Origin: a virus | Lineage: Duplodnaviria; Heunggongvirae; Uroviricota; Caudoviricetes | Length of the DNA: 11,336 nucleotides | Direction: 5' to 3' (one strand) | IMG/VR virus record: IMGVR_UViG_2541047121_000017 | In this document: positions 1 through 11,336 of the stretch, piece by piece | How positions within the stretch are numbered: position 1 is the stretch's first letter | Layout of the letters: every line of letters starts with the position of its first letter | Translations under genes and position numbers: made by a program | Notes under the pieces: model-generated | Seen by the model: only the letters and a program-made list of their open reading frames with translations | Databases searched by the model: none | Told to the model about the DNA's origin: nothing

Positions 1-120
1 GGCGGCGCAGAAAATGTGGTTAAAACAGAAACCCAGCAAACATTCGTAAATGGATTGCTCGGTTTTATTACTTTAGGCATTTATACTCCGCTGGAAGCGC
101 GGGTGTATTGCTCACAATAA
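1..120 (+). CDS. bor: Bor lipoprotein, C-terminal 39 codons plus stop (5' end lies outside the window)
   Basis: Frame 1 translates to GGAENVVKTETQQTFVNGLLGFITLGIYTPLEARVYCSQ*, which I recall as the C-terminus of lambda Bor. It is convergent with the lysis genes, as in lambda. Confidence 0.8.
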   Translation, partial: GGAENVVKTETQQTFVNGLLGFITLGIYTPLEARVYCSQ

Positions 121-151
121 TTGCATGAGTTGCCCATCGATATGGGCAGCG

Positions 152-613
152 CTATCTGCACTGCTCATTAATATACTTCTGGGTTCCTTCCAGTTGTTTT
201 TGCATAGTGATCAGCCTCTCTCTGAGGGTGAAATAATCCCGTTCAGCGGTGTCTGCCAGTCGGGGGGAGGCTGCATTATCCACGCCGGAGGCGGTGGTGG
301 CTTCACGCACTGACTGACAGACTGCTTTGATGTGCAACCGACGACGACCAGCGGCAACATCATCACGCAGAGCATCATTTTCAGCTTTCGCATCAGCTAA
401 CTCCTTCGTGTATTTTGCATCGAGCGCAGCAACATCACGCTGACGCATCTGCATGTCAGTAATTGTCGAGTTCGCCAGCTTCAGTTCTCTGGCATTTTTG
501 TCGCGCTGGGCTTTGTAGGTAATGGCGTTATCGCGGTAATGATTAACAGCCCATGACAAGCAAACGATGATGCAGATAACCAGAGCGGAAATAATCGCGG
601 TTACTCTGCTCAT
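152..613 (-). CDS. Rz: Rz i-spanin (inner-membrane spanin subunit)
   Basis: 153-aa ORF with N-terminal TM segment ([18 protein letters not shown]) and coiled-coil-like remainder; from memory near-identical to lambda Rz. Sits directly downstream of the endolysin with a 4-nt overlap. Confidence 0.9.
211..393 (-). CDS. Rz1: Rz1 o-spanin, outer-membrane lipoprotein embedded in the +1 frame of Rz
   Basis: 60-aa ORF entirely inside Rz in another frame. Has a signal peptide with lipobox (LVVVGC) and a proline-rich mature part ([15 protein letters not shown]), the classic Rz1 architecture. Confidence 0.85.
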
Positions 614-1086
614 ACCTCAATCTCTCTGACCGTTCCGCCTGCTTCTTTGAATTTTGCAATCAGGCTGTCAGCCTTATGCTCGAACTGACCGTAACCAGCG
701 CCCGGCAACGAAGCCCAGATATTGCTGCAACGGTCGATAGCCTGACGAATATCACCACGATCAATCATCGGTAAAGCGCCACGTTCTTTAATCTGCTGCA
801 ATGCCACAGCGTCCTGGCTTTTGGGGGAGAAGTCTTTCAAACCAAGCTGTTTACGGTAAGCATCCCACCAACGTGAAAGAAGCTGGTAACGTCCGGCGGC
901 TGTTGATTTGAGTTTGGGGTTTAGCGTGACAAGTTTGCGAGGGTGATCGGAGTAATCAGTGAAGAGTTCACCACCGACAATAACGTCATAACCGTGGTTA
1001 CGTGTCGGTTGTCGTCCGTTATCCGTTCCTTCTGACCAAGCCACCATATCAAGGAAAGCTTTACGCTGGGAATTTAGTACCTGCAT
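610..1086 (-). CDS. R: Endolysin R (lambda-type lytic transglycosylase)
   Basis: 158-aa ORF; from residue ~7 onward it matches my recollection of lambda R (…[45 protein letters not shown]…), while the first ~6 residues differ. Lies between holin and Rz. Confidence 0.9.
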
Positions 1087-1089
1087 AAA

Positions 1090-1425
1090 TTACTCCTTAG
1101 AGCCACCAAATTTGTTACCGATTACTCGCATTGCAGCCCCACGAATAGCATCGACACCGATCAGCCCCACCCCACCACCAATGGCAACAGAAAGTGATTT
1201 AGGCCATCCGACATACTCAAGAGCGGATGCAAAGGTCAGCGTCAGAGCGCCACATAGCAAAATCTCGAGCGTTTTTCGCTTCCAGCCACCACCACCGCCA
1301 AAATAGGCGATGCGCAAACCAGCCATAACGATCGACATAATCACTGCACCCAGCGGTGTGTCTCCACGCCACCAGCTCTGAAACAACTCCAGCCAGTCCG
1401 GCCAGGTATTTGGGTTATGAGGCAT
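1090..1425 (-). CDS. Putative holin (about 111 aa, three predicted TM segments); not lambda S-like
   Basis: Small protein immediately upstream of the endolysin with three hydrophobic stretches and Gly-rich turns. Start placed at the internal ATG (1423-1425), which has a GAGAGA purine-rich stretch upstream. The longer 143-aa ORF to 1521 would run through a terminator hairpin. Confidence 0.6.
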   Translation of the reverse strand: MPHNPNTWPDWLELFQSWWRGDTPLGAVIMSIVMAGLRIAYFGGGGGWKRKTLEILLCGALTLTFASALEYVGWPKSLSVAIGGGVGLIGVDAIRGAAMRVIGNKFGGSKE

Positions 1426-1472
1426 TTCGTCATCTCTCACCTCGCGATATTTGCGGGTGCTGTGTTGGAAAT

Positions 1473-1494
1473 AAAAAGGCCACGCAACGTGGCC
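1473..1494 (-). terminator. Rho-independent terminator on the minus strand (7-bp stem ggccacg/cgtggcc, 3-nt loop, then a T5 run)
   Basis: Perfect inverted repeat at 1478-1494; the plus-strand A5 run at 1473-1477 reads as T5 after the stem on the minus strand. Lies downstream of the methylase remnant and just upstream of the holin start. Confidence 0.5.
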
Positions 1495-1561
1495 ACCAGA
1501 ATTATTTCCCCACCAGTTCACTTACCTCTTTCACCGTCTGATTAAACCGCTCTGACTCAAG

Positions 1562-1876
1562 TTAAACACCTAACGCCCGACGCCCCAGCGCCATTGCTGC
1601 TTTTATTGTGGAACCGAATCCCATAAAGAAATCAGCAACCAGATCACCAGGTCGACTACTGGCATTGATTATTTGCCTGAGCATATCCGCCGGTTTCTCG
1701 CACGGATGTTTACCCGGGTAGAACTGAACGGGCTTATGCGTCCTGACATCGGTATAAGGCACGGAGACTGATACGGAGAAATAGCGCCGGTGAGATTTAA
1801 ACTCATCCAGCAATTCAGAAGATTTGCAATTCAGTGAATCATGAGATACCACCAACTGGTGGTAGGATTGTCTCAA
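1562..1876 (-). pseudogene. 5'-truncated DNA methyltransferase remnant (N6A/N4C class; C-terminal portion only)
   Basis: 104-aa ORF carrying HPCEKP (like the HPTQKP motif) and DFFMGFGST (like the DPFxGSGTT AdoMet-binding motif). The N-terminal half, including any DPPY catalytic motif, is absent. Upstream is AT-rich non-coding DNA. Confidence 0.5.
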
Positions 1877-2046
1877 CTAGTGAGCTTTATACATTTAAGT
1901 GCGATGCACAGATAATAACCACGCCAATGGAATATCACACACAAAATTGATAGAACACTAACAATAAGCCACAAAATAATTCACAATTTATTTTTACAGT
2001 GGATAAGTAGCAAAGTAGTGAATGTGAATAACGGCTAACTAAGATG

Positions 2047-2074
2047 AAACAAAAAGCCCCACAATATGTGGGGC
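2047..2074 (-). terminator. Rho-independent terminator on the minus strand (8-bp stem gccccaca/tgtggggc, 3-nt loop, then TTTTTGTTT)
   Basis: Perfect inverted repeat at 2056-2074. The plus-strand aaacaaaaa at 2047-2055 gives a U-tract after the stem on the minus strand. About 60 bp downstream of the 61-aa gene. Confidence 0.55.
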
Positions 2075-2133
2075 TCCTTCGCGATTTATAGTAAAATAAT
2101 CGATTCTCTAGCTGAAAAAATCTTTAAAAATTA

Positions 2134-2319
2134 TCAGCAATACGCAAGTTTTTTACCGTCATCCGGTACTAGTTTGATCACTACACCAGGATTCTTACGC
2201 TCTAACATCTGAGTTTGACTCCATGTAATACCAAAGGTTTCCATTGGAGATGCATTGCCAGCAAAGAGTTCGGCGACGACTTTAGCTGCCTCAATCTCTA
2301 TCTGCTCATGATGTTTCAT
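2134..2319 (-). CDS. Hypothetical small protein (61 aa), second gene of the low-GC cassette
   Basis: ORF starting at the internal ATG (2317-2319), preceded by a GGGGA Shine-Dalgarno-like motif about 5 nt upstream; followed by a terminator. No family recognised. Confidence 0.5.
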   Translation of the reverse strand: MKHHEQIEIEAAKVVAELFAGNASPMETFGITWSQTQMLERKNPGVVIKLVPDDGKKLAYC

Positions 2320-2510
2320 AAAAATCCCCTTGTTCAGCACTAAGCTGTAGTTGCTTCTTTGAAGCATAAAGGCAACAAAGTTTGTTACCTGAAGATGTAT
2401 AAAGTAAAGCGTAGTACATTTTGTGTGTGCTTTGTGTGGATCCAGATTGCATCAACTAAAAGAGGTTTTCAATACTTTTGTAATGATTCTGGAGAAATTA
2501 AGAATCTAAC

Positions 2511-3053
2511 TCACACTGATTGGTTAGGTAAAACGCTCCTAAGCACCATTGCGCAACCACCTCGTTCGTAATCAGCAATGTACTCAAAACCACTTTCAGT
2601 ATAGTATCTTATTGCCCCATCAACTGGACTAACTAAAGCTATCGAATCAATAGATTCACCCTGAAGGTTCAGAAATCGTGCATATGCAGAGAAGCAATCC
2701 AAAACGATACCAAGCATCTGATGGTCTAGGTCTTCATGTGCATCATTACGTTTTTCCATCCAGCAAATATGCACCGCATTTTTCGGCTTACAGTAACACC
2801 CAAATGCAAATCCAATAGGCTCCCCACGATAATAAACAACTAGTTTTATCGGGTGTTCTTCCATCATATCCATAAACACTCGCGACTTTAGTCCGGGATC
2901 CCACCGCAGTTTATTGTTAGCCTTGAGGAACTCCATATCTTTTAGTACCAGCTCGTCGGCATATACGAGCCCTAACGACTTATGAGGGAAGCGCCCTTTT
3001 AAATACTCTGCAACATTTTTAAATACTGCTGTTTGGAAGGCTTGAAACATCAT
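2511..3053 (-). CDS. Hypothetical protein (180 aa), first gene of the low-GC cassette; function unknown
   Basis: Clean 543-nt ORF in a region of lower GC than the flanking prophage genes. Has its own candidate promoter upstream. No transmembrane segments are obvious. The alternating beta-strand-like pattern and C-terminal YYTESGFEY hint weakly at an acyltransferase-like fold, but no GNAT motif A is visible. Confidence 0.6.
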   Translation of the reverse strand: MMFQAFQTAVFKNVAEYLKGRFPHKSLGLVYADELVLKDMEFLKANNKLRWDPGLKSRVFMDMMEEHPIKLVVYYRGEPIGFAFGCYCKPKNAVHICWMEKRNDAHEDLDHQMLGIVLDCFSAYARFLNLQGESIDSIALVSPVDGAIRYYTESGFEYIADYERGGCAMVLRSVLPNQSV

Positions 3054-3080
3054 GTCGATCCAGACGAGACGAAAGTTTAA

Positions 3081-3110
3081 ATTCTACCTACTCGCCGAAT
3101 ACCATTTCAA
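3081..3110 (-). promoter_or_regulatory. Candidate sigma70 promoter for the cassette (-35 TTGAAA, 18-bp spacer, -10 TAGAAT on the minus strand)
   Basis: Read on the minus strand: TTGAAA at 3110-3105 and TAGAAT at 3086-3081. Lies between the upstream terminator and the 180-aa gene start, leaving a leader of about 20-30 nt. Confidence 0.35.
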
Positions 3111-3130
3111 TGCCACACATCTAAAATTCC

Positions 3131-3165
3131 GAAAAAAAACCCGCACATCAGCGGGTTTTCTACTT
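3131..3165. terminator. Bidirectional intrinsic terminator hairpin (7-bp stem aacccgc/gcgggtt, A8 run on one side, T-rich on the other); candidate tR' for the late promoter
   Basis: Inverted repeat at 3138-3157, flanked by gaaaaaaaa upstream and ttctacttttt downstream on the plus strand. On the minus strand it is followed by a U8 tract, about 100 bp downstream of the Q stop. Confidence 0.55.
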
Positions 3166-3204
3166 TTTATTAAAGCCGGACACACAATGCCTATCATTGA
3201 GAAA

Positions 3205-3232
3205 ATATTATCCATTTTTTTGAAAAATGCAA
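3205..3232 (-). promoter_or_regulatory. Candidate late promoter pR'-like (-35 TTGCAT, 16-bp spacer, -10 TAATAT) just downstream of Q
   Basis: Minus-strand hexamers at 3232-3227 and 3210-3205. The position between the Q stop and the terminator matches the lambdoid pR'/tR' layout. Sequence match is only moderate. Confidence 0.3.
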
Positions 3233-3263
3233 GCATCATGTCGCCATTTTCGTCGAAAATCAT

Positions 3264-4016
3264 TCATCTCGTCACTTTCCTCAATTGTGTCTCAGCATAC
3301 GCTTCTTCCTGCCAGCACTTTGTAACCAGTTTATCAATGACATCTGCATATCCTTTGTACCACTGATAATCCGTCAGGTCTGGTACCAGCTTCTGGACAT
3401 GAAGCCGCGCCAGTGTGGTTGGTAAACGGCTAAACCGGTTTCCATTGCAACGCCCACAAACCTTATAAACAGGCGTGCCATGAAGCCTGGTTCTTTTTTC
3501 ATCCAGGACAATACCTTTACCCTTACACCCTCTGCACGCTGTGCTGACTTCTCCCTTACCATGACAATGCTGACACAGTTCCTTCACCCACTCTTCCTTG
3601 ATAACAGATTCCCCGCTTCTGGAGTGTTTCACCACCTCGCGCAATACATCATGAAATCCAGTACCAGCACAATGCTCACAGCGAGCCTTACTTGCCGCAG
3701 ACCTGGAATAATCAGCAAAGGCAAAATTCACAAGGTAAGGAATGATCTGTAGCCGGGTTTCTTCACTCAATTTGTTCAATGTCGGGTTATCCAGTGCCAT
3801 CGCGTAATTGAGCAGACCTTCAATCGCAAACTGAGGATCCTGAACACCAACTTTTGCCAGGAATAAGGCAAACCCAAGCGGTGCTTTCGACTGCACCATC
3901 CCCTGCGCAGCCATTACATCCGTAATTGTTAAACCACCAGAGCCTGTCGCCGGTGCGTCATCGCTCAATTTTGGAGATTTTGGGGAGTAATATTTCGGTA
4001 AGGCTTCAAAGTTCAT
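3264..4016 (-). CDS. Q: Late-gene antitermination protein Q (250-aa type with multiple CxxC/CxxH zinc-binding motifs)
   Basis: 250-aa ORF with CEHCAGTG, CQHCHGKG, CRGCKGKG and CGRCNG motifs; the N-terminus (…LPKYYSPKSPKLSDDAPATG…) matches my recollection of Q of E. coli cryptic lambdoid prophages (quuQ-like). Sits upstream of the late promoter/terminator and lysis genes. Confidence 0.85.
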   Translation of the reverse strand: MNFEALPKYYSPKSPKLSDDAPATGSGGLTITDVMAAQGMVQSKAPLGFALFLAKVGVQDPQFAIEGLLNYAMALDNPTLNKLSEETRLQIIPYLVNFAFADYSRSAASKARCEHCAGTGFHDVLREVVKHSRSGESVIKEEWVKELCQHCHGKGEVSTACRGCKGKGIVLDEKRTRLHGTPVYKVCGRCNGNRFSRLPTTLARLHVQKLVPDLTDYQWYKGYADVIDKLVTKCWQEEAYAETQLRKVTR

Positions 4017-4029
4017 GCTCGTTCTCCAC

Positions 4030-5025
4030 TTACGCCAGTACGCCTATTGCCAGCGCACGATCGATAAAACGAAATATCAGCTCCAGCTGGGAGCCATACT
4101 TCTCTTCAAATGCCACGGTATCCGCATGCAGCTCGTCGTGATGCTTTCTGCACAAAGGCAACACAAAGAGGTCATGCGCTTTTGTACCCATTCCTCCCTG
4201 ACCGTGACCTATCAGGTGGTGGGGATCATCAGCAGGCTTTCCACAACATGCACACGGCTGTGTCTTAACCCAGCGCGTGTACTTTTCATTAACCCAGCGG
4301 CGACGTTTTGGGCGTAACATAAAAGACTCCGGCGACTCAGGATCCACTTTCAGCGCCAGCACCTTTTTCGCTTTATCCTGGATGATGCTGGTGGCAGGAA
4401 CCGAAGGCACAAGGTCACTTTCCCGGGTAACAGACGGCACAACAGGCTTCGGTAATCTAAGTGCCTTACGGGCTGCACTTTCCGGTAAGGCATCCGCCAG
4501 GTCATTACGAATCAGCCACCAGCACAGTTCCGGCATTGTCACAACGTGACTGTCATCAAAACCGAGATCCCGACGCACAACAGACAACACCCAGCGGGCA
4601 CAGTTATCCGTTGCCATTGATTCCAGCCGTTCCGTGAACTGATCGCGCAGCTGGTTATCGCAGTGCCAGCACAGACGGATTGCGCCCGGAGCGTGTCGCA
4701 TTGTGGTCATGTTCTCGCTGTGCCAGTCGGAATGAGGCCACTGGCAGCCTTTTTCACGAAGTAACCAGCTTTCAAGACATTCCACGCCACCAGCACGACG
4801 GATCACTGCCTCATTGCGGAACACGGCCCGAACGGCAGGATCATCCGCCAGCGGTTGTGATGCCGCCGGAACGGCACCACTGGCGAAAGATGAATAACGT
4901 TCCGGCTCAGGCTCCAGCAGGACACGCCCCTGCATAAACAGGGGCATCAGCTCTGAACCTGGCCTGAACAATACGATCCCCATACGCGGGGCAATTTCAG
5001 GAGTCAGTAGTGCTCTCACGGTCAC
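4030..5025 (-). CDS. nin-region protein with C-terminal Cys/His-rich HNH-like domain (DUF968-like)
   Basis: 331-aa ORF whose C-terminus has CACCGKPADDPHHLIGHGQGG…LPLCRKHHDELH. The first codon is GTG; a GAGGT Shine-Dalgarno-like motif favours a GTG start at 5019-5025. Family assignment is from memory only. Confidence 0.65.
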   Translation of the reverse strand: MTVRALLTPEIAPRMGIVLFRPGSELMPLFMQGRVLLEPEPERYSSFASGAVPAASQPLADDPAVRAVFRNEAVIRRAGGVECLESWLLREKGCQWPHSDWHSENMTTMRHAPGAIRLCWHCDNQLRDQFTERLESMATDNCARWVLSVVRRDLGFDDSHVVTMPELCWWLIRNDLADALPESAARKALRLPKPVVPSVTRESDLVPSVPATSIIQDKAKKVLALKVDPESPESFMLRPKRRRWVNEKYTRWVKTQPCACCGKPADDPHHLIGHGQGGMGTKAHDLFVLPLCRKHHDELHADTVAFEEKYGSQLELIFRFIDRALAIGVLA

Positions 5026-5026
5026 C

Positions 5027-5836
5027 TCAATGAACGGTATCGAGCAGCTTTAACAGCTCAGGGAATCGGGATTCGAAGAAATGCGGCTGCGTCTCGCGCG
5101 GATTTGCGGGACTGGTGATGTTCTTGCCGAACATGCAGCCTTTCGCTGTCAGCGACCAGAATTTTTTGATGTTGTTAATCGCAGTGCGGCTGTATCGTTC
5201 ACGTTGTTCAACGATCCCCAGCTTCGCCATCTGGTGATATGCCTGATTAGCTGTCAGGCGGATACCATACTGCTTCAGCAGTGCACTCAATGATAGCGTG
5301 GGGCGGCTTGAGCCATCAGGCGCGTCAGCAGGAGCATCAATGGCATAGCGCGGTGCCAGATTCGGTAAGCCAACAGCCTCCTGGAGTTTCTGACAGGCAC
5401 CAAGCACTGAAGAGTTAGACAGGTTTAACTCCCGGCGCATAAAGTCCAGCAGGATCACGCCAGCCTGCATCTTGTCAGCAGCCTGTCCGGATAATTTTTC
5501 CGGTGCGCTGGTTACCATATCGAAAGTACGGATCACCTTCAGATGGAATGACGGGCTGATCCACATTGCATAGGCATACACCAGTTCCTTGCAGACATAC
5601 GTTCCCCGTTCATTTCCCCCATGAATCACACTCACCGGGTCAACACCCAAATTCTGGGTGTTGGTCAATTCATGAACAAGCTCAACAGTTTGTTGGCTGG
5701 AAAGAAACTTTCCCGGCTCCTTGGTTCTGGCATTTGCACCAGATGCTACTGCTGCGCGATGCAGATCGTTCAGGCTGTAACGCCCATAAGCATCACGACG
5801 AACTTCAATACCATCAATGACCATCAGATTATTCAT
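5027..5836 (-). CDS. KilA-N domain protein (Roi/antirepressor-like)
   Basis: 269-aa ORF; the N-terminus MNNLMVIDGIEVRRDAYGRYSLNDLHRAA… resembles KilA-N/APSES-type DNA-binding domains. Strong Shine-Dalgarno motif (GAGGAG) 8 nt upstream of the ATG. Confidence 0.7.
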   Translation of the reverse strand: MNNLMVIDGIEVRRDAYGRYSLNDLHRAAVASGANARTKEPGKFLSSQQTVELVHELTNTQNLGVDPVSVIHGGNERGTYVCKELVYAYAMWISPSFHLKVIRTFDMVTSAPEKLSGQAADKMQAGVILLDFMRRELNLSNSSVLGACQKLQEAVGLPNLAPRYAIDAPADAPDGSSRPTLSLSALLKQYGIRLTANQAYHQMAKLGIVEQRERYSRTAINNIKKFWSLTAKGCMFGKNITSPANPRETQPHFFESRFPELLKLLDTVH

Positions 5837-5855
5837 ACTTCGTTTCTCCTCTTAA

Positions 5856-6245
5856 TCAGGCGGCTGCACCCGCCGTTTTCTCGTACTTACTGATAGTGAT
5901 CTCGACCTTCCCTTCCGGGATAACCGGTCCCCACTCCACCAGCATTCTTTTCACCTGACTGTCGTCTTCCCACACACCCGCGTGGGTCAGGGCGTCAAAC
6001 AGCGCCTTGTTATAGTTGTCCAGATCGCGGATCCGGTTATCCGGAGGAAACAACACGATCTCCACTGAAGCAGGTGCCGACGTTGGTTTCGGCAGACGAC
6101 GTAACTGCTCAACTATTGCTGCGCACGCCGCGCTCTGGAATTTTCGCCCCGCCGCGCTTATCAGGCTCTTACCAGCAAACGCCCCTTTGTTGGGGTGTCG
6201 CCAGTACGTGTTCACGCTGGGCGGAAAAGGCAGGATCAGCTTCAT
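5856..6245 (-). CDS. rusA: RusA-family Holliday junction resolvase
   Basis: 129-aa ORF alignable to E. coli RusA (LPFPPSVNTYWRH…; …RDLDNYNKALFDALTHAGVWEDDSQV… vs RusA …[26 protein letters not shown]…). Its start overlaps the upstream stop (ATGA). Confidence 0.9.
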   Translation of the reverse strand: MKLILPFPPSVNTYWRHPNKGAFAGKSLISAAGRKFQSAACAAIVEQLRRLPKPTSAPASVEIVLFPPDNRIRDLDNYNKALFDALTHAGVWEDDSQVKRMLVEWGPVIPEGKVEITISKYEKTAGAAA

Positions 6246-6568
6246 ACTTTCAGGTCCCTCTCATGTAACCAGTGGGTTGCACGCAGCCTTGCGTTTTCCT
6301 CACCGGCAAGCAGTGCGCGGATAATCCCGACCGCCTCGCTGTCGTCGTCCTTCACCGCGATATGAAGCGTTATCCCCCGGGCCACGCCACGCTTTATCGT
6401 GATGACGCCTTTTTTCTCCAGTGCGCGAAGATGCTCCACCGCTGCATTCACTGAACGGTATCCCAGCATGGTTGCCACCTCCTGATTGGTTGGCGGGAAG
6501 CCACGTTCTTTCTGATAAGAAATCAGCATATCCAGCACCTGCTGCTGGCATTGAGTTAACGTCGTCAT
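6242..6568 (-). CDS. LexA N-terminal DNA-binding-domain homologue lacking the S24 peptidase domain (108 aa)
   Basis: Residues ~4-70 align with E. coli LexA 1-70 (LTxxQQxV…G.PPT..E.A..LG.RS.NAA.EHL.AL..KGVI.I..G..RGI.L). The ORF ends soon after a linker (…ALLAGEENA…) with no Ser/Lys catalytic domain. ATGA overlaps at both ends. Confidence 0.8.
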   Translation of the reverse strand: MTTLTQCQQQVLDMLISYQKERGFPPTNQEVATMLGYRSVNAAVEHLRALEKKGVITIKRGVARGITLHIAVKDDDSEAVGIIRALLAGEENARLRATHWLHERDLKV

Positions 6569-7218
6569 GCCGCCATCTCCCTGACCAGTTTTTCTGCCTG
6601 CTGGCGAACCTGCGCCAGAAAGGCCTCACCACATGCCTCAAGTTCATAGCGCCCGATGTAGCTGATTGCCGGTCCCTTCCAGGTCTTGTCGAAAACAGCA
6701 ATAGCACCAGCGAAGAAAGCGCCTGTCGGCACCTGCTTCTCATCCTTCGGGATAAACCAGGCAGGCAGTTCAAAACCAATACGCCCGCGAATAAAAGCAA
6801 TATGATCTGCATCTTCCGGCCACCACACTTCGCTGGTGGCAGCTTTGATCAGGAAAACATAGCGCCCGCCTTTATCACGCATGGCACTGGCATGCTTCAT
6901 GATGTAACGCATGCCGGTGATGTATTGCCCCTCATGCTGACTGGCGCGGCTGTATGGGGGATTACCAAAGGCAGCACCTTTAAGCTCCGCAAGACGTTCT
7001 GACCAGTCATGCGCCAGCGCGTTGTCTTCCGCAGTGTAATAAGCGGCACATTTGGCGTTATCACCGTCAGTGAACAGATCCAGAACAAACGGGCCAAACA
7101 GGGTGTTAATTCCCCAGAAAATGTTGTCCGGCGTGCGCCACTGATCGCCCACTTCCTTCAGTTCATGGGCTGGTTTGTTCCGCAGCTCCACCAGCGCCTG
7201 GCAATATTTATTACTCAT
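6565..7218 (-). CDS. Phage orphan N6-adenine DNA methyltransferase (Dam-like)
   Basis: 217-aa ORF from the ATG at 7216-7218, with catalytic NPPY motif (AFGNPPYS). Start overlaps the upstream stop (TAATG). No adjacent restriction endonuclease. Confidence 0.85.
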   Translation of the reverse strand: MSNKYCQALVELRNKPAHELKEVGDQWRTPDNIFWGINTLFGPFVLDLFTDGDNAKCAAYYTAEDNALAHDWSERLAELKGAAFGNPPYSRASQHEGQYITGMRYIMKHASAMRDKGGRYVFLIKAATSEVWWPEDADHIAFIRGRIGFELPAWFIPKDEKQVPTGAFFAGAIAVFDKTWKGPAISYIGRYELEACGEAFLAQVRQQAEKLVREMAA

Positions 7219-7712
7219 TAAGCCCCCACGTAATTCCCTGACAGATACCACTCTTCACCCGATACAGCGCGCTTGCTGCTTTTCCGTAAGCACCGCTCAC
7301 GACGCGCCAGAAAATTGTTTCGTTCTGGCTGGGAGTGGCTTTCACGGAATGCCGCCATCCACACCGTTGCAGCACGACGGTATAAGCCCCTGGACTCCAG
7401 TTCTTCAGCCTGGCGGGTCAGGCACAAAATCACCCGGGGATCGTTAGTGCCGACATAGAAATTGCGCACAGGTCTGGTTTCACGAACTGGTTGTGGTTCC
7501 GGCTCCTGCGCTCTCTCAGTCAGGCGCGGGAAATGTCTGCGTGTATCCCCTTCACAACGGTGAGCCACACGCCCACTCTGACGTAACTTGCTTGCAGACT
7601 GCAGAACGCGCTGCCGTGAGTAACCTGCAAAAGCATCCGCAATGTCTCCGGAAGTACAGCCCGGATGGGCTTCAATGAATTTCTGAACGTCATTCAAAAG
7701 ACTCATGCTCAC
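7218..7712 (-). CDS. Hypothetical protein with C-terminal PerC-like motif (possible PerC/Pch-family transcriptional activator), 164 aa
   Basis: C-terminal AEELESRGLYRRAATVWMAAF resembles the conserved PerC-family signature as I remember it; the N-terminal ~60 aa looks winged-helix-like. ATGA overlap with the initiator stop supports a real gene. Functional call is tentative. Confidence 0.5.
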   Translation of the reverse strand: MSMSLLNDVQKFIEAHPGCTSGDIADAFAGYSRQRVLQSASKLRQSGRVAHRCEGDTRRHFPRLTERAQEPEPQPVRETRPVRNFYVGTNDPRVILCLTRQAEELESRGLYRRAATVWMAAFRESHSQPERNNFLARRERCLRKSSKRAVSGEEWYLSGNYVGA

Positions 7713-8650
7713 CCCCTGAATCCTGCCGGGATCTGGCTGTAGTCCACGTTGTCGTAACTGGCTTTGAAGTACGGGTCCTCGCGTTTTTCGGTGTACGTGC
7801 TGACGGACGGCGATAAGCGCAGGGAAAGCTCATCCCATTTTTCCCGCAGCTTCGACGGGCTGAGCACGTTACGGCACCAGAACGGATCGCGACTGACGCG
7901 GCTGTACATCTCGCAGATTTGTTTATGAGTACGACCATCCTGCACACACATCAGGCGAATTTCGTTTGCCCAGGCTGTCCAGTTCGGTTCTTTGGGACGA
8001 ACCACCTCGCCGTCACATTCGGCGGCATGCTCGTACAGGGCGATGATTTTTTTCCAGAGCCACTGTGCACAGGTCAAATCATCCTGCGTCCCCCACTGGC
8101 GCTTTTTAGGGCTGAATACAACCGCATCAGGATGGCGAGTTAAAAAATCCTGTTCATCCGTCTGCGTGTCCGGTTGCGAAGCGTCCGGACGAGAAGGTTT
8201 TTTATCTGACGGATCATGTTTTGATTTTACTGACGGATCCCCGCCAGATTCTGACGGGTGAAAACCCGCTTTTTTGCCAGATTTCGACGCATCAAATTTT
8301 GACGGGTCAGATTTTGATGCGTCAGATTTTGACGGGTCAGAATCTGACAGTTGAGAAAATGCCGCTGCCTGAAGCTTCGCAACGTTAAGCTGATAAACAT
8401 TCGACGCATTGCGGTTACCCTGGCGACGCGCCTTACGCGTTAACCAGCCTTCTGCTTCCAGCCGTGCGATAGCCGTTCTGACGGTGCTCATCCCCGCGCC
8501 AATCTGGCGGGCAATGGTTTCAATTGATGGCCAGCACACACCTTCGTCATTACTGAAATCAGCCAGGCGGGCCATAATTGCCACGCTGGATAACTTCATG
8601 CCTGACGCAGCGCAACCATCCCATACATAGCCGGTTAATTTAGTGCTCAT
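7709..8650 (-). CDS. Replication initiator (lambda O-like organisation: N-terminal HTH domain, iteron-encoded repetitive linker, C-terminal domain)
   Basis: 313-aa ORF. N-terminus has an HTH (…SVAIMARLADFSNDEGVCWPSIETIARQIGAGMSTVRTAIARLEAEGWL…). The central region (SDPSKSDASKSDPSKFDASKS) is encoded by tandem DNA repeats. Positioned after the cII-like gene. Confidence 0.7.
   Translation of the reverse strand: MSTKLTGYVWDGCAASGMKLSSVAIMARLADFSNDEGVCWPSIETIARQIGAGMSTVRTAIARLEAEGWLTRKARRQGNRNASNVYQLNVAKLQAAAFSQLSDSDPSKSDASKSDPSKFDASKSGKKAGFHPSESGGDPSVKSKHDPSDKKPSRPDASQPDTQTDEQDFLTRHPDAVVFSPKKRQWGTQDDLTCAQWLWKKIIALYEHAAECDGEVVRPKEPNWTAWANEIRLMCVQDGRTHKQICEMYSRVSRDPFWCRNVLSPSKLREKWDELSLRLSPSVSTYTEKREDPYFKASYDNVDYSQIPAGFRG
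8203..8355. repeat. Iteron-like tandem array (about 15-bp units, consensus near GATTTTGACGGGTCA); candidate phage origin inside the initiator gene
   Basis: At least seven imperfect direct repeats with core TGACGG / GACGGG / GATGCG at roughly 15-bp spacing between 8203 and 8355. This is analogous to ori-lambda inside gene O. Confidence 0.6.
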
Positions 8651-8659
8651 GACCGACCT

Positions 8660-8998
8660 CTATTTCCCTGAATTTACGACGAAACTGTTCGAGCGGGCTG
8701 AAGCACTCATGCTCATAGCCTTCGCGGAGGTAGATAACCCGTTGTGTTTCCGGTTCCCAACGAATGACTCTGACGGGCACTCCGTAGTGATCTTTGAACC
8801 AGCGGTTAACTTGTCGCAAAGGACTGTCTCCTTTTGCCTGTTGAAATCACCCACAGCCCACTCTGCAAAGCTGTGGGTTACAATTTCCCTGTCACCTGGT
8901 ACATTCACTGCATAGCAATACTCCACCTTCGCTTTTCCACCCGGTACAGGAAGTGCAATCAGTTGCGAGCGACGGTAGTGTGTTGTTAAACTGTTCAT
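8660..8998 (-). CDS. Hypothetical protein (112 aa) between the cII-like and initiator genes
   Basis: ORF start overlaps the cII-like stop (ATGA) and ends 9 nt before the initiator ATG, fitting operon packing. The C-terminus is low-complexity ([17 protein letters not shown]) and a 9-bp-stem hairpin lies inside, so coding status is uncertain. Confidence 0.4.
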
Positions 8999-9546
8999 GC
9001 GTTAGTTTCTCCACAGTCACGACACGCCACGGCGCCCGGAGCTGCACACTCGCGGGCGTCATTACTTTCTGAAATGCAAAAAATTTTGTAGACCAGTGCT
9101 GCATGCTCCTGCAGCTTCGAAATTGAGAGGTACAGCTCGTCGTTAATTGCTGTCTTCTCATGCGGTTCCACTACACCGTCTTCAATTGCTGAACGAATCT
9201 GTTTTGAATAACTGCCGATCTGTTCAATGACCTCCAGCAGGCGTTGGTTGATATCGGCGTTGTCCACATCCTCGACATCAGGAAGAGACACAAAGACGCC
9301 ATTTGCAGACTGCGCCACAGCGTCAGCAATGAAGTGAGTTCCACCAGCACGTTGCAAAATCATTGCCCATCCCAGCGGGAAAATCTGATCGCCATCGGCA
9401 CGAAGGCGGTTAAATAATGCGTTCTCTGTTACATCCAGCCAGTCAGCAGCTTCAGCGTACCCCCCCGGCAACGCTGCGATAGTTTTTCTGACAGCTTTCA
9501 CGTACCACTCAGGCTGTTTTTCTACTTTCCAGTGATGCTTACCCAC
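8995..9546 (-). CDS. CII-like early regulatory protein (CP76/YdaT-like family), 183 aa
   Basis: GTG start at 9544-9546 with a near-perfect Shine-Dalgarno motif (AGGAGGTGA) 5 nt upstream. Sits immediately after the cro-like gene. Family assignment is by synteny and general resemblance, not a verified alignment. Confidence 0.6.
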
Positions 9547-9799
9547 GGTTCACCTCCTGTTCCTGTGGTTTAAACCCATTCTGGTTTTGGCTAGATTGAA
9601 AACGTGCCGGATAAAGAATCTGCATTTCGCTGACTTCACCCTTAAAAAAATTGGCTAAACGTTCTGCAAGCTCGATAGATGGAATCTGCTCCAGCCTCTC
9701 AATACGACTCAACGTCGCTGGATTGACTTGAACACCCGCAGCAACATGCTGCAAAGTGAAACCATGCGCCTTACGCACATTTCGTAATGGTGATTGCAT
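9539..9799 (-). CDS. cro: Cro-like HTH (XRE-family) regulator, 86 aa
   Basis: HTH signature (RKAHGFTLQHVAAGVQVNPATLSRIERLEQIPS…). Transcribed divergently from the cI-like gene, with a GGAGG Shine-Dalgarno motif 4 nt upstream of the ATG. Confidence 0.75.
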   Translation of the reverse strand: MQSPLRNVRKAHGFTLQHVAAGVQVNPATLSRIERLEQIPSIELAERLANFFKGEVSEMQILYPARFQSSQNQNGFKPQEQEVNRG

Positions 9800-9896
9800 A
9801 CGCCCTCCAAATATTGCGCGTTATGCATGTTATTTCACGCAATTATTTTGCGCAAGTTGATTTGCTTATCACGCAATAAAGAAATGTAATAAACGC
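9800..9896. promoter_or_regulatory. Immunity-region intergenic segment with divergent promoters (pR-like and pRM-like) and operator-like TTGC/GCAA inverted repeats
   Basis: 97-bp AT-rich spacer between divergent cro-like and cI-like genes. Contains TTGCttatcacGCAA (9862-9876), the palindrome TTGCGCAA (9848-9855) and CGCAAttattTTGCG (9838-9852). A candidate pRM (-35 TTGCTT 9862-9867, -10 TGTAAT 9885-9890) would start transcription at or near the cI ATG. Confidence 0.5.
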
Positions 9897-10589
9897 ATGA
9901 ACATAGGAAACCGAGTCAGACAACTTCGCCAAGCGAAGAACATGAAAATCGCCGATCTCGCTGAAGCGATAGGAGTAGATGCGGCGAACATCTCGCGCTT
10001 AGAAACGGGTAAGCAAAAACAATTTACCGAACAAACACTGAGTAATATTGCCAAGAGCTTAGGTGTTGATATTGCTGATCTCTTTACCTCTGCCCACAAA
10101 AGTAATACTGTATATAAAAACAGTAATAATGAGGATGTTGCGCAGGTGAAGGATGTGTTCCGTATTGAAATGCTGGATATCAGTGCCAGTGCGGGAAATG
10201 GCCTTATCCAGGGCGGTGATGTCATTGATGTGATTCATGCCATCGAATACAGAACTGATAATGCTGTATCAATGTTCGGCGGACGACCAGCCAATCACAT
10301 CAAAGTTATCAACGTTCGTGGGGACAGTATGTGTCCAACCATTGAGCCAGGAGATCTCATCTTCGTTGATGTCAGCATCAATCAGTTTGATGGTGATGGT
10401 ATATATGTCTTTGGTTTTGATGACAAAACATACGTTAAAAGACTTCAAATGATTCCTGACAAACTGCTGGTGATTTCTGATAACCAGATTTACCGTGAAT
10501 GGGGAATTACTAGCGAAAACGAACACCGATTCATGGTCTTTGGAAAGGTCTTAATCAGTCAGTCGCAAACCCTTAAGAGACATAATTAA
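9897..10589 (+). CDS. cI: CI-like repressor (N-terminal XRE HTH plus C-terminal S24 LexA-like autopeptidase domain), 230 aa
   Basis: N-terminal HTH (RVRQLRQAKNMKIADLAEAIGVDAANISRLETGK) and C-terminal S24 signature with the catalytic Ser in GDSM (RGDSMCPTIEPGDLIFVD) and Lys in YVKRL. Divergent from the cro-like gene. Confidence 0.9.
   Translation: MNIGNRVRQLRQAKNMKIADLAEAIGVDAANISRLETGKQKQFTEQTLSNIAKSLGVDIADLFTSAHKSNTVYKNSNNEDVAQVKDVFRIEMLDISASAGNGLIQGGDVIDVIHAIEYRTDNAVSMFGGRPANHIKVINVRGDSMCPTIEPGDLIFVDVSINQFDGDGIYVFGFDDKTYVKRLQMIPDKLLVISDNQIYREWGITSENEHRFMVFGKVLISQSQTLKRHN
10106..10125. promoter_or_regulatory. Near-consensus LexA (SOS) box TACTGTATATAAAAACAGTA inside the cI coding sequence
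   Basis: CTGT-N8-ACAG with TA flanks and an AT-only spacer at 10106-10125; two mismatches to the E. coli consensus TACTGTATATATATACAGTA. It is the only CTGT-N8-ACAG in the window and encodes the cI interdomain linker (…TVYKNSN…). Confidence 0.6.
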
Positions 10590-10608
10590 CCTCAATATCC
10601 CATCCATC

Positions 10609-10632
10609 GGCCACCGAAAGGTGGCTTTTTAT
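10609..10632 (+). terminator. Rho-independent terminator downstream of cI (stem gccacc/ggtggc, GAAA loop, T5 run)
   Basis: Hairpin at 10610-10625 followed by ttttt at 10626-10630, about 20 bp after the cI stop codon. Confidence 0.6.
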
Positions 10633-10643
10633 TACCTATAAAT

Positions 10644-10680
10644 TTGCATATCTCGCAAATACCACTTGCATATCTCGCAA
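10644..10680. promoter_or_regulatory. Two identical 15-bp operator-like sites TTGCATATCTCGCAA, 22 bp centre to centre
   Basis: Exact direct duplication at 10644-10658 and 10666-10680. Each is an interrupted palindrome TTGC-N7-GCAA, the same pattern as a site in the cI/cro intergenic region. Located just after the cI terminator (oL-like position). Confidence 0.45.
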
Positions 10681-10987
10681 TTTAATTTTATCTTTTATTC
10701 CAGACCAACTACAGGATTACAACAAAATCTGGTTGCAACACGGTGCATGTGTCGTAAGCAGTCAGTAAATGTCAAAAACGAACAGGCAGGACGCCCACGA
10801 AGTAGCCGCCTGGGGCATATGAAGTCCAGGATGATTCGTTGAGTCATGTTGTGCCACTAGGCACTCATGTTAAAGCAGGTGTATGAAATGAAAGTCCAGA
10901 TTTTAAACAATAACTGTGAAGTCGTTTGGTCATACGACATAGCCGCCCCTGTAGATCAGAGCGGCGATAGCTGGACCAATGGGAAAC

Positions 10988-11336
10988 TGAACCGCCCCGG
11001 AAATCCTGGAGACTAAACTCCCTGAGAAAGAGGTAAACAGGATGACTAAAAATACTCGTTTTTCCCCCGAGGTCCGTCAACGGGCAGTTCGTATGGTTCT
11101 GGAAAGTCAGGGCGAATATGACTCACAATGGGCGGCAATTTGTTCCATTGCCCCAAAGATTGGCTGTACACCAGAGACTCTGCGTGTGTGGGTTCGTCAG
11201 CATGAGCGGGATACCGGGAGTGGTGATGGTGGACTCACCACCGCTGAACGTCAGCGTCTGAAAGAGCTGGAACGTGAAAATCGTGAACTGCGCCGCAGTA
11301 ACGATATCCTTCGCCAGGCTTCCGCTTATTTTGCGA
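10988..11336 (+). mobile_element. IS3-family insertion sequence (IS629/IS1203-like), left end and 5' part; continues beyond the window
   Basis: Left terminus begins TGAACCGCCCCGG…, followed by the orfA start; both match my recollection of the IS629 left end. The right end is not in the window. Confidence 0.8.
11042..11336 (+). CDS. IS3-family transposase OrfA (HTH plus leucine-zipper N-terminal protein), 3' end outside the window
   Basis: Translation [59 protein letters not shown]…[24 protein letters not shown] is typical of IS3-family OrfA (IS629-like). An AGAGG Shine-Dalgarno-like motif lies upstream. Confidence 0.8.

Follow-up and report, generated by a model that had tools for sequence, protein, structure and literature searches.

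A two-gene cassette of about 1 kb, lying between the antiterminator gene Q and the lysis genes of a lambdoid prophage, can be identified firmly as a horizontally mobile accessory element (a 'moron') of temperate phages. It encodes a 180-aa protein with a predicted, divergent GNAT fold and a 61-aa partner. Both are real genes under strong purifying selection, and they almost certainly work together. We describe below the insert and its distribution, its transcription signals and proteins, and the functions that the pair might serve.

A compositionally foreign insert between Q and the lysis genes

The analyzed sequence, hereafter the window, is an 11,336-nt stretch (IMG/VR record IMGVR_UViG_2541047121_000017) from a lambdoid prophage of the SfV/P27-like type whose late genes run along the minus strand. 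In that direction, Q is followed by a PR'-like promoter, the tR' hairpin, the cassette, a methyltransferase remnant, a terminator and the holin, endolysin and Rz genes (Table 1). The PR' candidate scores under the threshold of the promoter scan and was placed by the usual lambdoid Q-PR'-tR' layout, while the tR' hairpin is homologous to an annotated SfV terminator. Lambdoid phages carry Shiga toxin and other conversion genes in the Q-to-S interval, which the initial annotation had named as the site of the cassette; a compositionally foreign insert does lie there, between Q/tR' and the lysis genes. Within the region searched (1877-3263), the window is 100% identical to Escherichia coli O157:H7 strain FRIK944.

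Table 1 Features of the cassette and its surroundings, in window coordinates
Feature	Position	Strand	Evidence or remark
N6/N4 DNA methyltransferase 3' remnant; left boundary	1562..1876	(-)	Pfam N6_N4_Mtase 7e-18, profile positions 156-209 only
AT-rich spacer, 33% GC over 1877-2050	1877..2040		E. coli allele only
Strong closing intrinsic terminator, 13-bp stem	2041..2079, hairpin 2079-2051	(-)	dG -20.2 kcal/mol, z -5.0
Gene, 61-aa partner, RefSeq WP_000680348, PHROG 11292	2134..2319	(-)	Conserved RefSeq start
Terminator-like intergenic hairpin, 50 nt before small-gene ATG	2370..2390	(-)	dG -9.2 kcal/mol, z -3.2; weak
Conserved non-coding block AAAAGTATTGAAAAC-N13-TGATGCAATCTG	2443..2479	(-)	Nearly invariant in 10 loci
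Candidate small-gene promoter in block	-35 2472-2467, weak -10 2449-2444	(-)	Inferred
Gene, 180-aa divergent GNAT-fold protein, RefSeq WP_021519681, PHROG 11949	2511..3053	(-)	ORF
Cassette promoter candidate TTGAAA-18-TAGAAT, 27 nt upstream of 180-aa ATG	3081..3110	(-)	10/12 match
tR'-type intrinsic terminator, CCCGC-loop-GCGGG + U8; right boundary	3128..3159, hairpin 3159-3136	(-)	dG -15.9 kcal/mol, z -4.1
Candidate late promoter PR', TTGCAT-16-TAATAT, downstream of Q	3206..3233	(-)	Read from the sequence
Q antiterminator	3264-4016	(-)	Pfam Antiterm 8e-53

The low GC content claimed for positions 1877-3130 was borne out: it is 39.2% compared to 50.6% for the remaining ~10 kb of the window, and the lowest-GC segment of that size (1,254 nt) in the entire sequence starts at ~1971. 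Estimates of about 40% for the two ORFs and one third for the spacer were close to the measured values of 42.2% (180-aa ORF), 43.0% (61-aa ORF) and 32.8% (spacer, 1877-2050), with a further 34.6% for the intergenic gap. Homology to SfV ends at ~1871 and picks up again at 3133. SfV fills the same interval with orf47 and a methyltransferase gene of full length (350 aa). Relative to SfV, the cassette has thus taken the place of orf47 and of two-thirds of the methyltransferase gene at its 5' end. The methyltransferase gene, a RefSeq pseudogene whose N-terminus is missing, was truncated by the cassette insertion. The proposal of a self-contained cassette spanning 1877-3130 holds with one refinement: the junctions with SfV nearly match these limits, but the spacer at 1877-2050 lies outside the conserved mobile unit. 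Together with the sequence of the closing terminator, this spacer occurs in the same 98 E. coli genomes and nowhere else, and the unit common to other phages covers ~2128-3110, from the promoter through the stop codon of the small gene.

The cassette was present in 98 of 5,426 complete E. coli genomes, with identical junctions and the AT-rich spacer in every case, and 595 genomes from the same set contained the intact SfV-type arrangement (coverage of at least 80%). It is thus a minority allele in E. coli. Cassette-free relatives, which the initial annotation had suggested looking for, are provided by SfV, phage vB_EcoM-720R4 and these 595 genomes, all with orf47 and an intact methyltransferase gene. 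A single one of 50,697 phage records, the induced coliphage vB_EcoM-689R6, contained the cassette. The only plasmid match was CP044351, which we considered as a case of toxin decay and rejected: every gene of the region is frameshifted, which we read as an artefact of sequencing quality.

Beyond the window, the pair was found at several kinds of prophage cargo site. It occupies the Q-to-lysis gap in E. coli, in Proteus and in two metagenomic lambdoids (one with an intact methyltransferase gene), and it lies downstream of the lysis genes and beside an S-pyocin-like gene in Pragia. Another prophage has it within the tail gene block, ahead of the tape-measure gene. In Citrobacter the pair sits between the chromosome and the integrase gene (the att-int edge), and in Aeromonas in the Q-holin gap, on the strand opposite the late genes and beside umuDC-like genes. 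These last two positions are beyond the reach of phage late transcription and argue for expression that is independent of it. In a P2-like prophage of Vibrio vulnificus, a 34%-identical homologue pair separates the replication gene GpA from the portal gene; this is the GpA-GpQ interval, the main defence hotspot of P2 (PMC13586616). Residence in a defence hotspot was seen at this one P2-like locus; apart from the S-pyocin neighbour and a homologue pair that adjoins a KAP NTPase gene, the remaining positions are generic prophage cargo sites.

Every locus with identifiable neighbour genes had a prophage context. The GC content of the cassette was 37-46% in every host and fell 5-14 points under the flanks in higher-GC hosts. 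Presence or absence between conserved flanks and a deviant composition, two marks of a moron, were both observed.

Gene linkage, selection and transcription signals

The two genes are strictly linked. The small gene was found downstream of the GNAT-fold gene and on the same strand in all loci of a first set that carry it (36/36) and in six further loci, and the same linkage holds for the Vibrio vulnificus, Psychrosphaera and Aeromonas homologues (~20-34% identity). Among the loci examined, down to ~20% identity, we saw no GNAT-fold gene without its small partner. Orphan small genes do exist, in Xenorhabdus prophages, where their C-termini are altered and no GNAT-fold gene is present in any frame. 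Such an asymmetry, with partner-only remnants but no enzyme-only loci, is typical of toxin/antitoxin pairs. Selection on both genes is evident from dN/dS values of 0.03-0.05 (0.04 for the small gene) at saturated synonymous sites (dS of at least 1). Along the lineages, dN was similar in the 180-aa and 61-aa genes.

Both ORFs described by the initial annotation are present, as are the promoter it had proposed at 3081-3110 and the strong terminator it had placed at 2047-2074, whose hairpin lies at 2079-2051 in our analysis. For the small gene, the ORF program lists a 77-aa frame (2134-2367), which starts too early: the conserved RefSeq start yields 61 aa and is preceded by AAGGGG, a good Shine-Dalgarno sequence. 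In three loci (L026, L028 and L043) the start codon of the GNAT-fold gene is preceded, at the spacing seen in the window, by the promoter-like sequence TTGAAA-18-TAAAAT, and promoter-like sites 27-37 nt upstream of this gene were seen in Proteus, Pragia, Limnobaculum, Citrobacter and one further locus (L039). Overall, about 10 of 19 diverged loci have such a site 27-37 nt before the ATG. At the other end, a strong terminator follows the small gene by 11-60 nt in 19/19 loci.

The intergenic gap, 82-237 nt long across loci, contains signals of its own. A hairpin with a T-run was found in 12 of the 19 loci, at a distance from the start codon of the small gene that was mostly 80-90 nt. The gap also contains a conserved block, which can be written TTGAAAAC-N13-TGATGCAATCTG (window 2479-2443); the ten loci in which it is nearly invariant have saturated synonymous sites. 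A structured RNA or sRNA antitoxin in the gap was considered and dropped, since RNAalifold gave no consensus structure for the gap and Rfam returned nothing above the gathering score for 1400-3400. Given the lack of a consensus RNA structure, we read the block as a DNA-level element, a candidate promoter or operator of the small gene. On that reading the cassette would consist of two tandem transcription units.

The two encoded proteins

Neither protein matched any model in Pfam, NCBIfam or PADLOC, and in PHROGs each matched a single family without functional annotation (11949 for the 180-aa protein and 11292 for the 61-aa protein). With PADLOC-DB 2.0, neither reached any family at E≤1. Searches of Pfam, NCBIfam, PADLOC and the PDB yielded no sequence link to a known toxin, antitoxin or defence protein. 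The earlier statement that the proteins could not be placed in families is accordingly correct for curated sequence families, but the 180-aa protein can be assigned to a superfamily by its fold.

The 180-aa family is small: a set of 5.8 billion proteins contained 28 clusters of it at 90% identity, and one of 1.84 billion contained 36 representatives at 50%. Wherever a source was named, the host was a gammaproteobacterium. Its structure was predicted with confidence, and the model shows the GNAT core in the order beta1-alpha1-alpha2-beta2-beta3-beta4-alpha3-beta5-alpha4-beta6, which places the protein in the GNAT acyltransferase superfamily at the level of predicted fold and not by sequence. 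PDB sequence searches with single proteins gave chance matches only, and a 40-sequence profile likewise retrieved chance matches and no GNAT. Just 2 of 40 family members reached Acetyltransf_1 (E=0.11), and hhalign of the family profile against RimI gave a non-significant probability of 5%. Structural similarity to the toxins TacT and AtaT was no better than that to housekeeping GNATs.

The cofactor site of the 180-aa protein is unusual. The pyrophosphate-binding loop of motif A (Q/R-x-x-G-x-G/A, between beta4 and alpha3) is absent, with no G-x-G in 40/40 family members. The motif A position, its register taken from predicted secondary structure and not from coordinates, instead holds the acidic stretch R102-N-D-A-H-E107-D108, which is invariant among close homologues. 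Replacement of the CoA pyrophosphate loop by these residues makes the use of acetyl-CoA uncertain. Two residues fall at the usual GNAT catalytic positions and are candidates for catalysis: E100 at the end of beta4, which 90% or more of the aligned family members share, and Y151 in alpha4, ahead of a GF motif. Their placement comes from the family alignment and predicted secondary structure, not from coordinates.

For the 61-aa protein we found 49 clusters, and all of those with a named source were from Enterobacterales. Its conserved core reads P-M-E-x-F-G-x-x-W...L-E-R-x-x-P. The AF2 model (pLDDT 78) shows three short helices followed by a tail of ~15 disordered residues, and a fold search of this model against the PDB gave no meaningful match, hence no known DNA-binding fold. 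The tail usually has Lys or Arg together with a Cys that is the last residue or lies only a few positions before it, features that are also present in the Vibrio, Psychrosphaera and Aeromonas partners. An invariant C-terminal Cys was rejected, as a variant common in Citrobacter reads TGA, a stop, in place of the Cys codon.

Possible functions and relation to known systems

How the pair is expressed, whether its proteins interact, and whether it has enzymatic activity, toxicity or an effect on phages can be inferred along the following lines. A first unit would run from the promoter through the gene of the GNAT-fold enzyme to the weak terminator, and a second from the promoter-like block through the 61-aa gene to the strong terminator. 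Expression would be possible from the repressed prophage and, late in lytic growth, also through Q-antiterminated read-through. The two proteins would then act together. The GNAT-fold enzyme would be the effector and would acylate a target of cellular or phage origin, E100 being the candidate for the base and Y151 the one for the acid, and the small protein would be its dedicated neutralizer or regulator, perhaps by placing its flexible Lys/Cys tail in the active site. The outcome would be abortive infection or the exclusion of other phages.

We favor such a toxin/antitoxin-like conflict module tentatively, at somewhat less than an even chance. Toxins of the GNAT type that pair with a small protein are well established, no enzyme gene was seen without its partner while partner-only remnants exist, the pair occupies cargo sites, among them one defence hotspot and positions that allow only autonomous expression, and apparently separate transcription signals would let the ratio of the two genes be controlled. 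The initial annotation had suggested a lysogenic-conversion or anti-phage module, and the range of cargo sites points to an accessory or conflict role. We counted against this reading the reversed gene order and spacing, the lack of a fold match for the partner, the non-canonical CoA loop and the restriction of hotspot residence to one locus, as well as a likeness to TacT and AtaT that does not exceed the one to housekeeping GNATs and the lack of a match in defence databases. Antitoxins often evolve faster than toxins, and the similar rates at which both proteins diverge also speak against a toxin/antitoxin pair.

The unusual cofactor loop bears on a different reading, which we consider unlikely though worth weighing: the small protein may be a dedicated substrate or carrier that the GNAT-fold enzyme acylates, on the Lys or the Cys thiol of its tail, or on which it builds, so that the modified mini-protein or a released product would be the active agent (an inhibitor, a signal or a cofactor-like carrier). 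The missing CoA P-loop would suit a donor other than CoA, for instance acyl-ACP or aminoacyl-tRNA, and GNAT folds of the FeeM, LuxI and Fem types do use such donors. A combination of this idea with the conflict module is a long shot: an undescribed two-component conflict system, in which a P-loop-less GNAT-fold enzyme, rather than just transferring acetyl from acetyl-CoA to a cellular target, works on or through the Lys/Cys tail of its mini-protein (as acyl acceptor, carrier or suicide substrate) and thereby couples phage sensing to the release of a toxic activity. A further idea is a lytic benefit or counter-defence, in which a late, Q-dependent enzyme would acetylate a host factor or defence protein with the small protein as specificity factor or regulator; the anti-CRISPR acetyltransferase AcrVA5 and the modification of ribosomal proteins by RimI-type enzymes are models for it. 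We regard this as rather doubtful, given that the cassette has promoter-like elements and terminators of its own, that late transcription can serve neither the att-int edge in Citrobacter nor the opposite strand in Aeromonas, that only 1 of 50,697 phage records has it, and that related phages can dispense with it.

Classical lysogenic conversion, with an enzyme that acts on a metabolite, antibiotic or polyamine, modifying or detoxifying it to the advantage of the host, and a small gene that is an unrelated or regulatory passenger, is improbable. It would leave the strict conservation of the partner over ~20-100% identity unexplained, and the non-canonical CoA-binding signature and the tiny family (36 representatives in 1.84 billion proteins), confined to prophages where neighbours are identifiable, also weigh against it. 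Finally, the neighbouring methyltransferase pseudogene and the annotation of both proteins as hypothetical only might suggest a recombination scar with non-functional ORFs. This is effectively refuted by the low dN/dS at saturated synonymous sites and by the strict gene linkage; from E. coli to Vibrio and Aeromonas neither ORF is disrupted, and the structure is predicted with confidence.

The cassette matters for several reasons. Cargo of the Q-to-S interval is expressed in important pathogens, and the present copy is found in E. coli O157:H7. The pair is compact, strictly linked and conserved, recurs from Escherichia to Vibrio and Aeromonas, and lies outside curated and defence databases; with ~1 kb, two genes and native signals it is easily tested. 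If the toxin/antitoxin-like or anti-phage reading is correct, it would represent a new family of GNAT-based effectors with an unusual partner and cofactor loop; should the mini-protein be the enzyme's own substrate, the enzymology would be new. Even a plain acetyltransferase moron would help to annotate two functionally unassigned PHROG families and the 98 complete E. coli genomes that carry the cassette.

Among the closest known systems are phage morons. These are autonomous promoter-gene-terminator inserts in lambdoid late regions, for example stx (Q-S) and lambda bor and lom. Like them, the cassette separates genes that in relatives lie next to each other or enclose other contents, deviates in composition, brings its own promoter-like elements and terminators and uses the Q-to-S site. 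Unlike classical morons, it has two tandem putative units and an enzyme-partner pair, and it deleted part of a resident gene. In GNAT/RHH type II toxin/antitoxin systems (TacAT, AtaRT, KacAT and ItaRT), the gene of the RHH antitoxin lies upstream of the toxin gene and overlaps it, whereas in the cassette the order is reversed, with 82-237 nt between the enzyme gene and the downstream partner gene. The partner lacks an RHH/DUF1778 domain, a Pfam match and a known fold, the enzyme lacks the CoA P-loop motif, and there is no homology at the sequence level. Protein N-terminal acetyltransferases (RimI, Naa50 and Ard1) are also among the closest known systems. The cassette further resembles the cargo of the P2 GpA-GpQ hotspot (PMC13586616), as the 34%-identical Vibrio vulnificus pair occupies exactly that interval, but differs from it in that PADLOC does not recognize the pair and that the window's own copy is in a lambdoid Q-S site.

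We found no description of either protein or PHROG in the literature covered, which included three defence-discovery papers and had subscription work on ECOR prophage defences outside its scope; the sequences themselves are already public, as hypothetical proteins and two unannotated PHROGs. A moron with a GNAT-fold enzyme, possibly in a toxin/antitoxin-like pair, is a variation on known types and not categorically new, but the Cys tail of the partner and the atypical cofactor loop leave room for something more original.

The intergenic block and the methyltransferase remnant

The interval between the two cassette genes contains a non-coding block of the form AAAAGTATTGAAAAC-N13-TGATGCAATCTG, which shows almost no variation across ten loci despite saturated synonymous sites (alignment A8). 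Within it, TTGAAA resembles a good -35 and CAATCT a weak -10, separated by 17 nt, and in most loci a terminator-like hairpin lies between the block and the small gene. On sequence grounds, the block reads as a candidate promoter, operator or attenuator.

Beside the cassette, the mechanical TTG start of the methyltransferase remnant is not a real start. Because all 98 cassette-bearing E. coli genomes have the same methyltransferase truncation, this comparison suggests that one ancestral replacement event lies behind the cassette-bearing allele in E. coli.

Features of the window and of related loci
Feature	Sequence	Coordinates	Strand	Remark
Methyltransferase gene (DNA), 3' remnant	window	1562-1876	-	matches Pfam profile positions 156-209 only
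Non-coding block, ~37 nt	window	2443-2479	-	alignment A8
104-aa ORF	window	3052-3366	+	over PR'-tR' and promoter region
59-aa ORF	window	3084-3263	-	over PR'-tR' and promoter region
313-aa protein	window	7709-8650	-	helix-turn-helix domain-containing (RefSeq annotation)
86-aa ORF	window	9539-9799	-	lower-GC stretch 9600-10800; divergent from 230-aa ORF
230-aa ORF	window	9897-10589	+	within lower-GC stretch 9600-10800
Pair variant, Citrobacter freundii	L044-L046	5001-5183
Small-gene copies, Xenorhabdus prophages	L051-L054	4001-4237 or 4001-4150
Homologue pair, Vibrio vulnificus P2-like prophage	L047	5001-5847		34% identity
KAP-family P-loop NTPase, 609 aa, Psychrosphaera	L048	6581-8410		neighbour of pair
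S-type pyocin-like protein, then 100-aa ORF, Pragia	L004	7444-8745		neighbours of pair

Other reading frames and regions of the window

The 59-aa and 104-aa ORFs overlap regulatory elements, neither had a family match, and both are probably spurious. Farther along, SD(A/P)SKSD/PSKFD units recur in the middle of the 313-aa protein and make up a low-complexity stretch there. A second lower-GC stretch (38-44% GC) is unrelated to the cassette, and we take it, from its position, to be a putative immunity region.

Relatives of the pair in other genomes

The sole plasmid match to the cassette (L055; CP044351.1, 4001-4860) carries several frameshifts in both cassette genes and in the flanking phage genes. 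Rather than biological decay, these appear to reflect assembly errors in an IncX4 plasmid record that includes a prophage-like region.

The Citrobacter variant of the pair is widespread and is flanked by a host mtfA-like (Peptidase_M90) gene and a prophage integrase gene. The last residues of the small protein in this variant are ...AY, followed by a TGA that replaces the Cys codon of other homologues. The Xenorhabdus copies of the small gene, which occupy Q-to-lysis gaps, keep the N-terminal ~40 residues and have altered or truncated C-termini. No GNAT-fold gene was found beside them in any frame; their neighbours are unrelated genes (a 104-aa ORF or DUF7823), with an IS transposase gene also adjoining in one case.

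Two loci place the pair beside conflict-type genes, namely the KAP-family NTPase in Psychrosphaera and the S-type pyocin-like gene in Pragia. The Vibrio vulnificus pair, directly preceded by an Ogr/Delta-type zinc-finger gene, has the GpA replication gene on one side and the portal gene on the other. P2-like phages are reported to have their main defence hotspot in this interval (PMC13586616).

Follow-up and report, generated by a model that had tools for sequence, protein, structure and literature searches.

In the lambda O/P system, and likewise in those of phi80 (gp15/gp14) and 434, the iteron origin lies inside the initiator gene; this gene follows cII in the pR operon, and a small winged-helix gene comes after the replication genes, as ren does after P. 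Lambda genetics has identified the C-terminal domain of O as the domain that recruits the helicase. In the host, the corresponding proteins for comparison are DnaT and DnaC, and E. coli DnaT carries SQIPPGFRG (residues 171-179) at its extreme C-terminus. How the PriA-PriB-DnaT preprimosome recruits DnaB/DnaC is called unknown in papers of 2024-2026, in one of which the recruiter is proposed to be the N-terminal domain of DnaT rather than its tail (PMC13377028). Domesticated lambda-like helicase "matchmaker" genes have also been described, namely DopC and DopE (Brezellec et al. 2017, PMC5509034): DopC is an O-like protein with an HTH_36 N-terminus and a DnaT-type C-terminal element, as in the initiator described below; however, DopC is paired with the P-like DopE and has no iterons, whereas our initiator has no such partner but does possess iterons. 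SfV (orf39-orf40-dam) and the K-12 element CPS-53 (yfdO-yfdN) carry the genes of our locus in identical order, and the modules show practically no difference, with 96% identity between SfV Orf40 and its 164-aa counterpart here. The K-12 copy lies within a decayed cryptic prophage.

The DNA analysed here, IMG/VR record IMGVR_UViG_2541047121_000017, is a stretch of 11,336 nucleotides that we call the window; all genes and protein domains given below lie on its minus strand. It is matched at 100% identity in O157:H7 strains, the same block is carried by SfII, SfIV, SfV, mEp460 and PhiR29 at 97-98% identity, and of 5426 complete E. coli genomes 2732 contain it. The module is thus already known, ordinary and very common among SfV-like E. 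coli prophages. Our explanation, which we hold with moderate confidence when all its parts are taken together, is that the window contains the early-right replication genes of a lambdoid prophage of the SfV kind, integrated at thrW in O157:H7-type genomes, and that these genes work as an initiator-only module. As in lambda, the iterons lie within the initiator gene, this gene follows cII in the pR operon and a small winged-helix gene comes afterwards; the differences are that there is no P gene, that the initiator ends in IPAGFRG and not in NTDWIYGVDL, and that its N-terminus is HTH_36 instead of Phage_rep_O. A literature search found no paper on initiator-only replication modules.

The initiator is a protein of 313 aa (7709..8650 in the ORF list) of the SfV orf39/K-12 YfdO type. 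It matches phrog_391, "replication initiation O-like", at E 4e-135, and is annotated as a replication protein in SfV, SfII and mEp460, while RefSeq labels it "helix-turn-helix domain-containing protein" and NCBIfam gave no informative name. Residues 23-70 (8441..8584) form an HTH_36 winged helix (PF13730, E 4.2e-11), presumed to be the iteron-binding domain. The matches of this N-terminus to DnaD_N and RP-C were below threshold, and the Pfam model Phage_rep_O (PF04492), which lambda O itself matches at E 5.7e-36, was not matched by the window initiator; a PDB sequence search with the initiator retrieved generic MarR-type winged helices only. The C-terminal domain (residues 166-277; 7820..8155) is homologous to the helicase-recruiting, P-interacting C-terminal domain of lambda O, as shown by sequence comparison with lambda O residues 171-270 (39% identity, E 2e-19). 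Searched alone, this domain had no Pfam match, Phg_2220_C included, and the DNA-binding domain of DnaT (PF17948) had no match in the initiator at E <= 1.

Between these two domains, the linker-coding part of the gene contains a putative origin, an array of six copies of a 15-bp unit similar to CAGATTTTGACGGGT (8245..8346), which is supported by a repeat scan, by shuffles and by the repeat families D1-D3. Four of the six copies stand in 15-bp tandem. With up to three mismatches allowed, the scan gave six matches, all of them within 8245-8346, against a chance expectation of 0.41, and none of 200 shuffles reached six; over the array the GC content drops to 0.42-0.45.

In agreement with the preliminary description, which had seen no recognisable helicase or loader in the early operon, scans of the early proteins against Pfam, PHROG and NCBIfam found no P, DnaC or DnaB. 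Six-frame tblastn searches of the window and of the whole SfV genome with the P proteins of lambda, phi80, Klebsiella, Yersinia and Aeromonas and with E. coli DnaC and DnaB returned only matches with E > 0.2. E. coli DnaC, the query for an AAA+ loader of the DnaC/IstB type, gave E > 0.7 in both the window and SfV. DnaB, the query for a replicative helicase of the P22 gp12/HK022 type, matched nothing in the window, and its match in SfV had E 0.79. No loader is annotated anywhere in the identical O157:H7 prophage.

The gene after the initiator (7218..7712; phrog_1324, E 8e-79) is named "yfdN: PerC family transcriptional regulator" in RefSeq. It had been described as overlapping the initiator by ATGA at 7709-7712; the coding strand reads GTGA there, so that a GTG start at 7712, giving 164 aa, overlaps the TGA stop of the initiator. 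Two codons downstream, an ATG (7706-7704) preceded by GGGGGTGA would give 162 aa and the arrangement TGA-GC-ATG, and we regard this ATG as the more plausible start. The tight coupling of the two genes holds with either codon.

An AlphaFold2 (AF2) model of the yfdN-like protein (pLDDT 77) consists of a winged helix, a disordered linker and a PerC domain; a PDB sequence search with the 164-aa protein gave no match. The N-terminal domain (residues 1-60 in the 162-aa numbering; 7527..7706) is modelled as three helices and a beta-hairpin, and Foldseek aligned it with winged helices of the ArsR/SmtB, MarR and BlaI types at 1.4-2.8 A over 56-68 columns. By BLASTP it resembles the MarR-like protein encoded after P in the Klebsiella phage ST16-OXA48phi5.2 (29% identity over 73 aa, E 5e-5), a protein that itself matches phrog_142 and phrog_1324. 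Among PHROG families the domain matched phrog_1687 (E 6e-5) and, weakly, phrog_142, "Ren-like" (E 0.006). The profile link to Ren itself is likewise weak, an hhalign comparison of the yfdN-like family with a small Ren-like alignment giving E 1.2e-3 and a probability of 19%. Lambda Ren, DUF977, DUF1627 and MarR-like proteins are likewise encoded immediately downstream of lambdoid replication genes, and share with the yfdN-like N-terminal winged helix the motif xFIxxHPGC(T/S)xxDI; the PerC domain is what the yfdN-like protein has in addition. The view that a PerC-like gene sits in the P position is not supported: by comparison with other modules, the P/DnaC slot is empty, and the gene stands where these have a small ren-like, winged-helix gene following P or DnaC.

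A gene that directly follows the initiator, is translationally coupled to it and is retained there in 72 of 75 close relatives of the module might encode a new helicase loader or adaptor that replaces P, a reading to which we give very little credence. The predicted fold, a winged helix joined to a PerC domain, is not an AAA+, P-like or DciA-like fold, and proteins with a homologous N-domain accompany P or DnaC, following them in the P- or DnaC-containing modules, and do not substitute for them. Moreover, only a remnant of 30 codons is left in phage cdtI, the gene is interrupted by an IS in Stx2a_WGPS2, and in the sister modules L124, L135, L136, L154 and L174 it is absent and dam comes directly after the initiator. 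Since only this remnant persists in cdtI and the gene is missing from sister modules, the protein is not considered a loader and, judging from gene content, the gene is dispensable for the replication module. Under our preferred explanation the yfdN-like protein would be a ren-slot winged helix fused to a PerC helical domain, with no part in loading; it is probably a DNA-bound accessory regulator and, more speculatively, a modulator of the nucleoid or of H-NS. Pch proteins have been described as nucleoid/H-NS modulators.

The PerC-like character of the C-terminus, proposed from the motif AEELESRGLYRRAATVW (residues 101-117), was borne out by profile search. The match to PF06069 (residues 100-152 in the 164-aa numbering; 7257..7415; E 3.4e-9) scores 37.3 bits, the gathering cut-off being 22.6; the domain is predicted to have three helices, and the helices at residues 90-148 are modelled with pLDDT above 90. 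This three-helix domain links the yfdN-like protein to the LEE activators PerC of EPEC and Pch of EHEC; its match to the anti-activators of the ANR (AraC negative regulator) family was weak and below threshold, the NCBIfam model ANR_neg_reg (NF033650) reaching 23.5 bits against a cut-off of 32. PerC and Pch are single-domain proteins of about 90-105 aa. In contrast to the small single-domain PerC/PchABC proteins, the yfdN-like protein has 162 or 164 aa, with a winged helix and a disordered linker added, and it belongs to a phage early replication operon and is not a cargo or plasmid gene.

Possible cross-talk with the LEE is a matter of interest for a PerC-domain protein that an O157 prophage would produce soon after its induction. 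Compatible with our preferred explanation, though in itself improbable, is the view that this protein could act as a Pch-like activator of the LEE (ler) in the O157 host. It would fit the above-threshold PerC match and the complete identity of the window to O157:H7 prophages, and one study counted yfdN among the PerC homologues and removed it, to be safe, from its ler reporter strain (PMC5931665). Nevertheless, the extra winged helix is unlike the PerC model, whose Pfam profile is 90 residues long, and the PerC domain is only 32-43% identical, with weak E-values, to plasmid PerC-family genes. According to PMC11773190, PerC homologues that do not belong to the PchABC group either fail to activate LEE1 or act as its repressors: the PICI gene studied there represses LEE1, and for two further E. 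coli PICIs the PerC-like genes are cited as having no effect on LEE1 reporters.

The last nine residues of the initiator (305-313; 7712..7738) read SQIPAGFRG, a DnaT-type tail and proposed docking motif for host DnaB-DnaC. Eight of the nine positions are identical to the end of E. coli DnaT, and in both proteins the motif forms the extreme C-terminus. The tail is kept among relatives despite variation in the preceding 20-30 residues, and in DnaT it is nearly invariant across 91 orthologues. The shared motif has the core IPxGFRG and the full form RDVNxISxPDxxIPxGFRG, or, as a pattern, R-D-[VIL]-N-x-[IVL]-S-x-P-D-x-x-I-P-x-G-F-R-G. The window initiator does not conform to the full pattern, having only the last nine residues of the 19-residue DnaT motif, and the upstream half, RDVNxISxPD, is not conserved in it. 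The full motif is present in relatives that are about 52-66% identical in the C-terminal domain (for example P0159, P0207, P0214 and P0217).

An alignment search with the C-terminal domain retrieved only near-identical loci, and diversity was therefore drawn from tail-pattern scans. The scan pattern was D-x-x-I-P-x-G-F-R-G-stop; because the window tail has D-x-x-x-I and is not matched by it, SfV-type tails fall outside the scan and were analysed separately. Phage dnaC loci were collected with an alignment as query, a single-protein DnaC query having given only two loci. The resulting census of tails and loaders covers about 300 listed loci of enterobacterial phages, which are not phylogenetically independent of one another.

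Where P is the next gene, O proteins end in NTDW[IA]YGV, in contrast to the IPAGFRG of the window initiator. Among the listed loci with a lambda-type tail and room downstream, P comes immediately next in 104 of 106 and nearby in the other two, and DnaC accompanies this tail in none of the 106. Where the listed DnaT-tail loci extend for 800 nt or more downstream, a DnaC homologue begins within 0-7 nt in 56 of 106 (phmmer E ~1e-75), the same layout as that of dnaT-dnaC in E. coli. Related phage initiators with the full 19-residue tail have a dnaC homologue next to them at this spacing; the window initiator has neither PF17948 nor an adjacent dnaC. When at least 1.5 kb of downstream sequence was required, the 92 listed DnaT-tail loci divided into 49 with DnaC, 43 with no loader or helicase and none with P. 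The association also holds in reverse: the ORF upstream of phage dnaC ends in IPxGF[RS]G in 75 of 77 listed loci, and in one more it ends in IPPGFKG. The DnaT-type tail is joined to at least five C-terminal-domain families that are unrelated by blastp, and tail type changes with loader type even when the lambda-O-like domain family is considered by itself. For the cdtI and Stx2c phages, the shared tail and downstream genes could mark a mere recombination boundary.

These counts also bear on the suggestion that the prophage is replication-defective through loss of its loader. Neither the window nor the whole identical prophage contains a loader or helicase gene, and that prophage has one frameshifted gene and a truncated methyltransferase; we nevertheless see scarcely any chance that decay is the explanation. 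The early ORFs of the window are all intact and coupled, and the identical O157:H7 prophage, in which the set of morphogenesis genes is full, looks complete. The same loaderless module is found in the sequenced phages SfII, SfIV, SfV and mEp460 and in ECOR-derived phages for which E. coli C is recorded as a second host; as the window module is 97-98% identical to those of the viable SfII, SfIV, SfV and mEp460, a replication defect is unlikely. The 43 loaderless loci among the 92 listed indicate a recurrent design and not decay. Since the module is present in half of the complete E. coli genomes and already annotated, the puzzle of the missing loader has a mundane answer, which is a functional initiator-only module accompanied by an accessory regulator.

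The other possibility raised in the preliminary description, that host DnaB/DnaC is brought in by the C-terminal part of the initiator, fits what was found, namely a domain homologous to the part of lambda O that binds P and a DnaT-like end, and we infer that the tail would recruit host DnaB-DnaC. More generally, and tentatively, we hypothesize from sequence patterns that the tail which DnaT shares with many initiators of enterobacterial phages is a short linear motif, portable between proteins, that docks DnaB6-DnaC6, most likely via DnaC, and, as part of the same tentative reading, that it is the counterpart of the P-associated lambda-type tail NTDWIYGV. In the mechanism that we propose, the HTH_36 winged helix would bind the 15-bp iterons in its own gene, as the anatomy of the locus and the precedent of lambda O suggest; targeting would then be sequence-specific, through iterons, and not through PriA/PriB as for DnaT. 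The initiator carries the DnaT core IPxGFRG where P-associated initiators carry the lambda-type tail, and this DnaT-type tail would dock host DnaB6-DnaC6, so that the phage would need no loader of its own.

Alternatively, host DnaB-DnaC may be used while the tail binds PriA, PriB, SSB, ssDNA or another initiator subunit, the helicase being brought in by the lambda-O-like domain or by host DnaA. This is unlikely in our view. In its favour, DnaT uses its C-terminal domain to dock on PriA and to form filaments on ssDNA, published work puts forward the N-terminal domain of DnaT as the candidate for recruiting DnaB/DnaC (PMC13377028), and the literature has no demonstrated direct contact between DnaT and DnaC. 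In addition, the C-terminal domain of lambda O itself recruits the helicase. What speaks against it is that the tail changes along with the loader although the host helicase is always the same, lambda-type tails going with P in 106 of 106 listed loci and DnaT-type tails never, that the tail occurs in the gene upstream of phage dnaC in 76 of 77 listed loci, and that one tail is found on at least five unrelated C-terminal domains.

Phage initiators seem to carry interchangeable C-terminal tails that specify the loader, the lambda type calling for P and the DnaT type for DnaC, of phage or host origin, and tail type would make it possible to predict, simply from sequence, on which host factors lambdoid and Stx phages depend. 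If docking by the tail is correct, initiators such as that of the window load the host helicase without a loader gene of their own, and the motif would supply the link that is missing between the PriA-PriB-DnaT preprimosome and the recruitment of DnaB/DnaC. For replication restart, this offers a hypothesis, at the level of a peptide, of how DnaT could pass DnaB-DnaC on to an abandoned fork.

The replication genes are flanked by two further members of the operon. Upstream, a small DUF4222 gene (8640..8819; PF13973, E 8.6e-19), annotated in the identical O157 prophage, overlaps the start of the initiator gene. Downstream, a phage N6-adenine methyltransferase (Dam; 6565..7218; PF05869, E 5e-45; TIGR01712, E 9.7e-76) does come next after the yfdN-like gene, as had been noted; however, it is not a stray, "orphan" gene but a conserved member of the operon. 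Its start is the ATG at 7218, equivalent to the RefSeq CDS start, and not the GTG at 7251, and it overlaps the yfdN-like gene in the sequence TAATG at 7216-7220, an arrangement of translational coupling.

The window spans early-right and lysis genes of a lambdoid prophage; the repressor lies on the plus strand and the other genes on the minus strand. The cI-like repressor gene (9897-10589, +) is accompanied on the minus strand by cro (9539-9799), a cII/YmfL-like gene (8995-9546), two small ORFs, one of them DUF4222 (8640-8819), the initiator gene (313 aa, 7709-8650), the yfdN-like gene (164 aa, 7218-7712), phage dam (6565-7218) and an ORF for a 108-aa LexA DNA-binding-domain-only protein (6242-6568; PF01726, E 2.9e-19), after which come RusA, KilA-N, DUF968, Q and the lysis genes. 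ORF and family scans reproduced the coordinates and gene calls of the preliminary description, which had also joined the initiator and yfdN-like genes by an ATGA overlap at 7709-7712; the coding strand there reads GTGA, and an ATG at 7706, with GGGGGTGA just before it, is the likelier start of the yfdN-like gene, giving 162 aa. The junction of the yfdN-like gene with dam is a TAATG overlap.

That the early operon has no recognisable helicase loader, as first described, was borne out by profile and translated searches alike. P, DnaC and DnaB were absent from the early proteins of the window in Pfam, PHROG and NCBIfam scans, and when five P proteins and E. coli DnaC, DnaB and DnaT were run in six-frame tblastn against the window and the whole of SfV, all matches had E > 0.2. 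The sole meaningful match was the nine-residue DnaT tail (E 0.8-1.0). The annotations of the 37-kb SfV genome and of the identical O157:H7 prophage, located at thrW/proA, list no loader or helicase.

At its N-terminus the initiator has, in the Pfam scan, an HTH_36 winged helix (E 4.2e-11) in place of lambda O's Phage_rep_O domain; the DNA-binding domain of DnaT is likewise missing from the module. Residues 166-277 align with residues 171-270 of lambda O (39% identity, E 2e-19) and also match phi80 gp15, 434 O and the O proteins of Klebsiella, Yersinia and Aeromonas; in lambda, this C-terminal region works with P. Six copies of a 15-bp repeat lie at 8245-8346, in the linker-coding DNA of the initiator gene, against 0.41 expected by chance (six were reached in 0 of 200 shuffles), and this array is a putative origin within the initiator gene, like that of lambda. 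Besides these iterons and the lambda-O-like C-terminal domain, the initiator carries the core of the DnaT tail: its end, DYSQIPAGFRG, and that of E. coli DnaT, DSQIPPGFRG, are identical in 8 of 9 residues, both at the extreme C-terminus.

Among relatives of the initiator the tail is kept and the preceding 20-30 residues vary freely. Several relatives have the longer DnaT form, as in the compared protein P0207 (RDVNAISEPDNTIPEGFRG versus RDVNTVSEPDSQIPPGFRG in DnaT); the window initiator matches the last nine residues only of this 19-residue motif. Across 91 enterobacterial DnaT orthologues the tail residues R, D, N, S, P, D, I, P, G, F, R and G are nearly invariant, and they fall outside the Pfam DnaT model, which stops at residue 153. 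O proteins with a P gene next to them (lambda, phi80, Klebsiella, Yersinia) end in D(L/F)xNTDW(I/A)(Y/N)GVxx. We found no mention of the last 19 residues of DnaT (E. coli locus L001, 2979-3518; compared proteins P0238-P0357) in the accessible structural papers on DnaT. The initiator of phage cdtI has another C-terminal domain, yet its last ~24 residues are identical, IPAGFRG included, which points to a mosaic joint immediately before the tail.

A scan of viral contigs with the pattern D-x-x-I-P-x-G-F-R-G-stop yielded at least 120 loci, nearly all of which encode the C-terminal end of a replication initiator or organizer protein with an extended DnaT-like motif. Among the matches listed, 106 had at least 800 nt downstream, and in 56 of these a DnaC homologue lies 0-7 nt downstream (phmmer E ~1e-75), the layout of E. 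coli dnaT-dnaC; as in the whole census, the loci sampled belong to enterobacterial phages related to one another and lack independence. In the rest of the 106 loci listed, the next gene was dam (n=5), PerC-like (n=1), Kp131-like winged-helix (n=1) or, in 42 loci, a gene matching no reference protein; for the two largest unmatched groups (35 loci listed), the representative examined is a DUF977/Ren-like winged-helix protein. P was the next gene in none of the 106 listed. The scan for lambda-type tails gave, among the matches listed, 106 loci with room downstream; P directly followed in 104 and was close by in 2, and DnaC occurred in none. In the reverse test, at least 77 phage dnaC loci were collected by DnaC alignment, and among the matches listed the upstream ORF ended in IPxGF[RS]G in 75 of 77 and in IPPGFKG in one. 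The tail is borne by at least five C-terminal-domain families unrelated by blastp, including lambda-O-like, DnaT-like (PF17948), Phg_2220_C and DUF1376-linked ones.

Since tail type tracks loader type with the host helicase constant, we infer that the two tails may be loader-specific docking motifs. Given its DnaT-type tail core and the lack of a loader gene, the window initiator would most likely recruit host DnaB-DnaC directly, one of two possibilities raised in the preliminary description and, in view of the tail/loader covariation, the best explanation that sequence comparison offers. The module would work like lambda O without P, and we liken it to DnaT with host DnaC. According to recent papers (PMC11087952, PMC12871339, PMC13377028), it is unknown how DnaT brings in DnaB/DnaC, and direct contact between DnaC and DnaT has yet to be demonstrated; their preferred recruiter is the N-terminal domain of DnaT. 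The published DopC combines HTH_36 with a C-terminal element of DnaT (PMC5509034), and for the O157 Sakai prophages three loader types have been described, lambda-type, DnaC-type and DnaB-family (PMC2669165). We found no description of the tail/loader covariation in the literature, and this rule is the sole result worth pursuing here.

The other possibility raised for a module without a loader, that the prophage is replication-defective, is unlikely, because the 3.4-kb block shares 97-98% identity with phages SfII, SfIV, SfV and mEp460, as well as with ECOR-derived phages whose records give E. coli C as host, and 2732 of the 5426 complete E. coli genomes carry it. SfV orf39-orf40-dam and K-12 CPS-53 yfdO-yfdN are the same module. 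Among close relatives (viral contigs with enough downstream sequence), the initiator and yfdN-like arrangement is conserved in 72 of 75 and a loader occurs in 0 of 75. Moreover, 43 of 92 other initiators with a DnaT-type tail, among the matches listed, lie in loci without loader or helicase, which argues that the loaderless module is a recurrent design.

The PerC-like gene had been assigned to the P position; comparison with the winged-helix genes that follow P or DnaC indicates that the P/DnaC slot is empty and that the gene occupies the ren slot. In many lambdoid phages the position directly behind the replication genes is taken by a small winged-helix gene: the order is O, P, Ren in lambda, O, P, 'MarR' protein in Klebsiella phage ST16-OXA48phi5.2, initiator, DnaC, DUF1627 protein in DnaC-type modules, and initiator, DUF977 protein in loaderless modules. 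The Klebsiella post-P protein is 29% identical to the 164-aa protein over 73 aa (E 5e-5) and matches phrog_1324 (E 3.8e-8) and the Ren-like phrog_142 (E 2.6e-7); direct profile comparison of the yfdN-like protein with Ren gave a weak link. From its slot position and the Klebsiella similarity, the yfdN-like gene seems best regarded as a winged-helix gene of the ren slot that has acquired a PerC domain. Winged-helix slot genes were seen in the sampled loci L083, L086, L089, L118 and L208, and at 7527-7706 in the window. The yfdN-like gene is apparently dispensable for the module, as phage cdtI retains a 30-codon remnant (L413, 2498-2590; MSLLNEVQKFIEAHPGCTSGDIADAFYVGD, then a stop) between dam and an initiator with the same tail, Stx2a_WGPS2 has the gene interrupted by an IS, and dam directly follows the initiator in five sister modules.

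The PerC/Pch-like signature proposed for the C-terminus of the 164-aa protein passed the profile search, Pfam PerC (PF06069) matching residues 100-152 with 37.3 bits against a cut-off of 22.6 (E 3.4e-9), and the whole protein falls in phrog_1324, 'transcriptional activator' (PHROG, E 8e-79). This assignment is already annotated and not new: RefSeq names the identical gene 'yfdN: PerC family transcriptional regulator', and yfdN has been termed 'the K12 unique PerC homologue' (PMC5931665). The AF2 model (pLDDT 77) has a winged helix at residues 1-60, a disordered linker at 63-82 and a three-helix PerC domain at 90-148; in Foldseek, the winged helices of ArsR/SmtB, MarR and BlaI matched the N-domain at ~2 A, and model and Foldseek gave no resemblance to AAA+, P or DciA loaders. 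The protein is probably a DNA-bound accessory regulator, predicted to be made early after induction. Pch acts on nucleoid-silenced promoters, and our guess, by analogy, is that the yfdN-like protein might do so too; an effect on LEE in an O157 host is possible. Further PerC homologues outside the PchABC group have been reported as either inactive or repressing (PMC11773190). Divergent winged-helix plus PerC-like proteins of 137-143 aa follow other DnaT-tail initiators (L091, 6928-7341, under the Pfam PerC threshold with E 0.043; L164, 1115-1546), suggesting that the fusion predates the yfdN cluster and is more varied than it. Overall, the loaderless, PerC-containing module does exist, but it is an ordinary one that already has its annotation, and host DnaB/DnaC recruitment remains the best reading of it; the 'defective' and 'P-position' parts of the preliminary description are unsupported.

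The LexA-domain protein (6242-6568) is without a peptidase domain and is translationally coupled to dam by an ATGA overlap at 6565-6568; it could be a non-cleavable LexA mimic modulating the SOS response during induction. Upstream of the holin lies a 104-aa truncated DNA methyltransferase remnant (1562-1876, -), which the annotation of the identical O157:H7 prophage treats as a pseudogene. A 180-aa ORF (2511-3053, -), in a low-GC stretch that separates Q from the lysis genes, is 'hypothetical' in RefSeq for the identical prophage and may be a cargo (moron) gene.

Follow-up and report, generated by a model that had tools for sequence, protein, structure and literature searches.

A probable replication origin within the initiator gene of a lambdoid prophage of the SfII/SfIV type

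The window (the whole stretch of 11,336 nucleotides analyzed here, IMG/VR record IMGVR_UViG_2541047121_000017) comes from a lambdoid prophage of the SfII/SfIV type, of which it forms the early-right and lysis region, and most of the genes lie on the minus strand. According to gene calls and Pfam matches, a cI-like repressor gene on the plus strand (9897-10589) is followed, towards lower coordinates, by genes for a Cro-like protein (9539-9799), a CII (CP76)-like protein (8995-9546), a 112-aa protein with no assigned function (8660-8998) and the 313-aa replication initiator (7709-8650, minus strand), which thus sits in a cro-cII-O early-right operon. Adjoining the initiator gene is that of a PerC/YfdN-like small winged-helix protein (7218-7712), after which come, in this order, Dam methylase, LexA-DBD, RusA, KilA-N, DUF968/HNH, antiterminator Q, holin and Rz genes. 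No P, DnaC or DnaB gene was detected between cro and Q of the window in the Pfam and gene survey. The segment 7600-8800 shows 98-99% DNA identity with Shigella phages SfII and SfIV and with several E. coli phages, in whose records the initiator gene is named O protein, replication protein or primosomal protein. The SfIV genome paper described a "replication module" but not an origin (PMC3851460).

The initiator was recognized from the ORF list, its translation, and the Pfam and PHROG matches, among them PHROG 391 "replication initiation O-like" (E 4e-135) and Pfam HTH_36 over aa 23-70 (E 4e-11). Its N-terminal winged-helix DNA-binding domain (aa 1 to around 95, 8366-8650, minus strand) is delimited by matches to HTH_36, GntR, MarR and DnaD_N; a sequence search of the PDB returned weak MarR-type winged-helix matches only, with no solved relative usable for modelling of the binding. 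The C-terminal domain (aa 166-277, 7820-8155, minus strand) was detected by tblastn to the C-terminal domain of lambda O, with 39% identity to the O proteins of lambda, phage 21 and 933W and E values of about 1e-17 (9e-18 for lambda). The initiator gave no match above cut-off in NCBIfam, and no plasmid Rep family reached the Pfam cut-off (RP-C scored 17 bits where 24 are needed). The label "primosomal protein I" (DnaT), present in some records, is without Pfam support here. Judged from these matches, the architecture of the protein is lambda-O-like, in that a linker encoded by the repeats joins a winged-helix N-domain to a lambda-O-type C-domain, and the N-domain is presumably the reader of the iterons described below.

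The repeated sites span nucleotides 303-450 of the 942 of the gene (32-48% of the 313-aa ORF), and the linker peptide that they encode reads LSDSDPSKSDASKSDPSKFDASKSG...PSESGGDPSV, also given as DSDPSKSDASKSDPSKFDASKS...PSESGGDPSV. The translation agrees in this with the original prediction, which had placed an array in the middle of the initiator ORF, encoding its repetitive linker. The same prediction counted at least seven tandem units of about 15 bp; the repeats are real and palindromic, and eight related elements are present in 8201-8348, only five of which are truly tandem. Analysis with Tandem Repeats Finder, which had been suggested to define units and phasing, confirmed the period of 15 bp at 8278-8341 (81% matches over 4.3 copies, score 86); a super-period of 30 bp was detected as well, with a score of 100. 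A search for repeat families yielded six copies with spacings of 33, 15, 15, 15 and 15, besides many inverted-repeat pairs. On the gene strand the unit consists of a 13-bp near-palindrome, GTCA[A/G]AATCTGAC, and two variable bases. When the 11.3-kb window was scanned with the core GTCARAATCTGAC, 19 matches with up to three mismatches were found against 5.9 expected, a number reached in 0 of 200 shuffles, and all the matches with up to two mismatches were located inside 8243-8348.

Five 13-bp palindromic cores GTCARAATCTGAC keep a strict period of 15 bp, around 1.4 helical turns, between 8276 and 8348, with 2 bp between sites. Iteron 1 (8336-8348) is a perfect palindrome, GTCAGA-T-TCTGAC on the gene strand, with 0 or 1 mismatch to GTCARAATCTGAC on the two strands; 15 bp from it lies iteron 2 (GTCAAAATCTGAC, 8321-8333, no mismatches), and the same period is maintained by iteron 3 (ATCAAAATCTGAC, 8306-8318, one mismatch), iteron 4 (GTCAAAATTTGAT, 8291-8303, two mismatches) and iteron 5 (GTCGAAATCTGGC, 8276-8288, two mismatches). 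An A-tract spacer (8258-8275, GGCAAAAAAGCGGGTTTTCA on the gene strand) separates this tandem array from a distal 17-bp palindrome (8241-8257, CCGTCAGAATCTGGCGG) that holds iteron 6 (8243-8255, one mismatch to the core), 33 bp away from the tandem five. Two half-site repeats, GATCCGTCAG[T/A]AAAA, at 8225-8239 and 8201-8215, form a direct repeat 24 bp apart; only the left half-site is retained in them, and there is one Dam site in each (GATC at 8236 and at 8212). A 60-aa ORF at 8227-8409 had been regarded as a by-product of the repeats, and rightly so: it runs in the +1 frame on the same strand as the initiator repeats and reads TRQNL repeats, and an ATG-initiated ORF of at least 50 aa is kept at its position in only 32 of 77 homologues.

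No strongly AT-rich region had been seen next to the array. A scan of composition and nearest-neighbour stability, however, revealed a tract of 70% AT (8192-8231) that adjoins the array on its promoter-distal side and contains the half-sites. No other 40 bp of the gene are as rich in AT or as unstable as this candidate DNA-unwinding element, which lies at the 97th percentile of the window; the earlier remark holds inasmuch as the tract is weaker than that of lambda, with which it is compared below.

To follow these elements among relatives, 80 prophage loci were gathered from one-genome-per-species bacterial assemblies; the query was restricted to the N-terminal 98 aa, which kept the repeats from biasing the search for homologues. 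Four phages (Klebsiella phage 1 LV-2017, Citrobacter phiNP, Yersinia YeP3 and phiP27) were added. The homologues are spread across Enterobacterales, and their N-domains show from 52% to 100% identity to that of the window. Absence of the repeats from homologous initiator genes would have spoken against an origin; the opposite was found, as the same core occupies the same place in all of the 77 unique homologues with this N-domain, with a median of four sites (range 0-7) when up to two mismatches are allowed. Over 73 unique loci, cores number 14.1 per kb within the linker and 0.025 per kb outside it, and 178 of 244 core spacings are exactly 15 bp. Cores with up to two mismatches are essentially absent from the rest of the window and from 358 kb of flanking DNA. 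The distal palindrome, found in 76 loci, is the most conserved element of the region, with 14 to 16 of its 17 positions self-complementary; most homologues also have an A/T-run spacer, of variable sequence. Diverged lineages carry the palindrome variants CCTCCAGAATCTGGAGG or TCCAAAATCTGGA, in which both arms are altered complementarily (GTCA...TGAC to TCCA...TGGA) and self-complementarity is kept. Flank positions 2 and 12 are also complementary beyond what is seen in shuffles (0 of 2000 with all sites, 5 of 2000 with distinct sites), counts that are inflated by relatedness and to which we give the least weight among the tests. Among near-identical prophages, the arrays gain or lose whole units of 15 bp (five codons), which results in proteins of 308, 313, 318 and 323 aa. 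As the compared sequences share descent and arrays evolve by unit duplication, the unit counts are not independent events.

Mosaic phages show what is inherited together with the repeats. Phage mEp460_4F5 matches the window at 97% identity over 7001-8205 and at 91% over 8645-9119, and is unrelated between these segments, where it carries a different N-domain, its own repeat of 23-24 bp (5.4 copies) and then an AT-rich 12-bp repeat. A third type of N-domain, with its own repeats of 21-24 bp, is found in orf39 of SfV. In phiNP, similarity to the window is limited to 8172-8649, and in YeP3 to 8195-8626. The N-domain of the window, together with its repeats, appears joined to at least four unrelated C-terminal types (lambda-O-C, Phg_2220_C, which is the majority, the P27 type and the L082 type), classified by motifs instead of by single-linkage clustering of the C-terminal halves, which merged all of them via a shared tail. 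From the mosaic junctions and these exchanges between N-domains and C-terminal halves, the exchange unit can be delimited as a cassette composed of N-domain, iterons and AT-rich element (around 8206-8644). The repeats are co-inherited with the N-domain, and a different N-domain brings different repeats. A concerted change of initiator specificity and iterons has been described for lambda, P22 and L (PMC8022706).

This co-inheritance bears on one of the alternatives to an origin, namely that the repeats are sites for the initiator or for another phage protein with a regulatory purpose (autorepression, transcriptional roadblock or handcuffing copy control), the origin being elsewhere. Arrays of winged-helix sites in iteron plasmids also serve as operators, incompatibility or handcuffing loci, and the gene next door (7218-7712) encodes a small YfdN/PerC-like winged-helix protein. 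However, the sites follow the initiator N-domain and not the neighbour genes, which differ, for example, among loci L002-L005; no second array that could act as origin exists, given the near absence of comparable sites in the rest of the window and in the flanks; and the AT-rich tract that adjoins the array suits an origin. We consider a purely regulatory role quite unlikely.

The mosaic junctions themselves, which lie at either end of the cassette (8195-8206 and 8644-8649), could suggest that the conserved block serves as a recombination "linker" where two modules meet, kept by or for homologous exchange among mosaic phages, and the block is indeed more alike between genera than the coding DNA that flanks it. 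The junctions, however, fall at the distal edge of the block and none of them within the iterons, and such a role explains neither why the units are palindromic, phased at 15 bp and symmetrically changed nor why the repeats are replaced along with the N-domain, which makes it very unlikely as the reason for the conservation of the block.

The level at which selection acts on the repeats was approached through their codons. Among in-frame units encoding D-x-S-K-S, the first Ser is TCA in 222 of 250, against a background of 16% of the Ser codons of the same genes, and the second is TCT in 186 of 250 (background 9%); Lys is AAA in 158 of 158 (background 61%) and Asp is GAC in 180 of 211 (background 46%). 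The codon that varies freely, "x", corresponds to the 2-3-nt spacer between cores. In a block of 23 codons around the distal palindrome, aligned from 66 genes, entropies at codon positions 1, 2 and 3 are 0.43, 0.47 and 0.53 bits, to be compared with 1.42 bits at the third positions of conserved amino-acid columns of the N-domain in the same 66 genes, the latter indicating protein-level selection on that domain. The block tolerates S/P and D/H replacements. With respect to four full-length homologues, the origin segment has pairwise third-position identities of 0.62-0.79, compared with 0.40-0.48 for the N-domain and 0.34-0.55 for the C-domain. Moreover, P27 and the locus L075 keep TTTT[C/G]ACCC[G/T]TCAGAATCTG read in the +2 frame, where it encodes VFTRQNL and not the usual GFHPSES, the usual frame being resumed a few codons past the shifted stretch. 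The contrast between codon positions within a gene is a partial control only for shared descent. Nevertheless, the fixed synonymous codons, the conservation of third positions and a motif independent of frame demonstrate, at the level of comparative sequence analysis, that the repeats are under nucleotide-level rather than amino-acid-level constraint.

These codon-position data already largely refute the simplest alternative, that slippage has created a flexible linker of low complexity (DPSKS repeats) from DNA without a cis role: in its favour, the region codes for a Ser/Asp/Lys/Pro-rich stretch between two folded domains and whole 15-bp units come and go among close relatives, but constraint is equally strong at synonymous and non-synonymous sites even though residues change, the motif survives in another reading frame, and DNA palindromes with symmetric changes have no protein-level explanation, so we give it next to no probability.

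Other elements were searched for in the same DNA. An RNA element is without support, since an Rfam scan of the whole window gave no family at gathering score, and no promoter was found in a scan of 7900-8800. An antisense terminator-like hairpin at 8255-8268 was dismissed, as its stem is not conserved in homologues. The reading of GATCCACAA, present in some homologues, as a DnaA box was dropped; the equivalent GATCCGTCA of the window has four mismatches to TTATCCACA.

With the alternatives weighed, 8192-8348 is very probably the replication origin of this SfII/SfIV-type lambdoid prophage, located within the linker-coding part of its own initiator gene. An ori-lambda-like candidate origin was what the original prediction had proposed, and it gains support from the comparisons described above, through the DNA-level constraint, the co-inheritance with the N-domain and the swap of repeats that accompanies a swap of N-domain. 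The locus is an unannotated yet ordinary instance of the phage lambda arrangement, the principle of which is textbook. Origins with iterons inside the initiator gene have been reported for lambda, Stx phages, P22 and L (PMC7466680, PMC8022706, PMC3349717), and in the annotated lambda origin four iterons of 18 bp, at 39-48% of gene O, precede a stretch of 40 bp with 80% AT (PMC3349717, PMC7466680). As in ori-lambda, and in the six-iteron origins of 933W-type Stx phages, the repeats of the window are inside the initiator gene, at the junction between N- and C-domains, where they code for the linker, and every one of them is dyad-symmetric. The AT-rich tract is promoter-distal to the repeats, the gene comes behind cro and cII in a pR-type operon, the C-terminal domains are homologous (39% identity), and the iteron copy number differs between relatives, as it does among those of lambda (PMC7466680). 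In addition, the distal palindrome has two arms of 7 nt, CGTCAGA and TCTGGCG, and both are also found just to the right of the AT-rich tract of lambda.

There are also clear differences with lambda. The N-domain is HTH_36, the N-terminal family of lambda O is absent from the Pfam matches of the initiator, and the tblastn match to lambda O is confined to the C-terminal domain. The iterons are of 13 bp with a 15-bp period, five plus one, whereas those of lambda are four, of 18-19 bp at 20-24 bp. The palindrome is located before the AT tract here and after it in lambda, and no gene for P, the helicase loader, follows the initiator. Over 40 bp each, the AT content is 70% here versus 80% in lambda, and this weaker tract counts against an origin at this place.

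Similar in organization are the gene 18 origins of Salmonella phages P22 and L, in which distantly related lambdoid initiators have their own families of short repeats within the coding region, with four repeats of about 20 bp in P22 and six of 11 bp in L (PMC8022706); the P22/L origin was inferred by the same logic applied here (PMC8022706). The repeat sequences of these phages are unrelated to those of the window, and their initiator is paired with a phage DnaB-type helicase (gene 12), whereas no helicase gene is found here. Iteron plasmids of the RepA/RepE/pi type share the winged-helix initiator, the arrays of short repeats by an AT-rich unwinding element and the need for host helicase-loading factors; their repeats, however, are direct, of around 17-22 bp, typically in helical phase and outside the rep gene, whereas here they are palindromes with a 15-bp period inside the coding sequence.

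By analogy with these systems, we infer that the initiator would bind the repeats, that unwinding would take place in the AT-rich tract and that the element would support replication. Dimers of the winged-helix N-domain would bind the five tightly packed 13-bp palindromic iterons and a sixth site in the 17-bp palindrome, and the bound iterons could form a nucleoprotein complex similar to the O-some of ori-lambda. This complex would destabilise the adjoining, moderately AT-rich 8192-8231, with its two half-sites and two GATC, and the lambda-O-like C-domain could then recruit the host replicative helicase. The 2-bp gaps between 13-bp sites are unlike those of lambda and make the stoichiometry and geometry of initiator binding uncertain, and since no helicase loader is encoded, the mechanism of lambda cannot be transferred whole.

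A lambda-O-type C-domain normally partners with P. Only eight of the 73 unique loci have a DnaC- or P-like gene behind the initiator. By contrast, 54 of these 73 loci have a DNA methyltransferase gene after the initiator, often overlapping its stop codon by 4 nt; these methyltransferases belong to several unrelated types and are not GATC-specific in every case. In the window itself, the small PerC/YfdN-like gene stands between the initiator gene and that of the methyltransferase. At least two GATC are present within 75 nt past the last core in 66 of the 77 homologues, with a density of 26 per kb in this segment against 3.9 per kb elsewhere, and the half-site codons are practically fixed, with GAT for Asp in 66 of 66, CCG for Pro in 63 of 66 and GTA for Val in 65 of 66. 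Clustered and conserved GATC in or beside the presumed unwinding element, together with the frequent linkage of a methyltransferase gene to the initiator, are reminiscent of Dam-regulated origins such as E. coli oriC and P1 oriR, a likeness that is a lead only, with just 2-3 GATC sites here. The GATC pair conserved in the unwinding element and the methyltransferase gene directly after the initiator in most relatives led us to propose, for a module so widespread among enterobacterial prophages, an initiator-only origin, in which the lambda-O-type C-domain would load the host helicase without a phage loader and firing would be gated by adenine methylation. We regard this as a doubtful proposal; if true, it would represent a mode of phage origin control distinct from that of lambda, and the loader-free architecture and the linkage of GATC and methyltransferase are the only parts of this work that could lead to something new.

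Conceptually, the lambda paradigm appears again, and the result is a useful annotation rather than a surprise. No prior description of the SfII, SfIV or SfV iterons or of the motif string was found in the searchable literature, where matches to the string correspond to human primers; nor did that literature yield experiments on binding or autonomous replication in this family. The candidate origin offers a defined cis element with which replication, incompatibility and induction can be studied in serotype-converting Shigella phages of the SfII/SfIV type and in related prophages. It is also a clean natural case of one DNA stretch that is at once protein code and a putative set of binding sites, frame-shifted lineage included, and third-codon-position conservation inside a linker could serve as a recipe to find embedded origins in other initiator families. 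In E. coli, RefSeq names the gene of the cassette only "helix-turn-helix domain-containing protein", the origin being without annotation, and the cassette (8190-8650) is present in 2006 of 5426 complete genomes of this species.

As regards the helicase loading genes, no gene for a helicase or a helicase loader (lambda P, DnaC/IstB, DnaB) was found beside the initiator gene in the part of the window between cro and Q (3264-9799). P is the normal binding partner of the lambda O type C-domain, and the window differs from lambda in that its initiator carries such a domain, yet without an accompanying P. A DnaC- or P-like gene was detected downstream of the initiator in only 8 of the 73 unique homologue loci.

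By contrast, in 54 of these 73 loci a DNA methyltransferase gene lies within 2.5 kb after the initiator, as the Dam gene does in the window (6565-7251), and this gene is mostly missing from the loci that carry a DnaC- or P-like gene. The linked enzymes include Dam PF05869-like, D12-class, Dcm-like and MT-A70-like types, and their genes often share 4 nt with the end of the initiator gene at its stop codon. Another ORF of the window, of 104 aa and located near the lysis cassette (1562-1876, minus strand), matches the N6_N4_Mtase family exclusively at the C-terminal end of its profile (positions 156-209 out of 221), and is probably a truncated methylase gene.

Two GATC sites, at 8212 and 8236, are found inside the candidate unwinding element, each of them located at the start of one GATCCGTCAG half-site repeat. 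At least two GATC sites were present in the equivalent 75 nt of 66 out of 77 homologues, and the density in this stretch is 26 per kb, versus 3.9 per kb elsewhere. A link to Dam/SeqA is possible.

The distal palindrome of the window, CGTCAGAATCTGGCGGGGATCC (8241-8257), was compared with lambda, which has CGTCAGAGAATTCTGGCGAATCC immediately to the right of its AT-rich tract (about 555-580 of the lambda locus). The two sequences have both 7-nt arms, CGTCAGA and TCTGGCG, in common, but the arms are separated by 4 nt in lambda and by 1 nt in the window. In mEp460_4F5, a phage with the same C-half and another N-domain, CAGAGAAT is also present, within the AT-rich repeats. This resemblance may go back to a common ancestor or to a site recognised by the same host factor. 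A hairpin resembling a terminator, CGGGTGAAAACCCG with T6 after it (8255-8268, plus strand, antisense to the gene), is located in the spacer that separates iteron 5 from the distal palindrome, and its stem shows no conservation among the homologues.

Among the near-identical E. coli and Shigella prophages from IMG/VR with an identical N-domain (L086-L165), the difference consists of whole 15-bp units, which produce initiators of 308, 313, 318 and 323 aa; a single copy, of 145 aa, is frame-shifted (L102). The two homologues with the most diverged N-domains (L082 and L084, 52-53% identity) have a different repeat of 33 bp, GAACCTCCAGTATTTAGAGCCACAAGTGGACTT, which codes for EPPVFRATSGL and is flanked by two CCTCCAGAATCTGGAGG palindromes, with three copies in L082 and about one in L084. 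This repeat may belong to a second class of repeats, or else be an iteron that has diverged.

In some E. coli chromosomes (L059, L083 and hit H97, from the 4.64 Mb JME67), the first ~79 aa of the initiator were found alone, fused to a terminase-like ORF; this has the look of a remnant left by a deletion, with the iterons gone. The enterobacterial initiator cassette also appeared, at 66-89% amino-acid identity, in assemblies labelled as Vagococcus, Chryseobacterium, Martelella and Pseudomonas lundensis (L013, L037, L042, L074), for which contamination or mislabelling seems likelier than true hosts. Finally, the GenBank record of phiP27 (AJ298298, our L005) shows an HTH_36-type initiator (L17) and then a DnaC-like gene (L18), and a Stx phage named 'P27' has been described with lambda-like O and P and six lambda-type iterons (PMC7466680); these may be two phages under one name.

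Follow-up and report, generated by a model that had tools for sequence, protein, structure and literature searches.

The oop RNA of phage lambda is a short (~75 nt) antisense transcript of the constitutive type. Starting just downstream of the CII-type gene, it runs into the 3′ end of that gene, where it stops at an intrinsic terminator (Krinke and Wulff). In Escherichia coli K-12, the RNA ECS003 was the most abundant cis-antisense candidate of its study, with a 5′ end CAUGCG, 116 nt of reads and a northern band of ~70 nt, and a sigma-70 promoter was predicted for it (Shinhara et al. 2011, PMC3175480). Expression of the cloned ymfM ORF of K-12 blocks Z rings and leads to filamentation, an effect that requires none of SulA, SlmA and MinC (Ansari et al., bioRxiv 10.1101/2020.11.19.390815). 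RgdR (ECs1581) is a characterised regulator of the DUF4222 family which activates LEE/T3SS and represses motility (PMC3378721). At the locus analysed here, with a probability of roughly 0.8, three such elements are superimposed: ymfM with an N-terminal core, a nested DUF4222 gene and an antisense RNA transcribed from a promoter inside ymfM (Table 1). The parts are already known, while their overlap and the resulting ambiguity of the phenotype appear to be undescribed. All positions refer to the window, which is the whole stretch of 11,336 nt that was analysed.

Table 1. Features of the ymfM locus, in window coordinates
Feature	Position	Strand	Basis
ymfM ORF (frame A), 112 aa, ATG start	8660..8998	-	K-12 b1148 orthology, PHROG phrog_1170
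Conserved N-terminal domain of YmfM, ~60 aa, ending in FAEWAVGD	8820..8998	-	polymorphism pattern, homologues
YmfM C-terminal tail, residues ~61-112, out of frame over DUF4222	8660..8819	-	variability, stop counts
Nested DUF4222 gene, 59 aa, frame B (= frame A +2/-1), TTG start 8817-8819	8640..8819	-	Pfam PF13973
Shine-Dalgarno AAGGAG of the DUF4222 gene, 8 nt upstream of TTG	8828..8833	-	read from sequence
Hairpin in ymfM codons 41-50, 9 perfect bp	8849-8857/8870-8878	-	inverted repeat, folding
Antisense 90-aa ORF, GTG start, shadow ORF	8643..8915	+	register with DUF4222
Predicted pO-like promoter, within ymfM codons 1-12	8963..8992	+	conservation in 18 loci
Putative oop-like cis-antisense RNA, ~73-75 nt	~8996..9070	+	K-12 orthologue ECS003, collinearity
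Predicted intrinsic-terminator hairpin, inside the 3′ end of ymfL	9031..9060	+	covariation

An earlier note on this DNA had described an unassigned 112-aa gene that might encode a novel small regulator. The minus-strand ORF with its ATG start is indeed present, but its product is identical to K-12 b1148 at 109 of 112 residues, and the idea of an unassigned or novel gene falls away since ymfM is an ordinary, widespread prophage gene of E. coli with a published function. Judged by its sequence, the locus is the already known ymfM of an e14/CPS-53-type lambdoid prophage. The window DNA matches E. coli chromosomes at 100%, where ymfL precedes ymfM and an HTH replication gene follows it; chromosomal ymfM loci of the species are 96-100% identical to it, and ymfM was found in 2606 of 5426 complete E. 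coli genomes. All genes around the locus are on the minus strand. As the earlier note had observed, its packing is that of a real gene. The start of the ORF overlaps, in ATGA, the stop of the 183-aa CII-like gene ymfL (8995..9546), the product of which matches Pfam Phage_CP76 and NCBIfam YmfL, and 9 nt separate the TAG of the ORF from the ATG (8650) of a 313-aa initiator-like gene matching HTH_36 and phrog_391 (O-like), with GAGG/AGGT in between. This order of ymfL, ymfM and replication gene is that of K-12, and the ATGA coupling and Shine-Dalgarno sequence (SD) of ymfM are conserved among relatives. The 112-aa product gave no Pfam or NCBIfam match, NCBIfam holds no model for either YmfM or the DUF4222 protein, PDB sequence searches with both proteins gave no significant match, and the AlphaFold2 (AF2) model of YmfM (mean pLDDT 52) is of too low confidence for a fold search.

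The e14 prophage of K-12 resembles the window in the position of ymfM, in the ATGA coupling and in a nested DUF4222 ORF encoding the identical protein WP_001250269.1. It differs by three substitutions in YmfM, all of them in the tail, and by the gene downstream of ymfM, which in K-12 is the chimeric ymfN, whereas the mosaic prophage of the window has an intact 313-aa initiator and, as neighbours, yfdR and yfdN/PerC-like genes. Annotation of this locus is inconsistent. The K-12 reference NC_000913.3 names b1148 'cell division inhibitor YmfM' and annotates no DUF4222 gene, while the sole CDS called here by RefSeq/PGAP is DUF4222 (WP_001250269.1), leaving ymfM uncalled and 8820-8994 empty. The two thus disagree completely over a 360-bp stretch in which, according to the comparative evidence, both sense-strand ORFs are maintained. 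Many gene callers choose the long 112-codon ORF, and some phage records carry an annotation of the antisense 90-aa ORF at this locus, or nothing.

The earlier note had proposed a comparison of synonymous and non-synonymous conservation across relatives, and the outcome differs along the ORF. In 33 close haplotypes, variable sites in the first 59 codons of ymfM are distributed 1/1/11 over the three codon positions, with 14 synonymous changes and one non-synonymous. Since these first ~60 codons are under clear purifying selection, ymfM may be taken to encode a protein, and by this pattern it is the first ~60 codons alone that behave as a constrained one; the tail is unconstrained, and the DUF4222 frame is constrained in its place. 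The N-terminal domain (N-domain) is kept in homologues down to 38-46% identity. It also occurs as stand-alone genes of 59-78 aa with tails of only 0-15 residues in elements of Providencia, Hafnia, Citrobacter, Entomohabitans and Atlantibacter, and as an annotated gene in phages without DUF4222; the 63-aa family phrog_20047 matches it. AF2 predicts a beta-beta-beta-alpha-alpha layout for this domain (pLDDT 55-69).

The earlier note had missed an additional minus-strand ORF (8640..8819), which is read in a frame different from that of ymfM. Its product matches PF13973 with an E-value of 8.6e-19 and 67.3 bits against a gathering cutoff of 27, residues 2-53 aligning on model positions 3-52 of 53. 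The stop codon TAA (8640-8642) places its end 11 nt inside the initiator gene. Variable sites in this frame (2/1/7 by codon position) are biased towards third positions, and 8 of the 11 polymorphisms in the overlap with ymfM are synonymous in DUF4222 and non-synonymous in the YmfM tail. Start codon, SD and open frame persist in loci whose proteins share 38-98% amino acid identity; the start is TTG, ATG or GTG, and GGAG/GAGG-like motifs are found 5-9 nt upstream of it in all divergent loci. Un-nested, free-standing DUF4222 genes occur upstream of replication genes in other phages, and AF2 models the protein with good confidence (pLDDT 84) as an SH3/Tudor-like barrel. Taken together, these observations argue that DUF4222 is an independently initiated, constrained coding gene.

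The nested protein shares with RgdR its small size, basic character, prophage location and a PF13973 match over essentially the whole model. RgdR is longer (99 aa), is carried by a P4-like island (OI-51) and contains an RGD motif, which the 59-aa protein does not, and while RgdR acts on LEE1 and motility, the nested protein is placed in the family by its sequence. The arrangement as such is reminiscent of Rz/Rz1 in lambda, where, likewise, an ORF with start signals of its own is embedded almost completely in a second ORF that is read from the same strand in a different frame. In contrast to that pair, only the embedded gene is constrained in amino acid sequence within the overlap at ymfM, and the outer frame is merely kept open. 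On the opposite strand, the 90-aa ORF reported in the earlier note is present with its GTG start and is open in all 33 haplotypes. Because of its codon register with DUF4222, it could be interrupted by a stop only where the sense strand had one of the rare codons TTA, CTA or TCA. Its product has no Pfam match, and as a gene it was rejected, given 12 non-synonymous changes against one synonymous over the DUF4222 part.

The C-terminal half of YmfM is rich in S, T and A, and its low complexity, rightly regarded with suspicion in the earlier note, is explained by the out-of-frame reading of the nested DUF4222 gene. It is hypervariable in the homologue alignment, and residues 68-112 have AF2 pLDDT values below 50. 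Across DUF4222, the ymfM frame contains no stop in 17 of 17 nested loci, whereas 15 of 16 non-nested (phiNP-type) DUF4222 genes have 1-7 stops in the same relative frame; this off-frame is also open in the non-nested gene L113 and in a Hafnia copy, L094. The same off-frame of neighbouring genes puts the chance of an open frame at ~0.15 per lineage and 54 codons and synonymous resampling puts it at 0.03-0.16 per lineage, while within-gene synonymous permutation gives fairly high probabilities (0.03-1.0). Between lineages, identity at third positions is no more than 0.4-0.6, which means that synonymous sites have for the most part been replaced. The nested loci comprise at least 8-9 well-diverged lineages, the independence of which is imperfect since they are related and some were retrieved via gene calls of the long ORF; a scan of genome contigs gave only 6 loci. 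Without exception, frame A terminates within a range that extends from 15 nt ahead of the initiator start codon to 8 nt beyond the first base of that codon. Model and alignments together indicate that the tail is disordered and free to vary in sequence, yet kept stop-free. Both frames thus appear to be maintained across divergent relatives, frame B by amino acid constraint and the overlapping part of frame A by stop avoidance only.

The perfect 9-bp hairpin noticed earlier within the ORF exists, but its coordinates had been given as 8848-8877, one base off from those in Table 1. A 9-bp inverted repeat is by itself unremarkable here, as 13 inverted repeats of at least 9 bp with arms within 40 nt are found in the 11-kb window, about 6 of them non-palindromic hairpins. 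The 9-bp hairpin is located 15 nt upstream of the DUF4222 SD. On the mRNA strand the structure extends to 8842-8885, and with G-U pairs it forms a 17-bp interrupted stem (dG -22.8 kcal/mol, z = -5.0; the plus-strand version has -15.1 kcal/mol and z = -3.0). A core of 5 bp is paired in 12 of 12 divergent sequences with 2 covarying pairs, its G-U pairs form only on the mRNA strand, and 78% of cells are paired as compared to 34-55% in slid controls; the outer pairs are often broken in divergent sequences. This pattern suggests a real, partly conserved mRNA structure.

The earlier note had also raised the possibility of an oop-like antisense RNA. Such an RNA probably exists, but it neither replaces the ORF nor explains its conservation as a whole, since only the promoter lies inside the flagged interval and the RNA, which begins at the start codon of ymfM, runs into ymfL. 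We infer it from the collinearity of the window with ECS003, which is broken only by a 6-nt indel. As delimited here, it shows complementarity to the start codon and SD of ymfM and to the final ~70 nt of ymfL. The predicted promoter combines a -35 element TTGCGA (8963-8968), an 18-nt spacer and an extended -10 element TGtTAAACT (8984-8992). It is a weak match to the consensus. The TTGC of the -35 element and T, A and T at -10 positions 1, 2 and 6 are invariant in 18 loci, which include phages of Providencia, Hafnia and Pantoea. Among the overlapping ymfM codons, codon 4 is fixed as a rare NTA (TTA in 17 of 19) and codon 12 as CAA, with CAG never being used. No LexA box was seen by eye near the promoter, the CTGT...ACAG spacing being 18 nt and not 8.

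The terminator stem of 10 pairs is paired in 170 of 170 cells in 17 distinct sequences, with compensatory changes in 6 pairs; none of 500 shuffles reached the observed values, and slid controls were 35-53% paired. All 10 G-U cells form on the plus-strand RNA only, and the hairpin is directly followed at 9061-9070 by ATTACTTTCT, a T-rich tail that is conserved. A generic promoter and terminator scan missed both antisense signals because its criteria were too strict (loop <=8, 5 T in 8), and the two signals that it did flag, at 9389 and 8773, are no more than expected by chance. An Rfam scan of 8400-9400 with E-values up to 10 gave no match, and blastn against the lambda region returned only chance words of 7-9 nt; oop is unannotated in the lambda record. 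Among the papers covered by the literature search, none links ymfM with ribosome profiling or e14 with oop. The putative RNA resembles lambda oop in its length, its start, its overlap with the 3′ end of a CII-type gene, its terminator and its place between CII-type and replication genes. Unlike in lambda, where the promoter lies in an intergenic spacer, the promoter in the window lies inside the protein-coding ymfM, and the RNA extends over the start and SD of this next gene as well. By analogy, it is best described as a functional and positional analogue of oop, not a homologue. Since it covers the ymfM start and SD, it could act on ymfM like a type I antitoxin. The data provide covariation-level support for a conserved oop analogue across enterobacterial lambdoid phages, which overlaps the start of a toxic gene.

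The opposing annotations may each be read as a hypothesis in its own right. If only DUF4222 were real, as PGAP has it, the 112-aa ORF would be open by chance, and 8820-8994 would be spacer or regulatory DNA that is not translated. This would account for the single 59-aa CDS with an empty stretch upstream, the second half of the long ORF without amino acid constraint and the product without a Pfam or NCBIfam match. It is very unlikely, nonetheless, in the light of the 1/1/11 distribution and the 14 synonymous changes against one in the first 59 codons, the conserved ATGA coupling and SD, the N-domain standing alone as an annotated gene where DUF4222 is absent, and the stop-free frame in all 17 nested loci. 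The converse, that ymfM alone is real and the DUF4222 ORF an accidental internal frame, has NC_000913.3 and the preference of many gene callers for the long ORF on its side. We regard it as highly improbable, given a Pfam match so far above threshold, overlap substitutions that are silent in DUF4222 and not in ymfM, and a start and SD that are conserved while the YmfM tail varies; the family is moreover free-standing in other phages and includes the characterised RgdR, and the AF2 model is confident. A region given over essentially to the antisense RNA or to the plus-strand 90-aa ORF, with no sense-strand proteins, is scarcely tenable. The promoter within ymfM codons 1-12 is conserved, an antisense RNA was detected in K-12, and the plus-strand ORF is open in 33 of 33 haplotypes and annotated in some phage records; against this, the RNA, at 8996 to ~9070, points out of the interval and overlaps ymfM at its start only, purifying selection on the sense frames is clear, no Rfam family matches 8400-9400, and the 12 non-synonymous changes against one in the plus-strand ORF over DUF4222 are those of a codon-register shadow.

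Two further alternatives concern the relation between the frames. Programmed -1 frameshifting could join them into an N-domain-DUF4222 fusion protein, and three observations speak for it: DUF4222 is read in frame -1 with respect to ymfM; the vicinity offers a CAA_AAG lysine codon context as well as a strong hairpin; and rare database proteins (P0030, P0053, P0060 and P0065) are such fusions. These proteins are few, all are from single assemblies and each has a junction of its own, as would be expected of indels or errors. In frame B, a TGA directly behind the hairpin lies 11 codons ahead of the TTG, which puts the hairpin upstream and not downstream of any usable slip site. The open stretch holds no X_XXY_YYZ heptamer, the CAAAAGGAG stretch is unconserved in divergent loci, and DUF4222 has its own SD and start codon everywhere. 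The frame B stop, the missing heptamer and the separate initiation signals led us to reject the frameshift, which is extremely improbable. Another possibility is that the ymfM tail is passive read-through, open by chance or codon composition, and that only the N-domain and DUF4222 matter. We consider this unlikely, although it agrees with a tail unconstrained in sequence and predicted to be disordered, with stand-alone N-domains that work with tails of 0-15 residues, with the open probabilities of up to 1.0 from within-gene permutation, and with L094 and L113, which are open outside the nested arrangement. Open frames in 17 of 17 nested loci as compared to 1 of 16 phiNP-type genes, in the same at least 8-9 well-diverged lineages with an empirical expectation of 0.15 each, argue for stop avoidance. 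So does codon choice, since Val codons preceding codons that start with A are GTT or GTC and GTG is used before C.

The superimposition of ymfM, DUF4222 and the antisense RNA bears directly on the published phenotype. The filamentation clone includes DUF4222 codons 1-53 with their own SD, the deletion likewise affects both genes, and no frame-specific control is described for either. As both constructs involve DUF4222 and both sense ORFs are maintained, attribution of the 40-year-old SfiC phenotype to the YmfM frame is ambiguous. K-12 YmfM is comparable to lambda Kil, Rac KilR and Qin DicB in being a small protein of a lambdoid early region that causes filamentation; no sequence relationship of YmfM to these was found.

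Under the three-element reading, ymfM would be translated from the ATG coupled to the ymfL stop, and its ~60-aa N-domain would be the functional core. By extension from the K-12 orthologue, this domain is most likely the SOS-inducible, SulA-independent Z-ring inhibitor SfiC/YmfM. The gene of the DUF4222 (RgdR) family, which is under purifying selection, would be translated from its own SD and TTG and end just inside the replication-initiator gene. The open tail may bring ymfM ribosomes to within a few nucleotides of the initiator start and so couple translation of ymfL, ymfM and initiator, which is our preferred explanation; alternatively, the disordered tail may itself have a functional role. 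The ~75-nt antisense RNA would run from the promoter in ymfM codons 1-12 over the ymfM start and SD and the ymfL 3′ end to the terminator. By analogy to oop in lambda, its most likely action is to pair with the mRNA of the early-right operon and thereby reduce expression of the CII-like ymfL; in a departure from oop, it would in addition prevent the toxic division inhibitor from being translated in lysogens. A more far-reaching and tentative proposal, which is possible though rather doubtful, is that ymfM/DUF4222 is a dual-coding locus where the SfiC phenotype arises wholly or partly from the Tudor-like DUF4222 protein, the tail is kept open and the RNA is an antitoxin-like brake. Selection on the tail may then reflect initiator coupling or a functional disordered tail.

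Among 1.84 billion proteins, the N-domain family has only 56 representatives, and apart from weak matches to repeat proteins these all belong to enterobacterial elements. A Pfam search of YmfM did not report Flg_new; the weak phmmer matches align N-domain residues 19-50 with Listeria-Bacteroides repeat (Flg_new) proteins.

The gene lying between the CII-like and initiator genes, which the earlier note had left unassigned, is ymfM, a known gene from a prophage module that is very common in E. coli. Its product is identical at 109 of 112 residues to YmfM (b1148) of the K-12 prophage e14, all three differences falling in the C-terminal half, and b1148 is annotated "cell division inhibitor YmfM" in NC_000913.3 following the phenotype reported by Ansari et al. 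(bioRxiv 10.1101/2020.11.19.390815); with this identity and a published phenotype, the gene can no longer be called unassigned. The 451 bp around the ORF have matches in 2606 of 5426 complete E. coli genomes, with 92 records at 99% identity or more. The minus strand is the coding strand of every gene in this part of the window (see table), and the ATGA overlap between the ymfM start and the preceding stop, the GAGG/AGGT-bearing spacer of 9 nt ahead of the initiator ATG and the low-complexity C-terminus had been described correctly. Judged by its neighbours, among them the yfdN-like gene and, across the immunity region, yfdR at the distal end of the matched E. coli locus, the prophage is a CPS-53/e14 mosaic and not e14 itself. 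The iteron-like array inside the initiator gene is probably a replication origin embedded in an O-like gene, as in lambda.

Features of the ymfM region and its surroundings, in window coordinates
Feature	Position	Strand	Remarks
Cro-type HTH gene	9539-9799	-	First in transcription order
CII-like gene (ymfL), 183 aa	8995-9546	-	Pfam Phage_CP76 (CII) and NCBIfam YmfL equivalog matches
ymfM ORF, 112 aa	8660-8998	-	Between CII-like gene and initiator
DUF4222 ORF, 59 aa	TTG 8819 to TAA 8640	-	+2 (= -1) shift relative to ymfM
Potential SD/TTG hairpin	8815-8838	-	GCAAAAGGAGACAGUCCUUUGC
Internal hairpin	8842-8885	-	17-bp interrupted stem with G-U pairs
Perfect 9-bp inverted repeat	8849-8857 / 8870-8878
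-35, TTGCGA	8963-8968	+	Near-invariant across 18 loci
Extended -10, TGtTAAACT	8984-8992	+	Near-invariant across 18 loci
ECS003-collinear segment	8996-9106	+	Collinear save for a 6-nt indel
ymfL indel region	9010-9030		6-nt in-frame difference from K-12
Terminator stem	9031-9060	+	170/170 cells paired; T-rich tail follows
Replication initiator, 313 aa	7709-8650	-	HTH_36/O-like; internal iterons
Iteron-like array	8230-8340		GATTTTGACGGGTCA and variants
18-nt inverted pair in array	8286-8303 / 8306-8323
Genes downstream of initiator	5856-7712	-
PerC-family regulator (yfdN-like)	7218-7712	-	Downstream of initiator
N6-adenine methyltransferase	6565-7251	-	Downstream of initiator
LexA-family protein	6242-6568	-	Downstream of initiator
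RusA	5856-6245	-	Downstream of initiator

Nested in ymfM is a DUF4222 gene with AAGGAG 8 nt 5' of its TTG start, the product of which covers the whole Pfam model (E 8.6e-19). The low-complexity C-terminus of YmfM is the out-of-frame reading of this gene. RefSeq/PGAP annotates DUF4222 as the sole CDS here (WP_001250269.1, a protein identical in K-12) and leaves 8820-8994 blank, while the K-12 reference does the reverse, annotating ymfM and not DUF4222. Records disagree on how to annotate these 360 bp, giving an antisense shadow ORF, nothing or the long (111-aa) ORF, as in L089 (1635-1922, minus strand) and L124 (735-1022, minus strand); L122 and L125; and L090 and L123. Only one DUF4222 member has been characterised, the 99-aa prophage regulator RgdR (ECs1581), a non-specific DNA binder that activates LEE1/T3SS and represses motility (PMC3378721). 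The DUF4222 Shine-Dalgarno sequence and TTG can pair into a small hairpin in the E. coli lineage, and initiation could depend on ymfM-translating ribosomes passing it.

The comparison of synonymous and non-synonymous conservation proposed in the earlier note, made on 33 distinct close haplotypes out of 86 loci, divides the ORF. The first 59 ymfM codons have 1/1/11 variable sites by codon position, with 14 synonymous changes and one non-synonymous. Over the overlap the variable sites are distributed 2/1/7 by DUF4222 codon position, and 8 of 11 changes are synonymous for DUF4222 yet non-synonymous for ymfM. This pattern indicates purifying selection on the N-terminal ~60 residues of YmfM and on the entire DUF4222 protein, and none on the YmfM tail at the amino-acid level. 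In protein alignments the N-domain motif (a run of 21 residues...FAEWAVGD) is kept at identities as low as ~40%, and the tail is hypervariable; AlphaFold2 models the N-domain with weak confidence as beta-beta-beta-alpha-alpha (pLDDT 55-69) and the tail as disordered (pLDDT below 50 for residue 68 onwards).

The N-domain and DUF4222 are separable modules. Free-standing N-domain genes of 59-78 aa with no DUF4222 after them occur in Providencia phage PSTRCR_117lys, Hafnia phage yong2, Citrobacter phage phiNP, Entomohabitans and Atlantibacter, and in phiNP-type phages DUF4222 stands un-nested immediately 5' of the replication gene. Locus L104 and proteins P0077 and P0089 have N-terminal modules (MNSVNRFRPAKQFRCLP...) that are either highly divergent or of another kind, and these are read in-frame into the DUF4222-overlapping tail, which points to a mosaic recombination joint between the modules. 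Hafnia phage yong2 (L094) also has an unannotated DUF4222 ORF (2471-2677) within the 5' end of an 'Ash family protein' CDS (2496-3159), the corresponding relative off-frame again being free of stops; this may be a second independent nesting or a mis-called Ash start. A phmmer search of 1.84 billion representatives matched YmfM residues 19-50 (8849-8944, minus strand) in multiple stretches to large Listeria-Bacteroides repeat (Flg_new) proteins, 13 stretches in the example P0215. On the strength of these stretches the N-domain could be distantly related to the Flg_new repeat fold; Pfam reports no Flg_new match to YmfM.

Wherever DUF4222 follows the N-domain, it starts 176-182 nt past the ymfM ATG in invariably the same relative frame, and the ymfM frame stays open for 111-117 codons in all 17 nested loci (E. 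coli, Phytobacter, Klebsiella phages, Pantoea phage AH07 and several metagenomic lineages). The DUF4222 proteins of these loci are 38-98% identical to that of the window and third-position identity at conserved codons is ~0.4-0.6 between lineages, so synonymous sites have mostly turned over. When synonymous codons are resampled according to E. coli usage, a sequence keeps the frame open with a probability of 0.03-0.16; the matching off-frame of neighbouring genes carries 0.035 stops for each codon, which corresponds to a chance of ~0.15 that 54 codons are open. The third sense frame holds 2-12 stops at all loci, and 15 of 16 phiNP-type DUF4222 genes that are free of ymfM overlap carry 1-7 in the equivalent frame. 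Alone among 15 phiNP-type IMG/VR loci, L113 (701-874) has a stop-free off-frame of this type, open also 22 codons upstream. In the window, Val before a codon starting with A is GTT or GTC (GTG would create TGA), and GTG is used where the next codon begins with C. Stop avoidance in the ymfM frame is thus likely to be real (probability roughly 0.75-0.85), subject to two caveats: the lineages are related, and some were found through long-ORF gene calls.

The ymfM-frame stop always falls in the interval from 15 nt 5' of the codon that starts the initiator gene to 8 nt beyond the first base of that codon, and for this reason we prefer translational coupling along ymfL-ymfM-initiator, which would account for the open frame; a role of the disordered tail itself is an equally possible explanation. 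A programmed -1 frameshift fusing the N-domain to DUF4222 was rejected: DUF4222 always has its own Shine-Dalgarno sequence and start codon, its frame has a TGA directly after the internal hairpin, 11 codons ahead of the TTG, no slippery heptamer is present and the local sequence is unconserved. The few such fusion proteins in databases differ in their junctions and each come from single assemblies. The plus-strand 90-aa ORF exists as described, and is annotated in some phage records, but is a shadow ORF and not a gene. It lies in codon register with DUF4222 and would therefore be closed only by the rare sense codons TTA, CTA or TCA; within the DUF4222 part, 12 changes in its frame are non-synonymous and 1 is synonymous, and it has no Pfam family match.

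The suspicion of an oop-like RNA was right in kind, but the predicted RNA sits at the 5' margin of the interval and extends past it, and is no substitute for the ORF. In K-12, ECS003 was the most abundant cis-antisense candidate of Shinhara et al. 2011, who reported 116 nt covered by reads, a ~70-nt northern band and a predicted sigma-70 promoter and who placed it antisense to the RBS of ymfM and to ymfL (PMC3175480). The -35 and extended -10 are near-invariant in an alignment that includes distant Providencia, Hafnia and Pantoea phages; ymfM codon 4 is always a rare NTA (TTA in 17 of 19 loci), supplying the TA of the -10, and codon 12 is always CAA, never CAG, giving the TTG of the -35. The terminator has compensatory changes in 6 of 10 pairs, none of 500 shuffles attains the observed values (slid controls, 35-53% paired), and all ten G-U cells pair only as plus-strand RNA. 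The ymfL indel relative to K-12 (L002) affects the C-terminus encoded by that gene and, on the RNA, lies within the single-stranded 5' stretch. The oop/pO architecture of lambda is well established, and the RNA detected in K-12, with the counterpart predicted here from collinearity, appears to be its analogue in position and architecture. No sequence similarity to the lambda oop region and no Rfam family was found, so it is not a homologue; it differs further in that its promoter is within a coding gene, ymfM, and in that it also spans the ymfM Shine-Dalgarno sequence and start codon. By analogy with oop, it would lower ymfL expression and block leaky translation of toxic ymfM in lysogens.

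Nesting also bears on the attribution of SfiC. Arabinose induction of the cloned ymfM ORF led to loss of Z rings and to filamentation independent of SulA, SlmA and MinC, ymfL had no such effect, and deletion of ymfM in a sulA background reduced recA441-induced filamentation (bioRxiv 10.1101/2020.11.19.390815). The pBAD24-ymfM clone that defined SfiC contains the DUF4222 Shine-Dalgarno sequence, TTG start and codons 1-53 of 59, i.e. the entire Pfam domain, the deletion removes the same elements, and the clones of the earlier screen carried both ORFs. With no truncation, frameshift, stop-codon or tagging control in the preprint text, the published data cannot separate YmfM from DUF4222 as the inhibitor. 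We lean towards the N-domain/YmfM, given its small size and early-region origin and given that no filaments are reported on over-expression of RgdR, the DUF4222 relative; that DUF4222 is the inhibitor seems rather unlikely, and inhibition by both products quite improbable.

The nested gene and the antisense RNA are each on record, and the finding as a whole is regarded as already known, dual coding being an added twist of modest interest. The literature searched does not describe the overlap and maintenance of both ORFs, the resulting confounding of SfiC, or ECS003 as a conserved oop analogue with covariation support.

The perfect inverted repeat inside ymfM is real, though displaced by one base from where it had been placed. 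As mRNA it extends to a longer stem (dG -22.8 kcal/mol, z -5.0; z -3.0 on the plus strand). It is neither a terminator, as no U tract follows on either strand, nor a frameshift stimulator. Five core pairs are paired in 12 of 12 divergent loci, two of them covarying (CG to UA; GU, CG or AU), and two U-G pairs are specific to the mRNA strand. Over these loci paired cells make up 78%, compared with 34-55% in slid controls, and outer pairs are often broken. Three points temper this: the structure was defined on the window sequence itself, the covarying sequences form essentially one clade and the arms encode the most conserved peptide motif. An mRNA element 15 nt 5' of the DUF4222 Shine-Dalgarno sequence is a plausible but unproven reading of this hairpin.

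Follow-up and report, generated by a model that had tools for sequence, protein, structure and literature searches.

Candidate CI operators on both sides of the repressor gene in an SfII-like lambdoid prophage

We have analyzed a stretch of DNA of 11,336 bp (hereafter, the window) in which an SfII-like lambdoid prophage of Shigella/E. coli has its immunity region. The palindrome TTGC-N7-GCAA is repeated on both sides of the repressor gene cI, and these repeats are very probably the operators at which CI shuts the early promoters flanking its own gene. The switch would then be of the ordinary lambda/HK022 style, with an operator sequence that is newly written down here; no description of the operators of SfII-type immunity was found in the literature searched. 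SfII has cI and cro, and N, cII, and cIII are absent from it (PMC3851460, the SfIV comparative paper).

Results

Occurrence of the palindrome around cI

The preliminary description of this DNA had reported three TTGC-N7-GCAA sites, and the motif count bears this out. TTGCNNNNNNNGCAA matches the window exactly three times, at 9862-9876, 10644-10658, and 10666-10680, where 0.47 matches are expected, and three or more matches were reached in none of 200 dinucleotide shuffles. The complete SfII genome (41,475 bp), which is 99.2% identical to the window in this region, carries the motif in the same three places only, all of them in non-coding DNA flanking cI. Its list of sites was nevertheless incomplete, since a fourth site with one mismatch, at 9814-9828, had been overlooked.

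The sites are 15-bp partial palindromes with the family consensus TTGCGT-N3-ACGCAA, which is essentially TTGC-N7-GCAA. When a position weight matrix (PWM) was trained on about 66 sites from other lineages only, the four window sites ranked first, with 23.0, 19.5, 18.8, and 16.7 bits; the next-best match in the window reached 10.5 bits, and the 95th percentile of the shuffle maximum was 13.6. A repeat and palindrome search found no other repeated or palindromic motif common to the regions between cro and cI (OR) and downstream of cI (OL).

Genes of the immunity region

The genes that frame these sites are as follows.

9539..9799, minus strand: cro-like gene, 86 aa (Pfam HTH_3, E=5e-10; "cro" in the SfII annotation)
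9897..10589, plus strand: repressor gene cI, 230 aa; the product has an HTH at its N terminus and an S24 peptidase domain at its C terminus
10867..10987, plus strand: homologue of SfV orf33 and first in the early-left operon, interrupted after codon 40
10988..11336, plus strand: insertion sequence of the IS3 family, left end; its orfA begins at 11042

CI matches the Pfam families Peptidase_S24 (E=9e-19) and HTH_3 (E=1e-11). In an alignment of 21 homologues, Ala99-Gly100, Ser144 (in GDSM), and Lys181 (in VKRL) are invariant, and by these features CI appears as a typical SOS-cleavable repressor. The residues M1-N2-I3-G4 are invariant as well, which supports the start codon at 9897. Weak matches of CI to the PDB were 1per, the N-terminal domain of the 434 repressor (E=0.008), and the designed variant 1sq8 (E=4e-4). 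BLASTP gave no alignment between Cro and the N-terminal domain of CI, so shared recognition cannot be argued from homology. The recognition helices of the two proteins resemble each other by eye, and, by analogy with other switches, Cro probably binds the same operators.

The translation of 10867-10987 is identical to residues 1-40 of SfV orf33 and then runs into the insertion sequence, which we take to be IS629-like (IS629/IS1203). The operon driven by the early-left promoter is thus broken 290 bp downstream, and because of this interruption the switch of the window may belong to a defective prophage.

Sites and promoters between cro and cI

The divergent cro and cI genes are separated by a gap of 97 bp. 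The elements of this region, together with one site inside cro, are listed below.

9764..9778: degenerate operator-like site ATGCGCCTTACGCAC inside the 5' end of cro (PWM 8.5 bits, sixth in the window)
9814..9828: predicted operator OR-a (OR1-like), TTGCGCGTTATGCAT (PWM 16.7 bits), at about -8 to +7 of candidate pR
9827..9832, minus strand: candidate pR -10, TAACAT, 17 bp from the -35 (TAATAT in most relatives)
9828..9842: partial site TGTTATTTCACGCAA in the pR spacer, matching the consensus in its right half (ACGCAA) and poorly in its left half
9848..9857: near-invariant TTGCGCAAGT, containing the candidate pR -35 (TTGCGC, minus strand, 9855-9850) and one operator half-site
9862..9876: predicted operator OR-d (OR3-like), TTGCTTATCACGCAA (PWM 18.8 bits)
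9885..9890, plus strand: candidate pRM -10, TGTAAT, with 17 bp to TTGCTT on one side and 6 bp to the cI ATG on the other

We aligned 20 distinct upstream regions without gaps, taken from 21 loci plus the window, whose CI proteins are 40-100% identical. The conserved blocks are TTGC-N7-GCAT with the adjacent -10, TTGCGCAAGT, TTGC-N7-GCAA, and TGTAAT followed after 6 nt by ATG, and the remainder drifts, including the centres of the operators. At pR, the block "gCAtatTA" is kept at the -10, and "TTgCGCAAgtt" is kept at the -35 over the whole range of CI identity from 40 to 100%. OR-a reads ATGCATAACGCGCAA on the other strand and has one mismatch to the extended consensus; nearly all relatives keep this TTGC-N7-GCAT form at a distance of 83 bp upstream of the cI ATG. 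TTGC-N7-GCAA with a variable centre is found 34-36 bp (mostly 35) upstream of the ATG in about 20 of 22 relatives, at the position of OR-d. Many relatives also have an exact TTGC-N7-GCAA at the position of the degenerate site inside cro, and an exact or one-mismatch site lies 133-135 bp upstream of the ATG in L087-L096, L101-L103, and L106.

The left half of OR-d is the candidate pRM -35 (TTGCTT, 9862-9867). Comparison with relatives upholds the earlier placement of operator-like sites between cI and cro, including the one at the pRM -35. Across the family, TgtAAT is kept and lies 6 nt before the ATG, which leaves no room for a Shine-Dalgarno sequence and implies a leaderless cI mRNA. A promoter geometry giving such a transcript had also been proposed before, and the invariant spacing from the -10 to the ATG agrees with it.

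Full additional operators at 9828-9842 and 9848-9862 were considered and rejected, since each has one good half-site, is not conserved as a whole, and is not among the top PWM hits. The partial site at 9828-9842 occurs in some lineages only and is absent from more distant relatives, and a direct repeat, TCACGCAAT, is present at 9835 and 9869. We regard the two positions as possible auxiliary half-sites only. Accordingly, OR has two full sites 48 bp apart rather than three adjacent operators with an OR2 that activates pRM, and with no conserved OR2-like site, pRM activation in the style of lambda is not supported.

No promoter in 9500-11000 passed a strict scan for the sigma-70 consensus, and the proposed -35 hexamers match TTGACA in TTG only. 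The hexamers are weak; they are conserved with a 17-bp spacing and overlap the sites at pR, pRM, and pL.

The putative operator pair downstream of cI

Beyond cI, the following elements were recognized.

10609..10634, plus strand: cI intrinsic terminator, a seven-pair stem and T-run, annotated as a terminator in SfII
10644..10658: predicted operator OL2 (promoter-distal), TTGCATATCTCGCAA (PWM 23.0 bits, the top match of the window), at about -58 to -44 of pL
10666..10680: predicted operator OL1 (promoter-proximal), TTGCATATCTCGCAA (PWM 19.5 bits)
10689..10694, plus strand: candidate pL -10, TATCTT, 17 bp from TTGCAT

The pair lies directly past the terminator-like hairpin and T-run. The left half of OL1 is the candidate pL -35 (TTGCAT, 10666-10671), and transcription would start at about 10701-10702. 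Most relatives have the pair past the cI terminator with a spacing of 22-24 bp, and a -10-like hexamer stands at a fixed 17 bp from the proximal TTGC. In these relatives, ATCAACAG comes six nucleotides after the hexamer and is the start context of lambda-type pL promoters with the same leader RNA. Terminator, operator pair, -35/-10, and ATCAnCAG-leader RNA follow one another in the same way with lambda-like, HK022-like, SfV-like, and other operator types, which identifies the position as pL/OL. The sequence thus supports OL/pL as the identity of the pair, and the earlier assignment to this position holds in the comparison.

A role of the pair on cI itself, as a roadblock or 3' boundary element or as auxiliary operators aiding OR by looping, instead of on a rightward pL, is quite improbable. 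It would fit the weakness of the pL hexamers (TTGCAT / TATCTT), which passed no strict promoter scan, and the annotation of mEp460, where minus-strand ORFs follow the sites directly; that annotation, however, is the sole support of those ORFs. In the relatives, by contrast, the proximal site is followed by the fixed-distance hexamer and the start of the leader, phages of other immunity types have this leader behind canonical TTGACA/TATAAT-type pL promoters, and downstream in SfII and SfV lie the int/xis-proximal operon genes, on the plus strand. A minus-strand promoter at the pair was also considered and rejected, as it has no conserved -10 and would read into the cI terminator.

The two OL copies are identical 15-mers in the window, 22 bp apart from start to start, as the preliminary description had noted, but this exact duplication is not the conserved feature; the outer tetranucleotides are. 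The distal site of SfII itself is TTGCATATATCGCAA, many near-identical prophages differ there as well, and the exact identity is peculiar to the lineage of the window. The identity of the copies could suggest a recent functionless 22-bp tandem duplication with a coincidental match between cro and cI, and the repeat is recombinogenic, as one relative, L024, has lost one 22-bp unit and keeps a single OL site. Against this, diverged pairs with a spacing of 22-24 bp, in which the outer tetranucleotides alone are conserved, occur in genera from Citrobacter to Pantoea, Proteus, and Rosenbergiella, the motif is found nowhere else in the 41.5 kb of SfII, and the scores of the independent PWM are far above those of shuffles. 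Conservation largely refutes such a duplication, and we consider it highly improbable.

Among 82 loci with 99-100% identical CI, the outer tetranucleotides are nearly invariant. In the same loci, polymorphism in the N7 centre of the distal site and in the spacer between the sites is about six times that of the non-coding DNA around them. In the operators of phage 434, the outer bases are contacted and the centre is not. The polymorphism seen here is what such a contact pattern would predict.

Co-occurrence of the sites with the CI DNA-binding domain

To relate the sites to the repressor, we used 104 loci picked by the leader RNA, a marker independent of the repressor. A TTGC-N7-GCAW pair occurs in 16 of these loci, and in all 16 the CI N-terminal domain is 65-100% identical to that of the window; among the other 88 loci, none has such a domain. 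In L180 and L196, only the C-terminal domain of CI is shared, and the operators there are of the HK022 type. This association is to be expected in part from physical linkage alone. What the comparison shows is the presence, placement, and conservation of the sites and their association with this DNA-binding domain; binding by CI and the relative affinities of the sites are inferred.

If the sites are real, they could still serve another regulator, such as Cro alone, the CP76/YmfL-type cII-like protein whose gene neighbours cro, or a host factor. The genes for Cro and the cII-like protein are linked to the same region, so that co-occurrence does not fully separate them from CI, and other CI sites in the intergenic region are excluded by the repeat search only. 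On the other hand, each of the three proposed early and maintenance promoters, pRM included, has a site where binding would repress it, as with the CI/Cro operators of lambda, 434, P22, and HK022, and no second motif is shared by OR and OL. The operator type follows the N-terminal domain of CI even where the C-terminal domain is common with HK022-type phages, and under a host factor, the confinement of the sites to a single immunity type, in phages that share their hosts, would be left without explanation. Accordingly, we give a regulator other than CI a small chance.

A leader RNA in the predicted pL transcript

The pL transcript would contain one further conserved element.

10778..10839, plus strand: conserved structured leader RNA, 62 nt, with three helices and an invariant 28-nt core

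In the alignment of this leader, 97.5% of cells are paired, and 52 cells changed on both sides, compared with 12 in shuffles. Folding of 10700-10930 as a whole was not significant (z = -1.4); support is confined to the 62-nt element and comes from covariation. Rfam gave no match to the leader or the operators (window at E<=1; 10690-10990 at E<=10), with chance matches elsewhere only. The leader RNA is widespread and strongly covarying, and it stands at the 5' end of early-left transcripts in phages without N.

A demonstrable homology with the put RNA of HK022 was rejected, as the covariance model matched neither putL nor putR at E<=10. A local alignment of the leader with put has 11 nt in common, with the short motifs CGAAC..GGC and CAGGAUGA, and L213 has a distinct putL-like sequence after the leader. 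Among prophage sRNAs, the Pas sRNAs, which are located in late regions, and lambda PreS/LPR1, for which the literature gave no link to the pL leader of the window, were set aside as irrelevant. We consider the leader a candidate new cis-acting element of transcription or RNA processing.

Discussion

Proposed switch

In a lysogen, CI dimers on OR-a and on OL1 and OL2 would block pR and pL. OR-a would cover the -10/+1 region of pR, from which cro, the CP76-type cII-like gene, and the replication genes would be read on the minus strand, and OL1 would provide the -35 of the rightward early-left promoter pL. OR-d would form the -35 of pRM and cover half of its spacer. CI on OR-d, or Cro after induction, would lower pRM, and cI would thereby be negatively autoregulated. 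Transcription from pRM would begin with the A of the cI ATG or right beside it, so that the message would be leaderless. With a centre-to-centre distance of 22 bp (22-24 bp in relatives), the OL pair would be placed for pairwise cooperative binding, and cooperativity of CI there is plausible by analogy with HK022 CI. OR lies about 0.8 kb from OL, a distance at which an OL-OR loop formed by CI as in lambda and HK022 is likewise plausible.

These elements could be taken further into a "2+2" switch without OR2, in which cooperative occupancy of OR would be achieved solely through the OL pair and the 0.8-kb loop and cI would be purely negatively autoregulated. The OR operators, 48 bp or about 4.6 turns apart and on opposite faces, would give each other no direct help; one would block pR, the other would sit on the pRM -35, and pRM would not be activated by CI. 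The polymorphism of the OL2 centre and spacer in the presence of identical CI could then tune the loop or the induction threshold. We regard this stricter form of the switch as rather unlikely.

Comparison with known phages

The closest characterized homologue of the window's repressor is HK022 CI, with 42.4% identity over 91% of the query (residues 19-228, tblastn). The likeness sits in the C-terminal part, and the N-terminal domains could not be aligned by tblastn. For the HK022 immunity region, we relied on the record X16093 of Oberto et al. and on Carlson & Little 1993 as far as it is given in PMC8053113. With the operators and promoters of the window as predicted here, both systems have 15-bp operators made of two 5-bp half-sites around a 5-bp centre, an OL pair just past the 3' end of cI (24 bp from centre to centre in HK022), an OL-OR distance of 0.7-0.8 kb, OR1 between the pR -10 and the cro ribosome-binding site, a cI message that is leaderless or nearly so, and an extra operator downstream of pR, which lies inside cro in the relatives of the window phage. 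HK022 CI binds cooperatively and loops OL to OR over about 700 bp in vivo (PMC8053113). The operator sequences, in contrast, are unrelated (TGAAC-N5-GTTCA in HK022 and TTGCG-N5-CGCAA here), indicating a different immunity specificity. In HK022, OR2 lies within the spacer of pR and OR3 overlaps the start codon of cI, whereas the cI-proximal operator of the window lies over the pRM -35 and there is no conserved middle operator. Moreover, OL1 of HK022 is in the pL spacer and that of the window over the -35, and HK022 pL reads straight into putL, whereas pL of the window would read into a different leader RNA.

With lambda, the window shares the divergent cI and cro genes and, in its predicted features, operators overlapping pR and pRM, an OL/pL region downstream of cI that is transcribed in the direction of cI, a cleavable CI with an S24 domain, a leaderless pRM cI mRNA, and adjacent operators about 2.1-2.3 helical turns apart. 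Lambda, however, has three 17-bp operators per side, with OR2 centred at -42 and activating pRM, whereas two full operators per side were recognized in the window, and an activating site could not be demonstrated. Without rexAB genes, OL lies 0.8 kb from OR instead of the 2.3 kb of lambda, and, unlike in lambda, N is also absent (PMC3851460). The 434 operators (ACAA-N6-TTGT) resemble those of the window in that four outer base pairs per half-site are conserved and the centre is variable, presumably uncontacted; they differ in length (14 bp instead of 15 bp) and sequence, and the similarity of the proteins is marginal.

Significance

The biology is a variation on the lambda/HK022 theme and opens no new question, and the leader RNA obtained as a by-product may be of more interest than the operators. 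The comparison provides, for one immunity type, a predicted operator specificity, TTGCGT-N3-ACGCAA, together with its promoter layout. Serotype-converting prophages of Shigella flexneri (SfII), several Stx2-converting phages, mEp460-like coliphages, and relatives across the Enterobacterales commonly have this immunity type. Groups of superinfection immunity would thus become predictable from sequence, and work on the induction of Stx-encoding or O-antigen-modifying prophages would have concrete targets.

Gene organization of the immunity region

Over 9500-10990, the window shares 99.2% identity with the Shigella phage SfII immunity region and ~90% with mEp460, several Stx2-converting phages, and related coliphages. 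Its ORFs agree in order and orientation with the SfII record, where a cII-like gene, cro, cI, and a terminator are annotated.

Genes and elements (the three genes by ORF, domain match, and SfII annotation)
8995-9546, - strand: CP76/YmfL-type 'cII'
9539-9799, - strand: cro
9897-10589, + strand: cI
10609-10634, + strand: terminator-like hairpin and T-run, just 5' of the OL pair
from 10988, + strand: IS3-family element (orfA from 11042), interrupting the homologue of SfV orf33

CI has HTH_3 and Peptidase_S24 domains, and with Ala99-Gly100, Ser144, and Lys181 invariant in 21 homologues it is, judged by its sequence, a standard SOS-type repressor. Its recognition-helix region, VDAANISRLETGKQKQF, is almost invariant among homologues that are 68-100% identical, and the N-terminus MNIG is invariant in the homologue alignment. 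The first gene 3' of pL, the orf33 homologue, starts at 10867 and ends after codon 40 at the IS, probably an IS629/IS1203-like one; this truncation disrupts the prophage's early-left operon.

Elsewhere in the window, a long, near-perfect hairpin (8275-8349, - strand) lies within an O-protein-like replication gene (7709-8650). Given the GACG/CGTC-type motifs repeated in it, this inverted repeat may be iteron-like or origin-like. Its Rfam match to the microRNA precursor mir-5880 is a chance one (30.7 bits; gathering score, 97).

Probable operator sites flanking cI

TTGC-N7-GCAA occurs three times in the window, at 9862, 10644, and 10666, exactly where the preliminary description had placed it, against an expected 0.47; none of 200 shuffles of the window reached three. 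The two sites past the cI terminator are, as described, identical 15-mers 22 bp apart. When the search was extended to the complete SfII genome (41.5 kb), the motif was found at these three cI-flanking places only, and therefore the clustering is not an effect of the window. The proposed set was incomplete: with the motif refined from the three sites, TTGCWTAWCNCGCAA, a mismatch search added 9814-9828, a single mismatch away, as the fourth site. It had been missed because it ends in GCAT. The next-best matches have three mismatches.

Candidate operators and promoter elements
9814-9828, unstranded: OR-a, ~-8 to +7 of candidate pR
9832-9827, - strand: candidate pR -10, TAACAT (TAATAT or TAACAT in relatives); inferred start near 9820
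9855-9850, - strand: candidate pR -35, TTGCGC, conserved, 17 bp from the -10
9862-9876, unstranded: OR-d, -35 to -21 of candidate pRM
9862-9867, + strand: candidate pRM -35, TTGCTT, left half of OR-d
9885-9890, + strand: candidate pRM -10, TGTAAT; the A of the cI ATG (9897) is the seventh base after it
10644-10658, unstranded: OL2, ~-58 to -44 of candidate pL
10666-10680, unstranded: OL1, ~-36 to -22 of candidate pL
10666-10671, + strand: candidate pL -35, TTGCAT, left half of OL1
10689-10694, + strand: candidate pL -10, TATCTT, 17 bp from the -35; inferred start near 10701

A symmetrised PWM, trained solely on lineages with CI 40-74% identical and with SfII-type sequences excluded (consensus ATTTGCGTAATACGCAAAT), ranked the same four sites at the top of the window (23.0, 19.5, 18.8, and 16.7 bits). 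The scores below them were 10.5 and 8.5 bits, and the maximum over shuffled windows was 8.1 bits at the median and 13.6 bits at the 95th percentile. The 8.5-bit match is a degenerate site, ATGCGCCTTACGCAC, at 9764-9778 in the 5' end of cro. Many relatives carry an exact TTGC-N7-GCAA inside the cro 5' end, 133-135 bp upstream of the cI ATG, which recalls the extra operator downstream of OR in HK022 (PMC8053113). Alignment, repeat search, and PWM revealed no conserved third OR site; 9828-9842 and 9848-9862 hold one good half-site each. We found no description of operators of this immunity type in the literature, and none are annotated in the SfII GenBank record.

In the 82 loci whose CI is 99-100% identical, outer tetranucleotides and flanks are nearly invariant, whereas the mean minor-allele frequency is 0.11 in the N7 centre of OL2 and 0.09 in the 7-bp inter-site spacer, against 0.002-0.018 in neighbouring segments. 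This centre and spacer, both within 10648-10665, are ~six times more polymorphic than neighbouring non-coding DNA, with >15 haplotypes (window against L003-L082). In one locus, L024, a 22-bp repeat unit is missing. Operators of phage 434 likewise have conserved outer bases and a free centre. The pattern speaks for contacts between protein and the TTGC and GCAA bases, and against a duplication without function. As to why the OL2 centre and spacer vary so much, relaxed constraint, gene conversion between prophages, and selection on affinity are all possible.

Association with the repressor could be assessed in 104 loci picked by a leader RNA common to many immunity types, a selection independent of the repressor. 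At least two TTGC-N7-GCA(A/T) sites lie within 200 nt upstream of the leader in 16 of them, and all 16 encode, just upstream, a CI N-terminal domain 65-100% identical to that of the window; the remaining 88 have neither the site pair (0/88) nor such a domain (0/88). In L180 and L196, two loci that share only the CI C-terminal domain (54% and 44%), the operators are HK022-type. At the sequence level, this shows that operator type follows the CI DNA-binding domain, with an association inflated by physical linkage.

Candidate promoter geometry at OR

The comparison drew on 80 viral contigs with 99-100% identical CI and on 24 further loci, each from a different species, in which CI identity ranges from 30% to 100% (Citrobacter, Kluyvera, Klebsiella, Pantoea, Mixta, Rosenbergiella, Proteus, Serratia, and others). 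In a gapless alignment of 20 distinct upstream regions (21 loci and the window), anchored at the cI ATG, four blocks are conserved: TTGCgt..T..gCAT followed directly by atTA, the candidate pR -10; the almost invariant TTGCGCAAgtt, containing the candidate pR -35; TTTGC-N6-cGCAAa, which lies 35 bp 5' of the cI ATG; and TgtAAT, 6 nt, ATG. Operator centres and the remaining sequence drift. A strict consensus scan found no promoters in the immunity region, and the candidate -35 hexamers agree with consensus in TTG only.

The position of OR-a at pR would be repressing, like that of HK022 OR1. The site noted earlier over the candidate pRM -35, OR-d, is the conserved one 35 bp from the cI ATG; it has the same register as OL1 at pL, and considering this, OR-d should repress pRM. 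The two full operators are 48 bp apart, and in nearly all relatives their distances from the ATG (35 and 83 bp) are constant. With no conserved third site, this arrangement lends no support to an OR2-type activating site, and on present evidence cI looks negatively autoregulated. The suggestion of a leaderless cI message gains support from the invariant 6-nt gap between -10 and ATG, which leaves no room for a Shine-Dalgarno sequence, and from the invariant MNIG.

The downstream pair and candidate pL

3' of the cI terminator, most relatives carry a pair of sites at 22-24 bp spacing, and the TTGC of the proximal site sits 17 bp from a -10-like hexamer (for example TATCTT, TATCGT, TAATGT, or TATTGT). 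Across immunity types in the leader-RNA sample, one order recurs: cI terminator, operator pair, -35/-10, ATCA(A/G)CAG, and leader RNA. The operators are lambda-like (TATCAC../..GGCGGTG), HK022-like (TGAAC/TGTAC), SfV-like (TGTACC..GGTACA), or of several other types, and near-consensus TTGACA/TATAAT-type hexamers are frequent among these loci. TTGC-type relatives such as L088, L093, L120, and L126 have ATCAACAG 6 nt past the -10, the start context of the lambda-like promoters in this sample and a match to the lambda pL start, ATCAGCAGG. This shared layout and start context bear out the earlier assignment: the downstream pair occupies the OL/pL position, and candidate pL would be directed away from cI (+ strand).

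About 80 nt (10700-10775) separate the leader RNA from the candidate pL start. This stretch, which begins with CCAGACCAAC, is confined to the lineages of SfII and mEp460; HK022 putL begins with AUAGACGAAC. A hairpin CCAGA...UCUGG in this segment is preserved in mEp460 via a G-U change. The fold of the whole pL 5' region was not significant.

Leader RNA of the candidate pL transcript

10778-10839, + strand: structured leader RNA, 62 nt, ACGAACAGGCAGGACGCCCACGAAGUAGCCGCC-hairpin-GGAUGAUUCGU

At least 120 viral contigs, spanning many immunity types, carry the invariant 28-nt core of this leader, CAGGCAGGAnGCCCACGAAGUAGCCGCC, at the 5' end of the early-left transcript (loci include L088, L092, L093, and L110-L228). 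The core is also present in phages such as SfV, SfIV, ST64B, ZF40, mEp237, and phiNP, where it is nowhere annotated. It starts ~8 nt past the inferred pL start in most phages and ~80 nt in the SfII lineage. In an alignment of 37 variants, three helices have 97.5% of cells paired; pairing drops to 20-42% with slid partners, and 52 cells are altered on both sides against 12 in shuffles. The leader has no Rfam match. No relation to HK022 put was detectable, as a covariance model of the leader found neither putL nor putR; in one locus (L213), the leader is followed by a separate putL-like sequence.

A common variant, present in L084 and numerous IMG/VR loci, has the hairpin AAGCGCCCUACAGGACGCUU directly 3' of the leader, followed by GCUCUUUAACA; the window has a different hairpin there (10843-10870). 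Since GCUCUUUAACA resembles the rrn-type boxA, UGCUCUUUAACAA, the two may form a boxB-boxA style nut-like site in phages without N. For the leader itself, a candidate cis-acting role in early antitermination or in transcript or RNA processing is an attractive hypothesis because the leader-carrying SfII, SfV, and SfIV lack N. In these three phages cI and cro are present, and cII and cIII are missing as well (PMC3851460).

Comparison with HK022

Among characterised homologues, the CI of HK022 is the closest (42% identity); its binding to adjacent operators is cooperative, and in vivo it loops OL to OR over ~700 bp (PMC8053113). The OL spacing is 24 bp in HK022 against 22 bp in the window and 22-24 bp in relatives, and the lambda spacing is also matched; the OL-OR distance in the window is ~0.8 kb. 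By analogy, the CI of the window may bind the OL pair cooperatively and may loop OL to OR. The HK022 cI ATG lies inside OR3, a few bases past a TAATAT -10, resembling the proposed leaderless cI of the window. Cro may use the same sites as CI; BLASTP gave no alignment between Cro and the CI N-terminal domain, although inspection by eye shows a resemblance between the putative recognition helices (DAANISRLE and NPATLSRIE).

In summary, our analysis supports four sites, rather than three, as the operators of this CI, and supports the view that this lambdoid immunity region is HK022-like, with an operator specificity that had not been described before.

What the first reader, a model, noticed from the sequence alone, without database searches (positions are those of the whole stretch)
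10106..10125. Near-consensus SOS (LexA) box embedded in the cI repressor gene
TACTGTATATAAAAACAGTA matches the E. coli LexA box consensus at 18 of 20 positions, including both CTGT/ACAG arms and the TA flanks. It is the only CTGT-N8-ACAG in the window and lies in the linker-coding part of cI. It could be an SOS-controlled internal or antisense promoter, a LexA roadblock on cI transcription, or the target of the prophage's own LexA-domain protein (6242-6568). I could not find a convincing sigma70 promoter overlapping it on either strand.
Basis: seen in the sequence. Interest (0 to 1): 0.7.

Follow-up and report, generated by a model that had tools for sequence, protein, structure and literature searches.

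The report
SOS-controlled gene nested inside prophage repressor
A top-strength binding site for the host DNA-damage repressor LexA sits inside a prophage repressor gene, is kept at the DNA level across many bacterial genera, and probably switches on a hidden, shortened version of the repressor after severe DNA damage.

Summary
TACTGTATATAAAAACAGTA (10106-10125) is identical to the E. coli K-12 umuD and sbmC LexA operators. It scores 26.6 bits; the next best site in the window scores 8.7.

It lies in the hypervariable linker of an HTH + S24 repressor gene (cI, 9897-10589) of an SfII-like prophage. The box occupies the same codons in homologues down to 50% protein identity, from Salmonella ST64B and Citrobacter phiNP to Klebsiella, Pantoea, Serratia, Proteus and Cronobacter. 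Synonymous sites are frozen. Where amino acids change, the DNA keeps LexA-compatible arms (ACAG/CCAG, CTGT/CTGG).

All 19 non-redundant box-bearing genes also have a Shine-Dalgarno motif and an in-frame GTG/ATG 14-56 nt downstream. Sixteen share a umuD-like promoter geometry, TTTACC-17-TACTGT.

My best reading (confidence about 0.6) is a LexA-repressed internal promoter. It would drive a nested, SOS-inducible isoform containing only the C-terminal S24 domain (147 aa, from 10146). That isoform most likely acts as a built-in dominant-negative antirepressor.

No transcript, protein or binding data were available. I found no description of this arrangement in the literature searched.

The parts
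10106..10125 (.). LexA operator (SOS box) TACTGTATATAAAAACAGTA, inside cI codons 70-77 (N-T-V-Y-K-N-S-N).
   Evidence: It is identical to the K-12 umuD and sbmC operators and scores 26.6 bits. It is conserved at the same codon positions in 19 of 21 non-redundant homologues, with frozen synonymous sites.
10083..10088 (+). Predicted -35 element TTTACC of the internal promoter, in the Phe63-Thr64 codons.
   Evidence: It lies 17 bp upstream of TACTGT. The same arrangement is the best-scoring sense-strand promoter in 16 of 19 box-bearing homologues. The geometry matches the best-scoring arrangement upstream of K-12 umuD, TTGATC-17-TACTGT. This is a prediction only.
10106..10111 (+). Predicted -10 element TACTGT, the first six bases of the operator. 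LexA bound here would occlude it.
   Evidence: Homologues whose box starts with G or C (Pantoea allii, Rosenbergiella) instead carry a perfect TATAAT inside the box, with a -35 at 17-18 bp. This is a prediction only.
10131..10135 (+). Shine-Dalgarno-like GAGGA, 10 nt upstream of GTG 10146.
   Evidence: duplex energy with the anti-SD -6.4 kcal/mol. A GGAG/GAGG motif is kept in the otherwise hypervariable linker of homologues, encoded in different codon registers. Mean SD energy upstream of codon 87 ranks 3rd of 225 columns.
10146..10589 (+). Predicted nested in-frame ORF encoding the C-terminal S24 domain only: 147 aa from GTG at Val84. An alternative start is GTG 10155 (Val87), giving 144 aa, which is the start position used in most homologues.
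   Evidence: All 19 box-bearing genes have an in-frame ATG/GTG with an SD 14-56 nt after the box, against 0-0.22 at other positions in the same genes. GTG is 80% of Val codons at column 87, against 0-36% at 13 other conserved Val columns.
9897..10589 (+). cI repressor gene (230 aa): HTH_3 domain, hypervariable linker, Peptidase_S24 domain. Ala99-Gly100 is at 10191-10196, Ser144 at 10326-10328 and Lys181 at 10437-10439.
   Evidence: It is 99% identical to cI of Shigella phage SfII.
10609..10626 (+). Intrinsic terminator ending both the cI transcript and the predicted internal transcript.
   Evidence: It is annotated as a terminator in phage SfII.
6242..6568 (-). Phage gene for a LexA DNA-binding-domain-only protein (108 aa). 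It is a possible secondary ligand of the box but is not required for the box's conservation.
   Evidence: Pfam LexA_DNA_bind. It aligns to E. coli LexA residues 2-69 with a largely conserved recognition helix. Its distribution is independent of the cI family.

Best explanation
The box is a functional LexA operator that represses a promoter lying inside the repressor gene.

In an undamaged lysogen, LexA sits on TACTGT...ACAGTA and covers the predicted -10 element (TACTGT, with TTTACC 17 bp upstream). After strong or prolonged DNA damage, LexA is cleaved and the internal promoter fires. This operator sequence is that of umuD, a late, high-dose SOS promoter. The short mRNA would begin within or just after the box. 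It carries a Shine-Dalgarno motif (GAGGA, 10131-10135) and an in-frame GTG (10146; most homologues use the Val87 codon, here 10155). It runs to the cI stop codon and terminator.

The product would be an N-terminally truncated repressor of 144-147 aa. It has the complete S24 dimerisation and autocleavage domain, with 12-15 residues ahead of the Ala-Gly cleavage site, but no DNA-binding domain. This is the architecture of UmuD.

The most likely role is a built-in antirepressor. The isoform would form mixed dimers or oligomers with full-length cI, lowering operator occupancy and committing the prophage to lytic growth once damage is severe.

Status of each step:
- Shown: existence of the operator sequence, its DNA-level conservation, and the conserved SD and start codon.
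- Inferred: LexA binding, promoter activity, existence of the isoform, and its effect on cI.
For: 1. **Operator quality.** The 20-mer is identical to the umuD and sbmC operators and scores 26.6 bits.

2. **DNA-level selection.** The box sits at the same codon positions in homologues from about 95% down to 50% protein identity across Enterobacterales, inside the most variable part of the protein.
- Thr71 is ACT in 18 of 18 genes (gene-wide usage 34%).
- Ser76 is AGT in 18 of 19 (gene-wide 16%).
- Val72 is GTA in 16 of 20 (gene-wide 19%).
- Tyr73 is TAT in 16 of 16.
- Codon 75 changes amino acid (N/H/D/T/P/S) but stays NAC or NCC, giving ACAG or CCAG arms. Erwinia papayae has Thr-Gly, giving a CTGG arm (24.6 bits).
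- Among pairs with the same amino acid, identical codons are used at 0.92 in the box codons against 0.44 gene-wide. None of 100,000 random codon sets reached this.
- The 6-codon window starting at codon 71 has the lowest third-position entropy in the gene.

3. **Translation signals.** All 19 box-bearing genes have an in-frame ATG/GTG with an SD 14-56 nt downstream. Column 87 is the top column of the gene for start plus SD. The GGAG/GAGG motif is encoded in varying codon registers at about 8 nt spacing.

4. **Promoter geometry.** The same sense-strand arrangement, with the -10 as the first six bases of the box and a -35 at 17 bp, is best in 16 of 19 genes (6.8-9.2 bits; background 99.9th percentile 7.2). 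It scores 8.7 for K-12 umuD under the same scoring. Antisense hits are scattered.

5. **Layout like umuD.** The gap from operator end to start codon is 20 nt here and 19 nt in umuD. The closest solved-structure relatives of the predicted isoform are UmuD and UmuD'.

6. **Co-loss.** The Dryocola clade lost both the box and the in-frame start.

7. **RNA accessibility.** The SD-start region is predicted to be more accessible in the short transcript than in full-length mRNA. The mean gain is 0.15, against 0.04 at control positions.

8. **Family context.** Family members 1720a-02 and phiNP are UV- and mitomycin-inducible phages (bioRxiv 10.1101/2025.01.01.630987). The umuD promoter is late and high-dose (PMC5999292).
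Against: - I could not reach any experimental transcription start site, protein or LexA-binding data.
- A strict consensus promoter scan finds nothing.
- TACTGT matches TATAAT at only 3 of 6 positions, although these are T1, A2 and T6.
- The -35 overlaps the conserved Leu-Phe-Thr codons, so its conservation is uninformative.
- Coupling of box and start is not absolute. P0055 (L124) and a Sodalis endosymbiont gene (L125) lost the box but keep GTG plus SD. The internal start may therefore also be used from full-length mRNA, or from an unregulated promoter.
- Val87 is also conserved as an amino acid.
- Klebsiella Kp4871-1 lacks a well-spaced SD at codon 87 and only has one at +56.
- One distant box-less repressor (Mannheimia PHL101) has an ATG plus SD at the equivalent place.
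- The direction of the isoform's effect, promoting or delaying induction, is pure inference.
Confidence: 0.6

Rival explanations
1. LexA bound inside cI acts on full-length cI expression as a transcriptional roadblock or attenuator for PRM/PRE transcripts. cI output would then depend on the SOS state, for example rising when LexA is cleaved and buffering the lysogen against mild damage. No internal promoter would be needed.
For: The operator is strong and lies about 210 nt into the transcription unit on the template path. Conservation of the box alone is equally compatible with this. Two lineages keep the internal start without the box, so the two elements can be uncoupled.
Against: It explains neither the conserved SD and in-frame start immediately downstream nor the recurrent -35/-10 geometry on the sense strand. 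From established knowledge, a single LexA dimer far downstream of a promoter is a weak roadblock. Lowering cI in healthy lysogens and raising it only at high damage has no obvious benefit.
Confidence: 0.12
2. The box controls an antisense (minus-strand) promoter. Its SOS-induced transcript would interfere with cI expression and read towards cro.
For: The box is palindromic and AT-rich, and contains -10-like hexamers on both strands. From memory, LexA-regulated antisense RNAs exist in lambdoid phages, for example lambda oop.
Against: The best antisense promoter-like arrangements fall at seven different positions among 19 homologues, with no shared -35. The flank that would carry the -35 is the hypervariable linker. 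Nothing conserved on the minus strand was found, whereas sense-strand translation signals are conserved.
Confidence: 0.06
3. The site is mainly the target of the phage's own LexA-DNA-binding-domain protein (6242-6568). This uncleavable LexA mimic, made during lytic growth, would bind the box.
For: The protein matches Pfam LexA_DNA_bind. It aligns to E. coli LexA residues 2-69 with the recognition helix RSVNAAVEHL against RSPNAAEEHL, so it may well bind CTGT-type sites, including this one.
Against: The gene belongs to a separate mosaic module next to the dam and rusA genes. It is found in heteroimmune phages (SfV, SfIV, cdtI, Stx2c phages) and is absent from the listed records of ST64B, phiNP, Flotzy, ENT47670 and Kp4871-1, which all keep the box. 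It therefore cannot account for conservation of the box across genera. It may be an additional ligand in the SfII group.
Confidence: 0.05
4. The box is a chance or relic sequence with no function, for example a leftover of an ancient fusion with a umuD-like gene.
For: The C-terminal domain is most similar to UmuD among solved structures, and the operator equals that of umuD.
Against: Synonymous sites in the box are the most constrained in the gene, across lineages at about 63% median nucleotide identity. A relic would have decayed, as it did in Dryocola, P0055 and Sodalis. The flanks are not similar to umuD: the two 17-nt spacers share 6 of 17 positions.
Confidence: 0.02

Closest known systems
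E. coli umuDC promoter-operator and UmuD
   Same: The 20-bp LexA operator is identical. The predicted promoter geometry is the same, with a -35 at 17 bp and the -10 formed by the first six bases of the operator. The start codon lies about 20 nt after the operator. The product is an S24 domain with a short N-terminal arm carrying the cleavage site and no DNA-binding domain. UmuD and UmuD' are the best solved-structure sequence matches.
   Different: Here the unit is nested in-frame inside a longer repressor gene. There is no umuC partner. Sequence identity to UmuD is only 36% over 83 residues. The expected role is in the prophage switch, not in translesion synthesis.
LexA-controlled prophage antirepressors (186 Tum, Gifsy GfoA/GftA, N15 AntC; from memory, and PMC3121763 and PMC7067206)
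   Same: The SOS signal reaches the prophage through a LexA-repressed phage gene whose product inactivates the repressor by binding. The logic matches the proposed dominant-negative isoform.
   Different: Those are separate small genes unrelated to the repressor, and usually act on non-cleavable repressors. Here the candidate antirepressor is the repressor's own C-terminal domain, encoded inside the repressor gene. The repressor also retains the Ala-Gly/Ser/Lys autocleavage apparatus.
Phage 434 Hex (PMC3564112)
   Same: A second protein is encoded overlapping a lambdoid repressor gene, and it modulates RecA-dependent induction.
   Different: Hex is made from the PRM transcript and overlaps only part of the repressor coding region, rather than being an in-frame isoform. 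It is not LexA-controlled, and it stabilises lysogeny by blocking autocleavage.
Nested in-frame isoforms from internal starts (Streptomyces phage phiC31 repressor c; Tn5 transposase/inhibitor; from memory)
   Same: A shorter, N-terminally truncated protein is made from an internal start or promoter within the same reading frame. It lacks the DNA-binding part and modulates the full-length protein.
   Different: None of these is reported to be under LexA/SOS control through an operator embedded in the coding sequence of an S24 repressor. (From memory, the Tn5 transposase promoter, not the inhibitor promoter, is LexA-sensitive.)
Acinetobacter UmuDAb (PMC4807011, PMC11332147)
   Same: It is a UmuD-like S24 protein joined to an N-terminal DNA-binding extension that acts as a damage-responsive repressor. 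This shows that HTH-plus-UmuD fusions occur.
   Different: UmuDAb is a chromosomal regulator of error-prone polymerases. No internal operator or nested isoform is described for it.

Membership tests
LexA operator (SOS box), gammaproteobacterial type | 16-bp core CTGT-N8-ACAG with an AT-rich spacer and TA flanks. | tested here: met
   It is the only perfect core in the window and matches the consensus at 18 of 20 positions.
LexA operator (SOS box), gammaproteobacterial type | Score within the range of experimentally established operators. | tested here: met
   It scores 26.6 bits against 13.5-27.4 for 16 K-12 sites. It is identical to the umuD and sbmC operators.
LexA operator (SOS box), gammaproteobacterial type | Conserved beyond what the coding sequence requires. 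| tested here: met
   codon choice is frozen, and amino-acid changes preserve ACAG/CCAG and CTGT/CTGG arms.
LexA operator (SOS box), gammaproteobacterial type | Bound by LexA in vitro or in vivo. | not testable with these tools
   No ChIP or EMSA data were found.
LexA operator (SOS box), gammaproteobacterial type | Overlaps the promoter of a damage-inducible transcription unit. | tested here: inconclusive
   A umuD-like -35/-10 arrangement is conserved in 16 of 19 genes, but a strict scan finds none. No transcription start data could be reached.
LexA / lambda cI-type autocleaving S24 repressors (the host gene) | N-terminal HTH DNA-binding domain plus C-terminal Peptidase_S24 domain. | tested here: met
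   HTH_3 at residues 7-62 and Peptidase_S24 at residues 104-218.
LexA / lambda cI-type autocleaving S24 repressors (the host gene) | Ala-Gly cleavage site and Ser/Lys catalytic dyad. | tested here: met
   A99, G100, S144 and K181 are invariant in 25 homologues. Window coordinates are 10191-10196, 10326-10328 and 10437-10439.
LexA / lambda cI-type autocleaving S24 repressors (the host gene) | RecA-stimulated self-cleavage. | not testable with these tools
   Only indirect evidence: the relatives 1720a-02 and phiNP are UV- and mitomycin-inducible.
LexA-controlled antirepressor modules (Tum, GfoA/GftA, AntC) | LexA operator in the promoter of a prophage gene. | tested here: inconclusive
   The operator is present. 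The promoter is predicted only.
LexA-controlled antirepressor modules (Tum, GfoA/GftA, AntC) | A separate gene whose product is unrelated to the repressor. | tested here: not met
   The candidate product is the repressor's own C-terminal domain, read in the same frame.
LexA-controlled antirepressor modules (Tum, GfoA/GftA, AntC) | The product binds and inactivates the repressor. | not testable with these tools
   This is an inference from the known dimerisation role of S24 C-terminal domains.
UmuD / UmuD' / phage P1 HumD-type proteins | A stand-alone S24 domain with a short cleavable N-terminal arm, under a LexA operator. | tested here: inconclusive
   The predicted isoform has this architecture, and UmuD is its best PDB match (E = 2e-4). 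The isoform itself is not demonstrated.
UmuD / UmuD' / phage P1 HumD-type proteins | Partnership with a UmuC-type polymerase (adjacent umuC gene). | tested here: not met
   There is no umuC-like ORF in the window. A terminator follows the gene directly.
Nested in-frame isoform genes (phiC31 c, Tn5 Tnp/Inh type) | A conserved internal in-frame start codon with a ribosome-binding site. | tested here: met
   Present in 19 of 19 box-bearing genes. Column 87 is the top column of the gene for start plus SD, and GTG is enriched to 80% there.
Nested in-frame isoform genes (phiC31 c, Tn5 Tnp/Inh type) | The shorter protein is detected. | not testable with these tools
   No proteomic or western data were available.

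The most novel reading that the evidence does not exclude
A widespread family of enterobacterial prophage repressor genes carries a complete second gene in-frame within its linker and C-terminal half. This family includes SfII, several Stx phages, Salmonella ST64B and Citrobacter phiNP. It is present in about one in five complete E. coli genomes. The second gene consists of a umuD-type LexA-repressed promoter-operator, a ribosome-binding site and a start codon, and it produces a UmuD-like, DNA-binding-deficient repressor isoform only at high SOS levels. This isoform would act as a self-encoded antirepressor, setting a second, LexA-gated threshold for induction on top of RecA-mediated cleavage. 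Because the C-terminal domains are highly conserved between heteroimmune members, it could also cross-induce co-resident prophages.
Probability: 0.35. Interest if true: 0.85.

Novelty: new variant of a known kind. Interest (0 to 1): 0.78.

Why it matters
Prophage induction by DNA damage is textbook biology with two known routes. In one, RecA stimulates self-cleavage of the repressor, as in lambda. In the other, a LexA-controlled antirepressor acts on the repressor, as in 186, the Gifsy phages and N15.

This locus suggests a hybrid in which one gene encodes both the cleavable repressor and, nested in-frame under a umuD-grade LexA operator, its own truncated antagonist. If so, these phages read both SOS signals, RecA* and LexA depletion, which would set a damage threshold for commitment to lysis.

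The family includes Shiga-toxin phages, the serotype-converting Shigella phage SfII and Salmonella ST64B. The mechanism would therefore bear on toxin release and on antibiotic-triggered phage induction.

It is also a clean example of a regulatory DNA site maintained inside a coding sequence. The protein linker visibly evolves around the operator. The idea is directly testable with fully synonymous mutations.

Tried and rejected
- **Antisense promoter.** I scored it in 19 homologues and found no consistent arrangement.
- **Phage LexA-domain protein as the reason for conservation.** Rejected on distribution.
- **Strict co-loss of box and internal start as proof of coupling.** Only partly true. 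Dryocola lost both, but P0055 and a Sodalis gene keep the start without the box. I therefore do not use it as proof.
- **Recent recombination with umuD.** The flanks are dissimilar: the two 17-nt spacers share 6 of 17 positions.
- **Stand-alone homologues of the C-terminal domain in phages.** Phage Omnitron has a full-length repressor with a different N-terminal domain. Phage ST-29 has what looks like a truncated c2 gene. Neither gives support.
- **AlphaFold2 model to place the internal start at a domain boundary.** The model was too poor to use (mean pLDDT 50.5).
- **Published transcription start maps.** I looked for Salmonella ST64B cI (STMMW_20241 / SL1344_1967). Only gene-level expression was held, and the Kroger papers were not held.
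- **Literature searches** for an intragenic SOS box in a prophage repressor, or a truncated repressor isoform under LexA control, found nothing.
- **e14 prophage ymfK repressor of K-12.** It has no box.
- **More distant HTH-S24 repressors** (HK022, BTP1, Turner, PHL101, PSTCR7lys, ST101phi6.1) have no box in the gene.
Full report
**What the window is**

The window is a lambdoid prophage. The region 9500-10700 is 99.2% identical to Shigella phage SfII (cI, cro, cII) and about 91% identical to mEp460, 1720a-02, Stx2a_1447 and phiSTEC1575-Stx2k. The same region is found at 80% coverage or more in 1040 of 5426 complete E. coli genomes.

The ORF 9897-10589 (+) has an HTH_3 domain (residues 7-62) and a Peptidase_S24 domain (residues 104-218). 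The divergent ORF 9799-9539 is a Cro-like HTH protein, and 9546-8995 is a CII/YmfL-family protein.

**The observation**

TACTGTATATAAAAACAGTA is at 10106-10125 and is the only perfect CTGT-N8-ACAG in the window. It is not merely near-consensus. It is letter-for-letter the operator of E. coli K-12 umuD (L007 729-748) and of sbmC (PMC3009722, Table 4).

I scored it with a weight matrix built from 16 other K-12 SOS boxes in that table. It scores 26.6 bits, against 13.5-27.4 for the training sites. The next best site in the window scores 8.7. The best site in 300 shuffled windows averaged 9.6 and never exceeded 18.0.

**Conservation**

This is the key result. I fetched homologues chosen by protein similarity only. 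These comprised 24 loci from one-genome-per-species contigs, annotated phages and a few metagenomic contigs.

A perfect CTGT-N8-ACAG lies at exactly the homologous codon positions in 18 of the 24 species loci. Three more have CTGT-N8-CCAG. The box is present in Salmonella ST64B, Citrobacter phiNP, Klebsiella Kp4871-1, phage Flotzy and Cronobacter ENT47670, the last at only 50% protein identity. Scores range from 22 to 26 bits. Seventy-nine of 80 IMG/VR loci carry the exact 20-mer.

At the protein level, the linker (residues 65-86) is the most variable part of the family, except for T-V-[YCH]-x-x-S. Flanking codons have amino-acid entropies of 2.3-3.2 bits, against 0-1.7 within the box.

The constraint is on DNA, not on protein:
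- Thr71 is ACT in 18 of 18 genes (gene-wide usage 34%).
- Ser76 is AGT in 18 of 19 (gene-wide 16%).
- Val72 is GTA in 16 of 20 (gene-wide 19%).
- Tyr73 is TAT in 16 of 16.
- Codon 75 encodes N, H, D, T, P or S but is always NAC or NCC, which gives the two arm variants known from real SOS boxes, ACAG and CCAG.
- In Erwinia papayae, Thr-Val has become Thr-Gly, giving a CTGG arm and a 24.6-bit box.

The six-codon window starting at codon 71 has the lowest third-position entropy of the whole gene (Mann-Whitney p = 2e-4). Among sequence pairs with the same amino acid, identical codons are used at 0.92 in the box codons, against 0.44 gene-wide. None of 100,000 random sets of four conserved codons reached that value. 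The sequences compared have a median nucleotide identity of 63%, so synonymous sites are otherwise close to saturation.

More distant HTH-S24 repressors, at 45% identity or less, have no box in the gene. These are HK022, BTP1, Turner, PHL101, PSTCR7lys and ST101phi6.1.

**What lies next to the box**

Downstream of the box, still within the hypervariable linker, every box-bearing gene has a purine-rich GGAG/GAGG motif followed about 8 nt later by an in-frame GTG or ATG. In most genes this is the Val87 codon of the motif D-V-F/Y-R. In the SfII/mEp460/ST64B group it is Val84.

The motif is encoded in different codon registers and by different amino acids (E-G, G-D, Q-E, R-E-G, K-E-K and others). 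This points to selection on the RNA signal rather than on the protein.

The numbers are as follows:
- All 19 non-redundant box-bearing genes have an in-frame ATG/GTG with an anti-SD duplex of -5 kcal/mol or stronger, 14-56 nt after the box (search range 14-60 nt).
- The same test at other positions of the same genes succeeds at a frequency of 0-0.22.
- Alignment column 87 is the top column of the gene for start codon plus SD.
- Mean SD energy there ranks 3rd of 225 columns.
- GTG makes up 80% of Val codons at column 87, against 0-36% at 13 other conserved Val columns.

In the window the elements are GAGGA at 10131-10135 and GTG at 10146 (Val84), with a second GTG at 10155 (Val87). The product would be 147 or 144 residues. 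It would begin 12-15 residues before the Ala99-Gly100 cleavage site and contain the whole S24 domain, but no HTH.

**Promoter**

A strict consensus scan reports no sigma-70 promoter in 9500-10700. With a simple weight-matrix score, the best sense-strand arrangement overlapping the box is the same in 16 of 19 homologues. It has a -35 of TT[TC]A[CT]N, a 17-bp spacer, and a -10 of TACTGT, which is the first six bases of the operator. Scores are 6.8-9.2 bits, with a background 99.9th percentile of 7.2.

The two lineages whose box begins with G or C (Pantoea allii and Rosenbergiella) instead have a perfect TATAAT inside the box, with a -35 at 17-18 bp (11.2-11.4 bits). On the antisense strand the best hits fall at seven different positions.

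Applied to K-12 umuD, the same scoring picks TTGATC-17-TACTGT (8.7 bits). This is the same geometry on the same operator. There the start codon follows the operator by 19 nt; here the gap is 20 nt.

The -35 overlaps the conserved Leu-Phe-Thr codons, so its conservation proves nothing by itself. The promoter remains a prediction.

**Coupling, honestly stated**

The Dryocola clade lost the box (scores -11 and 7.5) and also lost the in-frame start, with Val87 changed to Gly. However, two other box-less genes keep GTG plus SD. These are P0055 on a metagenomic contig and a gene from a Sodalis endosymbiont. One distant box-less repressor, Mannheimia PHL101, has an ATG plus SD at the equivalent place.

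So the internal start is a conserved feature in its own right, and it may also be used from other transcripts. The box adds LexA control but is not indispensable for keeping the start.

As an exploratory point, the SD-start region is predicted to be less paired in a transcript beginning in the box than in the full-length mRNA (0.48 against 0.33, higher in 15 of 19 genes). The mean gain is 0.15, against 0.04 at control positions.

**Mechanism proposed**

LexA represses an internal promoter by sitting on its -10 element. Because the operator is that of umuD, derepression should need strong or prolonged damage. The umuD promoter is a late promoter with a high ED50 (PMC5999292).

The short mRNA would yield a repressor isoform consisting only of the C-terminal domain. 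By sequence, its closest solved relatives are UmuD and UmuD' (E = 2e-4; 36% identity over 83 residues to K-12 UmuD).

From established knowledge of LexA and lambda cI, the S24 domain carries the dimer interface, and dimerisation is needed for tight operator binding. An excess of DNA-binding-deficient domain should therefore poison cI dimers and oligomers and favour induction. This is the inference I rank first. The opposite effect, a decoy substrate for RecA* that delays induction in the manner of 434 Hex (PMC3564112), is possible and would be distinguished by the experiments listed.

Family members 1720a-02 and phiNP are UV- and mitomycin-inducible. The switch is therefore SOS-responsive as a whole.

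**The phage LexA-like protein**

ORF 6568-6242 is a LexA DNA-binding domain without a protease domain. It aligns to E. coli LexA residues 2-69, with the recognition helix RSVNAAVEHL against RSPNAAEEHL, and it may bind the box.

It occurs in 61 phage records, including heteroimmune SfV, SfIV, cdtI and Stx2c phages. It is not among the listed records for ST64B, phiNP, Flotzy, ENT47670 or Kp4871-1. It therefore cannot explain conservation of the box across the family.

**Comparison with what is known**

The parts are all familiar: an SOS box, an S24 repressor, LexA-controlled antirepressors, nested isoforms and UmuD. The arrangement is not. It combines a umuD-grade operator-promoter with a ribosome-binding site and start codon inside the linker of a cleavable prophage repressor, giving an SOS-inducible truncated repressor.

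Ten full-text searches and several papers on ST64B, phiNP/1720a-02 and Stx-phage regulatory regions gave no description of it. I rate it a new variant of a known kind.

**Confidence**
- The box is a selected LexA site: about 0.9.
- It controls an internal sense promoter for a nested C-terminal isoform: about 0.6.
- That isoform acts as an antirepressor: about 0.35.

Noticed in passing
window 6242-6568 (-): A 108-aa protein consisting of a LexA DNA-binding domain only. It matches E. coli LexA residues 2-69 with a largely conserved recognition helix and has no S24 protease domain. It would be an uncleavable LexA mimic expressed from the early-right operon. It sits between the dam methylase and rusA genes, in a module shared by heteroimmune phages (SfV, SfIV, cdtI, Stx2c phages). 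It could re-repress SOS genes during lytic growth.
   Followed up: partly
window 10644-10658 and 10666-10680 (third, degenerate copy at 10743-10757); also 9836-9880: Two perfect 15-bp direct repeats, TTGCATATCTCGCAA, lie 22 bp apart just after the cI terminator. They are probably the OL operators of this immunity type. Related TTGCGCAA/CACGCAA motifs lie between cI and cro (OR).
   Followed up: partly
L119:660 (HK022), L116:814 (Klebsiella ST101-KPC2phi6.1), L121:680 (Providencia PSTCR7lys), L118:740 (BTP1): Distant lambdoid phages without a box in cI carry a LexA-like site about 690-840 bp upstream of cI, around the cII/replication-gene junction. The site reads roughly CTG[TG]-N-ATTGAT[AC]CAGT and scores 8.7-18.9 bits. 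The position is reminiscent of the LexA-sensitive oop promoter of lambda (from memory).
   Followed up: no
L008 5582-5597 (E. coli K-12 e14 prophage, inside ymfI): A perfect CTGT-N8-ACAG core (CTGTACCAGAAAACAG) lies inside the ymfI coding region of e14. The e14 repressor gene ymfK itself has no box.
   Followed up: no
window about 8200-8410 (inside the O-like replication gene 7709-8650): The replication protein contains a repetitive stretch, SDSDPSKSDASKSDPSKFDASKS. The other frames show repeated QILTGQ/QNLTRQ peptides, so the DNA is tandemly repeated. These are probably the origin iterons inside the O gene, as in lambda.
   Followed up: no
L110 (contig labelled Actinomadura rugatobispora, 1407 bp): A short contig in an actinomycete assembly carries an enterobacterial-type cI fragment with the box (CTGTATGTATAAACAG) at the homologous position. 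This is almost certainly contamination of that assembly.
   Followed up: no
L131 1195-1701 (Salmonella phage ST-29): The P22/BTP1-type repressor gene appears as a 168-aa ORF lacking the HTH domain. It starts about 28 residues before the cleavage site. It could be a truncated repressor or a mis-assembled or clear-plaque variant.
   Followed up: no
L124 1100-1767: In the box-less family member P0055, a HigB-toxin/HTH antitoxin pair lies immediately downstream of the repressor gene.
   Followed up: no

Follow-up and report, generated by a model that had tools for sequence, protein, structure and literature searches.

The put RNA of the lambdoid phage HK022 binds the beta-prime zinc-binding domain of the transcribing RNA polymerase and suppresses pausing and termination far downstream (PMC9378689). 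Put acts in cis and requires no protein factors. A cryo-EM structure is available for HK022 putL/putR (PDB 7XUE; PMC9378689). The N homologue of HK022, nun, lies right after putL. In phage lambda, the leader between pL and the first early-left gene is occupied by nutL, and antitermination proceeds through N and the nut site. A 2025 paper described lambdoid phages of the ST64B/mEp460/LLS type as being without N and raised a put-like mechanism for them only as speculation.

Here we analyse a stretch of 11,336 nucleotides of Caudoviricetes DNA (IMG/VR record IMGVR_UViG_2541047121_000017, hereafter the window). It belongs to an SfII/SfV-like prophage that occupies thrW, and the leftward early (pL) operon begins in positions 10590-11336. 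Between pL and the first gene of this operon we find a new, widespread and unannotated leader RNA of phage early operons, which can be tested directly in E. coli K-12, where prophage e14 carries it. An initial annotation, made from the letters alone, had singled out the same region for an insertion sequence, a severed gene and the lack of an intact N function.

Organization of the immunity region and the early-left promoter

The cI, cro and cII/YmfL genes of the window have the same order and lengths as those of SfII (Table 1). The cI gene also matches the PHROG transcriptional repressor, and its layout agrees with that of SfII cI. The pL operon begins with the cI terminator, followed by two OL operators overlapping pL, a leader of ~75 nt, an RNA element of ~64 nt, a hairpin, and the first gene. 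The operator pattern TTGC-N7-GCAA occurs three times in the window, the third copy being located at 9862, between cI and cro; the chance expectation is 0.47, and none of 200 shuffles reaches three.

Because a consensus promoter scan of the window did not call pL, we infer the promoter from the operator repeats and from homology to the promoters of two loci (L022 and L026), in which a TTGCGT-17-TATCTT arrangement lies 12 nt before the RNA. Transcription from pL would start near 10701. Compared with the spacing in L022 and L026, the window contains ~65 extra bases, which places the RNA at about +76 of the transcript.

Table 1. Features of the immunity region and the start of the pL operon, in window coordinates
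Feature	Position	Strand	Basis or remark
cI-type repressor gene (HTH + peptidase S24), SfII-type immunity	9897..10589	+	Pfam Peptidase_S24 9.2e-19, HTH_3
Intrinsic terminator of cI transcript (GGCCACCGAAAGGTGGC + T run)	10609..10634	+	terminator scan; terminator annotated in SfII
Two identical operators TTGCATATCTCGCAA	10644-10658, 10666-10680	.	taken as OL2 and OL1
Probable pL: TTGCAT 10666-10671, 17 nt, TATCTT 10689-10694	10666..10694	+	read from sequence
31-codon Arg-rich ORF, judged not a gene	10747..10842	+	ATG 10747, TGA 10840-10842
Conserved structured RNA, ~64 nt	10777..10840	+	covariance-model hit 10771-10848, 94.7 bits, E = 1.5e-30
P1 outer helix	10777-10782 with 10835-10840	+	covariation
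P1a hairpin, loop AGGAC	GGC 10785-10787 / GCC 10793-10795	+	invariant stem
Invariant strand CACGAAGUAGCCG	10796-10808	+	13 nt, apparently single-stranded
P2, 5-bp hairpin	10809-10813 with 10826-10830	+	loop GGCAUAUGAAGU (GGCRYAYGAANN)
Junction AUGA	10831-10834	+	between P2 and P1
Hairpin CAUG-UU-GUGCC-ACUA-GGCAC-U-CAUG	10845..10869	+	read from sequence; contains alternative ATG 10867
Truncated first early-left gene, SfV orf33 family, phrog_3195	10888..11016	+	native part 10888-10987
Target site AAC	10985..10987	.	second AAC copy at far IS end, outside window
IS629/IS1203 (IS3 family), left 349 bp	10988..11336	+	inverted repeat opens TGAACCGCCCCGG

The early-left leader contains a conserved structured RNA

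In BLAST comparisons of 10590-10987, similarity to most phages shrinks to a single block of ~65 nt (approximately 10772-10844). The RNA in this block lies ~80 nt downstream of OL/pL and overlaps the 31-codon ORF. Comparison of its copies reveals a three-way junction, which is composed of two heavily covarying helices (P1 and P2), a hairpin with a GGA-containing loop (P1a), and the invariant CACGAAGUAGCC strand. The separate hairpin between the RNA and the first gene occurs in variant forms in relatives, which retain the stem.

Covariation was evaluated in two independent sets, comprising 48 and 92 distinct copies, with gap-free alignment. In both sets 95.8% of the cells are paired, against 76.0% (48 copies) and 77.3% (92 copies) after shuffling, and none of 500 shuffles of either set reaches the observed value. 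With the partners slid, pairing is only 18-46% for the 48 copies and 27-40% for the 92 copies. Furthermore, 10 of 14 pairs in the smaller set and 11 of 17 in the larger set have changed on both sides, including every pair of P2 and five to six pairs of P1. In particular, pair 43-56 of P2 appears as GC, AU, UA and CG in near-equal numbers among the 48 copies, while P1 is swapped wholesale between CGAA/UUCG, CCACC/GGUGG and UCAUC/GAUGA.

The stem of P1a and a possible GCC/GGC pseudoknot are invariant; both are plausible, but covariation gives no support either way. The loop of P1a varies in size (AGGAC, AGGAA, AUGGA, AAGGAAA, AGGGAAA, ACGGAUA) with GGA retained, this triplet being present in ~195 of the 197 distinct copies. 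At the boundary between P2 and the junction, the sequence GGAUGA is found in 131 of the 197. Folding of the window copy as a single sequence yields a different structure, which is not significant (z = -0.79); because single-copy folding is uninformative, the fold is revealed only by the comparative data. A search of Rfam 15 returned no match at E up to 1 for window positions 9500-11336, and none at the ST64B copy. We regard the existence of the structured RNA as virtually certain.

The RNA heads the earliest transcript of enterobacterial phages

The conserved block was found in 33 phage records by megablast and in 49 by blastn, with hosts belonging to Escherichia, Shigella, Salmonella, Yersinia, Klebsiella, Citrobacter, Pantoea, Pectobacterium and Providencia. 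It is unannotated save for a few records, where the annotation at this place is only a hypothetical protein or a repeat region. The exact 23-nt core is present in at least 120 IMG/VR contigs, and a looser pattern occurs at 91 places in species-representative genomes, all but two of which are Enterobacterales. A third of the complete E. coli genomes (1845 of 5426) contain the RNA, with no annotation of it in the 40 matches listed. In the e14 prophage of K-12 MG1655, it lies between ymfK and ymfJ on the minus strand (NC_000913.3, 1,202,104-1,202,182), where there is no annotated feature. Among the non-coding elements that we encountered in these phages, the RNA is one of the most conserved.

The RNA almost always follows closely on the earliest promoter and lies at the 5' end of the transcript that the phage makes first. 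Specifically, a sigma-70 promoter scoring at least 9/12 (9-11) lies upstream in 90 of 113 distinct contexts, against 29 of 113 when shuffled, and the end of the -10 hexamer is 12-24 nt from P1 in 98 of the 113. The promoters concerned carry widely different operators, that is, different immunities. For 84 of 121 copies, the RNA is positioned 90-286 nt after a same-strand S24 repressor gene. In phages of the mEp237/PHB10 type, the RNA has a promoter of its own and is followed by kil and recE. In PR1, a T5-like phage of Providencia, the terminal repeat carries a TG-extended promoter, and a copy scoring 69 bits begins 13 nt downstream of it, at the head of the pre-early operon containing A2 and A1. 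Across the Enterobacterales, from Escherichia to Xenorhabdus and Providencia, the RNA heads the first transcript in hundreds of phages, e14 among them. A second copy, analogous to putR, was also sought, but the model hits the window, the complete genome of SfII and every one of 99 loci (up to 8 kb) only once, and neither the window nor SfII has a copy in its pR operon.

The first downstream ORFs belong to more than 50 unrelated families and start 3-650 nt from the RNA; orf33, Kil and a ClpX-type zinc-finger protein are among them, along with many unknowns. Past P1 the sequence is unrelated between contexts, and no conserved terminator, processing site or Shine-Dalgarno-sequestering helix was found there. 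Copies of the ST64B type are followed by a second structured domain of ~160 nt. A consensus boxA (GCTCTTTAACAA) follows the RNA in 41 of 197 contexts, including PR1, mostly within 6-65 nt. In Xenorhabdus and Photorhabdus prophages, the RNA lies just upstream of boxA; a clear boxB (GCGCUGAAAAAGCGC) can be read in one of these (L194), and N-like genes (phrog_271, weak matches) follow in others. Because boxA and N-like genes co-occur with the RNA in these prophages, the RNA is not simply a substitute for N.

Neither our own finder nor a terminator scan detected consistent or convincing intrinsic terminators after the RNA or along the O157 pL operon. The authors of the SfV sequence annotated a predicted terminator inside the pL operon, downstream of the RNA; since the scans found none consistently, this annotation is what the presence of terminators downstream rests on.

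A put-like action on RNA polymerase is plausible

Like HK022 put, the element is a structured RNA of ~65-75 nt directly after pL of a lambdoid phage without a working N; like put, it lies downstream of the early promoter pL and is indifferent to the identity of the downstream gene. The two RNAs differ in architecture, in that the present RNA is a three-way junction closed by P1, whereas put comprises two open stem-loops with no enclosing helix. They differ also in number, HK022 having both putL and putR, whereas here each phage has one copy and none in the pR operon. The covariance model (R1) had no hit in HK022 putL or putR (L005, L006) or in HK639 putL (L132). Conversely, BLAST with putL finds HK022, HK75, O276, phiEt88, HK639 and others, and none of the phages carrying this RNA. 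Two motifs are common to this RNA and put, a 5' AG(A)CGAAC-GGC and GGAUGA, which may be a matter of chance. Judged by what defines the put family, the RNA stands outside it; we regard it as a structured-RNA family of its own, new and possibly put-like in its action.

The loci L126 and L223 encode cI proteins 54% identical to HK022 cI. In L126, the OL/pL region, as read from the sequence (TTGGTACTTTACA...GTACAT), is homologous to that of HK022, and the RNA stands in the place of putL.

We tentatively propose that the RNA is put-like and acts in cis on RNA polymerase, a reading that we consider plausible, if somewhat short of probable. The RNA would fold while being transcribed and would act in cis on the very polymerase transcribing it. 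That polymerase would then resist pausing and termination, as is the case with HK022 put RNA, and phages without N would thereby express the distal genes of the pL operon, such as xis and int. The compact fold with its invariant junction, the position at the head of the first transcript, which unmodified host polymerase makes, the indifference to the downstream gene, the occurrence in both temperate and virulent phages and the restriction to Enterobacterales together point to a conserved host target and to a mode of action in which no adjacent platform is needed. In the same vein, more than 50 unrelated families at 3-650 nt downstream are in keeping with an RNA that works at a distance, on a host target that is conserved. 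In favour of a put-like role there are also the lack of an annotated N gene in SfII and SfV, the reported lack of N in LLS/ST64B-type relatives, the terminator predicted inside the pL operon of SfV, the HK022-like setting in L126, the two motifs shared with put, and the boxA that often follows. Against it weigh the lack of similarity to put, the different architecture, the single copy, the coexistence with nutL and N-like genes in some prophages (although HK022 too has nun after putL), the failure to find convincing terminators downstream in the O157 prophage, and the GGA motifs, which fit a CsrA-type site as well. Held with more reserve, the RNA may possibly stand for a second class of processive antiterminators or antipausing elements that consist of RNA only, structurally unrelated to the first, and would load onto RNA polymerase of the E. 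coli type where the earliest phage transcript starts.

Other leader elements offer looser parallels. The RNA resembles lambda nutL in that it occupies the leader between pL and the first early-left gene, but it differs from a boxB hairpin, and in contexts with a nut site its place is 5' of boxA. By analogy only, it would resemble two other RNA-only processive antiterminators, the EAR of B. subtilis and the antiterminator RNA of Tn916 (PMC11658703), in being a cis-acting leader RNA of a long operon, on a mobile element or in a host; these belong to unrelated organisms.

If the RNA is an antiterminator, it would explain early-left expression in the N-less lambdoid phages SfV, SfII, ST64B, mEp460/LLS and e14, and the explanation would extend to the pre-early operon of a T5-like phage. 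The RNA supplies a concrete candidate for the put-like mechanism that the 2025 LLS paper could only speculate on. If it does act on polymerase, it would be a second natural RNA solution to antitermination, available for structural comparison with put.

The RNA carries no RNA annotation in the GenBank and RefSeq records examined and has no Rfam family. Full-text searches, made with its core sequence and for elements resembling put, brought up no account of it, although papers beyond the searchable literature may exist. Three described phage RNAs were considered as possible identities and rejected: svsR of NC-SV falls within the 3' end of cI, C0293 (co293) of e14 is separated from the RNA by 5.3 kb and gives no model hit, and the Pas sRNAs lie in the Q-holin region.

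Other functions of the RNA are less likely

A leader bound by a host RNA-binding protein, with CsrA as the obvious candidate, could control the stability or translation of the early-left transcript. CsrA recognizes the consensus RUACARGGAUGU, which GGAUGA at the P2/junction boundary resembles, and the near-invariant GGA of the P1a loop is kept when the loop changes size. The predicted fold presents at least two GGA motifs, at least one of them in a hairpin loop, as is expected of a CsrA-bound leader, and one class of copies has a third, ANGGA, loop in a hairpin before boxA. However, repression by CsrA normally needs a site over the Shine-Dalgarno sequence, whereas the first gene here is 3-650 nt away and of unrelated families, and no conserved overlap with a Shine-Dalgarno sequence was seen. 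The GGA sites also leave the invariant CACGAAGUAGCC strand and the closed three-way junction unexplained, and we consider control through CsrA or a similar protein unlikely.

An equally unlikely reading is a role in trans: once freed from the 5' end of the pL transcript, the RNA would work as a base-pairing sRNA, a decoy or a sponge, for example against a host defence or host factor. DicF, which is processed from a prophage early operon, provides a precedent. Such a role would suit the autonomous compact fold, the independence from downstream context, and the expression first upon infection or induction in temperate and virulent phages alike, and the invariant stretch of 13 nt, which appears to be single-stranded, would offer a seed. 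Against it, there is no conserved terminator or processing site after the RNA and no 3' end of the Hfq type, and no target was found.

More doubtful still is a role as a riboswitch-like aptamer, through which a metabolite or signal would gate early-left expression. A three-way junction at the 5' end of an operon, with its most conserved nucleotides in the joining strands, has the typical anatomy of an aptamer; an expression platform would be expected to be conserved with it, but the sequence after P1 is unrelated between copies and offers no regular terminator or Shine-Dalgarno-sequestering helix, and Rfam has no matching family. Motif resemblance also suggested a ribozyme, such as a hammerhead, an RfaH ops site or a kink-turn; we set these aside, since there was no Rfam hit and the junction strand lengths and key bases do not fit.

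The last reading attributes the conservation to protein coding. The initial annotation had reported the 31-codon Arg-rich ORF, at coordinates that are correct, and left its meaning undecided; it is basic, it lies where N would be expected, and in many copies a stop codon (UGA, UAA or UAG) follows P1 directly in the same frame, so that an N-like arginine-rich micro-protein might be imagined. That this ORF is a gene can be practically dismissed, because its start lies outside the conserved ~65-nt block and its first nine codons vary (SfV diverges from the window upstream of 10774, that is, inside the ORF), because in ST64B the frame is broken by a TAG three codons ahead of the conserved core, which no start codon precedes, because an ORF of at least 25 codons spans the core in any one frame in at most 69 of 197 copies, leaving most copies without one, and because the substitutions in the ORF region are compensatory, preserving base pairing and not codons. 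The spurious micro-ORF should accordingly be removed from annotations.

Should the RNA prove to have another function, as a protein sponge, a sensor or a decoy, it would still be a new and widespread early-phage RNA.

An IS629/IS1203 insertion severs the first early-left gene

The initial annotation placed the start of an IS629-like element at 10988, and the evidence bears this out: the terminal repeat TGAACCGCCCCGG begins there, and the junction is present in four complete E. coli genomes. Specifically, positions 10590-11336 are found at 100% identity in 4 of 5426 such genomes, the carriers being CV261, NZRM3614 and the O157:H7 strains AC-3 and AC-5, while many O157:H7 genomes match 10590-10987 at 100% identity and then continue uninterrupted, without the IS. 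The element was measured by comparing the occupied site in NZ_CP032793 with the empty site in NZ_CP066748. The insert in NZ_CP032793 amounts to 1313 bp, consisting of a 1310-bp IS and a duplicated AAC, so that the far end and the 3-bp target duplication, which the initial annotation had proposed as a check, are both accounted for.

The ends of the element in NZ_CP032793 are inverted (TGAACCGCCCCGG.../...CCGGGGCGGTTCA), and its terminal inverted repeats are imperfect and start with TGAAC (left, TGAACCGCCCCGGAAATCCTGGAG; right, as reverse complement, TGAACCGCCCCGGGTTTCCTGGAG). The orfA of the IS starts with the ATG at 11042 and runs past the end of the window, which holds its 5' part only. For an identical copy, RefSeq gives an IS3-family transposase as a joined CDS with a 'programmed frameshift' and a pseudoknot feature. 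The element is thus assigned to IS3/IS629 by its terminal repeats, its length of ~1.3 kb with a 3-bp duplication, and its orfA-orfB programmed -1 frameshift. Compared with IS629/IS1203 in E. coli O157:H7 prophages, it has the same repeats, the same length of 1310 bp, the same 3-bp duplication and the same orfA/orfB frameshift; it is also present in many copies per genome (13-26 places per record), as is typical of IS629/IS1203, and there is nothing unusual about this insertion relative to others. A second IS1203 copy, in inverted orientation, lies 785 bp beyond the first in the IS-bearing prophage.

The gene at the junction is preceded by a Shine-Dalgarno sequence, AGGTG, at 10877-10881. Its ATG at 10888-10890 opens the reading frame MKVQILNNN... 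(MKVQILNNNCEVVWSYDIAAPVDQSGDSWTNGK), which crosses the junction and ends at the TAA at 11014-11016. The IS cut falls after codon 33, so the window copy retains 33 native codons, followed by the fused tail LNRPGNPGD*, whose nine residues consist of the junction codon and eight IS codons; the initial annotation had described this course of the ORF, including its stop nine codons into the IS, with correct coordinates. Its further suggestion that a gene had been severed by the insertion is confirmed by the empty site, where many O157:H7 genomes have an intact gene of 91 aa (WP_021563905.1) with the same ATG. The interrupted gene, which was to be identified by BLAST, belongs to the SfV orf33 family, and the short ORF accordingly has homologues in SfV orf33 and phrog_3195. 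SfV orf33 is annotated as 98 aa, from an ATG further upstream.

The intact protein matches phrog_3195, a PHROG of unknown function, over its full-length profile (E = 3.8e-65, residues 1-91), whereas Pfam, NCBIfam, PADLOC and PDB sequences contain nothing that matches the severed protein. The gene is dispensable, since SfII retains only 15 of its codons. The insertion and the severed gene are real beyond reasonable doubt; both are events of already-known kinds and represent routine O157:H7 biology.

The absence of N does not mark the prophage as defective

The window lacks boxA, boxB and N, in contrast to the N/nut antitermination system of lambda, and it is not among the contexts that have a boxA-like motif within ~155 nt after the RNA. 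From the absence of an intact N/pL function, the initial annotation had concluded that the prophage was probably defective. This conclusion does not hold, as SfII and SfV likewise have no annotated N. The cI/cro/cII immunity region is shared with SfII and the layout with SfV. In the full annotation of SfII, and in that of the early and late regions of SfV, Q is listed and N is not. SfII and SfV were originally isolated as working serotype-converting phages. Since phages of the same layout have no annotated N, its absence is normal for this phage type, and the lambdoid class of SfII and SfV appears, from these annotations, to be N-less by design; a 2025 paper reports likewise for the related phage LLS. 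The habit of equating 'no N' with 'defective' is corrected accordingly.

Any defect of the prophage would instead stem from polarity of the IS on the pL operon, in which xis and int lie downstream. Both IS copies are located between pL and xis/int, an arrangement that would exert a polar effect, and the prophage may therefore excise poorly. The IS-bearing prophage in NZRM3614 is otherwise of full length, containing terminase, tail, lysis, Q, replication and immunity genes, an xis-like gene, int, and the tRNA-Thr.

RNA element and its neighbours at the early-left promoter

The prophage at locus L126 has an HK022-like cI (54% identity) together with HK022-like left operators and early-left promoter (OL/pL). 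The position that HK022 gives to putL, its polymerase-utilization RNA downstream of pL (L006 650-790, minus strand), is the position of the conserved RNA element in L126 (oriented about 1900-2060). The arrangement looks as though one module had been exchanged for another behind homologous promoters.

In ST64B, a second domain of ~160 nt lies immediately 3' of the RNA element (L007 about 2575-2745), within the ~800-nt gene-free stretch that follows cI. This domain, bounded by the complementary ends GGTGTCTTCGGGAGGGG and CCCCGCCCGAAGATACC, is also present in L017, L020, L052, L082, L090 and L126, and it has no match in Rfam. Beyond it, at L007 2852-2970, STnc100 gives a weak match of 35 bits, which is below the gathering score of 47.

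The boxA consensus GCTCTTTAACAA is found 3' of the RNA element in 41 of the 197 distinct contexts compared, mostly 6-65 nt away, and is absent from this position in the window itself. The contexts with boxA include L015, L019, L031, L071, L104, L123-L125, L133 (2087-2099) and L194, as well as a T5-like Providencia phage. E. coli-type copies carry an ANGGA-loop hairpin that separates boxA from the RNA element. In Xenorhabdus/Photorhabdus, genes resembling N (phrog_271, weak matches) are located downstream of the RNA element, and a lambda-like boxB, GCGCUGAAAAAGCGC, can be read from the sequence of L194, a locus of this type.

The e14 prophage of E. coli K-12 MG1655 contains a copy of the RNA element flanked by ymfK (repressor) and ymfJ, with TTGACA-16-CATAAT upstream. 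The P2 loop of this copy starts with UAC in place of GGC. No feature is annotated at this site in MG1655.

First early-left gene and flanking signals

The ATG at 10867, the start used in the SfV annotation, is buried in a hairpin that separates the RNA element from the first gene's Shine-Dalgarno sequence. Of the two starts, the one given by NCBI, at 10888, has the better Shine-Dalgarno sequence (AGGTG, 6-nt spacing). In SfII (L002/L136; equivalent to window 10888-10935), the gene cut by the insertion sequence is reduced to a 15-codon remnant, MKVQILNNNCEVVWA-stop, and nothing more; similarity to the window stops at 10929.

The two OL operators are identical 15-mers with 22-bp spacing. A terminator scan called two minus-strand terminators at window 10782-10798, which correspond to the reverse complement of the GGC/GCC hairpin region of the RNA element and, after it, the A-run that lies 5' of P1; they are probably artefacts of the RNA element.

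Coordinates of features in the window and comparison loci
Feature	Position	Strand	Remarks
Hairpin CAUG-UU-GUGCC-ACUA-GGCAC-U-CAUG	window 10845-10869		
Operators TTGC-N7-GCAA, three	window 9862-9876, 10644-10658 (OL), 10666-10680 (OL)		chance expectation 0.47
RNA element copy, e14	NC_000913.3 1,202,104-1,202,182	minus	L231 7105-7183; L228 2998-3076
Second IS1203 copy	L003 6494-7707; L229 34847-36060	opposite orientation	outside window
iss; DNA methyltransferase pseudogene	L229 21591-21884; 23326-23640		second, window about 1562-1876

Other features of the IS-bearing prophage

The second IS1203 copy lies 785 bp past the first and adjoins a frameshifted hypothetical gene, so that in this prophage (L003, L229) two IS copies separate pL from yfdR, xis and int. 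In L229, the gene for the serum-survival lipoprotein Iss adjoins the lysis cassette, just beyond the low end of the window, and a truncated DNA methyltransferase pseudogene is flanked by the Q-region genes on one side and by the holin gene on the other.
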